Assembly: GCA_951406725.2 (NCBI GenBank)
Contig: OX597815.1
Span: forward strand, 168,888,001 to 168,952,000
DNA from: Octopus vulgaris
Lineage: Eukaryota
Direction of reading: 5' to 3'
Length of the DNA stretch: 64,000 nucleotides
The translations under genes were made by a program, and so were the position numbers. The notes beneath the pieces are model-generated. The model was not told the origin of the DNA, searched no databases, and saw only the letters and a program-made list of their open reading frames with translations. Below are positions 1 to 64,000 of the stretch, piece after piece. Each line of letters opens with the position of its first letter. Position 1 is the stretch's first letter.

Positions 1-850
1 ATAAGCAGGGGACATAACTCATTTTGACATTTTGTTGAAATATGAATTCATCTGAGAATATATTAATAAAATTAAATTTTATTTTCTCATAGTGTGCATG
101 CAGGGTATGCACTGCCCCTCCAATGCCTTTTTTTTCCATTATCATTTTTTTTCAGTTTTCACAGAACTTGTTTTGAATATCTTTTTCTTTAACTTGTTTC
201 AGTCAATGGAGAGTAACCATGCTGGAGCACCACTTTGAAGGATATTGCTTAGTCAAATGGATGGATCAACCCTGGTACTTATTTTATTCATGTTTTAAAT
301 CCATCAGTCTCTTTTTGCCAAACCACTAAGTTATAGGAATGTAAACAAACTTACACCGGTTCTCAACCAGGTTTTTTGTGGAGAGATGGTAGATAAACAT
401 AAAGGCATACACAATCACACACACATTTATGTGGGCTTCCATAGGTTCTGTCAACAAAATTCGCTCATAAGACATTGAGCAGCCTGAGAGTATAGTAGGA
501 AACAATTGCCTAAGATGCAGCAGAGTGGGACTGAACCCAAAACCACACAGTTACAAAGCAAGCATCTTAACCACACAGCTATATAGACTAAACCCACTTT
601 ATTTGCTTGCTTTCTCACCATTTAAACTTCCCATCAAATTTCTACATCTCATCACAAATCATTCTCCTGTCCTCATATAATTTGTTTACCATTTCCTTTG
701 GCATTTACTTTCTTGACCTTCAACTTTTTTTTTTATCATTTTCTAATATGCTTTTCTGCTTCTATAAATCCCAAAATAATTGACATAAATTTTCTTTTTA
801 AAATACAAGTAAACTAAAAGCAAAATAATAAAATTTAAAAGAATACTTAC

Positions 851-886
851 TGAGAAAATCGACAAACATATTCTTTATCATCTTTC
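851..886 (-). CDS. ANAPC4: ANAPC4 exon (last within window)
   Basis: KDDKEYVCRFS; CAG/GTAAGT, phase consistent; homology weak. Confidence 0.7.
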
Positions 887-3800
887 CTGTTAAATGCAAA
901 AAAATAATAAATAAGTAATCTTTCATATATTAACCATTTAGTATTCAGATTTCTGTGTCAAATGCAACATTTATTCTTTCTCGTTGTTTTGAATTAATCA
1001 TACATTATCTCACAGCTTTGAGATTTATTATTCATCATCATCATCATCATTTAACGTCCACTTTCCATGCTAGTATGGGTTAGACGATTTGACTGAAGAC
1101 TGGCGAACCAGATGGCTGCACCAGGCTTCCAAGCTTGATCTGGCAGAGTTTCTACAGCTAGATGCCCTTCCTAACGCCAACCACTTCGAAAGTGTAGTAG
1201 GTGCTTTTACATGCCACCAGCATGAGGGCCAGTCAGGCGGCACTGGCAATGGCCACGAAAAAATTGCATTTTATTATTATTATTATTATTATTATGCTAG
1301 CATGGAGAACGGACGTTAAACGATGATGATGATGATGATTATTATTATGGCCAGGCTATAAAGCAGCAAGCTGGTAGAATCATTAGCATGCCATAGCAAA
1401 ATGCTTAGCAGCATTTTGTCAGTTTTCACATTCCAAGTTCAAATTCTGCCAAAGTCGACTTTGCCTTTCATCCTTTTGGGATTGATAAAATATGTACCAG
1501 TTGAATACTGGGATCGATATAATCAACTTACCCCGTCTCCAAAATTCCAGGCCTTGTGCCTATAGTAAAAAAGATTATTATGAACAGGTTACAACCCAGG
1601 CCAAATCTTTTTTTTTTTTGCCCTTTCAATAGCTTAATACTGACAGAGGGTTAGACGGTTTGACTGAAACTGGGAAGCCAGAGGGCTGCACCAGGTTCTA
1701 GTCTGATTTGGCATGGTTTCTATTGTTGGATGCCCTTCCTAACACCAACCACTCCAAGGGTGTAATGGGTACTTTTTACATGCCACCAGCATGGGTACCA
1801 TTTACATGACACCAGCAACAGCCACAACTACATTCACTTGGCTTGATGAGTCTTCTCAAGCACTGCGTATCATCAACTATAAAATCAATACCATTTTTTT
1901 TTTTTGACCAGGAGGATATAGTGAGGTTATAGAACCTTGCTTCGGTTGAGAGCTCCAACATTCAAAGATCAAGCTTCATTTTTTTTTTTTTAATACTGAG
2001 AATGTTTGGACCAGTTATTTTTATCACTTTTCTCTAATATGTATAGGTTGAACGAAGCAAATAATGGAATGAACTTTGCCTCAGAATACAACATGGTATT
2101 TAAAGCTTTGACTTGTGCTCAGATGTGACCTAATGGTCAGGGTGTTGGACTCATGATTGTAGTTCTGATTCCTGGACTAGGAAATTCAATGTGTTCTTGA
2201 GCAAAACACTTCATTCTATGTTGCTCCAGTCCACTCAGCTGGCAAAAAACAAGTATTCCTGCAATGTACCAGCATCTCTTCCAGGTGGGAAATACACCAG
2301 GAAACTGAGTCTACAAGTTGGGAAGGAAGAAGAGAATCAAGTACCAAAACCAGTGGCCACTACATTTGCATTTCTGCATAACCAAAATATTTAGATAGAA
2401 AGACAATAGCATTTGAAAAACTTACTTGTTATTTTTTGGCATTGAAAATAGTTTGATCAAACAGCTGGAATGACATTCTCTCCCAATAACATTCTAACAA
2501 AATAATAAAAATGAATTCAAAATTTTAAAATTATATAAAAAAAAAACAGTAACAACAATTCTATCTTATTAATTTACTTTTCAGCATTTTGATATGCTTT
2601 TATATTTTATAGTAAAATGAACTGTTTTATAAATTTAAATACATCACTGAAATGCTGAAACAAATTTCACTGCTGTATCTATCATAATCATGAAACTGAA
2701 ACAGCACTTATTTTCAGCTATGTGCTATGCCTCAAGATGTAATGCAATGTCAGTGTTTAAATAATGATTAATCAAGGAAAGAAAATTCTATACTGTATAT
2801 TAAAGTCATTCAGTCCATCAACTTAAACTAGTCTCATAGGAATGACGTGACACATAAAACTAGTTCAAGGGAGACAATATAATAAATGTTTAGAAGGCAA
2901 GTTTGGATTTACTTTTGTTTTTTGGTGTTTTACTTTTTAACATACCAAATATGATAACTCACTTAAAAAAGAAATTATAAACTATAAATTATTGCAAGCA
3001 ATGGAAATAAAGTCTAGCAGAAATTAGGAAAAATTTTACGTGTTACAAACTTAAAAGAAAAATATATCTAAAAATTTGATTAAAACCGTGCATGATAAAC
3101 TCTGATAAATGAATACATAACAGATTGAGGCAGCTAACCTTAAGATGTAAAGACTGGGGAATTACTGTGTGTGTCAATTATAAATACTAACAAACACATC
3201 CATATTTACTCAGAAGGGGTTGGCAACAAATGAGCTGAGCTGAAGCAAAACAAGTAGGTTATTGAGTTTTGTGAGCCTGAAACTTTTCCCCAAAATTTGT
3301 TTTAACTTCAAGTATTGAGCACTTAAAGGCTTTCAGATAACATTTTGAGTTGTGGTTTAATTTTTGCATTGCCACTGAAGAAATGGTACTGAGATATGCA
3401 GGGATATTTTTATAAGAGTGGGCCATGGGCAAATGTGAACAAATCAAAAGTGAGCAATTACAAAAAGAAGTTGCTGGTTCTTAATTTAAAAGTAATGATA
3501 AATGAAATTAAACAGAATATAGGTGTAGGAGTGGCTGTGTGGTAAGTAACATGGTTCCGAGTTCAGTCCCACTGGATGACACCTTGAGCAAGTGTCTTTT
3601 ACTATAGCCTCGGGCTGACCAAAGCCTTGAGAGTGGATTTGGTAGACGGAAACTGAAAGAAGCCCATCGTATATGTGTATATATGTGTATGTATGTGTGT
3701 GTGTGTGTATATGTTTGTATCTGTGTTTGTCCACCCCAACATCGCTTGACAACTGATGCTGGTGTGTTTATGTCCCCGAAACTTAGCAGTTCGGCAAAAG

Positions 3801-5723
3801 AGACCGATAGAATAAGTACTAGGCTTCCAAAGAATAAGTCCTGGGGTTGATTTGCTCGACTAAAGACGGTGCTCCAGCATGGCCACAGTCAAATAACTGA
3901 AACAAGTAAAATAGTAAAAGAGAATGAAAATGAAAACAAGTCTTTAGGCTTCAATAAAATGTCTCCATCTTTATTATGTTCTTATCATATTTCTTGAATT
4001 AATTTCAATACATAAGTTTTCAAATAGGTTTTGACTGTAAACTCACTAGAAAATATTCACTCAGTATTTTACTAATAAATCCCACAGCTTTGAAAAGTCA
4101 AATAAATTCACTTCTAAAGTCCACAGTCGAATCTTGAAAGGTTAGGAACAAAAAGGGGATAAATATATAAAATGAAGAGAAATTTTTTCCAACTCAGGGT
4201 CTAGTTTTGTGAATTACTTGATGACCTCACAAGTGCCCAATATTCTCTGTAAAGTGGTTGGCTTTGGAAATGGCATCCAGCCATAGAAACTATGCCAAAG
4301 CAGAAATTGGAACTTGATGCAGTCCTCTGGCTCACCAAACACCTAAACTCTCTGACCCATGCCAGCATAGAAAACAAACATTAAATGGTAACAAATGGTG
4401 ATGTAACAATATCACTTTTGTGGAGAAAATATCAGAAAAACCTATTCTAGATACATATTAATTTTGATGCAATATTTTCCATTTGAAAAATGCATGTAAT
4501 CTCTATATATATATAAAGCTGAAGTTGTCTGTGTATGGCAGGTTTGGTAGCCTTCAACTAACACTATCTCCTCCAAGACCCTGCAGCGCAAGTTGAGAGT
4601 ATGATAGAAGAAGGCTTGCTCTTCCTTCCGTAGAAGAAAAAATTTAAATCGGACCATGTTAACACCAAAAATTATTTACATCAAAAAGGTGCTTTTTTTC
4701 TATGAAAATCCCTATTTTTTATGATTTTTTGACTGCTGTGTTGCCATTTTTCGGTGTATTTCAACCAGAAAAATGTTCACTTAAAGAGTATAACAAGCTA
4801 CATAATGCAAAATTTTTACTTTTCAAAAATTCCAATTCTAAAGGGTCGAAACAAACCCAAGCAATGCCGGGCGATACTGCTAGTATTTATTATAAGTAAC
4901 ATTTTTGCTAAATGATTTACTAAAGTATCCATTAGCAGGACTAACCTTGATTAAATATAATAAACATACATAAATATAGAAAAATATCATGTATGTGTTA
5001 AATGGCAAGACACGAGTATATGAAACTATATCAGTTTCAATACATGCCATAAATTAAGATTCCATGCAACAGAGTAAATGAAAGAAATTTTAGGGGAATC
5101 ATTGAAAAATAATTCTGGAAACTTACAGTTGGTTTAGTGAGAGCCACTTCAATTTTTTCTTCTAGAATCTGTTGCACCTGCACCAATGAGTTATTTGGTT
5201 TCACTGAATACAGCAATGTACTATCTGCAATAAAAGAAAATGATTTACATTAGCTTGAAAAGGGACATTCCAAGAAGCCAAAAGCAATTCTGATCGGGTA
5301 AGCATAAAAAAGATAGAGATACTATGATGATGAATTAAACATTGATAAAGGGAGGTTCTATATAAATGTCACTGGAACACTTTATAATTACTATATTATG
5401 GGAATACATGTGCAATATAACCAAAGAGCTAAGAAGTTTTCCTTGCAACCACAAGGTCTCAAGTTCAATTGCAAGGTAAGGTATCTTGAGAAAATATCAT
5501 TTTCCATAGCCTCAAGTCAACCTAGAAGCCTATAACGTGGACTGTACTTGTAATTCAAAAGCCACAGATTTGTTACATACTGTGTTGAGCTGATTCTGAC
5601 TGAGGGGTACATTGCATGACACTGCATCCTTTAAGGCCCTCATGCTTCCCGAAATCCGTCGAAACTACACCTGATTATATATACACTTTAGATGAGTTGT
5701 AGTGCACCTGAGCACTGTACACA

Positions 5724-5756
<33 letters not shown>

Positions 5757-8700
5757 GAGAGTAGATGTGTCTGTGAAATGCTCATCCACTTCAAGAGCAG
5801 GTAATTCAGTTAATCAAACACATGAATCCTCATGCAAATCCACCATAATTTATGGCAAATTTCAAGAACATAATTTTTAAAGGTTCCAGTATCCTGATAG
5901 CTAGCAAATTATGCAAGTAGTTTATTCCATGCTTTGACAATTATGAACATGAAAAAAATATTTCCAAAAGTCATGGACGCTGTGCTACCATTTGAGCTTT
6001 ATCGTTACCTGCATCGCCTTACTGGCACTTGTGCTGGTGGCACGTGAACAAAACATTCGAGCAAGGTCACTGCCAGTGCCACTGGACTGACTCCTGTGCA
6101 GGTGGCACATAAAAAGCACCATTTGAGCGTGGTCGTTGCCAGTACTGCCTGACTGGCCCTCGTTGAACCTGAGACCATGTGGTTGGGAAGCAAATTTCTT
6201 AACCACACAAATGACTGCTTTTATATTCCAATAACAAACCATAACAATAATAATTTTTGGACCAGAAATTTAATTGTTATTTTTTAAAATAAATCTATTT
6301 GGAAAGAAAATCATAGCAGGTAATGACTTCCACCTCATTAAAAGTCTATCACTGACATATTTGCTAAGGGAAATATGGTAGTGATATACTTTTAAAAATA
6401 CATTAAATTAAAAGTACATTATATAAAAAGACAGCAAACTCTACACTTACTAGCAAGAACTGGATGACTTTGAGAGAATTTTACCCAGGGGTTCTTGGAA
6501 TTATCAGGTGGGAATTGCAAATCTTCTTTCCGCAAGTACTATAGAAAAAATATACATTTATATTTTGAAACAGAACACTAAATATATGTAGATAGTAGAG
6601 TAGTATAGTTTTTTATGAAGCCTTGTCTGATATGTCTTTTAAATAGCTTTTTTTTAAACCAAAACAATGCAATTTATAAACAATTAATAACGCAGGTTGA
6701 TGGTTAATACTATTTCATGTATTTCAATATTTCAGGGTTAGGACGCCCTTCTTCAAGAAATGTAAGGAGATCTGATGTTGATAGCCGATTCTTCTATTCT
6801 GGTGTGTGTGTGTGTGTGTGTGCACGTGCGTGCGTGTTTGGTGTGTGTGTGTTTGGTGTGGTGTGGTGTGTGTGTGTGTGTGCTCGCATGAAAGGTAATC
6901 CATTAGATAATAGCATACAGATTACAACGTAATCCATCAGACAATAGCATACAGAAAAATGTTAAAAACTCAACTATATTTCATGCGTTGGAAGTGACCA
7001 GCTGTCAGTTACGTAGCTGTGTGCTACAAGTTATGCCAAGAGAACTATGTTCTCATCATTACAAGAAGTTTCTAGTATTTCATTCAATATGCCTTATAGT
7101 CATCGGCATGGCTATGTAGTTAAGAAGCTTGCTCCTGACCATGTGATCTTGGGTTCAGTCCCACTCTATGGTACCTTGGACAAGTGTCTTCTATAGCCCC
7201 TATTTCTTTATTGCCCACAAGGGGATAAATGTAGAGGGGACAAACAAGGACAGACAAAGGGATTAAGTCGATTACATCGACCCCAGTGTGTAACTGGTAC
7301 TTAATTTATCGACCTCGAAAGGATGAAAGGTAAAGTCGACCTTGGCGGAATTTGAACTAAGAACGTAATGGCAGACGAAATACTGCTAAGTATTTCACCC
7401 GGTGTGCTAACGTTTGTGCCAGCTCACCACTGGCAGAAATGTATAGCCCAAGGCCAACCAAAGTCTTGCAGCAGATTTAGTATATAAAAACTGAAAACAA
7501 CCTTTCACATGTATTGGTTTATCCCATAAATAATGTGGTTTTTTATACTTCTATTATTTTTCAAAATTAAGATAAACAAAGATCTTCTTTAATCTAAAAT
7601 ATACTCTCTTTCATTTTCTACAATGCTTTTCCATCTATCTAGTAGACTTGCAAGGCCCCTCTTCAAAAATTCACTTGTTGATGATGAAAAATACTCCTCC
7701 AGTACTGTTCTGGCCTTGTATACAGAATTCGTATTTTTTCCGTCCAAATGATTTTGAAGACTGCAGAATATATGATAATCGGATGGAGCAATGTCCAGTG
7801 AATATGGTGGGTGGGGTAACGTTTCTCATTCAAACTGCTCCAGCTTTCGGAATATCATCCTCGCTATATGTGGCCGAGCAGTATCCTGATGGAAGGACAC
7901 CTTTTGTCTTGATACCAAAAATGGTTGTTTTTCTTAAGCCACTCACATTTGATCGCCTTTGTTATCATCTGGTTTGGGTTTAAAAGTTCAAAGTGGACTA
8001 CACCTTTCATATCTCACTAAACAGATAACAATACTTTATGTGAGCAAAGACTTTCTTTAGCCTGGGGTACTGGTGTTTCTCCTTTACCTACCCACTGTCT
8101 TCAGCACTTGACATTTTTATAGAGAACCCAGTTCTCATCACCAGTCACTATTCAGTCCAAAAAAGGTTCATTCATGAGACGTGACAGCAAAGAAAAGCAC
8201 ACATTCACTCTCTGCATGCGATTGGCCTCAGAAAGTTTGTGAGGAACCCATCGACCCAATTTGCTGACTTTTCCAATGGCACACAGGTGTTGATGAACGG
8301 TTGAATGACCAAATCCAAGCTTCTCTCCTAGTTCCTCAACAGTTACAATGGGATTTTGTTCCACCAGGGTGTGCAGGACATCCTTATCGAGGTCTACAGA
8401 TCTTCCAAGACGAGGCTCATCTTCTAGGCTGTAGTTTCCAGCTTGGAATTTCTCAAATCACCATTGACACTGGCTTATGTTTATTGTCCAATCCCCATAT
8501 ACTGCATTAATATTTCTCGCACTTTGTGTTGCGTTGTTACCTTTATTGAACTCATGATACAAAATATGCCAAATATGCTCCTTTGTCACTTCCAATATAG
8601 CTTTGAAAAAATAACTGTTAAAATTGAACTGCACTCTTCAAAATTTGCACTAAGAATAAGCACAAGGTAAAATTACTACCCGCTTTATAGCAAGTTGATG

Positions 8701-11700
8701 CAAGTAGTTTATCCTGTCTGCTCCGACTTTTAGTTCATGCAATTGAAGAACCGCATTATTTATGGGATGACCCAATATATATATGTATGTAGTCAGTCCA
8801 CCTGTGCATACCTTCCTTCCTTCTTGTGACACTTGTGAAGACCTTTTGAGGCAAGTGAAAATCAAAACAAATCAAAATAGATGAACATCAATGGAATTTG
8901 TATCTTTGTGGTACCAGTGCCGGTGGCACACAAGAAAACTATCTGAACGTGGCCGTAGCCAGTACCGCATCGACTGGCCTCCATGCTGTGGGCAAGTAAC
9001 AAACACCATCCGATCGTGGCCGTTTCGCCAGCCTCATCTGGCACCTGTGTCAGTGGCACATAAAAACACCATCCGAAGACCCGGCAAGACTAGTCAGGCC
9101 ATAACCCGTGGCCCCTACCTGGGACATAGTCAGTCCACCTGTGCATACCTTCCTTCTTGTGACACTTGTGAAGACCTGTTGAGGCAAGTGAAAATCAATC
9201 AAAACAAATCAAAATAGATGAACATCAATGGAATTTGTATCTTTGAGGTACCAGTGCCGGTGGCACACAAGAAAACCATCCGAACGTGGCCGTAGCCAGT
9301 ACCGCATCGACTGACCTCCGTGCTGCGGGCACGTAACAAACACCATCCGATCGTGGCCGTTCGCCAGCCTCATCTGGCACCTGTGTCGGTGGCACTTAAA
9401 AACACCATCCGAGCGTGGCCGTCTGCCAGCCTCATCTGGCACCTGTGTCGGTGGCACATAAAAAACACCATCCGAGCGTGGCCGTTCGCCAGCCTCATCT
9501 GGCACCTGTGTCGGTGGCACATAAAATCACCCACTACACTCTCGGAGTGGTTGGCGTTAGGAAGGGCATCCAGCTGTAGAAACACTGCCAGATCTGACTG
9601 GCCTGGTGCAGCCTTCGGGCTCCCCAGACCCCAGTTGAACCGTCCAACCCATGCTAGCATGGAAAACGGACGCTAAATGAATGATGATGATGCTTTGTCT
9701 GTGAGTTTGTATGTTCCCTAGCCATCAAGCAATGGCTGCCTCAACAAATTCCATTTGACCCATGCAAGCATGGAAAAGTTGACATTAAATGACGATCATG
9801 AAGATACCATATCAGACTAACATGGTTAATTTTGCAACTATTACTTATAGATATGGTATTGTCATGTGTTTAAATAGCTCACTTATAACAGTTCAATTCA
9901 GACACAAAGTAGGAATTTAAAGGTGACTTACCTGGCCAACTTTCTCTAATTTAAATCCTGGCTTCTTACTGTCATCTTTATTCTTCAAAACATAAAAATA
10001 AATGGAATATATAAATTCAAGGGATCCAGTATGAATTAATATCACAAATGCAGGTATTATCAAACTGTTATTCCTATCTTCACCAATTTCTGCTGTTCAG
10101 ATGGGAACTAAACTCACCAAAAATGGAATATAAAGTTGGAAACCAACATAAACTTTATGATTTATGTAACAGTTCAATGAACTGGAAAACACCAAAATGG
10201 TAGAATTAGAATATGGTGTGAAAGCAAATCAGAAGCTTTATCTTTGATGGCAACAAGAAACTTACTTAGAGCAAAAGTAAACTCTATGAAGTATTTGTAA
10301 AAAGTAGATGCTGTATACCATATTTTCCAGCATACAAGTTGAATTTTTCAGACCAAAATAAATTGTCAAGGACCAAAAACTCCAAGTGAAATGTAACTGG
10401 ATTTAGAAAGATAGTTACAATGCTTGACTGCTTACACTACATGTTTACACTACATACTATGTCAACTTGTATGATGGAAAACATTGATAAGATTTGATAA
10501 AAAATATTGTACATAAGTAACTTATCTTATTGATTTTTAATAATCTTTCTCATAAGAATTTATAGCACACATATATTTAATGATGTGTCCTGAGTCTTTA
10601 TTTAGAAGTTTATTGATGTCTTTTGTGACAAGGGATATATTGAAGGCATATATCATAGGAATCTAACTTTTGTTTATATCATTGAACCTATGGTAAAATT
10701 GGTTTTGCTTTGGGTCATTTCACTTAAAGTTGCATTTCCCAAGAACCTCTCAACAAAATTAAGTGAAGACATTCAGTATCTCATTAAGGATTAAGTTTTG
10801 TGAATCTACAAAACAAAATTTTAAAAAACAAAATTTCTGATATAACATGAAATAATTTTTTCTACTATAAGGACAAGGCCTGAAATTGTTGAGGGGATTA
10901 CATTAACCCTAGTGTTCAACTGGTACTTATTTTATCAACCACAAAAGACAAAAGGCAACACTGCCCTTGGCAGAATTTGAACTCAGAATGTACAGACAGA
11001 CGAAATGGTGCTAAGCATTTTGTCCAGTGTGCTAACAATTCTGCCAGCTCACTGCCATGAAATAATCTTCTCAACTCTAGGCAAAAGGTCCAAAATTTGG
11101 GGGGAGGGGGCCTGTCGATTAGATCAACCCCAGTATGCAACAGGTACTTAATTTATCGACCCCAAAAGGATGAAAGGTAAAGTCGACCTCGGTGAAACTG
11201 CCATGAAATAATAACAACCTAATATGCTTACCAGAGATAACTGATCAAAATTATCACGAATAAACTCGGCAACAAAGTTGAAATCATGTTGAGTCATCTG
11301 CAATATTACAAATTTATAAAAAATACATTTTAAGAATACTTTAAACATAATTATTTAATAAATAAAATGATCTGTTACTATCATGGATTTTTATATTATA
11401 TACAATTAACTAAAGTCACTACAATTACTAGATAAAAGCTTTAAAAATATTTGAGCAGCATCCATACACACACAAGCATGTATCTGACTCATGCATTGTT
11501 CGCTTTCCAGACATTTGTACATTACTGCATATACTCTGACAAGTTGTGGTGCACCTGAGCACTGTATACAATAATTTCATTATTTATTTACTCTGTATAT
11601 CTTGCACAGTAGTGATGTTTATCATCATCATTTTAGCATCCATTTTCCCATGCTTGCACAGGATTTTATTGAGGCTGGACAGGATTTTTCTACAGCAAAA

Positions 11701-14700
11701 TTGTAAGTTCATTAGATAATCATTTATTCCTTTGTCGTCATTTTTCTCATTATCACTCTGTACTCAACTAATGTTTGTTCAGAAGCATATGTATATTGAG
11801 TTCTACACCAGGTTATTAGTATCACAATGCCTATATGAAATACAGTGGAGGCGCAATGGCCCAGCAGTTAGGGCAGCGGACTCGCGGTTGTAGGATTGCG
11901 GTTTCGATTCCTAGACCGGGCATTGTGAGTGTTTATTGAGCGAAAACACCTAAAGCTCCACGAGGCTCCGGCAGTGGGTGGTGGTGAATCCTGCAGTACT
12001 CTTTCACCACAACTTTCTCTCACTCTTTCTTCCTGTATTTCAAAGGGCCAGCCTTGTCACACTCTGTGTCACGCTGAATCTCCCCGAGAACTACGTTAAG
12101 GGTACACGTGTCTGTGGAGTGCTCAGCCACTTGCACATTAATAAATGAGCTACGACGTCACTGGTGCCAAGCTGTATCGGCCTTTGCCTTTCCCTTGGAT
12201 AACATTGGTGGCATGGAGAGAGGAGGCTGGTATGCGTGGGCAACTGCTGGTCTTCCATAAAACAACCTTGCCCAGACTTGTACCTCAGAGGGTAACTTTC
12301 TAGGTGCAATTCAATGGTCATTCATGACCGAAGGAGGTCACAAAAAAATATGAAATACATAACACACACACAAAACTGAACTGGACTGAATATGGCATGA
12401 AATTCTTTTATTATATCTTTAGTACAACAGACATTTATTTTCTTCATATCCAGGAATTCAACACCATTAAAATCATATGCTTATATGATAGGTAAAAGAC
12501 TAGATTAACATTTCAAAAAATAATTTTTCAATCCTTCAGAGGCGTAGGAGTAGCTGCGTGGTAAGAAGCTCGCTTCCCAAACACATGGTTCTTGATTCAA
12601 TCCTACTATGTGGCACCTTGGGCAAGTGTCTTCTACTATAGCCTCAGGCCGACCAAAGCCTTGTGAGTGGATTTGGTAGACAGAAACTGAAAGAAGCCTG
12701 TCATACATGTATATATGTATTTGTGTGTTTGTCCCACCCACCATCACTTGACACTGACATCGGTGTGTTTAGATGCCCGTAACTTAGTGGTTCGGCAAAA
12801 GAGACTGATAGAATAAGTAATAGGCTTACAAAGAATAAGTCCTAGAATCGATTTGTTCAACTAAAGGTGACTGAAACAAGTAAAAGAATAAAAGAAATAA
12901 ATGTGAGATTGCTGACCTTACTGAGTTCTTGAGTTGGAGGTAATTCACCAGCCAAACGTAACATAACTAAAAATATTAAAGAATATAAAAAATATATAGT
13001 TTTCTAACAGTCATGGTGTTTAAAAAGATTTTTAAAAAACTACTTTGACAAGTTATAAAGTAAATATGAAAATCAGTTCTTTAAATTGTAGCTTATATAT
13101 GAACTGTACAAAGTGTATTAAAAAATGAACAAACCATCTAAAAGAAATGAGAAAAATTGAGCTAAACATTCAAATATTACATCTACGTTTTTATTTTGCA
13201 AAATTACTGATGTGAAATCATGTGTTGAAACAGATATTGTTATATTACAGAATGGTCATTTATTTATTTATTTTATTTATTTATTTTGCCAAATAAACAG
13301 ACACACTATATATTCATTCTTCACTTCAGATATATTATTGTCCTTATTTTATGTCCTTTGTCAGGAAATGTTTCATCACCTCTAGCAACTCTCCATCCAA
13401 TGCATCTCCACCTGTTCTGTTTAGTCAATTCAAATATTTTTTTTTAAATAGCCAATTAATACACACTGTCAGTAGGCCAGTTACTGCAATATTTGTCCTG
13501 AGGCGCCGAACTGGCAGAATCGTCAGCATGCCGGGCGAAATGCTTAGCAGTATTTCGTCTGCCGCTATGTTCTGAGTTCAAATTCTGCCGAGGTCGACTT
13601 TGCCTTTCATCCTTTCGGAGTCGATTAAATAAGTACCAGTTACATACTGTGGTCGATATAATCGACTTAATCCATTTGTCTGTCCTTGTTTGTCCTCTCT
13701 GTGTTTAGCCCCTTGTGGGTAGTAAAGAAATAGGTATTTCATCTGTCTTTACGTTCTGAGTTCAAATTTCACCAAGGTCGACTTTGCCTTTCATCCTTTC
13801 GGGGTCAATTAAATAAGCACCGGTTACGCACTGGGATCGGTGAAATCAACTCAATCCCTTTGTCTGTCCCCTCTATGTTTAGCCCCTTATAGGCAATAAA
13901 GAAATAAATACTTGTCCTGGGAGAACATTTCTTAGGATATGCTATGTTAAAAGAACAATATCAGAGGGAGACAAAAATTCATGCCACCACTGGTCAGCAT
14001 GGACACCAGCTGCACTTAGGCCTCTTTAGGTGTTCTCACTGGTGATGAAAGGATTAACTTTCTAACCTGAGTAAAAGCAAGTTTGCTTAAATGTTTTTTT
14101 TTTCCTCAACCCTGTTTTCTTGTTTATTAATTCACTAGCAGCTAAGCCCGGTTTCACCCGGTCTGTTTGGATGATGTGGCTGTGATCGCTTTCAGTTAGG
14201 CATAATCTATAACAGCGTTTGTCAACCTTATCATTTTGGGTCCCCTGTTTCGATTGGAGCCTCCAGCTATATGAAAATTTCCTGACCCCACCCCGTAAGA
14301 AAACAACTTCTAAGCAACTGGTGGCTTTAATGGCAGAAGAAAAAGGGAAATTCCATTAGAAAACGTTTAAATTGATTTTCTCGGTAAGTATGGGGGCTGG
14401 GAAAAAAATACAAACTGCATTCCAATCTATGCACCTGTCTCCACATGTGTGCCATTTTTCACGCGAATCCACTCAGCCGTTTGGCTGTGAACCTCAAGAC
14501 AAGAAAGAATACAACGATCATCCATGTCCAATTTATATTATAGATTAAGCGGTTTTCCTTCTGCTTCATTGTATACAGAATTGAGAACATATATAGAAAA
14601 TCAAAACACTTATTCCAAAAATAGATAAGAGTTGAATTAACACTCTGAACTTACCAACATACAACCATCGGAAAAAGGCTTTTAAACTTTTAATACTTCG

Positions 14701-17700
14701 GTCAATTACTCTAAAACAAACAAAAGAAAAACACTGAATAGGTTGTAAATTAACAATGAAAACAGACATAATGGCATTGTAAAGGGTTTCTCTTTTGTCT
14801 TTGCTTTTGTTTTCTTTTGTATATGACTTTATCCCAAACAAGGCTTGATGTCACTGTAGTGTAAGGGGCTGCAAAGTTAGAAAAAAAAAAGCACCTTTCG
14901 AGTGTTGGGCTTCATGAAGGCAAAGTGACTGAGTTCCTTTCGAGCGTTGGGCTTCAGTGAGCCAAAGTGGCTGAGTTCCTTGTGAGTGTTGGGCCTCATG
15001 GAGGCAATGACTGAGACCTTTGACATTATGTCGTGCTTGAGAAGAAGACCCATCAAGCCATGCAAACTCACAGTTGTGGCAGATACTCGTGTTGTGCCAG
15101 TGGCACATAAAAGCATCCATCACACTCTAAGAGTGGTTGGCATTAGGAAGGGCATCCAGCCATAGAAAACCATGCCAAATCAGACTGGAGTCTGGTGCAG
15201 CCTTCCAGCTTCTCAACCACATGATTCTGGGTTCCACTGCATGGCACCTTAGGCAAGTGTCTTCTACTATAGCCTGGAGCCAACCAAAGCCTTGTCAGTG
15301 GATTTGATAGATGGAAACTGAAAGAAGCCCATATATATATATAAATTAACATAGGGTGCGAAAAATTATAGAAATTTTTTCTACCAGTGGCCTAGCATGT
15401 ATACAAAGTCAATAGACATATTTTTCATATAAAAATTAGTGTACGTTTAAAACACAAAAGAGGTGAGCCATAACAGGTCGCCTTACATACTAGAAGGAAC
15501 AGTCAAAAAGTCCAAACCAGAGTTAAGAGCAATTTCGAAGGGAATGAAAAATAAAAACATTTACCATGTTTTACAACCGGACCTTAGGTTTCAAACTTTA
15601 ATTAGCAAATAAACTAATTTGCAGGGCGAAGTTCTCATCAGTGGATACGCCAAACATTAACATATAAATTAGAGACAAAATAACACACCTCATCCTTTTA
15701 TATTATAATTTTTCAAATCCACCATTTGGACTTTTTGACTGTTCCTTCTAGTATGTAAGGCAACCTGTTATGGCTCACCAATTTTGTGTTTTGTGTGTGT
15801 GTACTCTTAGTGTATGGGTTTGTCTCCCCACCAACACGTGACAACAGGTGTTGGTGTGTTTGCATCTCAGTAACTTAGCAGTTTGGCAAATGAGACCAAT
15901 AGAATAAGTACTAGCCTTTACAAAAAAATAATAAGTACATTCCACTAAAATTCTTCAAAGCAGTGCCCCAGCATGACTGCAGTCTAATGAGTGAAACAAG
16001 TAAATGACACACACACACACACATGTAACCTTTCATAAATATTCAGTATATTTTTTTGTAGACAATATTTAAAGAACAAGATAATGATACAAACGCAATA
16101 ACAAAAGAACAACTTACTGGTGCAGTTCGCTAGCCTTCATCACAAAGGTACAAGAAGCCATAACTGCTTCATGTAAACTCTTACTAGTCAAACCTACAAC
16201 ACCAAATCTGTCGTACCACATTGACATACCATATAGATCTCTGAGATGATTCATTATTGATACTCCAACACTAAAATCAGGAGAAAATAAATACGTTTGT
16301 CAGCTAATTTATGAAAAGAAACAATATCACAATGGAGCTTAACATATAACTATGGTAAGCAGTTTATATACTAATCTATCTTTTCTTGAGAAATATCATG
16401 CAGGAAACTATTTTCTGTTACGTCAAATTATATCAAGTTTGTTGAAGCAATGTGATTTGTAAATATTTAAAATCATTACTAGAATAACCATGAAATTTAA
16501 TTACGGAGATGTACTTGCGAGTGACTTGATCAGAGATCGTGTGCTGGAACAAAAACAATTGCAGTGTGGAAGGTGTTTATAAGCCATTTAAGAAACACAC
16601 AAAAACCGTTAGATTCACTTCAACATTTAAATTTAATTTGTCAAAATATTTTCGTCGCTTTCAGACCGCGACCTGTTCACTGACAAAACTTTGTGTGTTT
16701 CTTAAATGGCTTATAAACACCTTCCATGAAATTTAATTTCACAGTAAAAGGATTAAGTTCAGAAAAATGTAAACCTAATGAAGAGAAGTTTTTGGTATTA
16801 TTTGCAATGTTACAACTTTAAACTGTTAAGTAACTATTCTATAAAGTATAAGCTACATAGACAATCATGGATAAGAAGCAATCTAATACACATTTAGAAT
16901 ATAAGAAATGATAACAATATGCGGATTATCATCATTTACTGTCTGTTTTCCATGCTGGCATGGGCTGGAAGTTCAACAAGAGCCAGTAAGCAAGAGGACT
17001 GCATGAAGCCCCAATGTCTGTTTTGGCATGATTTCTATGGCTTGATACCCTTCCTAGTGCCAACCACTTTACAGTGTGTAATGTTTTGTTTTTTATTTGG
17101 GACTGGCACTTGTGAGGTGACCAAGTAACTCACAAGATAAGACCTACAATTGAGAGTGGTGTAGTATTGAGCGGTGGGTATGCCAGATGAAGGGAGGCTA
17201 AAGTATGATAAAGGAACATCTTCAAGTGTCTTGCTTTAGCTAATGTAGTTGGAAAAGAGAGAAAATTATGAAGATATGCCAAGGCATACCCTCAAGAGAC
17301 AGGAAAGTGAATATAAGGAAAGTGATAGAGTGGATTGGACAGGGTGAATGGGTAAGTAAATTTGCAAGAGCATGAAAGGAGAAGAAAAAAATAAAAGATG
17401 TACTGCTTAATAAAATGAAAACAGATAAAAACAAGCAACAGTAAATATATCAGAATTAATAATCCAAAAAGAACTTACTTTTGAAGACGGACTACCAGTT
17501 TTTGTATACTTAGATAAGATGACTCAATAGAAAGACCAAGCTTTTTGAGACCCTGGAAAAGCATCAATATGTCAAAAATATAATATATAAAGGATCAATT
17601 AATGATAAAATATCTTTATAAAATAAGTCTGAGTTTCAAATAATCATCTATCCCAGTAGTTCTCAACCAGGGTTCATATAAGATTTTGTCATTAAAATTT

Positions 17701-18910
17701 ATGTGCAATAAATTGGTTATACTTTTACAATATACAAAATATTTTAACAATTATTTTCATACAATTCCTAATTATATTAAAAAAATATAAGATTTTTTAA
17801 ACATCAAATTATTATGGGGGTCCAAATTATTATGACGGTCTATAGGTCTGAAATGGTTGAGAACCACTGATTTAACCCCTGCTACCAAATTTGAGGCCAT
17901 GTGCTTATTTTAGAAACAATTATTATTTAAAGTTGAAACAATTAATATTATTGTTGTTGAGTTGTTGTATTGTTATAATCAATCATGAATATTGATTTTT
18001 TTTTTTAACAACATAAATACAGATAACAGCTACACTTACTTTATTCCATGTATTGGTACATGATATTGAAATAAGTAAATTAAGACAGTTTATATATTAT
18101 CATCATCTTTAGTAACACAAGTATAACTGAGTAGTTAAGACATTTGCTTAATCACAATATCCTGATTTCAATTCCACTACCTCTTATATGAGGTGATATT
18201 TTTTCTTGTAAGCCATAGACCAAGAAAAGAAGGGAAATTTGACAAGACAGTCAGTCGCCCACTGACACTCGTTGATGCTACATCGAAGAGGCCAGGGAAC
18301 AGAAAAAAGAAGACATGCACCCAACACCAGAGATGAAGACACCTCCAAAAGGAGGGGGGGGAATCATGTCAAAACGGTAGAGGAGTAGGGGCCGAAACCG
18401 GATGTGGTTCCTCCTGATGATGTCTTGAGCTAACTAGATCCTATAAAGGAGCTGTTGTGGTAGCAGTCCACGAAACACGGTTGAAATTCCTCAGAATGAC
18501 AAATCTGAGAGGGCTTTTTGCATTTATAGGTTGAAAGACTTACACAATCCAATCTGATCAAATTTTAAGAAATTCCTTAGTTTAAACACTAGCATCCTTC
18601 ATCCACTTTTCCAAGCGGGCATGAGTTGGATGACTTTACAAGGCAATGCTTTGTATGCTCTTGCTGTTGCCAGCCCTTTTAGTTGGTAACCAATATGCAT
18701 ACAATATGGTTTAAGCTCTAATAGCAAGCTGACAAAATCGTTACCATGCTGAGCAAAATGCTTAGTGGCATTTCATATATCTTTATGTTCTGAGTTCAAA
18801 TTCCACTGAGGTTGACTTACCCTTCACTATTTTGGGGTTGATAAAATAAGTAGCAGTTGAGTACTGGGGTTGATGTAATCGACTTCCCCCCCTCTCCTGA
18901 ACTTATTTAC

Positions 18911-19008
<98 letters not shown>

Positions 19009-22000
19009 TGTGTGTGTGTGTGTGTATGTAACATCTGTACATACTTGTGGGGGGAGGTTTGCATGCACGTGCATGTGTGTATGTGCATTTGTGTGCTTGC
19101 ATGTGTGTTTATGTTCATGTCATCTAATCTTGGCATTGTGTGATAGATGTAAATGAGTGTACCATCATACAAGCAGTGTCATTTCCAATCTTCTATGAAA
19201 ACATCCAGTCATGGGGAAATATTACTTTGATTGAAAACAACTGAGGGTTGGTTACAAGAAGGGTAACTGACTGTAGAAAACCTGTTTCAATTATTTCTGT
19301 CTGACCTACACAAGCATGGAAAAGTTGGCATTAAATGATAATGATGACAACAATAATGACTATGATGATGAAATTGATGGAAAATATTTCTATTTTGATA
19401 TTTTGTCAATAGATTTATCATTGTAAAAGATGCATTCATTTACCTTTTCTGTCAGTTCATGTAGAAGAAATAGACGAAGTTCAGTGCTGCAACATAGAAT
19501 GATTATTTCGTTGATCAAAAACACTTGAGGAACAGAAAGGAGTCTAAAGACACCATCAGAGTAAATAGGACATCAACAAAATGCAGTTTAGTAAATGTAA
19601 TTTACCTTGCTCTGCCCATGAGCAACATTTCAAGAAGATCTGTAGACACAGAGACAGCAGGTCGGGAACTGCCACATTGCTGTAAGGTAAACATTTCAAA
19701 TGTTAAGATGCTAAAACTACAAGAGATAATATAGAAATATATCACTAACACTGTGTAACAAAATTTTAATTTCTTATTTTATCTTTGGTCAGTAAGGGTT
19801 ATTTACTATTTGCTTCTATCTAGAAATAAAAGGAAATTACTATTTTCCCCTTTAACCCTTTTGATACCAACCCGGCTGAAACCGGCTCTGTAGTACAAAT
19901 GTCTCATTTTCATAAGTTTTGAATTAAAATCTTCCACCAGACCTTGGTCACAATTTATGTTCCTAACACTAGCTTAATGATGACTAAGTTATTTTACTAA
20001 ATTCTTTGTTATATTTAAAATAATTGAAAGAAATACAGAGCATCTCAAAATAAATACAGTAACAAAAGGGTTAAACTTTGCTTTTGTGATCTGAACATCA
20101 AAGTTTTTTTTGAAACTGACCTATTTTCCGTTACATTTCATACAGATTCAGCACTGAGTTGCTGAGGCAGAAATATTGTTTAGGTGGCGAGCTGGCAGAA
20201 ACGTCAGCATGCCGGGCGAAATGCTTAGCGGTATTTCATCTGCCGTTACGTTCTGAGTTCAAATTTCACCGAGGTCGACTTTACCTTTCATCCTTTCGGG
20301 ATCGATAAATTAAGTACCAGTTACGCACTGGGGTTGATGTAATCGACTTAATCGCTTTGTCTGTCCTTGTTTGTCCCCTTGTGGGTAATAAAGAAATAAG
20401 AAATATTGTTATAGCAAATATTCTGCTCAATACCATAGATTTGCTTGTCAGTTGCTTGACTTGAACCACTTGAGCATATCTCTTAGTGGCTGATGATATG
20501 TGCATCTCTGATCATGAGCAGGAGTAGTGAGGGAGCATTATAGCCATGTGTTGAGAGGGATTCTTTAGGGTTTGAATAAACATCACAACAAAAGCAAAGT
20601 TTGAAGGAAATATTAGCCATTTTTCATACGTCTCAGGAAAAAGCAAATAGGAAATAATGGTTGCAACTCAAGGACAAAAATCACGTTACACAGTGTAATA
20701 TAACAACTGGAGCAACTATCAACAAAGAATATAGAAATGACTTATATATAAAGAGGAAATTAAATCACTGGAAGATATTGGATTTTTGTTCAATCTTCAT
20801 TGTTCTTCTACAACTCAGTAAATGCTTATGTATTCAATATTAATTTAGTAGCTTTAAAAGAGAGATCTGAAGATAACTAAGATTACACCAGTTCCTAACC
20901 TTTTTCTCTTCAGCAAACTTTAGCAACTTGTCATCCATTTCCATAAGAATATCTTCCCAGGCTTCTGTCATCTGCTGAATTGTGGAGTTCAAGTACTGGA
21001 AAAGTTACCAAACAGCATTGATAAAAGATAGTGTTTCATTCATTCAGAATAATCAAAAACATTTAAGATTTTTTACACTTGTTTCTGAAAGGAAGATCAT
21101 CATTATTTAACATTGCTTTGGAATCATGTGGTTTCAGGTTCAGTTCTACTATATAGTACTTAGGGCAAGTGGCCAACCAAAATGTAGTGAGTGAATCTGG
21201 GAGACAAAAACTGAACAGAAGTCCATCATATATATATATATCAAGTTTGCATCAGCATCACTTTACTGGCACGTGAAAAAACATTCAAGCACAGTCGTTG
21301 CCATATAACAGCACTCACTACACTCTCGGAGTGGTTGACGTTAGGAAGGGCATCCAGCTGTAGAAACTCTGCCAGATCAGATTGGAGCCTGGTGCAGCTA
21401 TCTGGTTCGCCAATTATCAGTCAAATCGTCCAACCCATGCTAGCATGGAAAGCGGATGTTAAACAATGATGATGATGATGATGATGCTTCTCGTTGTGGC
21501 ATGAGTTGGAAGGTTTGAGAGGATCCAATGAGTTGAAAGATCTTGTCTTACTCCAGGGGGAAGAGTATCTTTTTTTCATCACAAATGTAAATAAACCCAA
21601 TCTGTTTCTTAAACGAGGGACATATTGATGACGCACAGAATGCTTTCACCTCAATGGACGGTCAGCGATTGGCAGTTTTGACAGGATTTCTACAGCTGGA
21701 TGCCTTTCTGAACACCAACCACTTCACAGAGGGGCCCAGTTGTGTGCATAAATATTATACTTCTCGAACCTACTTGTCTTTACAGCATATCCTAAATGCC
21801 AACAAATGTCAGCGTCTTATAAATGGTGACAACTTGCTTGGAAACAGGTGGGAGGTTGGCAACAGGAAGAGTATCTACCCATAGAAAATCTGCATGAACA
21901 AATCTGACCTAAGCCATGTAAACATGGAAAAGTAGAGATTAAAATGATGACAAAACAATAATGACATTCCTTCATTATATATTGCTATCATTTAAGTGAC

Positions 22001-25000
22001 AGTTGATGATGGTAACAACATGGTTACCATAATTTTGAAAACTTAACATTTTGCATTAAACAGCTGAAACTTATTTATTCTCCACTGATAGGCTGAAGGG
22101 CAAAAATCAACTTCATCAGAATTTCAACTCTAACAATTGTAAGACTGTTTGTAGCAAAATTATTTCAAAAACACACACACACGTACATCATCATTTAACA
22201 TCCGTTGTCCATGCACGCATGAGCTGGACGGTTTGACTGGGCTGGCATGCTGGAAGGCTGCACCAGACTCCAATCTGATTTGCTATGGTTTCCTACAGCT
22301 AGATGCTCTTTCTAATGCCAACCACTCCGAGAGTGTCCTCGGCTGTCATAGCCCATGTTTCACTGCCATACAACATTGCATTTTTACACACAGGCATCAA
22401 ACAATCTGCCTTTCACTCTGAGAGAGAGGCCCTTTGTTGCCAGCATGAGTAGGAGCTCTCTGAACTTTGCCCAGCCTAATCTTATTCTCATAGCTATTTT
22501 TCATCACAGACAAGTGAATTTTGGAAGAGAGCCCTTGCAAGTCTACCAGAGAGATGGATGGAAGAGCATTGTAGAAAATGAAGGAGAGTATATTTTAGAT
22601 TAAAAAAGATCTTTGCTTATCTTCATCATCATCATTGTTTAACGTCCGTTTTCCATGCTGGCATGGGTTGGACAGTTTGACTGAGGACTGGTGAGCCAGA
22701 GGCTGCACCAGGCTCAACCTGGTCTGGCAAAGTTTCTACAGCTGGATGTTCTTACTAACGCCAACCACTCCAAGAGTGTAGTGGGTGGTTTTTACGTGCC
22801 ATCAGCACGAGGGCCAGCCAGGCGGTTCTGGCAACGACCACATTCATGCTCAAAAGATGTTTTTACGTGCTACCTGCACAGGAGCCAGTCTGGCAGCACT
22901 GGCAACAACCACGCTCGAACGTTGTTTTTCATGTGCTAGTAAGGCAACGCTGGTAACAATCATGCTCAAATGGTGCTTTTCATGTGTCACCAGCACAGGA
23001 GCCAATCCGTGGCCCTAGCAACGATCACACTCAGATGTGCTTTTAACATTCCACTGGCACGAGTGCCAATCAGACAGTACTGTCATTGGCCACATCAGCA
23101 ATTTTGGTTTGTTTACACTTGCCTCAATAGGTCTTTGCAAGCAAAGTTCATTGTCCAATGAATGAGAATTTTGAAAAATAAAAGAAATATAAAAAAAAAA
23201 CGCATTATTTATGGGATGACCCAATATATGGCAAGTTCACTGCTAAGAAATGTACTTACTTCTAAAAGAGAAGATAGTTCTGCATATTTCAGTGCAAGTA
23301 ATCGAAGTTCTTGATGTCTGCTAGCCAGAAGTGTAGTGTCCATCTGAAAAAAAAAATTTTAATTAAATTGAAATTAAAAATAAAAGACTTTTTAAGAAAA
23401 GGAAGAGTAAGTCATGCATAAGGATTAAGTTATGAAACAGTGTTCTTCATTCGTGTCAATGAAGCAATTTCTACAACAGCAAGCAAGAAATGATAGCAAA
23501 ACCTTCTCCACAACAGGCCATGATTATTATCAGTGGTTTTAATTCTAGATTTTTTTAATGAATTACAATATATGAAAATGCTTCTAAATCAACAGGCTCT
23601 ATTTTTCATCACTTCTGATTACCCATCTAAGTATAATCTTCAGCATCCTTGTAATATTGGCCATGTTGTGGCACTGCATTGAGGGAGTTTAATTGACCTA
23701 ATCGACCCCATACTTACTTCCTTTTTAAACCTGGCACTTATTCTATTAGTCTCTTTTGCCAAACCACTAAGTTATGGGGACATAAACACACCAACACCAG
23801 CTGTCAATCAGTGGAGGAGGGGACAAACATTACATTTAAAAAATTTTTTTTAGCAAAGTTGTATTTTATTTACTCCCAGCTACATATTCAAACTGTTATT
23901 TGCTGACCACTGATGACTAACACTCAACTATTTCCTCATTTCACTCACACTTGCTTGCTGTTTTAGATTCACTTTATTGTACTTACTGAGGCTAAGTAAT
24001 ATCCACAGTCACCAGAATCATCTTCAGTAACTTCTAGAATTAACCAGAGTGTATACAGATCTTGAGATATCATAGCAGAGTTCACTCGACTTCTCTGTAA
24101 AAGGAAAATAAGCACAAATTAAAACAACTTAAATTCATTACTGAACAACTAGACTTGATGCAAACATCATCATCATCATCTAATGTCCCTTTTCCATGCT
24201 GACATGGGTTGGATAGTTTGTCCAGGCTCCACATTTTTATTTTCTCCTTTACTTGTTTCAGTCATTTGACTGCGGCCATGCTGGAGCACCGCCATTAATT
24301 GATCAACTCGACCCCCAAGACTTATTCTTTGTAAGCCTAGTACTTACTCTATCGGTCTCTTTTGCCGAACCGCTAAGTGACGGGGACATAAACACACCAG
24401 CATCGGTTGTCAAGCGATGTTGGATGGGACAAACACTGACACACAAACATACATGCACACAAATATATATACATATATACGACAGGCTTCTTTCAGTTTC
24501 CGTCTACCAAATCCACTCACAAGGCTTTGGTCGGCCCGAGGCTATAGTAGAAGACACTTGGCCAAGGTGCCACGCAGTGGGACTGAACCTGGAACCATGT
24601 GGTTGGTAAACAAGCTACTTACCACACAGCCACTCTTGTCTGTTTTGGCATGTTTTCTACAGCTGGATACCCTTCCAGAGTGAGCTGGATGCTTTTTACA
24701 TGCCACTGGCACGGGTGTGTTTTACGTGGCACCAACACAAACATGGAATTAAAACCCTTAAGATCACTATAAATGCCATATCCTACTATCACCACATCTC
24801 TTCAAGTGAATGATATCCTGAACAAAATAAAGATTGTATCACAAAGATTGGCTTCCTCTTCAAAGTCAGAAAATACATCAGCCCCTGACATCAACTAACC
24901 CTCTACAAAAAAAACCCAAGTGAGATACACACAATAGCGTACCACTGCTCTCACATGCAAAATGATGATGCTGCTACACAAAAACAGACATTCTCAACTG

Positions 25001-26798
25001 CATCCACAAGGACCAGTTGACTGATTTTTTAAAAACCACATAAGGCCTCTGCTCCTTGGAGTTGGATGAACACATACCACCTCCACTCACTTGTCTCTTT
25101 GCCTCTTCTTATCACCACCCCACCAAGCTTCCACACCAACAAGTATCTCTAATCCTTTCTCCCCAGTGCATCAGACCCCTGCAATTTCTTCACTAGACAA
25201 GCTTTCTCTGCAATTGTCAGTACACAACTGTTCAAGAAAGTCAGATTGTAAGACTGTAGCAGAATTTCAAAATGTATATGCAGCATAAAGGCGGCGAGCT
25301 GGCAGAGACGTTAGCATACCAGGTGAAATGCTTAGTGGCATTATGTCTGAGTTCAAATTCCACCGAGGTCGACTTTGCCTTCCATCCTTTCAGGGTCAAT
25401 ATAATAAGTACCAGTTATGCACTGGGGTCGATATAATCAACTTAATCCGTTTGTCTGTCCTTGTTTGTCCCTTCTGTGTGTAGCCCCTTGTGGGCAGTAA
25501 AGAAATAAAAAGAAAGTCAGATTTGCTATGGCTGGAATATCAAAGATATTTCAGCCATGACCATGCTGACCTTTTTGGGCATTCTGTATCTATTCCTCCT
25601 TTACCTTCCTAACAATTGGAAAGTGTGACAAGGTACAGGCATGACTGTGTGGTTAAGAAGCTTGCTTCCTCACCCTATGGTCTAGGGTTCAGTCCCACTG
25701 CATGGCAACTTGAGTTATGTGATTTTAATGTGACACATTAAAAGCATGTACCACACATTGTAAAGCAGTAGGTATTAGGAAGGACATCTAGCCATAGGAA
25801 TCAAGCTAAATCAGACTTGAACCTGGTGCAGTTCTCCAGCTTGCCAGCTTTGGTCAAATAGTCCAACCCATGCCAGCATGGAAAACAGACAGTAAAAGAT
25901 GGTGATGATGATGATGATGAAGAAGAAGAATCCATACTTATGTATCATAGCCACAATACCTTGCAACTGATAATACATTGATATCTCATAAATTATCGCC
26001 TACTATATGAATTTAGTTAATTGCATAACCTCAATCATTGAAATTATGCAATTAAGCAGAATGAACTTATACAACATGCAAATACAATTTTTTAAATGAA
26101 AGACAATACCTTGTCCTGAATGCTAGGATGCATTAAGATTATAGATCCACATGGAAATATACCATAAGCAAACAAATAGACATTTCCAACAGCTGAACCA
26201 ACAACGAGTAGATTTAATCTGAAAAAAATAATAAATGGATAAATAAGAAGAAAAAAAAATCAGATATGAAAAAAATTACTAAAAATAAACATACAATTGA
26301 TGGTAAACAAACTATAAATTCTGAGATGGAAACATTTTAAGTAAGGAACATAAAACAAGCAAATTCTATTGAAAACTACTTATTTTGTAACATACATTCA
26401 TACTTTATCTTATTGTGTGGACATTTATAATTGATATGTGTGTGTGTGTGTACAAAATGTGACCGCGTGTGTACCATTGACGATTTTTTTCCTCCGTCTT
26501 CCCTTCTTTGGATCTTTCCTTTTCCTAAGTCTCTGACGAAGAGCTCCGCTCGAAATGTTAAACCCTGCTTCTTTCCTGAGTGTCCAATAATACTATATTT
26601 GTTCCACGTCTTCGCGTTGTTGTGTTTTCCTCTTTGTGTTTTCTTGTTTGGATTATATATATATATTTATATATATGTATATATCATCAAGGATGATGTA
26701 TACATATGTATATATATATATATATATATGTGTGTGTGAGTGTGTATATGTATCTATATATATGTGTGTGTGTGTGTGTATATATGTATCTATATATA

Positions 26799-26829
<31 letters not shown>

Positions 26830-29800
26830 GTATGTCTGTGTGTATACATATACAGTATGTTCAGGGTAAGACTTTAAACTGCATCCAGTAGTGGAGCCCT
26901 GGTATGGGAGTTCCAAATTTTCATTATATAAATCTGTACTTACTCTTTTTGATTTTTAACTTTCTTGGCATCTTCAACACTTTCTTCTCTGCAATCAGAC
27001 ATCCAAAGATCTCAGTTAATGTAATAATATGTTCGGATAATTAAATAATATAGGATATAAGGCTATAACATATAGATATAATTTCCAGTAAGAAAGAATA
27101 TTGAGTGCTTCAACAAAAGTTGAAATGTCTACTGTAACAGAAATTATATTAGTTACATATAATTTATATATTTCTTCCCTAGTCCTCATCGTGATTAATG
27201 AGTCAATTAGCAAAGAAGGGGTCATTCTGTAACCTTTGTAGATTAATGATCCTCACTGAGGCAATGGCGAAGGACCAAGATCTCTGGAGATATGCTGTGA
27301 CTACAAAGACCCGGGCTGCTTCCTGCACCAGTTCCGCATAGTCCCTGCCCATTCAAAGTACCTTGGATTCCAGAACATCCCGCTGTGCTTGAGGAGACCT
27401 GTTGAGTCAAGTACATGAACATCGAAATAAATATCAATGGAAATAGTAGTCGTGATACCTGTGCCGGTGGCACATAAAAAGCACCATACGAACGTGGCCG
27501 TTGCCAGCGCTGCCTTGACTGGCTTCTGTGCCGGTGGCACATAAAAAGCACCATCCGAACGTGGCCGTTGCCAGCGCGGCCTTGGCTGGCTTCCGTGCCG
27601 GTGGCATGCTAAAAACACCAACCGATCGTGGCCAATGCCAGACTCCCCTGGCACCTGTGCTGGTGGCACATAAAAAGCACCCACTACACTCGCAGATTGG
27701 TTGGCGTTAGGAAGAGCATCCAGCTGTAAAAACACTGCCAGATCAGACTGGAGCCTAGTGCAGCCATCTGGCTTCCCAGACCCCGGTCGAACCATCCAAC
27801 CCGTGCTAGCGCGGAAAACGGACGCTAAACGATGATGATGAATGATGTTTCAGTTTGAACACTTTTCGGTCAATGGTCGCAGATAAAAAGAGGGGTGTCA
27901 GAGGGTGAAAGTCTTGTGGGGAATAACTTAGCAGAGGACTCTAATGCAGGCCGTTGCTGACATTGTCGTCATTTAACAGTCATCTTCTATGTTGCAATGT
28001 GTTGGAGGTAACATTGAGAGTGATGAGAGGAGACATGCTGCATAACAACAAAAGTTATAAGAAGAAATAGAAGCAAGATTTGAAGTAAAAAGAATAAGGC
28101 AAACTAAAATTAAGAACAAGAAAACGAAGCAACACATCAACCAGAAAGATTAAATATTACTAAGAAAATTGAATTGTCATTTTTTTTTTTAACGGACACT
28201 ACACTCGATCAAGAGTATAGTTAAGAATTATCCTTCTTGTAATCAGAAATGCAGATTGCAAGGTGGATAACTCTTACAAATAATCTCCCCTTGAATATGT
28301 GACTATTTCGTCTTAGTGAACCGACAAAAAAATGGGAACACATTTCTCTATATAGTTTAAAATGTCAGCTAAACAACAACAGTAACAATATTAACTTCAT
28401 TGCTACTTCATTCCTGTTGAGATAAACTGTCTTTGATTCATTTAATTTTGAAAATAATAACTATCCGAACGTGGCCGTTGCCAGCGTTGCCCTGACTGGC
28501 CTCCGTGCCGGTGGCACATAAAAGGCACCAACTGATCGTGGCCGTTGCCAGCCTCACCTGGCACGTAAAAAGCACCCACTACACTCACGGAGTGGTTGGT
28601 GTTAGGAAGGGCATCCAACTGTAGAAACACTGCCAGATCAGACTGGGCCTGATGCAGCCTCTGGCTTCCCAGACCCCAGTTGAACCGTCCAACCCATGCT
28701 AGCATGGAAAGCGGATGTTAAACGATGATGAACGATGATGATGAATAAAGTTTGGAACATAAATTAACTAAAAATTCTATCAAAAGATTTTAATTTAGAT
28801 TAAAACAGATTTCTATCACCAAACCAAGGGTGGTCTCAGGTGGGTCGGTACCAAAATGAATAAATAACATCTCTGTATTAAAAAGCTTACCTTTTATTAA
28901 GAGGTTCTAATTTTGGTAGGTAATGATCTGAAGTATCCTCTGGATAAGCACGAGGAGACCAAGAACTGCCGTCTGGGAAAACTTGAGAAACCCAACTCAT
29001 ACTTGTCACTTCTTCATGGATATTAACTTCATGTAGCACATCAGCATTCTCAATATGACAAAGACATACTTTGCCGTGAGTGTAACCAACAGCCAATACT
29101 GTAATATACAGGAAACACCATACAGGGTTATAATCTATACTGATTATTGATAGGATTTAGTTTATTTTTTATCTTTTACTTGTTTCAGTTATTGGATTGT
29201 AGCCATCTGGAGCACTACTTTGAAGATTTAGTCAAATGAATCAACTGCTGGTATTTATTTTTTTAAAGTCTGGTACTTACTCTATCAGTTACTTTTGCAG
29301 AACTTCTAAGTTACAAGAACATAAACAAACCAACGCCAGTTGTCAAGAGATAGGAGTAGGGACAGATATAAAGGCATACAAACATCAGGTTTCTTTGTTT
29401 CTGTTGATCAGATTCACTCACTAGGCATTGGTAACTCCAGGGGTATACATAATAGGCGGCGAGCTGGCAGAAATGTTAGCACGCCGGGCGAAATGCGTAG
29501 CCGTATTTCATCTGCTGTCACGTTCTGAGTTCAAATTCCACCGAGGTCGACTTTGCCTTTCTTCCTTCCGGGGTCGTTAAATTAAGTACCAGTTATGCAC
29601 TGGGGTCGATGTAATCGACTTAATACCTATGTCTGTCATTGTTTGTCCCCTCTATGTTTGGCCCCATGTGGGTAATAAAGAAATAGGAATAATACAAGAC
29701 ACTTTCCCAAGGTAGCATAGAGTAGGACTAAACGATCTTAACCATACAGCCATGCCAGCACCTATTCTTGTAGAATGAGTTTTGAATTACAAAACCACAT

Positions 29801-30300
29801 TAAACTAGCTTAAAATAACATCATAACTTAGATCTAATAATGAAATTCATAAAATATGGAATCTAATTAGGATAAATAGCTCGAGTGTCTTAGAAGTAAT
29901 TAATAAAAAAGCTTCCAATTAAAATAGGGAAGTACTTACTCCGGCCATCTGGGCGCCATGCCATACTACCAACAGTAACATTATCAGCTGGAGCAGGAAT
30001 AGTCCAAACCTTCTGCCAAGAAAGACGATGCAGAACAACCTACCAAACAGAAGAAAAAGTTTTGCTGTATAATATTAGAAAAATACTTTTAGGAAAATGG
30101 AGCAATATTTTTAATACAAAGAAATTATAGCAAGCATTCTTTAAAATTCTGGGTTTACTAAAATGAAGAATTATTTTTATATTTACCTCCCCTTGAAGAT
30201 TTGCTAATGCAATAAGGTCCATTTTTGGTGACCAGAGCATTGACGTAACTTCCACAGATACATGTCGATCTTCTGTCTGGCGAAATGTAGACTGTTCCAT
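851..30300 (-). CDS. ANAPC4: Anaphase-promoting complex subunit 4, multi-exon gene, 3' end beyond the window start
   Basis: 20 GT-AG exons join in phase: 30187-30300, 29940-30039, 28891-29098, 26944-26988, 26110-26218, 23987-24094, 23260-23343, 20900-20995, 19606-19679, 19444-19486, 17479-17552, 16118-16270, 14655-14710, 12917-12966, 11232-11297, 9932-9982, 6451-6538, 5127-5224, 2426-2493, 851-886. Peptides WSPKMDLIALAN, AWRPDG, EAWEDILMEMD, GLKKLGLSIESSY and LKAFFRWLYV match recalled APC4. Confidence 0.95.
2426..2493 (-). CDS. ANAPC4: ANAPC4 exon
   Basis: NVIGRECHSSCLIKLFSMPKNN. Confidence 0.82.
3522..3922 (+). mobile_element. tRNA-derived SINE with CORE-like domain (family A)
   Basis: A box GTGGCTGTGTGG, B box GGTTCAGTCCC, CACCTTG(G)GCAAGTGTCTT, internal (AT/GT)n and GTAAAAGA tail; many copies in the window. 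Confidence 0.85.
4500..4883 (+). mobile_element. Non-autonomous Helitron
   Basis: A|TC start (TCTCTATATATATATAAAG), subterminal GC hairpin CCC(A)AGCAATGCCGGG, CTAG|T end. Confidence 0.7.
5127..5224 (-). CDS. ANAPC4: ANAPC4 exon
   Basis: STLLYSVKPNNSLVQVQQILEEKIEVALTKPT. Confidence 0.88.
6451..6538 (-). CDS. ANAPC4: ANAPC4 exon
   Basis: YLRKEDLQFPPDNSKNPWVKFSQSHPVLA. Confidence 0.9.
6721..6761 (-). ncRNA. Degenerate minimal hammerhead motif
   Basis: ATTTC TTGAAGA AGGG CGTCCTAA CCCT GAA ATAT T GAAAT; C3 replaced by U. Confidence 0.45.
7200..7441 (-). mobile_element. SINE family B nested in a family A SINE
   Basis: TSD TATAGCCC at 7192-99 and 7442-49. Confidence 0.85.
7514..8775 (-). mobile_element. 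Decayed full-length mariner DNA transposon
   Basis: About 27-bp TIRs (TTGGGTCATCCCATAAATAATGCGGTT; left copy has mismatches) flanked by TA. Transposase remnants WVPHKL, IVTGDENW and YS(L)DIAPSDYH carry stops and frameshifts. Confidence 0.93.
8790..9692 (+). mobile_element. Composite non-autonomous retroelement (family D) with internal ~61-bp repeats and (GAT)n tail
   Basis: Duplicated ~285-bp block, tandem GGTGGCACATAAAAACACCATCCGAGCGTGGCCG units, 3' TTAGGAAGGGCATCCAGC...GGACGYTAAAYGATGATG. Confidence 0.8.
9932..9982 (-). CDS. ANAPC4: ANAPC4 exon
   Basis: NKDDSKKPGFKLEKVGQ; AAG acceptor. Confidence 0.85.
11232..11297 (-). CDS. ANAPC4: ANAPC4 exon
   Basis: MTQHDFNFVAEFIRDNFDQLSL. Confidence 0.92.
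11847..12340 (+). mobile_element. tRNA(Arg)-like-headed SINE (family C)
   Basis: GGAGGCGCAATGGCCCAG...GACTCGCG (TCG anticodon-like)...GGTTTCGATTCC head followed by a non-tRNA body; relatives at about 2120-2270 and 52750-53050. Confidence 0.72.
12541..12895 (+). mobile_element. SINE family A
   Basis: Same consensus as 3522-3922. Confidence 0.85.
12917..12966 (-). CDS. ANAPC4: ANAPC4 exon
   Basis: VMLRLAGELPPTQELSK; in-frame donor GTCAGC. Confidence 0.85.
13502..13908 (+). mobile_element. tRNA-derived SINE with Meta/MESC-like core (family B), dimeric
   Basis: GGCG..GAGCTGGCAGAA...GAGTTCAAATTC...GACTTTGCCTTTCATCCTTTCGGGGTCGAT; near-TSD ATA(T/C)TTGTCCTG. Confidence 0.85.
14135..14544 (-). mobile_element. 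Non-autonomous Helitron
   Basis: Minus strand A|TCTATAATATAAA...CCGGGTGAAACCGGG hairpin...CTAG|T. Confidence 0.72.
14655..14710 (-). CDS. ANAPC4: ANAPC4 exon
   Basis: VIDRSIKSLKAFFRWLYV. Confidence 0.93.
15343..15792 (-). mobile_element. Penelope-like fragment with inverted duplication, inserted in a SINE microsatellite
   Basis: 68-bp inverted repeat (15449-516, 15725-92) and a hammerhead core; the host SINE resumes after 15792. Confidence 0.6.
15577..15644 (-). ncRNA. Type I hammerhead ribozyme motif (canonical core, GUC site)
   Basis: CCA CTGATGA GAACTT...AAGTTT GAA ACCTAAGGT C CGG. Confidence 0.68.
16118..16270 (-). CDS. ANAPC4: ANAPC4 exon
   Basis: VGVSIMNHLRDLYGMSMWYDRFGVVGL...FVMKASELH. 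Confidence 0.92.
16503..16723 (-). mobile_element. Short Penelope-like/retrozyme-like insert with hammerhead motif and partial inverted duplication
   Basis: Perfect 15-bp TSD CCATGAAATTTAATT (16488-502, 16724-38); 37-bp inverted repeat; hammerhead at 16637-87. Confidence 0.72.
16637..16687 (-). ncRNA. Minimal type I hammerhead ribozyme, G3-C8 core variant
   Basis: TTTGTCA GTGAACA G GTCGC-loop-GCGAC GAA AATATT T TGACAAA. Confidence 0.7.
17479..17552 (-). CDS. ANAPC4: ANAPC4 exon
   Basis: GLKKLGLSIESSYLSIQKLVVRLQ. Confidence 0.93.
17654..17869. mobile_element. hAT-type MITE
   Basis: TIR CAGTRGTTCTCAACC...GGTTGAGAACCACTG with degenerate 8-bp TSD ATCTATCC/ATTTAACC; partial relative ending at 42372. 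Confidence 0.75.
18911..19025. repeat. (CTGT)n-(GT)n microsatellite
   Basis: Direct reading. Confidence 0.95.
19444..19486 (-). CDS. ANAPC4: ANAPC4 exon
   Basis: STELRLFLLHELTEK. Confidence 0.9.
19606..19679 (-). CDS. ANAPC4: ANAPC4 exon
   Basis: QCGSSRPAVSVSTDLLEMLLMGRA. Confidence 0.88.
19852..20074 (+). mobile_element. piggyBac-like MITE, family 2
   Basis: TTAA-CCCTTTTG...CAAAAGGG-TTAA; related copies at 47499-47711 (reverse) and about 46472-46688. Confidence 0.8.
20183..20398 (+). mobile_element. SINE family B
   Basis: 12-bp TSD AGAAATATTGTT (20169-80, 20399-410). Confidence 0.88.
20900..20995 (-). CDS. ANAPC4: ANAPC4 exon
   Basis: YLNSTIQQMTEAWEDILMEMDDKLLKFAEEKK. Confidence 0.93.
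23165..23224 (+). mobile_element. Solo 3'-terminal fragment of the same mariner family
   Basis: CGCATTATTTATGGGATGACCCAA-TA plus subterminal sequence matching 7514-7570 reversed. Confidence 0.8.
23260..23343 (-). CDS. ANAPC4: ANAPC4 exon
   Basis: MDTTLLASRHQELRLLALKYAELSSLLE. Confidence 0.9.
23987..24094 (-). CDS. ANAPC4: ANAPC4 exon
   Basis: RSRVNSAMISQDLYTLWLILEV... Confidence 0.88.
24243..24636 (-). mobile_element. SINE family A
   Basis: Reverse copy, nested within a (GAT)n-tailed element. Confidence 0.85.
25290..25508 (+). mobile_element. SINE family B
   Basis: Family consensus. Confidence 0.85.
26110..26218 (-). CDS. ANAPC4: ANAPC4 exon
   Basis: LNLLVVGSAVGNVYLFAYGIFP... Confidence 0.9.
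26529..26563 (+). ncRNA. Degenerate minimal hammerhead motif in a Penelope-like pLTR fragment (about 26455-26653)
   Basis: GTCT CTGACGA A GAGC TCC GCTC GAA ATGT T AAAC. Confidence 0.55.
26654..26855. repeat. Compound (AT)n/(GT)n microsatellite
   Basis: Direct reading. Confidence 0.9.
26944..26988 (-). CDS. ANAPC4: ANAPC4 exon
   Basis: EESVEDAKKVKNQK; phase 2-2, CAG/GTAAGT. Confidence 0.8.
27245..27848 (+). mobile_element. Family D element preceded by an RTE 3' fragment
   Basis: Same internal units and tail; relatives at 1033-1260, 21250-21487, 22622-23160, 28460-28743 and 30540-30758. Confidence 0.8.
28891..29098 (-). CDS. ANAPC4: ANAPC4 exon
   Basis: LAVGYTHGKVCLCHIE...YLPKLEPLNK. Confidence 0.92.
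29455..29688 (+). mobile_element. SINE family B nested in a reverse family A copy
   Basis: Family consensus; further copies near 1360, 10860-11200, 18720, 49432, 50066 and 50895. Confidence 0.85.
29940..30039 (-). CDS. ANAPC4: ANAPC4 exon
   Basis: VVLHRLSWQKVWTIPAPADNVTVGSMAWRPDGR; AG/GTAAGT. Confidence 0.93.
30187..30300 (-). CDS. ANAPC4: ANAPC4 first coding exon
   Basis: MEQSTFRQTEDRHVSVEVTSMLWSPKMDLIALANLQGE; acceptor at 30316-17, donor GTAAAT. Confidence 0.92.
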
Positions 30301-32229
30301 TTTGATAACGAGTTCCTGGAAATACATCAGATCAGTTTATAATTTAGTCAGATTTTTTTTTTAATAACTTAGAGGAAAGTAGTGGGAGAGGGAAACCCAG
30401 GAAGACATAGGATAAAGTATTGAAAGCCGATCTCAAAATGCTGAACCTTATGAAGGAGATGACAGAGGACCTAGACATATGGTGCATTGTTGTACTGTAG
30501 AAGATCCACCCACCAAAACAGAATTGAGATCCTAAAACCAAGGTACCACATAAAAAGCATTGGTGTGGGTACTGGTGCCATGGAAAAAGCACCCAGTAAA
30601 CTTCTTAAAGTGGATGGCATTAGGAAGGGCATCCAGCTGTAGAAAGCATGCCAAAAGAGACTATGGAACCTGGTGCAACCCCTGGCCTTGCCAGTTCCTG
30701 TCAAGCCATCCAACCCATGCCAGCATGGCATGCAGACATTAAGTGATGATGATGATGATATAACTTTTTCAACTATTGTTACTTCTGAAATTGCAGTAGC
30801 AGGAATAATGTCTCAAAATGGAAAGTCATATATATATATATTAGTTATACTCTTTCCAAAACTCAAAGAAACTGGTGCAATTCTGAACATTAAACTAACG
30901 CAGTGGTATGGTATATAGGAAGATTAAGACATTTTTCACACAGGTGTCTGATCATTAGTTTTTGCAATTCATTTTCTTTCAAGATGTTTGTTACCTGGGG
31001 GAATTTTACAGCAGACAGCCATATACACACTTATATTATCATATAATTTCTAAAATCATTCACATGCTCAGCAAAAAAAAGCAATCAATCTTGATAGCTT
31101 AATAGTCTGCAGCATGACACAGATCAGCTTGATAAACTGTTCTATAATGCATAAAACAGTTAATGATGAATTTGTTTGAGCTAAAGTTCAGACTGTTAAG
31201 GACAATCATTTCAACAATATACCTTTATGTTCACTTTAAAAAAATACAGCACATGGTTGGAAACGATGGGTCTAGATTAGCATTTTTAGCACAATAAGTT
31301 CTCATTCGTCTAAACTGATTGTAAAGAATAATTATATATTTAATAAAAACATGCTAATCATTCCTGAACTTTATAGACAAAACTTCTGTCCATAATTTGT
31401 GACATATATACAAAAAGGCATACAACAAGCACTAAAGGAAGCTTAAATTCAATGCCCTAACCTTGATAGAGGTACTGAAGAATCTATTAGATTTTGTGAT
31501 GTTTGATAAAAGAGTTCTAGGAAAGATTACATATGGATTAGAGAAACATACAAAATGATGGAAACATGTTGATCACAATCAATTCAGCCACTAATTAGAT
31601 TAAAGCAGTTTTATGTCCCAGAAGCTTGGAAAATGCAACAAAATGACAACGTTGCATCTTTTCTAGATTTGGTGTTTTAATAACAGTGGTTTTAGACAAG
31701 TGGCCAAATTTATTTATCCACAAACACAAGAAAATTTTTTTTTACTGTTAAAATGCAATGTGAGTGCATTATTTACTGTAAACTGCACTCCTTGGTATCA
31801 GATCATCATTACATATAATGTCCGTTTTCCATACCTGCATGGGTTGGCCACACCAAGTTCCAAGTCTGTTTTGGCTTGGATTCTACAGCTGGATGTCCTT
31901 CCTAATGCCATGCTATCACAACATGTACTGATGGAGCTTTTTCCACTTCCCTCTCAATCAACTTTAATGTGCCCCAAGATTCCTTCTATACATCAATGAG
32001 CTATTTGTCACAATACCCAACATCAATCACTCTTATGCAGACGATACGATCCTTCATTCGTACCTAACCTGCCCAACCATACATCAGCCACATTCAGTCT
32101 AAACACCATATGCAAAACCTACATTGATTCCACGAACAGACATCTTAAGAACATTCTCTGATAGGGCCAAACCTATCTTGTCTCTTTTAACAGCAAACGT
32201 AGAAAAAAAAACTAAGCACTACTCATTTA

Positions 32230-32760
32230 AAAAAAAAAACACCACTGCACCCAACCTTAACATAAGTAACATTAAGCAAGAGCTTTTCCTTTCTCTCCAA
32301 ATAGTGGTCCTCACTATCACCAAGGATCTCTCCTAGCAAAAATATCCTTAACATAGCTAAGACCACATCCCAAAAAGACAAGCCCAGAAAGAGTTTCAGT
32401 CTCCAACAGTTACAGACACTACAAAATTCAAGTGAATCCCTGTTATGCACACAGACATCGTGGAACACATCCTGAGAAGATTAAATTGTTAACAGACACT
32501 CTTCAGCGTCAGGCCCACGGTCATTCTGTCTCCTCTGTCTTTTCTATTGCTAGTATAATGGCCTGTTTTACAGAGCTGGCTGGTCTCGCGTAACTTCCTC
32601 ACGAGTATACACACCTCTAACCCACTCATCACCTTGATGCATTCTTCCGCCAGCCCCACATTAACCCCTATTTCCAGTTCTTCTTCCCCATAACATTGGT
32701 TCTCTTTTCCTTGCTTATGTCTTTCTTACAGATGTTGATTTGCAACAGGTTGAATGGTAG
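32230..32760 (+). mobile_element. Highly decayed CR1/Jockey-group LINE fragment
   Basis: LTITKDLS*..I.NIAKTTSQK-like post-RT peptide; related remnant at about 24760-25230. Confidence 0.45.
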
Positions 32761-34491
32761 CTAACTCACTAGTCTCGGAGGGACTACCCCTTCTTTCAGA
32801 CATAGCAAGTATAAAACCCCTTATCTAAATAGACACAGTGCATGTGAATGAAGTCTAGCAAGTGCAACTGGGATTCATCGAAGAGTTCTCAATAGAAGTC
32901 TGATCATAATATCATACAAGCCATATAACAATTTAACCTAAATTGTAGTATTGTTAACGCAGGTTGGCACTAAAAGAACAGGTCTTTTGAATCACAGACA
33001 TTTTGGTCATGACATCCTATCACTTCTTACTAAGGCAATGTACATCTAGTGTCACATTAAATGTCTCCGTAGAATGTGCATAGGAATATATTGTCCAACG
33101 AATCCTTCGCCTCTTTTGAGATAGTAAGAAGGGTTTTATTTCAGACTGAACAGAGACTTTTCGTGACTTATTATGTTGATATGAATTAAAATGGTTAGCA
33201 ACTAAACTTGTACATTGATTTTAAGTGAAGAGAAACCAAAAGTTGACACTACAACCACCAGGAGGAACTGACAAGAAACCACGGAGTTTGGGGTTGTTTT
33301 TTTTCGATGGCGGGATGGGATCGGTTAAAGAAAAGAAAGTGGTTTCCCTCTGAAAACGAATTAACAGTAAACACTGAATATGCTGAAAAACCTAACGCCT
33401 AACAGGATTATGTATGAATATGAGATACATATAATGGATAAATAAAATACAAAGAAGTTCAAAGAATGCGAAACTTCAGTTTGAGTTACAAAACTTGACA
33501 TGATATAGAGACTTTTCATACACTCAAACGATTATGAAATGTGCTTTTGTAACTAAGCTATCAGTTATCGATGATATAATTTTCAATAGAAGAATAATAA
33601 TCTAACAGCCTTACACTTAAAGTGTAAAATTGACTTGCTGTTAATAATAATTGGATTTTTCCGGATGCAATTATTTAATTTTCGAGATGCAATTTGAAAA
33701 AAAAATATAAATATAATAATTCGAATATTTTACGTATCTGAGATTGTGTAATTAGTTAATTGTGTAAATGTGTTAAGCGAATTCTGATAGAGCATGTTGC
33801 TTGTTAGCAGAAATTTCGCCGCTAAAAAGTAAACAAACCGCTTGAGAATGAAAGCATGCAAGGTAATACAAACATTAAAAAAAAATTAATGATTGGAAAT
33901 TCTTCACGCTTCAAAACTTATATATGAAATATTTGATTGAAAATTCAATAAAACAAAAGTATAATTAATCCTTCTTTTTTCATTCCTAATTAAAATACTC
34001 TAAAATATGAAAACTGTGAAGTTTATCTTTTTATCTTTCATCGTTTACTTGTCTTTGGACTGCAGCCATACTGGAGCACTGCCTTGAAGGGTTTAGTCGA
34101 ACAAATCGACCCCAGCTGTTATATTTTTTAAAGTCTGGTGCATATTTTATCGATCACTTTTGTCGAAATGCTATGTTACGAGGACGTAAACAAACCAACA
34201 CCGGTTGTCAAATCGTAGTAGGGGCATACAGAGACACGACACACAGATGTATGTATATATATATACTTTTACTACTTTCGAACAGGTTGAGGCCACGCTG
34301 GAGCAACATACAAATTAATTTTTAAAAAAACATCCGTGGTTACTAAAAGTAGATTTTTCGATACAAACAAATGCAGTGGAGAAATTTTATCTTCATTCTT
34401 TTTTTTTTCTTTTCTAACCTTATACATTTATATTAATCATAAATTATAAATAAATCGAAGTAAATAAATAAATGGCTTAACAGATAATTAC

Positions 34492-34748
34492 TTTCAAAGA
34501 TTTCCCTCGTCTTGGAAATCGGCAGAAACTATTTGAGTTGCAACTTCCGGTGTAGAATATGATAATGAGATTGAGATTATAAAGTAGACAGATGGCGCTT
34601 TGTAGAAATTCGACCAATCAGAATCGAGCTGAGAATTTCAACAAGGAACCGCGGTCATTTCAATTTAGGATCCGTCTTCGGTTTTTTTGTATGTAATATT
34701 TGAATATTTGTTAATACTAAATTACCATAGGAGTATCTTATTTATTTG
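34492..34748. promoter_or_regulatory. Putative bidirectional promoter and first non-coding exons of ANAPC4 (-) and ARHGAP19 (+)
   Basis: Locally CpG-retaining segment with ETS motif ACTTCCGG (34543-50), AGATGGCGC (YY1/CTCF-like, 34590-98) and CCAAT box (GACCAATCAGA, 34612-22). Outward-facing donors: GTAATT on minus at 34491 and GTGAGT on plus at 34749. Confidence 0.65.
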
Positions 34749-37700
34749 GTGAGTTTAAATCTTTGTTTATTTCTATCACTATTTCAGCTAAAGAATTCCA
34801 TGTTTCATTGATTTTTTTCTTTTAAACAATGAGATATTTTGATTCCCCCCCCCACACTTTCCGCCGATGAAAACACCAAGACACGTTTTTTGCTTCTTTT
34901 AATTGCTACGGTTTACCACACATTTGTTAAAGCTCCGATGATTACTTACGAACCATGTAAGAATAATATAATTAATAAAGACAACTGTTACAATTCTTTA
35001 TTTCAAAATAACAATAAAACCTTTCTCGTTTCTCAAGTATGCAGGTTTCACCAACTAGACTGCACCCTTTCCCCCCCTTCTCTGTAAGGTGTCGGTTCTT
35101 CTTAATATTTCTGACTCCCGAAACGATATCGAATTCATATATTTAAATGTCTTCTAATTTACATTATTTGTATGTCATCTTGACAATCTTTCTTAATTGC
35201 AGGATTTAGTGTATGGAAATATATATACATATATATATCTTTCATTTGGTTTCCGTTAACCACTCCTGTAATTTCCTCCTAGAATTTCAAAGTGTTTATA
35301 TTCATGTATGTGTGTCTGTGGCATCTGTCTAGCATAATATAAATATTTTTAATCTAATACTGCTACTGTTGCCTGTAACGGATACATATATAATAGAACT
35401 CAAAACAAGGGAATATAGGTGGGGGTGCTAATCGGTAGGTTTTAAAGTGACTCGATTGCTAAGAGTTTCGTGTTCTTTGGTAAATGGTAACGCTCGCCTC
35501 GAAACTATCGACCTTTGAGTCACTCTGTAACTTCTGCCGATTATTAATTAAAAGCTGCTTGAAGACGGTGCCCTTGACCTTCTAAATGGCTACCGAAACT
35601 GAGAGATGAGACGAAGGTGGGGAGGAAACTATTCTCAAACAGAAGGCCTAACCCAAATCTTTGCAATAGAGTTGACTCTGCCAAATGCATCCTTGGATGC
35701 CTGGTGGTAGGTGACGAGATCTGATCACTGTACTTAAAGCACTGCAGCCAAATACTGCAAAACATCCGATTTTCTTAGAGATCCGCCAATCCTTCATCCT
35801 CGATTTGTATTCTTTTTATCAACACCGAAAGGAGGAAAGGAACAAAAAATAGTTAATATATATGGTTTCTGTATTGATATAAACATATTTCAAAGTAAAC
35901 CGTCAATATTAACAGAATCTAATTTCTCCTTTATTTCTTTTCACTTCTGGTTTTTAGAGACTTTTTTTAAGGATAGAGAGGATGGGAAAATGCTTACCAA
36001 AGAGAAAGGGTTAAACAATTCACTTCAGACTCATCTCTTCAGAATCCTTTTACCTTTTTTATTCCCTGCTTATTCTAGGTCATATAGTATGTGTGTGATG
36101 AGGGGTGTCATTTATGAGTTTTTCATTACTTTCTTCACACACATACATATATAGTAAGTAATGGTAAATATTGCAAGAAAAAGGGAACAAGATACAAGTG
36201 TAAATACTTCTTAAAATTTAGTTTTATAAATGATCGGCGAAATTCTGGTTTCAGCATCCCATATAACCCTTCGTAACTTTTTTTATCTTTTTGAATTTTC
36301 AGAAATATTTTTGCGAATTTGTGTCCCGCACACGGGAATTCATACAATTATGGGGGGGGGGGGTTAACCCCCTCCGCCAACCTAAAAGTTCCACTCTCTT
36401 TCGAATTTTTTTTAAAAATCTGAATTTAAAATAGACAGTCCAAATTTTTTGCATAAATCCCAATAGTGGGCTGCCCTTCGGTGCATCATCATTCCATTAA
36501 ATGTATTCATGAGAAGAAAAATATTGAAAAACATCAAGACATGTCAGAGTGACAAAGAAACGAGGAGGGTATCAGGTGGTCGTGGGATCTGCTAAAAATA
36601 ATACCTAAATCACCCTTAAATCATGCACGTTTTTTTATTTATGCATAATCGTATGAATTCCTGTGTGTAGACCACAAATTTGCAAAAATTATCTGAAAAT
36701 TACAAATCTACATAGAGAATTCTTCCTAAGAAGAATTTCTTGGAGAAAATCTGAATAAACTCTACAAAAATCTGTCCCCAATTAAATTATTGCATTTATC
36801 AGAAAAGTTCTATTCTCTGTTTTATTTTTCAATATCTTATAAAGTGGTTAAATTTTAAGAAAATACGTAACATTATACAAAAGAATATGTTTAAATTGAT
36901 GGATTTTAGTGGAACAAATAGCTCTACAATGTGTTCCGCACACGGGAATTCATACAGAAAGAGTGAAAAAATCACGATTTTAAAATTTGACAGTTCACAT
37001 TCCTCATAGTTATGGTAGGATTGTTCAACAATGAGTATTACTTGACCCATTTTCTATTGGGTTGACTTAATTAGGGAACACAGCACATTATCTATAGTCT
37101 TTTTAATTACTTACAAACCATATAATTACTGAACTTGCTGGTTGTAAATCATTGTGGGATGATCTCAGTGAATGAAGAAATACGGGACTTAGAAGGAAAA
37201 TGGTTGAAAAGAAAACAAGAGGTCCCTGACTGTAATTGCCTTCCAGCAAACTTGAAGGTTCAGCTAGTTACTCTACATCAGTCATGGGTAATCCACAGCC
37301 TGTGAGACTTTCGGAATGGTATGCCTAATTTCACAAGAAAAAATAATATTCATTAATAGCGCAGCCCACTTCTTGAAAAAGGTTGCCCATCTATACTTTA
37401 TGTGGTCATTCTACCCATTGGAAATAGCAACCAAATATCTTGGTGTACTCTCTATTGGCCTAGAAAAGAAGACACTGAATAATGTGATCTTTAGAAAAAG
37501 CTTACAATCATAATTCTGCTCATTCAAGGTCAACTTGGAACTAAACATCATTATCATCAAGCAAACTGAAATATGAACAAGATTTATATGAGTAGACAAT
37601 TATAAACTTTTGAAACTAGCTGACAGTTACTGAAACAAATTTAAACATGAAAAAAAAATAGCCAAAAGGCTATTAGGAAAACAGCATTTAAATTGCAGTC

Positions 37701-38927
37701 TGCAAAAGGAAGGACTCATTCAGTAATGTAGTCTTAGATATATTATGCTTGGTGGTGGAGGGTCGGGCTTGGTATTCATGGCTAGACTACTTTTGATCCT
37801 AGTTCTCTTCAATCAGAGATAACCAGAAGGTAAACAAACAGGAAAAAATTGTACATACTCCTAACAGTACTGCTACATGGCTGGAACTATAATGATTTAA
37901 ATACACATAATTAAATATATAATTACTGAGGATGTTGGAGGATTTGTCAGTAATTCCATAAAAATTGTTCATCCTTGTTGCTTACATAGACAATTCACAG
38001 CAAATATATGTCTCAGAGTTGAAGGAAAATATCTCACATACAAATTAAAACCAATCTTTCACTTTCAGGACTTTCTAGTTGGAAGGTTTGTGTCACAATT
38101 TAGATTACTGATTTCTGAAAACAACCTCTATTGTATTATACACACACCAGTTCGGTGTAACAGTGATTGGTGGATGAAAGTTATTAGTGAGTGTATATAT
38201 ATGTGTCTCTTAATCAGAGGTGGAAGGGCAGCAACTAATGACTTTATTTAGTAAAGGCTCCAGAGACAAGACTATAAGAGGCAAAATATTAGGTTATCTG
38301 AGGCCAGTGAGCAAGTGCATGTGCTTGCAACAAAGTGGACTCTACCACAGACAAAAAAAGAATGGGAAATAAATTAGGACTACTACCCATGAACTGGTAG
38401 ACCAGTGTAAGTTAACCTGAGACCTTGGAAGAAGATACTCATTCGAGGTGTTGGGCAGTGGGATCAAGCACATGATAATGATGCAAACTTCTTAACCTTG
38501 GTTACACTTAAGGAAGAAATAGAACTACCACATCAAATGTAGCCCTGAGAAACTATTAATAGAGCGAATATGCGTTTATGTACTGAAGGACTAGTGTTGG
38601 GTATGCTAGTTCCCATCGTTTCATCTTTTCTGCTAATTGCTCTAATAGCTAATCTTATATATAAATGGTAATTTCTGTTTGTCACCATCTTGCTGTCCAA
38701 ACCAGGGAACCAATCTTCACCAAACTTTCTATACATGTTGAACTAACATCCAGTTCAACTATAGGCTTATTAGATTTCAATAAAAATCAATAATGGACCA
38801 ACTACGGGTGTTGGGCTATTGTATAATAAAATGAGAGGAGTGCAAAAGTGCTAGGTTCAGGGAAATGTGGCATAATGAGGGTGGCTGATATCAGGAAAGG
38901 AGAGGAGACAAATCTTTAAGAATTTTT

Positions 38928-39254
38928 TTCTTAAAGAAACACTAAAATCTCTTTCCCAAACATCCACCCATCACCTCACCACTTTCAAAAAGCTACAAAC
39001 TCCCAATGTTTCACTTTTAGCTTTTTGGAAAGCGGGGAAGTTTCTTCAGAAATAATGTCATTTACCTGTTGTTTCTAGCATGTTGGGTTTTCTAGTGGTG
39101 CTCTAATATTTTTATGCCGGCTATTTCAGTACAATTGTATGCATGTGTGAAACATCAGACAGAAGTGAAACATAGGGTGTTTTTAGCTTTTTGAAAGTGG
39201 GTAGGTGATGGGTGGGCAAGGTAGGGGAAGGGGCATTGAGTGTTTCTTTAAGAA
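38928..39254. repeat. Imperfect inverted repeat of about 90 bp (MITE-like)
   Basis: TCTTAAAGAAACACT...TGTTTCACTT mirrored by AAGTGAAACA...AGTGTTTCTTTAAGA. Confidence 0.65.
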
Positions 39255-40553
39255 AGATTAAACTTTGGAAAAAAATATATATTTCCCAGATTTGTAATCT
39301 CTGTATTTTTTTTCATAGATAAAAAAAAAAAATTTATAAAGTTACAAATCAAGAAATTGCGATGGGGACGGGGAAAACGTGATTTCTGGGTAAAATCGTT
39401 TTAACCCCCTTTTATACAATGAAACAATACATAGTCTGTGATCCTTCTTAAGAACAGAAAGCACTTTCATGCAAATTGTACCCTCTCCACCTTCACTTTT
39501 AAACAAGCAATAACTTCCAGTAATCCAGTTGACTATATATCAGATGTGCTGATTCTGCCCATAAGAAAGGAACAAATAATACAATATGGCTGTAAGTCAT
39601 AACATTTGGGAAGCGCTGGGATGCATTGCTAGTGTAAATATAATTAAAAATAGTTCTGGTATAGATGTGCATTATGTACAGTAAGGTTGGTGGAGATATC
39701 TTTCTTGAGGTAAGGAATGTAATTGGGATATAGTGGTATTATAAACAATTTTGGGGCTATAAATCTTTAAAAGCCAGTGCAAGCCAGATCACTATAAAGA
39801 TGTACTAGAGTTTTCTGGACAATTTAGTATAATGAACCAAGGGAAAATTACCTAGATATGCCATTCTTATGAAGCATAATTAATGTAGTGGGCAAAGCAA
39901 ACATTCGATTAATCAACATTGCCTTTATAATGTAGAGGTGCTCAATGGCTAATGTTAAATTTGTCATGGCATAAAAATGATGACTCCAATATTTTAATTA
40001 GTTAAAATTAGACTTATACATGTAATGAAGAAATGACAGCCTTAGCCGAAGGACTAATTCTAATTTAATCAAGTGTCAAGAACGTTTCAAAGGATAATTT
40101 ACTGTTAAGCTCAGGCAAGGCTGTGTGGTTAAGAAATTCACTTTCCAACCAGGTGGTTTCAGGTTCAGTCCCACCTTTGTCAAGCATCTTCTAAAGCCTC
40201 AGGCTGACCAAAGCTTTGTAATGTGAATTTGGTAGATGGAAACTGAAAGGAGCCCCTTGTATATATGTATACATATGTGTGTATATGTTTGGGACTCTTT
40301 GTCTTGACATTACATGAGAATTGTAAATGAGTGCCACTGTCATACGGGCAATATCATTCCTTTCCAATATTCTGTGAAAACATTGTCTGGCCATGAGAAA
40401 AATATTATCTTGCTTAGAAACAGATGAAGGTTGACGACAGGATGTGCATGTTCTGTAGAAAATCTGCCTCAGTAATCTCCGTTTATGCCATGCAAGCATG
40501 GAAAAGTGTACATTAAAGGGATGGTGATGAACTTGCTGCTAACAACTGTCTAG

Positions 40554-41071
40554 CAGGGTGGAGCACCTTTTCACAATTTTTGATTTCATGATAGGGGTAA
40601 TGCGGAAATGTTGTGAATAGACATCAAAATAATTTGTGCAAAATCTTAGAACTCTGTGTCAATATCTTCTGTCTCCATATGCATTGAAAAAGTGGAAAAA
40701 AACACCTCTACTTATTTATTAGCTTTATTGCATCTTCTAAATTCAATAATTTACAATATTTAAAAATATTTTGAGGCATTTGTGGAGGTAGAAGATGAAG
40801 TCTCAGAAAAAAACATGTTTAAGTTGTATTTTAGAGTAATTTCATCACAGTCATTTAAAAGCTACCTGAAGAAGATGCAATGAAAACTGTGGTTTTCTTT
40901 TAACCTTTTTTTTTTCTTTTCACTTTTTCCATTTTTCAATGCATTTGTGGAAACGGAAAATATTGTCACAGAGTTCTAAGATTTTACACCAGTTATTTTG
41001 ATGTCCATTCACAACTTTTCTGCACTGCTCCCATCACAGAATCAAAAATTGTAAAAATAAGCACTCCACTG
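40554..41071. mobile_element. MITE with about 145-bp imperfect terminal inverted repeats (Tc1/mariner-like ends)
   Basis: 40554-40700 is the approximate reverse complement of about 40922-41071. Confidence 0.7.
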
Positions 41072-41370
41072 TGTAGCTCAGTGTCTCTCAATCATTTTTT
41101 TACCTATGGACCCCTTTGATTCCTAGTGTACTTAGATAGACCCTCCTTGCCCTTCATCATCGTCGTTTAACGCCCACTTTCCATGTTGGACAGTTTGACT
41201 AAGGACTGGCAAGCCAGAAGGTTGCACCAGTCGCCAATCTGTTCTGGCAATCACTCCAAGAGTGTAACTATCTTCCTAGTTAGCCTTCCTTTGATATTGC
41301 TGAACCTTTTATGTGTCCAAAGCTTACACCAGGTACATCTTATGGAGTTTCTACCTACACTTTTTCTATA

Positions 41371-42206
41371 GATTGAGCAGGGATTTGTGATTTGTCTGCC
41401 TAAACATACAGCATGGAAGACAAAACTGTGTTTACATAGATAATGGAATGAAATGATAAAGTAGTTATAATTTGCGCTGAAAAAGAGGTTTTAGATGTGT
41501 GCTAGGTTGGAAAACAAAGTTGCTTATCTGAACATCTTCTGGTTTCTACTCCATGTGGCAAGATATTAAAATATGAGATAGGGGAATCTGAATGAGATAG
41601 TTTATATAGGTAGGGTGGGTGAAGCAGAGGTAAATTGTTGGAAGAAGCAAGTGGTTAACGAAGCTGAGCGAGAGAGACCAGAGTTAGGCTGGTCAAAAAC
41701 AGAACATGAGAGAGAATTTTGGGATTTAGGGTAACATAATTGAATGAATGGGTTTAACATTGCCACTGCCACAGTGAAAGAATAGTAATTCTAATAATGA
41801 GATAGAATTGGGCACCGCAAAACAGCCAAAACTCAGCCTGCCATGTGGGGAAGAGTAGTAATGATAATGAGAGAGAATTGGGCATTTGCATTCTTAACTA
41901 GAGCTACAACCAACAGTTTTTGGTCAGCCAAAATGTAACAAAATTAGATAAATGAATGAATAAATGACAATAAGTGAGCGTGAAAGAGAGGGAGAAAGAG
42001 GTAGAGTTGGATTGAGCATAGGAATCTTAAGTTTTTTTCTCTAAACATACAGCATGGAAGAAAAAACCATGTTTACATAGATAGATAATGAAATGAAATA
42101 ATTAAGTAATTATAATTTGTGCTGAAAAAGAGGTTTTAGATGTGTGCTAAGTTGGAAAACAAAGTTGCTTCTCTGAACATCTGATTTCTACTCCATGTGG
42201 CAAGAT
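41371..42206. repeat. Pair of ~195-bp diverged direct repeats
   Basis: 41371-41565 resembles 42011-42206. Confidence 0.8.
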
Positions 42207-43075
42207 ACTCAGTGTTTAAAAAATCCTATTCTTATAATTAAATATTATTAGGAAGTATATATAAAAAAAAACTTTTAATATTTTGTGTATTGTAAGAAGT
42301 ATCACCAATAAATTTTAACAATATTTTATATGGACCCTTAAAGTCCATATAGACCCTTGTTGAGAACCACTGATCTAGCTTGTAAGGAATAGCTTCAGCT
42401 ACACAGTGGACATCATGGTGATAGAATAATATAGTACAACATTGAATAATGTGTCTGAAAAAAAAATAATGGATGGTGACAACTGGAATATTTTTGATCA
42501 TAAGACTCCCTGATCATGGTTTTTAAGTCAAGTGACACTCAAAAGAAGTACAAGAAATCAGAAAGCTAACTATTGAGCTATAGATTACTTGTAAAAAAAA
42601 AATCAGTCACAGATTTGTTCAGGAATTAAAGCCAAATATTAGACACTAATGATGTGATTTTCTTTTTTTTTTTAATAATTGCATTTCTTATGGTTTTAAC
42701 TATTGGAATCTTATTATAGTTTTAATTATTGGAATCTGTTTGGTTTTTACCATATTTTCTGGTATACAAGTCGAATGTTTCTGGCCAAAATTTACAAGGA
42801 GAAGAGGCAGGTTGATTTATACACCAAGACAACTTTGGAGGGCCAAAATTTCCATGAGGAATGTGTCAGGATTTGGAAAGGTGATGACAATGTCTGAATG
42901 TTTACACTATATACTATGTTGACTTGTACACTGGAAAATACTGTAACTGTCATAGAAGTCATGTTTTTTTATTCTCTATATTTACAGAGATTAGGTGATC
43001 CTTTTGGGTAATATATCTGCTTCTATATTTTTAACATATTTATTCTCCTTTTTTTTTTTTTTTTTTTTTTTATAG

Positions 43076-43265
43076 ATGATGTCAGTACTCCAGAAGGAGT
43101 TCAACAAGAGTGTTGTCCGACTCAGAAATTGTATGCCTGAGAAGTTTTTCTCATTATGTTTAATGCACTTGTCTGTTGTGCTTGATTTAAATGACAATGG
43201 TTTGGAGGAAATACTGTCTGACAAACCAAAAAAGCCTCTTACTCCACTCCGGAAAAAGAAAAATG
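43076..43265 (+). CDS. ARHGAP19: ARHGAP19 first coding exon
   Basis: MMSVLQKEF...RLRNCMPEKFFSL...TPLRKKKN; ATG directly after poly-T/TAG acceptor. Confidence 0.85.
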
Positions 43266-46200
43266 GTCAGATATTCTTTATTTCAATTTCATATTTTGTT
43301 CAAGACTGAAAACTATTTGCTTTTTTTTTGTTTGTTTTTTGGGTTTTTTTTTTACAATTAGATAATAGTTACTATCCATGTTTTCTCACAATTGTACTTC
43401 AATATTTGATACTTAAAATTAATAAATGCAGCTTCCTCATACAAGAAATAGAAGCTAAATTTCTTTAATGTTATAAAGAATACTCTGAATAATGTAGATC
43501 AGGGTATGCTAATCCTAAAGAAAAGGTGATATAATTATGAATTCAGTGCTATTAATCATAGGTCTACTGGCTTAAAGCTAAACTACATCACGACCACCAA
43601 GAACTCTTAATTAAAATAGTCATTTTGCAGGTTACTTGGTGATCTCACTAGTGCCAATACCACATAAAAGGCACCCAGTACACTCTAAAATGGTTGGTGT
43701 TAGGCAGGACATCCAACTAGAAACCATGCCAAAAGCAGACATTGGAGTTAGGCACAGTCATCTGGTTTGATGGCTTCTCTTGAACCATCTAACCTATACC
43801 AGCATGAAAAATGACAGTTAAATGATAGTGATTAGGAGGAGTCTGACTAACTTCTTGGCTTCTTTCCTTTCCCTTTTGTTGTAACAAAGTTCTTAACTGT
43901 AAATGTAACTTTCAAATTGCACTCCGTCTTGGGTCAGGAAAATTACTCTTCATTTATCTCATTTTATGTATCTTCAAATTTTTCATACCTTAGAATAAAA
44001 ATATCTGGATAATATTTTGGAATATCTGACATGAAAAAAAAAAATTTCACTAATTTCATAGGCGCAGGAGTGGCTGTGTGGTAAGTAGCTTGCTAACCAG
44101 CCACATGGTTCCAGGTTCATTCCCACTGCGTGGCATCTTGGGCAAGTGTCTTCTGCTATAGCCCCGGGCCGACCAATGCCTTGTGAGTGGATTTGGTAGA
44201 TGGAAACTGAAAGAAGCCTGTCGTATATATGTATATATATGTGTGTGTATATGTTTGTGTGTCTGTGTTTTTCCCCCCTAGCATTGCTTGACAACCGAAG
44301 CTGGTGTGTTTACGTCCCCGTCACTTAGCGGTTTGGCAAAAGAGACCGATAGAATAAGTACTGGGCTTACAAAGAATAAGTCCCGGGGTCGATTTGCTCG
44401 ACTAAAGGCGGTGCCCCAGCATGGCCGCAGTCAAATGACTGAAACAAGTAAAAGAGTAAAGAGTAAAAGAGAGAGTAAAGATTCATTTTCAGATATACTA
44501 CTTGAATGTTTATGCTTTAATTTTTCTGATTATACAACCTCTGGTCCACAAATTATTACTCCCCTGTTATGCATCTGTTAATGGAAGGATTAAAAATAAA
44601 CCCCTTAGCGTTCAGATTACTATGTCAAAGCTTATGCATATTTATTCACATTGTTTTGAATTAATCCTGCATTATCACATAGCTTCAAAGTTTTGACAAT
44701 GTAATTGTTTATGTTTTAGAATGACATTGTAGAGTAGGTGTGAGAGATCATCACCATCCAGTGTTTTAAATCCAGGGTTTGTCCCCGTTAACCTCAGTAC
44801 CATAGCAACCACCCTCACACCATCTTGCCAGGTTTGAGGCATCCTCCCAATCTCCTCCTCCACCTGTTCCCTCCCTGTTTTCCTCTGTCTACCTCATTTT
44901 CGCGATCCATTTACCTCAAACTCAAGCACCCTCCTCAACACATGCCCATACCACCGCACTCCATTCACCCATGGCAGCCGTTCCACCGATACCTCCAACC
45001 CCAGCATCCCCATCAATTCCTCAGTCTTCCTCTTATCAAACAGCTTTCTCTCACCATTGCTCTCTCAGTCCTTCTCAAAATTGCCATCTCACTCTCCTTC
45101 AAAAGCCATGTCTCACTCCCATACAGCATTGCAGCTCTCATGCAACTCCTATAGACCCTTCCTTTCATCGTCAATGAGAACCTTTTCGCACATAACAATG
45201 CTCCACATTCCCTGAACTTCACTCAGCTAAGTCTTGTTTTTGCTCTTACAGCTGCTTCACATCCACCACTTCCATCCACCCTTTCTCCCAAATAACAAAA
45301 CCCGTTCACCATTTCCACTGGTTCCACCAGCTCTCCAACTCCTTTCTCACATCTTCCACAAACAAATTCACTTGCCAGTCTTGGGGTCACCTTCATTTTC
45401 ATACATCTACCATGAATCCATTTCTCACATCTCGTACACAACACCGCATTTGCCATTACCCTCCTCCCACATACACTACATGGACCCACCTTACAAGCAC
45501 TTCTGCTTTCAAACGCCTCCTTCCATTTCCAAAACTTCTCTCTCAATCCCTCCATTGTCCCACTCATCAGAACAATGTCATCTACATACAGTATCTCCAT
45601 TATCAATCCTTTTCTTGCACTCTCTGTCACTACATCAACCACAATTGCAAACAATAGCTGTGACAACACAGATCCCTGATGTACACCAACTTTCACCAGA
45701 TCAGCTCTGGCCAATTTGAGCATAAAACTAGTAGGGTACATGGACCTGATATGGATGGTTTAAATGCCAAAGGGTTAAAGAAACAACAACAATAATGACA
45801 GTAATAGAAGCTGGACCTAGTGTAACTAATCATTTGTCACAGTGAACAGCAATAATTGTCTGCTTTCTACCATCAGTTAAAAGGATGAAAAGAATAATAG
45901 TTTACTAAAACAAAAATATATTCAAGAGCAAAGATTTAAAAACATAGGATTTGGATATATAATGATCGGAATTTAATAAACGATTTAACATCTCTGTAAA
46001 CAGTACCTTCCAACCTGGGGTACTAAAATTCATTTCACTAGGCACCGGGTATATCCATCTTCACTGACCTTTGAATACTATTACAGAAGTTTTAAGGAAG
46101 GTTTCTGGCCAATTAGACTTGTTACCAAATGGTGTGCTAGACTAACAAATGTAGTTGGAAAACTACATTAGACAGTGCTCGGACAGCACCTAGGTTGCAG

Positions 46201-49200
46201 CGGCTGAAACAAATTTTGATTGTCATAAGATCATACCATATAAATTCTATGACATATTCTTCTTTGTTTGCTAATATTTTCTCTTTATTTCAGAAAGTAA
46301 AAGTGGTCTGTTTGGTAGTCAGTTAACTGGAGAGAGCATTGCTTCAATATTTCGTTTGATTGAATTCTTAAAACGTCAAGAAAGTAAGGGTTCTTTTGTT
46401 TTGGGCTTTTTTTTTCGTTCTTTTTGTTACATTTTTATGTATTTTGCTGGGACTTTGAGTGATTTGAACTGTTTAACCCTTTTGATACGAACCCTCCTCA
46501 GACTATATATGGTTTTATGATACAAACTTCCTGTTTTAAAATAATCTAAATTATAATCTTCAGTCAAAATTTTGTTAAATTATGTTCCAAACACCAGCTT
46601 CTCAATGTTACCTTACTAAATTCTTCAGTTTTAAAATTAAATGAAATAAAGGCAGTGTATTTCAACAGAAGCATGTCAAAAGGATTAATCAACATAAATA
46701 TAGGTATCATTGCCATTCCTGTACTTTATTTTTTTTTCGTTCTTTTCTTGCTTGAACAGATTTTCTCATGCTAATTATGGACATTTCACCTTCAAAACTA
46801 ATTAGCTAATGTCGTTATTCTTTTTGTAACTTTCTAGCAAGTATAATAGATATGTGCTCTGAAACTAAAATGCTTGTGGATTTTAAGCTGTTCCCTTATG
46901 CTTTTTAGATATTACCTTGTATATATAGTGTCTCAAGTAAAATATTTTATCGTTAAATGTATTCTGTATATTTTCTCATTGATATATATTGTAATATGAA
47001 ATTGCTGTTGTTTTACAGATATTGAATGTGAAGGTCTATTCCGTAAGACAGGCAGTAATAACCGACAAAGTGTGTTGAGAAGCATGCTTATTCAAAATAA
47101 TGAATTAAATCTAGAAAGTGGAAAATTCTCACCTCATGATTGTGCTTCTGTTTTGAAAATCTTTTTGAAAGAACTTCCTGAATGTCTTATGATGGACAAA
47201 TTTTCTAAAGCACATATCCAATTGACAGGTAAGAATTTAAGAAAGAAAAGCTCTTTGTCATGTATGTGTATATAATGTGCATGTGTAATCTTGTCTTGAA
47301 ATGATTATTGTAAACAAGCATCACTATCATACACACCATGTCCATCTGTAGCCTTCCTTGAAAAACATGTTTGGCCATGGGGAAATATTACTTTGCTTGG
47401 AAAAAGATATGAGTTGGCAACAGGAAGGGTATCTGGACAAGAAAATCTGTCTTAGAAAATTCCATCAGACCTATGATGCAAGTATAGAAAAGTGGACATT
47501 AACCCTTTCGTTACTGTATTTATTTTGAGATGCTCTGTGTTTCTTTCAATTACTTTAAATATAACAAAGAATTTTAGTAAAATAACTTAGTTATCATTTC
47601 AGCTAGTGTTAGGAACATAAATTGTGACAAAGGTTTGGTGGAAGATTTTAATTCAAAACCTGTACTCAGAGCCAGAGCCGATTTCAGCCGGGTTGGTAAT
47701 GAAAGGGTTAAATTACAATGAATGAATATACACATGTAGAGAAAGAAACAAAAGATAATAGCATTCAATGCATAGTAGGTGTTGTAAGTATTTAATAATT
47801 TGACTCAGTTTTGTAGATGTAAATGTATCTATAGTATCTTCAGATGTATGTAGTCAGAGAAGTGGGAGTTGAAAGACGGTTTCTAGGTGTGAAGTAATGA
47901 GATTCCATTGATCAATTCAGGTCATGTGAATAGTTTAATAAAACAGTGACTTCAGATAATTTCATATATGCTACCATCTGACAAAGGAGACAGTCTAGCG
48001 GCATCAGGTAGTCAGCAGGTTTAGTGACCTTGCTGATGAGCTGAAGTTATTTCGTGTGATGAAGTAATTAATTTGGTGGTATCTGGATACAATTCAGTTT
48101 GCATATCATGCATACCTGTATGGAGTAATTTTAGTCAGGTGTGCTCTGGTAGACCACAATTAGTGGGTACACAGAAGAGAAATATTCACTAGAAACAACC
48201 AGGTATTGTTTAACTTATAACTGTGCATGGAGCTAGCTACAGCTAAGGTAGTATTTCTGGGATATCAGCATTTTATTTGTGTGTGTATGTACATACATAC
48301 AACAGGCTTATCTACAGTATCTACCAAATTCAGTTCATGAGGTATTTGTCATCCCAAGGCTATGGATGTTCATGTAAGGTGCTGTGCAATGAAATCGTGC
48401 TAAGGACAAATGTGGTTGTGAAATGAGCTTTTACATTACATGGCCATGTTTGCACCTATGTTGTTAATGTCTATTCAGAGGGAAGTAGTTTCGCCCAACA
48501 AAATTTTTTCTTCTTCATGTCTAAGTTAATTATAATCTGAATTTTGTGTCACCTTGTTTCATTAGAATATTATATATTTTTCTCTCTTCAGAAATGGCAC
48601 GTCACTGTAAGCTGGAAAATGATAAGAAGCGAGAGAAAGTACTAAAAGCCATCCAACTGCTCATACTTCTGCTCCCTAAAGAGAACACTTTATTACTTGA
48701 ATGTTTGCTAGATCTCCTCTCTAAAGTTGTAACCGAGAAAAAAAATCGAATGACAACCAAATCTCTTGGCACTATATTTGCACCCCATTTCCTCTGCCCA
48801 AGAAATGTATGTCCTGATTTGATTTTATTCAGTCTTTCAACTCTTTTGGCATTCATTGAATTTTTTTTTTATATAAGTAAAATATCAGTTTTTAAGAAAT
48901 TTTGGTTTCCTGACCCTTTCTTTATTTAATTATACAATGTAAAATATTGCCATAGTCAACTCAGCATATAGTGTACTTAAACAGATTTCCCTATAATCAG
49001 TTAAAACTAATTATTTTGCTTCTTTTATCTTTTACTTGATTCAGTAATTTGGCTGCAATCATAAACATTGTATTGTGATAAGAGTATAAAAGTTTTTTTA
49101 TATTTTCTAAAGCAATTGTCATATTAATACTAAGGTATTGTTAGCGCACCAGGCAAAATGCTCAGTGGCATTTCATCCATCTTTATGTTCTGAGTTCAAC

Positions 49201-52200
49201 TTTAAAGGATGGATCCTTTTGGGGCCAATAAAATAAGTACCACTTGAGCACTGGGGTCATTGTAATTGACTTACCCCCCACTCCCCTGGAATTGCTGGCC
49301 TTTTGCCAAAATTTGAAACTAATAATAAGGTGTTGAAATCAAAACAAATAGACTAGTGCGATTAATGTTATGCACCAAAATTAATGTAATCTGTTCAGCA
49401 ACCCATGTAGGGTGATGTAGAATTTTACTCAGAATCGTTAGCATGTCGGGCAAAATGCTTAGCGGTATTTCGTCTGTCGTTGCGTTCTGAGTTCAAATTC
49501 CGCCGAGGCCAACGTTGCCTTTCATCCTTTCGGGGTCGACTAAATAAGTACCAGTTACGTACTGGGGTCAATGTAATCAACTTAATCCCTTTGTTTGTCC
49601 CCTCTATGTTTTGCCCCCTGTGGGCTATAAAGAAATAAATTATATACTAGTGCTAGTCAGGCATATTTGGTCTTTCATGAAAATCCCGCTCTCTTGTCAT
49701 TCACTTGGTCTAACTCATTAATTATTCCCTGCATTTCTTAAATCAAAAAAGCATGCACGTTTGAAAGCCAAAACACATGATAATGCGTCTTCGCAAAACA
49801 CAAAAATGCACTGAGTCATACAGACTGTTTACAAATGCACACGCGCATTCAACCGTTGGGCATAAGGGGTCGGTTTATCGATTTTTTTTTTAATGGCTTT
49901 CTGGGGTGGCTGGGGAAATAAAAAGATCTTCACGACCACCCTCAGACTGTTTTGAAAGCCCATGGAAAATGCAAGCCTTTTAAATGAAAAATTGTGGATT
50001 TGTATAAAGGACACACAGATACACAGACATTTTGCCGTTTATAGATATAGAGATCACTGAAATACAGTGAGCTGGCAGAATCACTAGCATGCCGAGCAAA
50101 ATGCTTAGTAGAATTTCGTCTGTCTCTACATTCTGAGTTCAAATTCCACCATGGTTGACTTTGCCTTTCATCTTTTTAGGTTCGATAAAATAAATGCCAA
50201 TAGTGCACTGGGGTTGATGTAATCGATTTACCTCTCCTGCAAATTTGCTGGCCTTGTGTCAAAATTTGAAACCAATATTCTATATCACCATACAATTACT
50301 TATAGCAGTAACTTTTACAATGTATTTGTAATTTATGTATGCTTCAACTATAGTGTTAATTTTCAACTCTTGCAAGGAATTTTCTGTGGAAAATTGCATT
50401 ATAGAAAGTGTTCCAAGTCAACCAATATATATTTTTAAAAAATCCTCTGAAGATATCACAGTTTTTTGAATGAATTTCTCAAAATGACAATGCTGTAGTG
50501 CTCATTTTTTCACAAAGTATCAGCTATAGCCTTTTAAAAGTAAACTTGGAAATCTTATGGTGACAGTAACCCAATCTAATGTGATGACAATCATTCCTTG
50601 TTCACATTATTCAAGAACTTTACAGTTTTACTTTGGCCGTGCCAGCTATCTCTCTATTTTCACAGAACAGTTCTGACACAAATAATGGATAACAGAAGTG
50701 GTTTCTCATCACTTAAGATAAATTTTCTATTGCAAATTCAAGTGTTGAATAACATATCATAATTTATGTAAATCATATGAATTAGCATTATAGAGCATCT
50801 GATCAGACACTTTACTATCATAGTTAATTCTTAGTGATGGAGTTTAAATCTTGATATAATCAATAAAACAAGAATCAGTATGATATAAGTTCAAGGTGGC
50901 AAGCTGGCAGACATGTTAGCACACTCGGCAAAATGCTTAGTGGTATTTTGTTTGTCTTTACGTTCTGAGTTCAAATTCCACCGAGGTTGACTTTGCCTTT
51001 CATCCTTTCGGAGGTCAATAAATTAAGTACCAGTTGTGTACTGGGGTCGATCTAATTGACTGGCCCCGTCCCCCAAAATTTCAGGCCTTGTGGCTAGAGT
51101 AGAAAAGGATATTGTGATAAGTTCAATTGACTATTCTGCCTTGCCTGTGTCCCTAGGAAATAAAAGATTGTTAGGGGTTTTTTGGGGTTTTTTTTTTTTT
51201 TCTATCTGGTATAATTTTACATGTAATGTTTTGGTCTCTCTTCAATAATGTTCATTCTCTCTCTCCAGCTCTCACCTTCAGAATTCCACGTGGCAGCAGA
51301 AAACTTTTCTGAACTTACAACTTTCATCATTGAGCAAGCTGGTGATGTATTTAAGGTAAACTCTTCCATGTGTCTTTCTATATCCATGTATCACACTTTA
51401 TTGTCTTTTATCTTTTACTGGTTTCAGCCAGAGGCCAAGGCCATGCTAGGACACCACCTTCATACGAGTGATTTTTATAAATTATCACCATTATATTTCC
51501 ATTGCAGATTCCTAAGGATTTAGCCAAAGATGTAAACCGATTCTGGATGGATATGGAGAATCCAAACAAATCACCAGAAAACTTTTTTGATATTACTGAA
51601 AGCACACATCCTCTAACTTCTCGGGTTTGTATAAAATTATAGATCAATTTTGGTATAAACTATTGCTCTATAATTCTTATTTCAATATTAGATTATTTTC
51701 CTCCTACTGCTGTCACGAGTAGCAAGTGTAGCAATTAGAATCACGGCCATATGATGTACCAACTAACATTCTCCTGATCGGTTAACTAGGTTATTGATTT
51801 TGACTTCAAGCAATACTAGATATGTCGTACTGTTGAACTGTGCTCATGCTGGGGCACCACCTTGTAGGGTTTTAGTTAAATGAATAAACTTCAGTTAAAG
51901 ACTGGTACTTATTCCATTGGTTACAGGGACATAAACAAACCAACACCAATTGCTAGTGGATTGGGACAAACACACACACACACACACACCCATATATATG
52001 ACAGGCTTCTTTCAGTTTCCATCTACCAAATCTGTTTACAAGGCTTTGGTTGGCCCAGGGCTGTAGTAGAAGGCACTTGTCCAAGGTGCCATGCAGTGGG
52101 ACTGAACCCAGAACCATGTTGTTGGAAAGCAAACTTCTTACCTGCACCTATCTACATTTTTGTTTTTTATTCCATTATATTTTGTAACACAATATTTGCC

Positions 52201-55200
52201 CATTTAGGACTACCTTAATGGTGAGGAAAATTTATGGAAACTTGCACCTCATTTGTTTGGTACCTTGAGGTTTTTGGGTTTTATTGAGAATTTTTAGATA
52301 TTTATGGATGAAAAATCTTTCAAGATTTTTTATCTCCAGCAAGGAAATGTTATTTTTCCTTTGCTTTACTTCATCTTTTTGCTTTCTTTCTTTTTTTTTT
52401 ATTTTCAATGCTGTTTTTATTGAGTTGTGACAAATATATATATATGTATGTATATAGGAATTATTACTATTGGAATTTGAAGTTTCTTGAATTGTAAGTT
52501 TGAGTTTCGCTTTAACAATTGAAGTAGGAAGCAGCATAACAATACATAGCTAAAAATATTTGAAAACGCAGAAGATAGGATGCATTACAGACAGAACAGT
52601 ACAATTATCAATAAATTCAAGATTTTTTTCTTTTATATAGTGTCACCATTAACCACACTTTTACCAAAATCTTCACTACCCCCATAACCAATACAAATAG
52701 AAATATTGCAAAACTCTGTGTAATTGCAACAACCCTAATATCTACCCTTTCAGTGGTGTATGGCTTAGTGGTTAGAGTGTTTGGTTCACGATCGTAAAGC
52801 CATGAGATCGATTCCCAATGGTGTGTCATATTCTTGAACAAGACACTTTACTCCCTGTTGCTCCAGTCCAATCACTTGACAAAAATGAGTCATACTTGTA
52901 ATTCATAGGATTGGCTTTGTCTCATTTTGTGTCACCCTAAGGGTGTGCATGTCTATGGAGTGCTCAACCGCTTGCACTTTAATTTCACAAGCAATGTTTT
53001 CCATTGATCGGATCAACCAGAATCCTTGTCATCATAACTGATGGAGTGCCAATAATGTATTAGTTTATAAAGCTTCTTTGCAGATAACTATGGAACAAAA
53101 TGGTATATAGAGCTTACTGAAAATCTCTCTAACCCTCTCCTGACTATATATTTAATGAAATTCACTGTTCACTGGTTTCAATTAAGTTTGAAAATAATCA
53201 AGAATTTAAAGAGATTTGGTAAAATAACTAATACTTTTATTACTAAGCTACATGAAATTATGATGGAAGGGTTTTTTTTTTAAATGTAACCATTTGAAAA
53301 ATGAAATCAAAAGTAGTCTGGAGTATGTTGGTAACCAAACAGCTTTAAGAAAGATTTTTACATTGTATAACATTCAAACATTCAGAAGTCTTTCCTAATA
53401 TAGCTGGAGTTTAAATGATACTATGAACAATTGTAAAATAGATTGGTCCATGCTAGAACACACTCCTTAGTAATGGCTCTTGAAGATGTAATCTCTGTCT
53501 CAGAGAGAGGTTGAATCATTTATCACAAGTGAAATCTTGCAACTATTTTCATTGCTAACTTCTAAAGGTTTTCCAACTACTAATGGGTTGAAATAGTTTA
53601 TGTCCTACGTGGTTGATTTGTCATCTCTGAAAGATGGTCATATAATTTACTTTTTTTAAAATTATTTTGTTCATCAACACTAGAACTTTAGTAAAAAATA
53701 GCTCTCTTGCTTACGTCTGCTTACAAATGTAATACTGAAGGCATGAAAGCTTCATATTTTTTTCTTGAATAGATGAAAATATCACATTCTGCACATGGCA
53801 ATTGATTAGATATGTGTGAAGCACATTTTCTAACTTTATCAATAGTCAATATTAGATCTTGATGTACTGCTGACTAATCATATTGCAATGTGTTTACAAA
53901 TATTTTTGCTTGTATATTGCCACACTGCTTACGTTTTTCAATCGTTCAAATCATTAGTAAGGTGTAACTCACCGTTATAATTGAAGTAGCTTTGGTTCCT
54001 AATAAAATACACATACTCTATAATGTATTAAGTACTTTTTCCCTAATTGGAAACAGTGTTTAGCAATTTATGTAATTCATACACATACATACATAATATT
54101 TTGTGCTTTTATCATTGCTTTTCTTCCTGGCTTTGTTGCACACAAGAGGTTTTTGCTCTATCACTTGTGAATATAGTAACCATGGATCATCTTTATTGCC
54201 AAACATCTTTAACAAGATGTTATATATTTACACAATGTTTCTCATACCAGTTTCTCCACACATTCTTCAATATAATCAAAATTAAACCCACCAACTACAC
54301 CATCACCACCATCATTTTGGAGCCTGGCTCAAATCCTGACTTCTTTTTTTTTATTTCACGAACCTTGATATCAGTATCTACATAGTAGTACTATCACCAA
54401 GTATCACTTTTAACTTTTCAAATGACCTTAGACTTATTCAATAGAGCATTCGGAGAGTGTTGATTTAAAATCTGTTTTATATCAGCACAGTTTTCTTTGG
54501 CTTTTATATGTTCTTGTACATCCTTTATTGTAAAATGAAAGAATATTGAATTTGTTGTACTCTGTGTATCATTGAAACTTGTTTGACCAACCTTGGAGGG
54601 TTGGTAAGCAAAGTCAAAGAGATAGAATTATTTACTAAGTGTGATTATATTTCTCTTAGTACTCATGATAGAATTTCTGCTTAGTCTTGTAGCAACTCTA
54701 CTAGAGTTATAGTTTACTTCTAATACTGAAAAAAAAAAATCTTTCATTTTGAAGTTACTTTTGATCCATAATGGTCCATATTCAATCCCCATTCTTTGAT
54801 TTAGAAGGCAACAAGTGATGATGCAGTGAACACTTGTGTGAATTTTGCTGACCGCAATTTAGGCAGTGAAGATGTAACGCAGACTGAGATGGCAAAACTA
54901 TACAACCACATTCAATCAATGCCGAACACTGCCAAGAAAAGGAAGTTGTTAAAGCAGGTACTTTAGTTGCCTTTGATTCTGAGGAAGATGATGTAATTCC
55001 TAAAAAAAAAAATTACCTTGTGTTCCCTCTTGCCTGCTCCACTTTTATTTTTTTTTTTTCTTACCTAACATTTCTGACTGTTGGTCTTGAATGCCTTCGT
55101 AAACATGATAATGAATTTAAGAAGTAAATTCTAGCATTACGCATTAGTTTTGCTTCTTAACTTGTAGGCTGTGAATGATTTCATTTCTTGAAATATCTTC

Positions 55201-58200
55201 TAAATTTTAAAACTTGATATATGGTTCTTTACTGCATTAAACCTGCTTAATTAGGTTTTAATGGCTTCAAGCATGTGTAGTAAACATTTGTAGAAACTTT
55301 AGTGTTGTAATTTTGTTTATGAATGTAGTCTAACAATAATCCTTTAATGTAGCAAACTTAGTGTTATTAAAATACTTCACTTTTATTCAATAACTTACTA
55401 GATTTTTATTCCCATTGAAATATGATGTCGTCTTTGAATTGACCCACTATTTACAACAAACCCACAACTTGTTTCTACTTCAATAGTTTTCTTGGGATAG
55501 CTGCATGCTTTCATTTTATTTGAAAGTAATTCACTAGAGAGGAAGGTTTTATCACATGTTCTTTTTACTGATTTCAGTCTTTGGACTTTGGTCATACTGG
55601 GGTATTGCCTTCTAGGTTGATTACATTGACTGGTATTTATCTTATTGACTTGGGCAGGATATGAATTCAGAACATAAAAGAGCATCACCAAATGCCACAG
55701 TGTTTTGTCTAAAGCTCGAAGGTTTTGTCATCCATGCACCATAAAATAATTAAAGCCAGACTGTGTTGACCTTGTTGTGTGGTGGAATACAGAATGAAAT
55801 AGTTGAATTGGATTCCAAATAGTTTGAGTTGACAGAATAAATGAGAAAAATAAGCCATAAATATATGGGAAAATAAACAAGCATTATTTGAATGCTTTAA
55901 TCATTACCATTAGCTGTGAGCAAGCAAGATATGTTCTTCAAGCCAAACCACCTGGCAAGAAACCAAGGGGTCAACCAGGAATGAAATGGTTGGATAATAT
56001 CCATAGTCTGTTGGGAATCCAGCCAGAAAGTCTAATGAGAGTTGCTTTTGATAAGGCCCTATGGAGAAAGTGCCTAGGGACTCTACCCCAACAACCTTTA
56101 CCTGAACCATTAGCTGTTTGAAAAGAAAATGTTTATATCTGTTAGACGGATCTGCAGCATGACATATCATTTTTCTCAATCCTGCATCATCTGTGTGGAA
56201 CCCAACATCCTCAGATCAGATCTCACCACTTCATTCTATGCCTTCCTTTGATTTCCTATACCACTTCTTACTGCATCTTGTCATTACAGATGCTTCTTAC
56301 ATTAACGAAATGCATTTAATGTCCAACTTCTCTCTGTCTCTCTCTCTCATGCAAGTTAAAGTTACATATCCAATAGTTCATATCCTATTCTTTTCCAGCT
56401 TCTACAACTGCAAAATCTTCTGCACTTAGTACCTGTTTCTAACTGCTATGCAGCATGCTTCTGATATTCAACATATTCATCAAGGACATATTTCTAAGAC
56501 ATTCTTAAAACTTGAGCTTCTGCAACAAATTTTGAAAAAGATAACATCTTTGAGTATTTCTGCATAAGCTTATTCTAACTCTGCACCTCATTGCAATGTT
56601 AGCTTCTTTTTTCTTTCTTTCTATTTTAACTTTTAATATCCTTTCTTCACTTACCATTTTGTGTCATTTTATTGGTTTAGATTCCATTTACCTTGCCATA
56701 TATCTTGCATCTTCTCTTGCTTCATAATTCTATTATTGATCTGCTCTTTTTTACATTTCATTATTTATAGTTTTTGTTTTCAACTATCCCTATTCTGCAA
56801 AATGTTGTGTTTTAGCACTTGCAACTAAAATGTATAACATTTTCTATTTCTTAACTGCTGTTGTACATCTTTGTACTGTATTATTTCATAACATTTTTTT
56901 TTTTTTCTTTTCTTGTACATCAATAACAGTTAATCAGTTATTAATTTCTATTCAATCTTTCTCACCTTGTGATTTAGTGAATTTATCTCCATCTTTTCCC
57001 TATTCTTTTTAAGTTCGCCAAAGCTAACCATACAAATTTAGATTCAGTTTCTCGCTCAAGCAAAGAGAATCTCAGTATCTATCAACGTGTTAGTCAATCA
57101 ATCAAGTCAACAGGGCGTCAAACCCGGAGTCGGACTTTTGGTTTAGGTGAAAGCATCATGGTACGTACAATACTTTTCTGAAACTCAGTTTTGTTTTACA
57201 TCCACAGTATTTTGTCTGTTTTCATTATTAATGTTGGTGAGTGTCAAGACTGAATTGTCATTCTTGCAACCATATGAACCTTGAATCATCATTATTATTT
57301 CATTTATTATATATCTTAATTCGAGGAAGTCATTCACTGAGAAGATAAAAATTTGATGGGAGCAGGGAATAGTTGATGACAAATTTTAGGGGTTTATTTT
57401 TACATTTGGGCAAGTACAGACACAACTCAAGATGTATTTCAATTTTATTCAGCAAAGCATAACCTTCCCCTTCAGAGTAGTGAGGAATCACAATATATAA
57501 ATTTTTAAAAAATCTTATATATTAAGGATTTATTCATCTATACTCAAAAGTTTGAGAAACTATGCGTTACTAAGGACATCTGAGTAAGAGCAAAATATTT
57601 TTTTGTTTATTCATTCATTAAGATTGTTTATTTTCTTCTCTGTGCATATTTATTTCTTGTTAGCTTTTTATTGGTCCTAACATTTCTTTGTATGGTAGGC
57701 ACAAGGCCTGAAATTTTGCAGGAGGGGGCAAGTTGTTTATATCAGCAGGTACTTATTTTATCAAGCCCAAAAGGGCGAAACACAAATCAACCTTGGCAGA
57801 ATTTGAATCTAGAATGTAAAGCTGGAAAAAATGCTGCTAATCATTTTGTCTGGTGGGGTAAAAATTCTACCAAACCCTACCTTTATCAGTCCCAATATTT
57901 AATATATGAAAGCTACATTGCTTAATTGTTTTTCAAGTGGGAATTGTGTTTCTGATTCACCTTTAGTTTAATTTGTTTTCAAATGATTGGACAGAAGATA
58001 TAGATGATGGGAGTTCTATATTAAAAGAAAATTACCTAGAATTATTGCAAAGATCTAGTTATTTTTATAAACAATATAACTAGAATTACCAAATTGTTTC
58101 TACACTTTCCTGGTTAATTAATTAGCATGTCTCAGACATAGAAGGTACTTCCAGCTAGATCTATGCATTGATTGATTACAATCTTCTTTGATAGACAGCA

Positions 58201-61200
58201 ATTTTCCTAAGCTATGCTATTTGAATTACTCTTCAATTTGTTGCATTTTATAGAGACATTTGCCTCGAATGAAAAACAGACAGAGAGATGGGGAATCCTA
58301 TTTCTATGGCTCCAACTCAGTTTTCAAGTATAACAAAGTGAAAAATAAAGAGACCACCCCTTTTGCATGGAGTTCAGTTGTTAATAATTTAAGACGTGAA
58401 GAGGTGGCCTCATGTTGCTTGAATTCAACTTACAAGCCGGTAAGCTCATTTTATTTAAGTAATGCAGTATTTTGTTTTGTTTTTTTTAATTGATTTTCCT
58501 TATGCTTTAAAAGTTTTATATTAATACTCTCTCTTTCTCCTCCTCCTCCTCTTCCTCATCATCATCATCACCATCATCATTATACCATCCACTTTACCCT
58601 GCTTTCGTGTGTCATATGGAATTTGTTGAGGTAGAATTTCGACATCAGGATGGTCTCTTTGTTGCCAAACTATAACCAGGTATGTTTTCACTGAAGATTG
58701 AAAGCAGACACCACTTGAATAATGGTGATGCTCATTTACAACTATCACAGGATGTCAAAACAAGGGCACACACACACATATATTTACAATGAACTTCTTT
58801 AATTTCTGCCTACCATATCTACTCGCAAGGCTTTGCTTGACCCTAGACTATAGAAAACACTTGCCAGGTTACACTGTGTGGTACCTGGTATGTGTATGAT
58901 CATTTAATGTCTATCTTCTGTGTTAGCATATACTGGATGGTTTGATAAGATTTGACAAGCCAAAGATCTGTGTCAAGCTCTGTCTGCTTTGACATGATTT
59001 CTACAGCTTGACGCCTTTCCTTATGCCAACCACTTTACAGTGTATTTGGTACTTTTTCATGACACCAATGAGGTTGTCAAGTAATACACAAAACCAAAAA
59101 ATGGCTCACGTTAAGATTTCTGAGATGTTGAATTTTATTATATTAATCATGTCATAGCACTGAACATTTTAATTTAACATTACATACTCCCAGAGCATCT
59201 TGTGATTATATGCTTCAAGATAAACATATCACATTGTGTTACTGGGAGCACATGTATCTTAACTTTCACACAAGTCTGTAGAAATGAATGGTATTTGATA
59301 GATTCCAAATGACGATCACTGACTTATATGGACTTGGGCTTGATTTGGAATTTCCAACTGAATTTGATGTTGTCATCAACTATTTAAACCAGCCAAATCT
59401 GGCCAAAATATTCTACCTGTTTTATGTTCAAACTGACCAGATCCAACTTTTCCAACATATTTTATAACAGAATAAAACTATCACATCATTGAAATCTCAA
59501 ATTTATGAAATAATGCATGGTTAATACAAAACAATATGAATAAATAAGCATTACATTTAACATAATAATCTGAATACTAAAGGGTTGAAGTGTTAAACAC
59601 ACTTATTATTTGTGTGTTATTTGGTCCAGAAATAAAATCTAGCAATCATGAGTGCAACACTAACCACTTGGCCACATGCTTTCACCAAACATCAGTTAAT
59701 GTCCACTTTTCTGTGCTTGCATGGGTCAGATATTTTATTGAGGCAGATATTCTATGCCTAGATGCCCTTCCTGATGCAACCCTTACCTATTTCTAAGCAC
59801 AGTATTGTTTTCAAGGAATATTTGAAATGATTGATATCCATTTAGAAGAATCATGCAATGTCCAAACAAGGAGACACAAACATACATATTCTCATGTGCA
59901 TACACACGCACACCATTTAATATAAACAATGCTCTTTTACTTGTTTCAATCATTTGACTGTGGCCATGCTGGAGCACCACCTTTAGTCGAGCAAATCGAC
60001 CCCCAGGACTTAATCTTTGTAAGCCTAGTACTTATTTCTATTGGTCTCTTTTGCCGAACCGCTAAGTTACGTGGATGTAAACACACCAGCATCAGTTGTC
60101 AAGCAATATTGGGGGGACAAATACAGACACACATATACGACGGGCTTCTTTCAGTTTCCGTCTACCAAATCCACTCACAAGGCTTTGGTCAGCCCATGGC
60201 TAGAGTAGAAGACACTTGCCCAAGGTGCCATGCAGTGGGACTGAACCCAGAACAATGTGGTTCGTAAGCAAGCTACTTACCACACAGCCACTCCTATGCC
60301 TGAATTTTGAAAACAAGGCTTTGGTCAGCCCAAGGCTATAGTAGAAGACACTTGCCCAAGGTGCCATGCAGTGGGACTGAACCCAGAACCATGTGGTTCG
60401 TAAGCGAGCTACTTACCACACAGCCACTCCTATGCCTGAATTTTGAAAGAAATTAATCTAAATTACGTTTTGTATCTTCAAGCTTGAATAATGTTCATTT
60501 CTTATTTAATTTATCTCTTTAAATTGTAGACATTTACTGACTACAGTACAAAGAATACAACAGAGTCTTCTTGCCAAACACTGGATGACACATTAATTCC
60601 TGAAGCGCCAAGCTCTCTACTGAAAAAGAAGCTTGATTTTGACACTGTCTTACACAGTGAGGTGAGTACTCTGTAAATGTTGACTTTTCCTTTTAATTCT
60701 GTACTGCATTGCACAACTGTTGCACAGCTATCAATTTTTTTCTGTGAGAAGAGGCCGTTAATTCCTTCTTCATTTCTGAGGAAAAGGATTCTGTGAAAGC
60801 CTCCACCACCTCTTTCCCTACCTTCTCATAGTTCTGGTATCAACAATTAGAACTGTTTTATTTATAATTCACATATAATAATCCTTAAACAAAATTTCAG
60901 AGTGCTCGAATGAGATTAAATAGTTAAACCACAAAACTTAAAGACAAGTTGGCTTAATTTATTGTTCATCTCCTTCAGATTACCATTATCATCATCATGT
61001 CTTGTTTTCACATTGATTGACCATGTCCTATTTTTGTGTCTTAAATCATTATGGTTTATGATTTCACCACTTTTCAAAGTTATAAATAACAGCCTGTAAA
61101 TATTATATTGAAAGCTCCTTTTGGAAAGACAATCAAAACAGTCTTCAGATTTGAGATCCACTGTTCCAAAAAAGTGGTGTTGGAGGGTTATTTCACATTT

Positions 61201-63894
61201 TCTCAAAAGTTTACAGATTCTTATGATGTTGACAATATTTTATTTATTTACACTTACAATACATTTGTGCAAGTCAATTTTCACAACCAATTTCTTTTAT
61301 GCCTGTTATAAATTTGTGGCTTTGCCCATGTCACAGAAATTATTACTTCAGCAATATATCAATAAAATTTTTCCAAACACGAATTATAAGCATCTATATT
61401 TTCTTTGTATTGATTAGTTTAAAATTAATTTATCTTGAGTTTAAAAAGATTATGTGAAGTCTTGTAATCTCAAAATTCATATTTGTCATTTTTGTTTTCC
61501 TCTTAGACTGGGAGTCCACTTGTTCATGTGGTAGACCTCCATGAATCATCGGTCACTATGAATACTAGGAAGCGGAAGAGTGATGAATCTGAAGAAAATA
61601 AAGATAAAATCACAGAAATAGTTCCATCCATTGAGAATGAGATTAGCTACTTGGCTAATGACATCAAAAAGTTAAGAGCAAAATCATCGACACCACAGTG
61701 TAAAATAGAAGAGCTTACTTTTTACACTCCTATGACATCATTTCGAAAAAACCACTACAGAGTAAGTTAGGGCCTTTTTTTTTTCTGCTTGGGTTGTGGC
61801 TGTGTTGCTTTTGAGAAGCTTGCTTCCCAAACTTATGGTCTTGGGTACAGTGCCATTGCACACCTTATGCAAGTGTCTTCTACTATTGCCCCAGGCCAAC
61901 CAAAGCTTTCTGAATGGATTTTGTCGACAGGAACTGAAAAGAAGTCTGTCATATACATGTGTGTGTGTTTGTGTGCACCCTTGCTTTGACATCACATGGT
62001 GGTTGTAAATGAGCATCACCATCATACGAGTGGTGGTGTCCATTTCCAATCGTTCATGAAAAACATGTCAAAATCTTAACCCCTTAGTATTCACGTTACT
62101 TTGTCAAGTGTAATTCTTATTTATTCACATTGTTTTGAATAAATCATACATTATCTTGTAGCTTTGAGATTTCAATGATGTGGTTGTTTACTTTTTAGAA
62201 TGATATTGTAGGATAGGTGTGAGAGATTGGATCTGGCTGGTTTGAACATAAAACAAGAAGAGTATTTGTGTTGGATATCGCCAGTTTAATCACTAATGGT
62301 TTAAACACTAGTTAATATTAAGAAATGTAATATAAGAGGGTTATAGTCAGTAAAAATTGTAAGTGCTCTGCAAAGATAGTAAAAATTTCCACACACTTCA
62401 GTTGCTAGTGATTTTAATCAATTCATAACATCTTAAACACTTTTTTCTGTTCTCTGAATGCTAAAATAGATGCAGGGAAAAATATTTTATTGCTATTTGT
62501 CAAGTGCTTAGATTTTAGACCTTAAGTTACAACTTTGTCCATATGTGAACCACGGAGGCAATAACTAGTAACCAAGACCATTGGTGATAATCCATGCTTG
62601 ACAAGACCCATCAAGCTAAGTGAAATCATAGTTGTAGCCGCTGTTGGTGTTGCATAACTGACACTTAAAAAGCACTTTTCAAGCATTGGGCCTCACAGAG
62701 GTAATGACAAATGATCGAGACCTTTGGCAATATGCTGTGCTTAAGAAGACCCATCAAGCCAAGTGAAACCATAGTCGTGACTAATACTGGTGACAAACGA
62801 TTGAGGCCTTTGGCAATATGCTGTGCTTAAGAAGAAGACCCATCAAGCCAAGTGAAATCAGTCATGACTGATACTGGTGACAAATGACTGAGGCCTTTGG
62901 CAATATGCTGTGCTTAAGAAGAAGACCCATCAAGCCAAGTGAAATCAGTCATGACTGATACTGGTGACAAATGACTGAGGCCTTTGGCAATATGCTGTGC
63001 TTAAGAAGAAGACCCATCAAGCCAAGTGAAATCATAGTTATGACTGATACTGGTGACAAATGATTGAGACCTTTGGCAATATGCTGTGCTTAAGAAGGCC
63101 CATCAAGCCAAGTGAAATCAGTCATGACTGATACTGGTGACAAATGATTGAGACCTTTGGCAATATGCTGTGCTTAAGAAGAAGACCCATCAAGCCAAGT
63201 GAAATCATAGTCATGGCAGATACCAGTGGCATGTAAAAGCACCCATTACACTTTTGGAGTGGTTGCCATTAGGAAGGGCATCCAGCCATAGAAACCATGC
63301 CAAATCAGATTTGAATCTGGTACAGTCCTTCAGCTTACCAGCCCTGGTCAAACCGTCCAACCTATGCCAGCATGGACAACAGGCATTAAATGATAATGAT
63401 ATATATATGTATCCATTTGGTGTTGACTGTTGGTTAAAAAAGAATACTATAATAGAGATTAATAATACATTTTATTTTGGTCAAGTTATGCCTGAAGACT
63501 GTGCACCCAACGGTGAAATTCAGAATAGCAAGAGACTGACTCAAGCAAAATAGTATATATTTATAAAATGATCACAGGATCATCTTCATACACAAGTTCA
63601 AAAGTAATTGTCTTTACGTATCAAATTAACTTTTTACACTATAAACATTTACAATAATTATGAATTACATTGCATTTTTATTTTTTTATTCATTTTTTTT
63701 TTTTTATAAATAAAAAGATAACTTTGTCACTTTTAATATTTTCTTTTAGTCATAAATTTCTATAGAAACAATCTATACAGAATAAAATGTTTGGCTGTTA
63801 TCTATCTCTTCATTTCTCTTGATAGACTGCTTGTAAACTTCCTCGTCGACCAATGGGTATTTGCAATACACCAGTGACTGAGAGCTGTGTCTGA
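43076..63894 (+). CDS. ARHGAP19: Rho GTPase-activating protein 19-like (ARHGAP19/RhoGAP54D family), complete, about 616 aa
   Basis: 12 exons in phase: 43076-43265, 46294-46383, 47019-47228, 48592-48806, 51269-51355, 51508-51624, 54805-54957, 57014-57160, 58254-58439, 60530-60661, 61507-61761, 63826-63894. RhoGAP motifs EGLFRKTG (arginine finger), LKIFLKELPE and NRMTTKSLGTIFAP; ARHGAP19-type segments GLFGSQLT and LYNHIQSMPNTAKKRKLLKQF. Confidence 0.92.
44061..44478 (+). mobile_element. SINE family A, near-intact copy
   Basis: GGCGCAGGAGTGGCTGTGTGG...(GTAAAAGA)n tail. Confidence 0.88.
44598..45778 (+). mobile_element. piggyBac-like MITE (TTAA/CCCT...AGGG) split by the RTE insertion
   Basis: The two halves align to the intact copy at 62077-62304; ends AAAGGGTTAA. 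Confidence 0.75.
44751..45697 (-). mobile_element. 5'-truncated RTE-clade LINE (RT C-terminal half), pseudogenised
   Basis: VGVHQGSVLS, LYVDD, Cys/His finger (CSVC...CTRCEKWIHGRC), MLYGSETW; (GAT)n-like tail; AGATCA repeated at 44745-50 and 45698-703. Confidence 0.9.
46294..46383 (+). CDS. ARHGAP19: ARHGAP19 exon
   Basis: SKSGLFGSQLTGESIASIFRLIEFLKRQE. Confidence 0.92.
47019..47228 (+). CDS. ARHGAP19: ARHGAP19 exon (RhoGAP arginine finger)
   Basis: IECEGLFRKTGSNNRQ...LKIFLKELPECL. Confidence 0.95.
47499..47711 (-). mobile_element. piggyBac-like MITE, family 2
   Basis: TTAA-CCCTTTC...GAAAGGG-TTAA, reverse copy of 19852-20074. Confidence 0.8.
48592..48806 (+). CDS. ARHGAP19: ARHGAP19 exon
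   Basis: AIQLLILLLPKENTLLLECLLDLL...NRMTTKSLGTIFAPHFLCPRN. Confidence 0.95.
49647..50053 (-). mobile_element. Probable non-autonomous Helitron
   Basis: Minus strand A|TCTCTATATCTATAAACGGCAAAATG...CTAG|T; hairpin unclear. Confidence 0.5.
51269..51355 (+). CDS. ARHGAP19: ARHGAP19 exon
   Basis: LSPSEFHVAAENFSELTTFIIEQAGDVFK. Confidence 0.9.
51508..51624 (+). CDS. ARHGAP19: ARHGAP19 exon
   Basis: IPKDLAKDVNRFWMDME...TSR. Confidence 0.88.
54805..54957 (+). CDS. ARHGAP19: ARHGAP19 exon
   Basis: VNTCVNFADR...TQTEMAKLYNHIQSMPNTAKKRKLLKQ. Confidence 0.92.
55890..56121 (+). mobile_element. RTE-like LINE 3' fragment
   Basis: GKKPRGQPGMKWLDNI...DKALWRK resembles the RTE C-terminal GxRxRGRP...W motif; similar remnant at about 30380-30510. 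Confidence 0.6.
57014..57160 (+). CDS. ARHGAP19: ARHGAP19 exon
   Basis: FAKANH...SKENL...RSRTFGLGESIM. Confidence 0.88.
58254..58439 (+). CDS. ARHGAP19: ARHGAP19 exon
   Basis: RHLPRMKNR...STYKP; TAG/GTAAGC, phase 0. Confidence 0.82.
59930..60448 (-). mobile_element. SINE family A with a 136-bp tandem duplication of its head
   Basis: 60177-60312 repeated at 60313-60448. Confidence 0.85.
60530..60661 (+). CDS. ARHGAP19: ARHGAP19 exon
   Basis: TFTDY...LLKKKLDFDTVLHSE; TAG/GTGAGT. Confidence 0.82.
61507..61761 (+). CDS. ARHGAP19: ARHGAP19 exon
   Basis: TGSPLV...RKRKSDESEENKDK...FRKNHYR; TAG/GTAAGT. Confidence 0.83.
62077..62304 (+). mobile_element. piggyBac-like MITE, family 1
   Basis: TTAACCCCTTAG start; relatives at 931-1025, 44598-45778 and about 59385-59587 (reverse). 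Confidence 0.7.
62708..63225 (+). repeat. ~87-bp minisatellite, about 6 copies, inside a family D-tailed element
   Basis: Unit CAAATGACTGAGGCCTTTGGCAATATGCTGTGCTTAAGAAGAAGACCCATCAAGCCAAGTGAAATCAGTCATGACTGATACTGGTGA. Confidence 0.9.
63826..63894 (+). CDS. ARHGAP19: ARHGAP19 terminal coding exon
   Basis: TACKLPRRPMGICNTPVTESCV*; polypyrimidine tract plus TAG. Confidence 0.75.
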   Translation, partial: TACKLPRRPMGICNTPVTESCV

Positions 63895-64000
63895 AAATTT
63901 ACTTTCACCTAAAAATAATCGATGTGCTGTAACCTATGAAACGAGGTAGTTTCCTTCTACCTTGCTCAAATCACAAACATGACAACACCACCACCACTTA

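What the first reader, a model, noticed from the sequence alone, without database searches (positions are those of the whole stretch)
16488..16738. Young ~220-bp retro-insert carrying a hammerhead ribozyme with a swapped G3-C8 core
Seen: a perfect 15-bp TSD (CCATGAAATTTAATT) brackets a non-coding insert. On the minus strand, which is the ANAPC4 sense strand, it reads TTTGTCA-GTGAACA-G-GTCGC(loop)GCGAC-GAA-AATATT-T-TGACAAA. This gives a 7-bp helix I, a 5-bp helix II, a palindromic helix III (AATATT) and a UUU cleavage triplet. The core is GUGAACA rather than CUGANGA. Established: positions 3 and 8 form a tertiary Watson-Crick pair, so G3-C8 is a compensatory swap. Minimal type I hammerheads with a palindromic helix III occur in Penelope-like elements and retrozymes and cleave as dimers. 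Inference: a recently mobile non-autonomous ribozyme element that searches for CTGANGA would miss. A 37-bp inverted duplication (16567-603, 16690-726) resembles Penelope 5' inversions.
Basis: partly seen in the sequence, partly recalled or inferred. Interest (0 to 1): 0.78.

Follow-up and report, generated by a model that had tools for sequence, protein, structure and literature searches.

The report
Swapped-core hammerhead in octopus Penelope retrotransposon
This 221-base insert in a gene's intron is the broken-off end of a jumping gene found in thousands of copies, and it carries a hammerhead-type RNA motif with two paired core letters swapped, which likely still cuts itself weakly but was apparently left uncut in most RNAs that were copied into the genome.

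Summary
In detail: target duplication, 37-bp inversion, hammerhead layout with G3-C8 core, inside an ANAPC4 intron. The insert is not a non-autonomous retrozyme. It is a truncated, 5'-inverted pseudo-LTR (pLTR) copy of an autonomous Penelope-like element (PLE) with RT plus C-terminal GIY-YIG, in a genome that is likely an octopus.

G3-C8 is the family consensus: 5,645 of 6,144 motif matches, and none with C3-G8. In related PLE families a descriptor blind to positions 3 and 8 found 7 motifs, all Watson-Crick there (G-C 1, C-G 4, U-A 2). The nearest sister family has C3-G8, so the swap is derived and compensatory.

Copies pile up at a start site 60 nt before the cut site, usually with an extra non-genomic G (18 of 22), likely a copied cap. 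98 of 119 copies span the cut site, so templates were mostly uncut.

Cleavage is untested. Engineered G3-C8 is known to rescue activity. I found no natural case in print, but Lünse 2017 was unavailable. This scan noted G3-C8 before in phages and protist PLEs. Verdict: new variant of a known kind.

The parts
16488..16502 (.). Left target-site duplication (likely 12-bp core 16491-16502; its AATT end also matches the element's 3' end)
16503..16689 (-). Main arm: sense pLTR of the PLE, from just 5' of helix I to the fixed distal 3' end
16637..16687 (-). Minimal type I hammerhead motif: helix I 16687-16681 with 16643-16637; G3 16680, C8 16675, A9 16674, bulged G 16673; helix II 16672-16668 with 16658-16654; GAA 16653-16651; palindrome AAUAUU 16650-16645; U17 16644 (predicted cut 3' of it)
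16503..16587 (-). Start of the PLE ORF (ATG at 16587, ~30 codons, 5-nt deletion in this copy)
16503..16556 (-). PLE 'tail' between the inner (~16557) and outer (16503) 3' ends, inferred to be two reverse-transcription start sites
   Evidence: 60 of 79 inverted arms end at the inner site; model from PMC11167929
16690..16726 (+). Inverted 37-bp arm (copy of 16567-16603), ending 11 nt short of the usual inner site at a CCA microhomology with the target
16724..16738 (.). Right target-site duplication (core 16727-16738)
16117..16299 (-). Open frame holding the ANAPC4 exon downstream of the host intron
   Evidence: Pfam PF12896 E 3e-4
20843..21004 (-). Open frame holding an ANAPC4 exon upstream of the insert
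   Evidence: Pfam PF12896 E 1e-5

Best explanation
The insert is a truncated, 5'-inverted copy of the terminal repeat (pLTR) of a Penelope-like retrotransposon that encodes its own reverse transcriptase and GIY-YIG endonuclease, and the repeat carries a minimal hammerhead motif with a natural G3-C8 core pair that likely cuts only weakly, as a dimer or with protein help. SHOWN: family, anatomy, link to the ORF, G3-C8 as consensus, Watson-Crick covariation at 3:8 across related families. INFERRED: a capped transcript starts at an A 60 nt before the cut site and reads leader, hammerhead, AUG (56 nt after the cut site). The element protein nicks AT-rich or (TA)n DNA on both strands about 12 bp apart and primes cDNA at two sites inside the first ~30 codons. 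Short cDNAs run to the cap and join by microhomology, giving solo pLTRs with an inverted arm, as here. Most templates were uncut, so cleavage is likely not the step that makes the template. When it happens it would remove the capped 60-nt leader and so limit or switch translation or RNA lifetime. The single intronic copy would be largely inert in ANAPC4 pre-mRNA because helix III needs a second copy.
For: PLE identity: upstream extension into a 530-aa RT+GIY-YIG frame; up to 1,025-aa open frame; in-frame read-through from the pLTR in tandem copy L143; older loop type also ORF-linked in L153; two 3' ends and inversions in 79 of 119 copies; (TA)n-type flanks in 64 of 141. Swap: 5,645 of 6,144 matches are G3+C8, controls 0, 0 are C3+G8; kept in subfamilies whose loop II differs. 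Covariation: 7 of 7 descriptor hits Watson-Crick at 3:8 (1 of 105 column permutations, my arithmetic); sister family C3-G8 groups with ours at 97/99 support. Activity plausible: engineered C3G/G8C rescues a PLE hammerhead partly (PMC11167929) and was the one rescuing double mutant of that core region in a full pairwise scan (PMC9901934). Uncut capped template: 40 of 119 5' ends at -61..-57; 98 of 119 begin 5' of the cut site; 18 of 22 ends at A-60 carry G where the genome has C (binomial p 4e-8 at G=0.25); PMC11167929 also found unprocessed RNA to be the main substrate.
Against: No cleavage data. The minimum-energy fold pairs G3 with U17, extending helix I, which could trap an inactive form like the C3-G17 pair discussed in PMC3884650. 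Minimal PLE hammerheads cut poorly in vitro (PMC4209133); UUU being a slow triplet is recalled, not from a call. The very active sister family (3,770 matches) and one other family carry A9C, so the core is not held strictly in this lineage. Within the family, core positions decay about as fast as the neighbouring UTR (3.5% vs 4.6%), as expected of dead copies, so copy counts show the masters' sequence, not selection. The descriptor was written after I had seen and demands the helices, so helix covariation is inflated; only 3:8 is a fair test, on 7 related rows. Several of the 18 G's could come from the partner arm at the junction. A small excess of 5' ends at the cut site (5 of 119 at 0..+2, 1.3 expected, p 0.011 uncorrected) could mean some cut templates, or only helix-I microhomology.
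Confidence: 0.62

Rival explanations
1. Same PLE pLTR, but the motif no longer cuts at a meaningful rate; the fold, including the 3:8 contact, is kept for another job such as binding the element protein, RNA dimerisation or translation control.
For: A9C in two related families, one of them very active; templates mostly uncut; predicted G3-U17 mispair; hammerhead mutants do not affect insertion in vitro for Poseidon; Naiads thrive without canonical hammerheads.
Against: U4, G5, A6, G12, A13, A14 are invariant in the 8 aligned rows (these were demanded by the descriptor), and 3:8 stays Watson-Crick through at least three kinds of pair. That pair belongs to the active conformation.
Confidence: 0.28
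2. Cleavage and re-ligation make a circular or processed RNA that is the true transposition intermediate, so intact sites in copies reflect re-ligation.
For: Proposed for PLEs in PMC4209133; slight excess of 5' ends at the cut site; partial tandems place two motifs on one strand 4.3 kb apart (L143).
Against: Copies stop at one upstream site with an extra G, as a linear capped RNA would give; only 4 of 119 copies have no arm reaching upstream of the cut-site zone (-3..+4); no circularly permuted junctions were noted in the 119 junctions printed.
Confidence: 0.06
3. One reading: a separate non-autonomous retrozyme or SINE-like element mobilised in trans.
For: Most copies are about 200 nt; one locus joins a different head to the same last ~116 nt (L079), so parasites of this 3' end exist; short copies could have short masters.
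Against: The whole unit is collinear with the pLTR and ORF start of the autonomous element; no head-to-tail monomer arrays were seen in the loci read; retrozymes are defined by such arrays and canonical type I motifs.
Confidence: 0.04

Closest known systems
Minimal type I hammerheads in pLTRs of metazoan PLEs (Cervera & de la Pena 2014, PMC4209133)
   Same: Position in the pLTR, U-rich 5' flank, unpaired base between 9 and 10.1, G10.1-C11.1, palindrome in place of helix III, AU-rich 3' flank; a natural 3:8 covariant (U3-A8) is described there.
   Different: G3-C8 (two transversions) instead of C3-G8 or U3-A8; bulged base is G where their consensus has H; helix I is longer (7 bp).
Poseidon PAc of Anolis (Frangieh et al. 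2024, PMC11167929)
   Same: pLTR overlapping the ORF start, two internal 3' ends giving a tail, ATT target preference, unprocessed RNA as the main template; engineered C3G/G8C partly rescues its ribozyme.
   Different: Here the swap is natural; the motif lies wholly upstream of the AUG (cut site 56 nt before it) and not across it; the tail is ~60 nt; this ORF has a CX3CxxC linker, a feature PMC8557442 gives for Neptune and Nematis, not Penelope/Poseidon.
C-terminal-EN PLE clades Neptune / Nematis / Hydra (Craig et al. 2021, PMC8557442)
   Same: Single ORF, RT then CX2-5CxxC linker then GIY-YIG with two inner cysteines; (TA)n targeting; tandem and inverted copies.
   Different: Only ~20% identical to the Neptune-like family of the same genome; 133 aa between RT motifs A and B' against 63, an IFD-like insertion that the paper gives for Naiad/Chlamys and some Coprina, not for canonical clades. 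Clade not assigned.
Non-LTR retrozymes (Cervera & de la Pena 2020, PMC7229834; Li et al. 2026 preprint)
   Same: Short, hammerhead-bearing, PLE-related, high copy number.
   Different: Not tandem monomers, not a canonical type I motif, and collinear with an autonomous PLE end.

Membership tests
Penelope-like element (EN+, C-terminal) | Single ORF with RT and C-terminal GIY-YIG endonuclease | tested here: met
   YVDD motif and GIY-YIG (Pfam 23.1 bits, cut-off 22.6) in one frame in linked copies; RVT_1 itself did not score
Penelope-like element (EN+, C-terminal) | pLTR overlapping the ORF start, in partial tandems | tested here: met
   L143
Penelope-like element (EN+, C-terminal) | Inverted 5' arm and optional 3' tail | tested here: met
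   79 of 119 inverted; 60 of 79 end at the inner site
Named PLE clade (Neptune, Nematis, Hydra, Poseidon) | RT phylogeny with reference members; absence of IFD | tested here: inconclusive
   No reference proteins in hand; distant from the Neptune-like family, long A-B' spacing; its motifs not found in the Craig supplement text, which is cut in places
Minimal type I hammerhead | Helix I, helix II with G10.1-C11.1, GAAA box, palindromic helix III, NUH site | tested here: met
Minimal type I hammerhead | Literal CUGANGA box | tested here: not met
   GUGAACA in 5,645 of 6,144 matches; CUGAAGA version 0
Minimal type I hammerhead | Watson-Crick pair between positions 3 and 8 | tested here: met
   7 of 7 across related families; 8 of 8 rows
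Minimal type I hammerhead | Site-specific self-cleavage 3' of N17 | not testable with these tools
   Only indirect: weak, confounded excess of 5' ends at the site
Non-LTR retrozyme | Head-to-tail tandem monomers, no coding capacity, independent of an ORF | tested here: not met
   Unit is the pLTR and ORF start of an autonomous element; no arrays in the loci read
Non-LTR retrozyme | Circular RNA monomers | not testable with these tools
   Only contigs were served

The most novel reading that the evidence does not exclude
A so far unclassified animal PLE lineage (C-terminal endonuclease plus an IFD-like RT insertion) runs a natural mutagenesis of the hammerhead core: C3-G8, U3-A8, G3-C8 and A9C all occur in successful families. 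The octopus G3-C8 motif is a working ribozyme placed 60 nt behind the cap, acting as a decapping or translation switch and not as the maker of the template. The thousands of solo pLTRs record capped, sense, uncut RNA as the substrate, which bears on the open questions of hammerhead function and template strand in PLEs.
Probability: 0.3. Interest if true: 0.72.

Novelty: new variant of a known kind. Interest (0 to 1): 0.5.

Why it matters
The 3:8 pair of the hammerhead was inferred from structure and engineered swaps. In the passages I read, natural covariation is reported only as U3-A8. A G3-C8 swap needs two transversions with no pair-preserving path by single steps from C3-G8, yet it is fixed in a family with over 5,600 exact motif matches in one animal genome. 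Standard descriptors and Rfam miss it, so hammerhead censuses, and statements that some PLEs lack hammerheads, may undercount. The copies also give a genomic readout of the RNA that was reverse-transcribed (start site, likely cap, uncut), which makes the open question of what PLE hammerheads do directly testable in one family with long open frames.

Tried and rejected
Rfam: no hammerhead match at gathering or E-value thresholds; the miRNA hits come from the 37-bp inversion. The abundant 781-aa Neptune-like family is not the partner; it has its own U3-A8 motif. L123 looked like pLTR-ORF-pLTR but is a local duplication without ORF. Naiad identity rejected: the endonuclease is C-terminal; the family's start motif is not in the Craig supplement text. 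No PDB relative by sequence.

Expression: no RNA holder listed on record; contigs of runs guessed to be RNA cover the pLTR and ORF start but cannot show ends, strand or cutting. Empty site: none among the 15 joints shown, 23 were hidden. My first impression of a strong pile-up of 5' ends at the cut site (5 of 20) shrank to a weak, confounded excess in 119 copies. The control for the extra G at starts at -58 is unusable because G was excluded by construction. A spliced-exon origin of the extra G (a branch-point/CAG-like site ends at -59) was considered; no shared sequence lies upstream of the G, so a cap is preferred.

Rows dropped: 19 of 33 metagenome loci lacked usable sequence after the ORF end and were left out; 119 of the 150 copies listed were analysed (L050, with another head, was left out; the rest were not fetched or belonged to the first, biased set). 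Literature searches for a natural G3-C8 found none; Lunse 2017, Przybilski & Hammann 2007 and Nelson & Uhlenbeck 2008 were not held.

Full report
Observation. The 15-bp direct repeat (16488-16502, 16724-16738) and the 37-bp inverted arms (16567-16603, 16690-16726) are exact. On the minus strand the motif reads helix I (7 bp), GUGAACA, one bulged G, helix II (5 bp), GAA, palindrome AAUAUU, U17 at 16644, helix I'. Helices I and II are the predicted fold alone (z -2.37) and inside the whole insert. Two ANAPC4 exon matches flank it in order on the minus strand. Rfam has no hammerhead hit. The window holds no second copy of the family.

Family. The genome is 2.8 Gb; the insert drew 2,905 candidates and its 31-codon frame 15,374. 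A database protein labelled Octopus vulgaris is 99% identical to a sister family in this genome, so the host is likely an octopus. All 30 best copies share one 3' end; many carry an inverted arm that ends about 60 nt further in. A rarer upstream motif (494 matches) led to longer copies with a TACA-rich 3' UTR of about 1.1 kb and, before it, an RT plus GIY-YIG frame. Copies with open frames up to 1,025 aa exist. In L143 the pLTR continues in frame into the ORF, so the ATG at 16587 is the element's start codon; the N-terminus resembles that of the 1,309-aa sister ORF, which is 54% identical over 814 aa. The insert is therefore a solo pLTR of an autonomous PLE. This matches the anatomy in PMC3846280 (passages) and PMC11167929 (parts 1-2 of 4).

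The swap. G3+C8 is present in 5,645 of 6,144 matches with positions 3 and 8 free. The first 100 show 94 G-C and 6 single changes; the C3+G8 form has 0 matches. In 76 copies holding the whole motif, G3 is 72 of 75 and C8 70 of 75; loop II varies most (12%), helix I least (2%), core 3.5%, UTR 4.6%. Contigs of other runs show no core variant at 10% or more; one helix-I variant keeps a G-U pair. These counts show the masters' sequence, not selection on copies.

Selection evidence comes from other families. A profile of 39 proteins fetched 33 metagenome loci. A descriptor free at positions 3, 7, 8 and 9, run on up to 1.5 kb behind the ORF in 16 regions (ours, sister, 14 loci), gave one hit in each of 7 regions against 1 hit per 683 kb of shuffles. 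All 7 are Watson-Crick at 3:8: G-C 1, C-G 4, U-A 2. I wrote the descriptor, and it demands the helices, so the 12 of 13 pairs with two-sided changes are partly built in; 3:8 is the fair test. The RT tree joins ours with the C3-G8 sister (97/99) and puts the two U3-A8 families on either side of a 100/100 branch, so G3-C8 is derived and the pair likely changed at least three times. Against strict catalytic constraint: the sister (3,770 matches, 92 of the first 100 C3-G8-C9) and L158 have A9C.

What RNA was copied. I mapped 119 copies chosen only by their 3' coding part. Relative to the first base after U17: 40 start at -61..-57, 98 start 5' of the cut site, 76 hold the whole motif. Of 22 ends at A-60 that do not continue into genomic sequence, 18 are preceded by G where the genome has C, the expected trace of a copied cap (recalled from L1 work; some G's may come from the partner arm). 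Five starts fall at 0..+2 against 1.3 expected (p 0.011 uncorrected; helix-I microhomology could cause it), and only 4 of 119 copies have no arm reaching upstream of the -3..+4 zone. So templates were mostly capped, sense and uncut. TSDs centre on 12 bp (22 of 54; 64 of 141 copies sit in microsatellite flanks).

Mechanism. Shown: identity, anatomy, consensus swap, covariation, start-site pile-up. Inferred: two staggered nicks each prime cDNA at one of two sites in the first codons; the cDNAs join by microhomology (here CACAAA at the arm junction, CCA and AATT at the target). The motif would cut only as a dimer through the palindrome or with protein help, as for other minimal PLE motifs (PMC4209133 parts 1-2 of 4; PMC11167929). 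A cut would remove the capped leader 56 nt before the AUG, so a role in limiting or switching expression is more likely than template making. The lone intronic copy is likely inert. A possible brake is the predicted G3-U17 pair (compare PMC3884650 passages).

Age. The copy differs from the majority by 5 substitutions and a 5-nt deletion over 195 nt and has the older loop II; the copies with the longest open frames have another loop. It is recent enough to keep a perfect TSD and inversion but is not of the youngest subfamily.

Literature. Natural 3:8 covariation is described as U3-A8 in PMC3088659 (section 8 and passages) and PMC4209133; its supplement consensus is CUGANGAH (file 2 passages; file 1 not searched). 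Engineered G3-C8 rescue is in PMC11167929, PMC9901934 (passages) and PMC8495972 (one passage). PMC8557442: passages, sections 11-12 and supplement searches. Passages only: PMC6765202, PMC6155905, PMC7229834; part 1 of 5 of the 2026 preprint. Searches for natural G3-C8 found none, but Lunse 2017, the likeliest source, was not held, and unseen supplements may hold such a variant. Earlier notes of this scan report G3-C8 in phages and, with one extra base, in protist PLEs (unchecked); none matched this sequence.

Verdict. A real hammerhead homologue with a natural compensatory core swap in the pLTR of a successful animal PLE: a new variant of a known kind, activity untested. Interest 0.5.

Noticed in passing
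L141:2671-5670 (-), L144:2513-6439 (-): This PLE lineage has a C-terminal GIY-YIG yet 133 aa between RT motifs A and B' (63 in the Neptune-like family), an IFD-like insertion; 150 database homologues include proteins labelled from echinoderms, corals and gastropods. Clade unassigned.
   Followed up: partly
L145 (-) near 1941; 3,770 genome matches: Sister PLE family with intact 1,309-aa ORFs (long N-rich insert) carries a hammerhead motif with C3-G8 but A9C; L158 has U3-A8 with A9C.
   Followed up: partly
L057, L062 and other GIY-YIG loci: A very abundant Neptune-like PLE (many 781-aa open frames) has a U3-A8 minimal hammerhead in its 3' region, so one genome holds C3-G8, U3-A8 and G3-C8 cores.
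   Followed up: partly
L159:4973-5016: Related family with U15.1-A16.1 in place of A-U, still inside a perfect palindrome.
   Followed up: no
L079:1184-1299; L050: A different 5' head is joined to the same last ~105-116 nt of the pLTR; possibly a SINE-like parasite of this element's priming region.
   Followed up: no
L124:6640-6665: Just upstream of the inferred start site lies a branch-point, pyrimidine tract and CAG-like signal, reminiscent of the pLTR intron of Drosophila Penelope that ends at the hammerhead; splicing not tested.
   Followed up: no
window 15500-15741: Another small element with 17-bp perfect inverted ends 208 nt apart, possibly a MITE.
   Followed up: no
window 16925-17050: Pieces of other high-copy repeats next to the insert (very high contig depth).
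   Followed up: no
window 21515 (+): Weak second hit of the relaxed hammerhead descriptor (U3/A8 box, 3-bp helix II, G9); likely chance.
   Followed up: no
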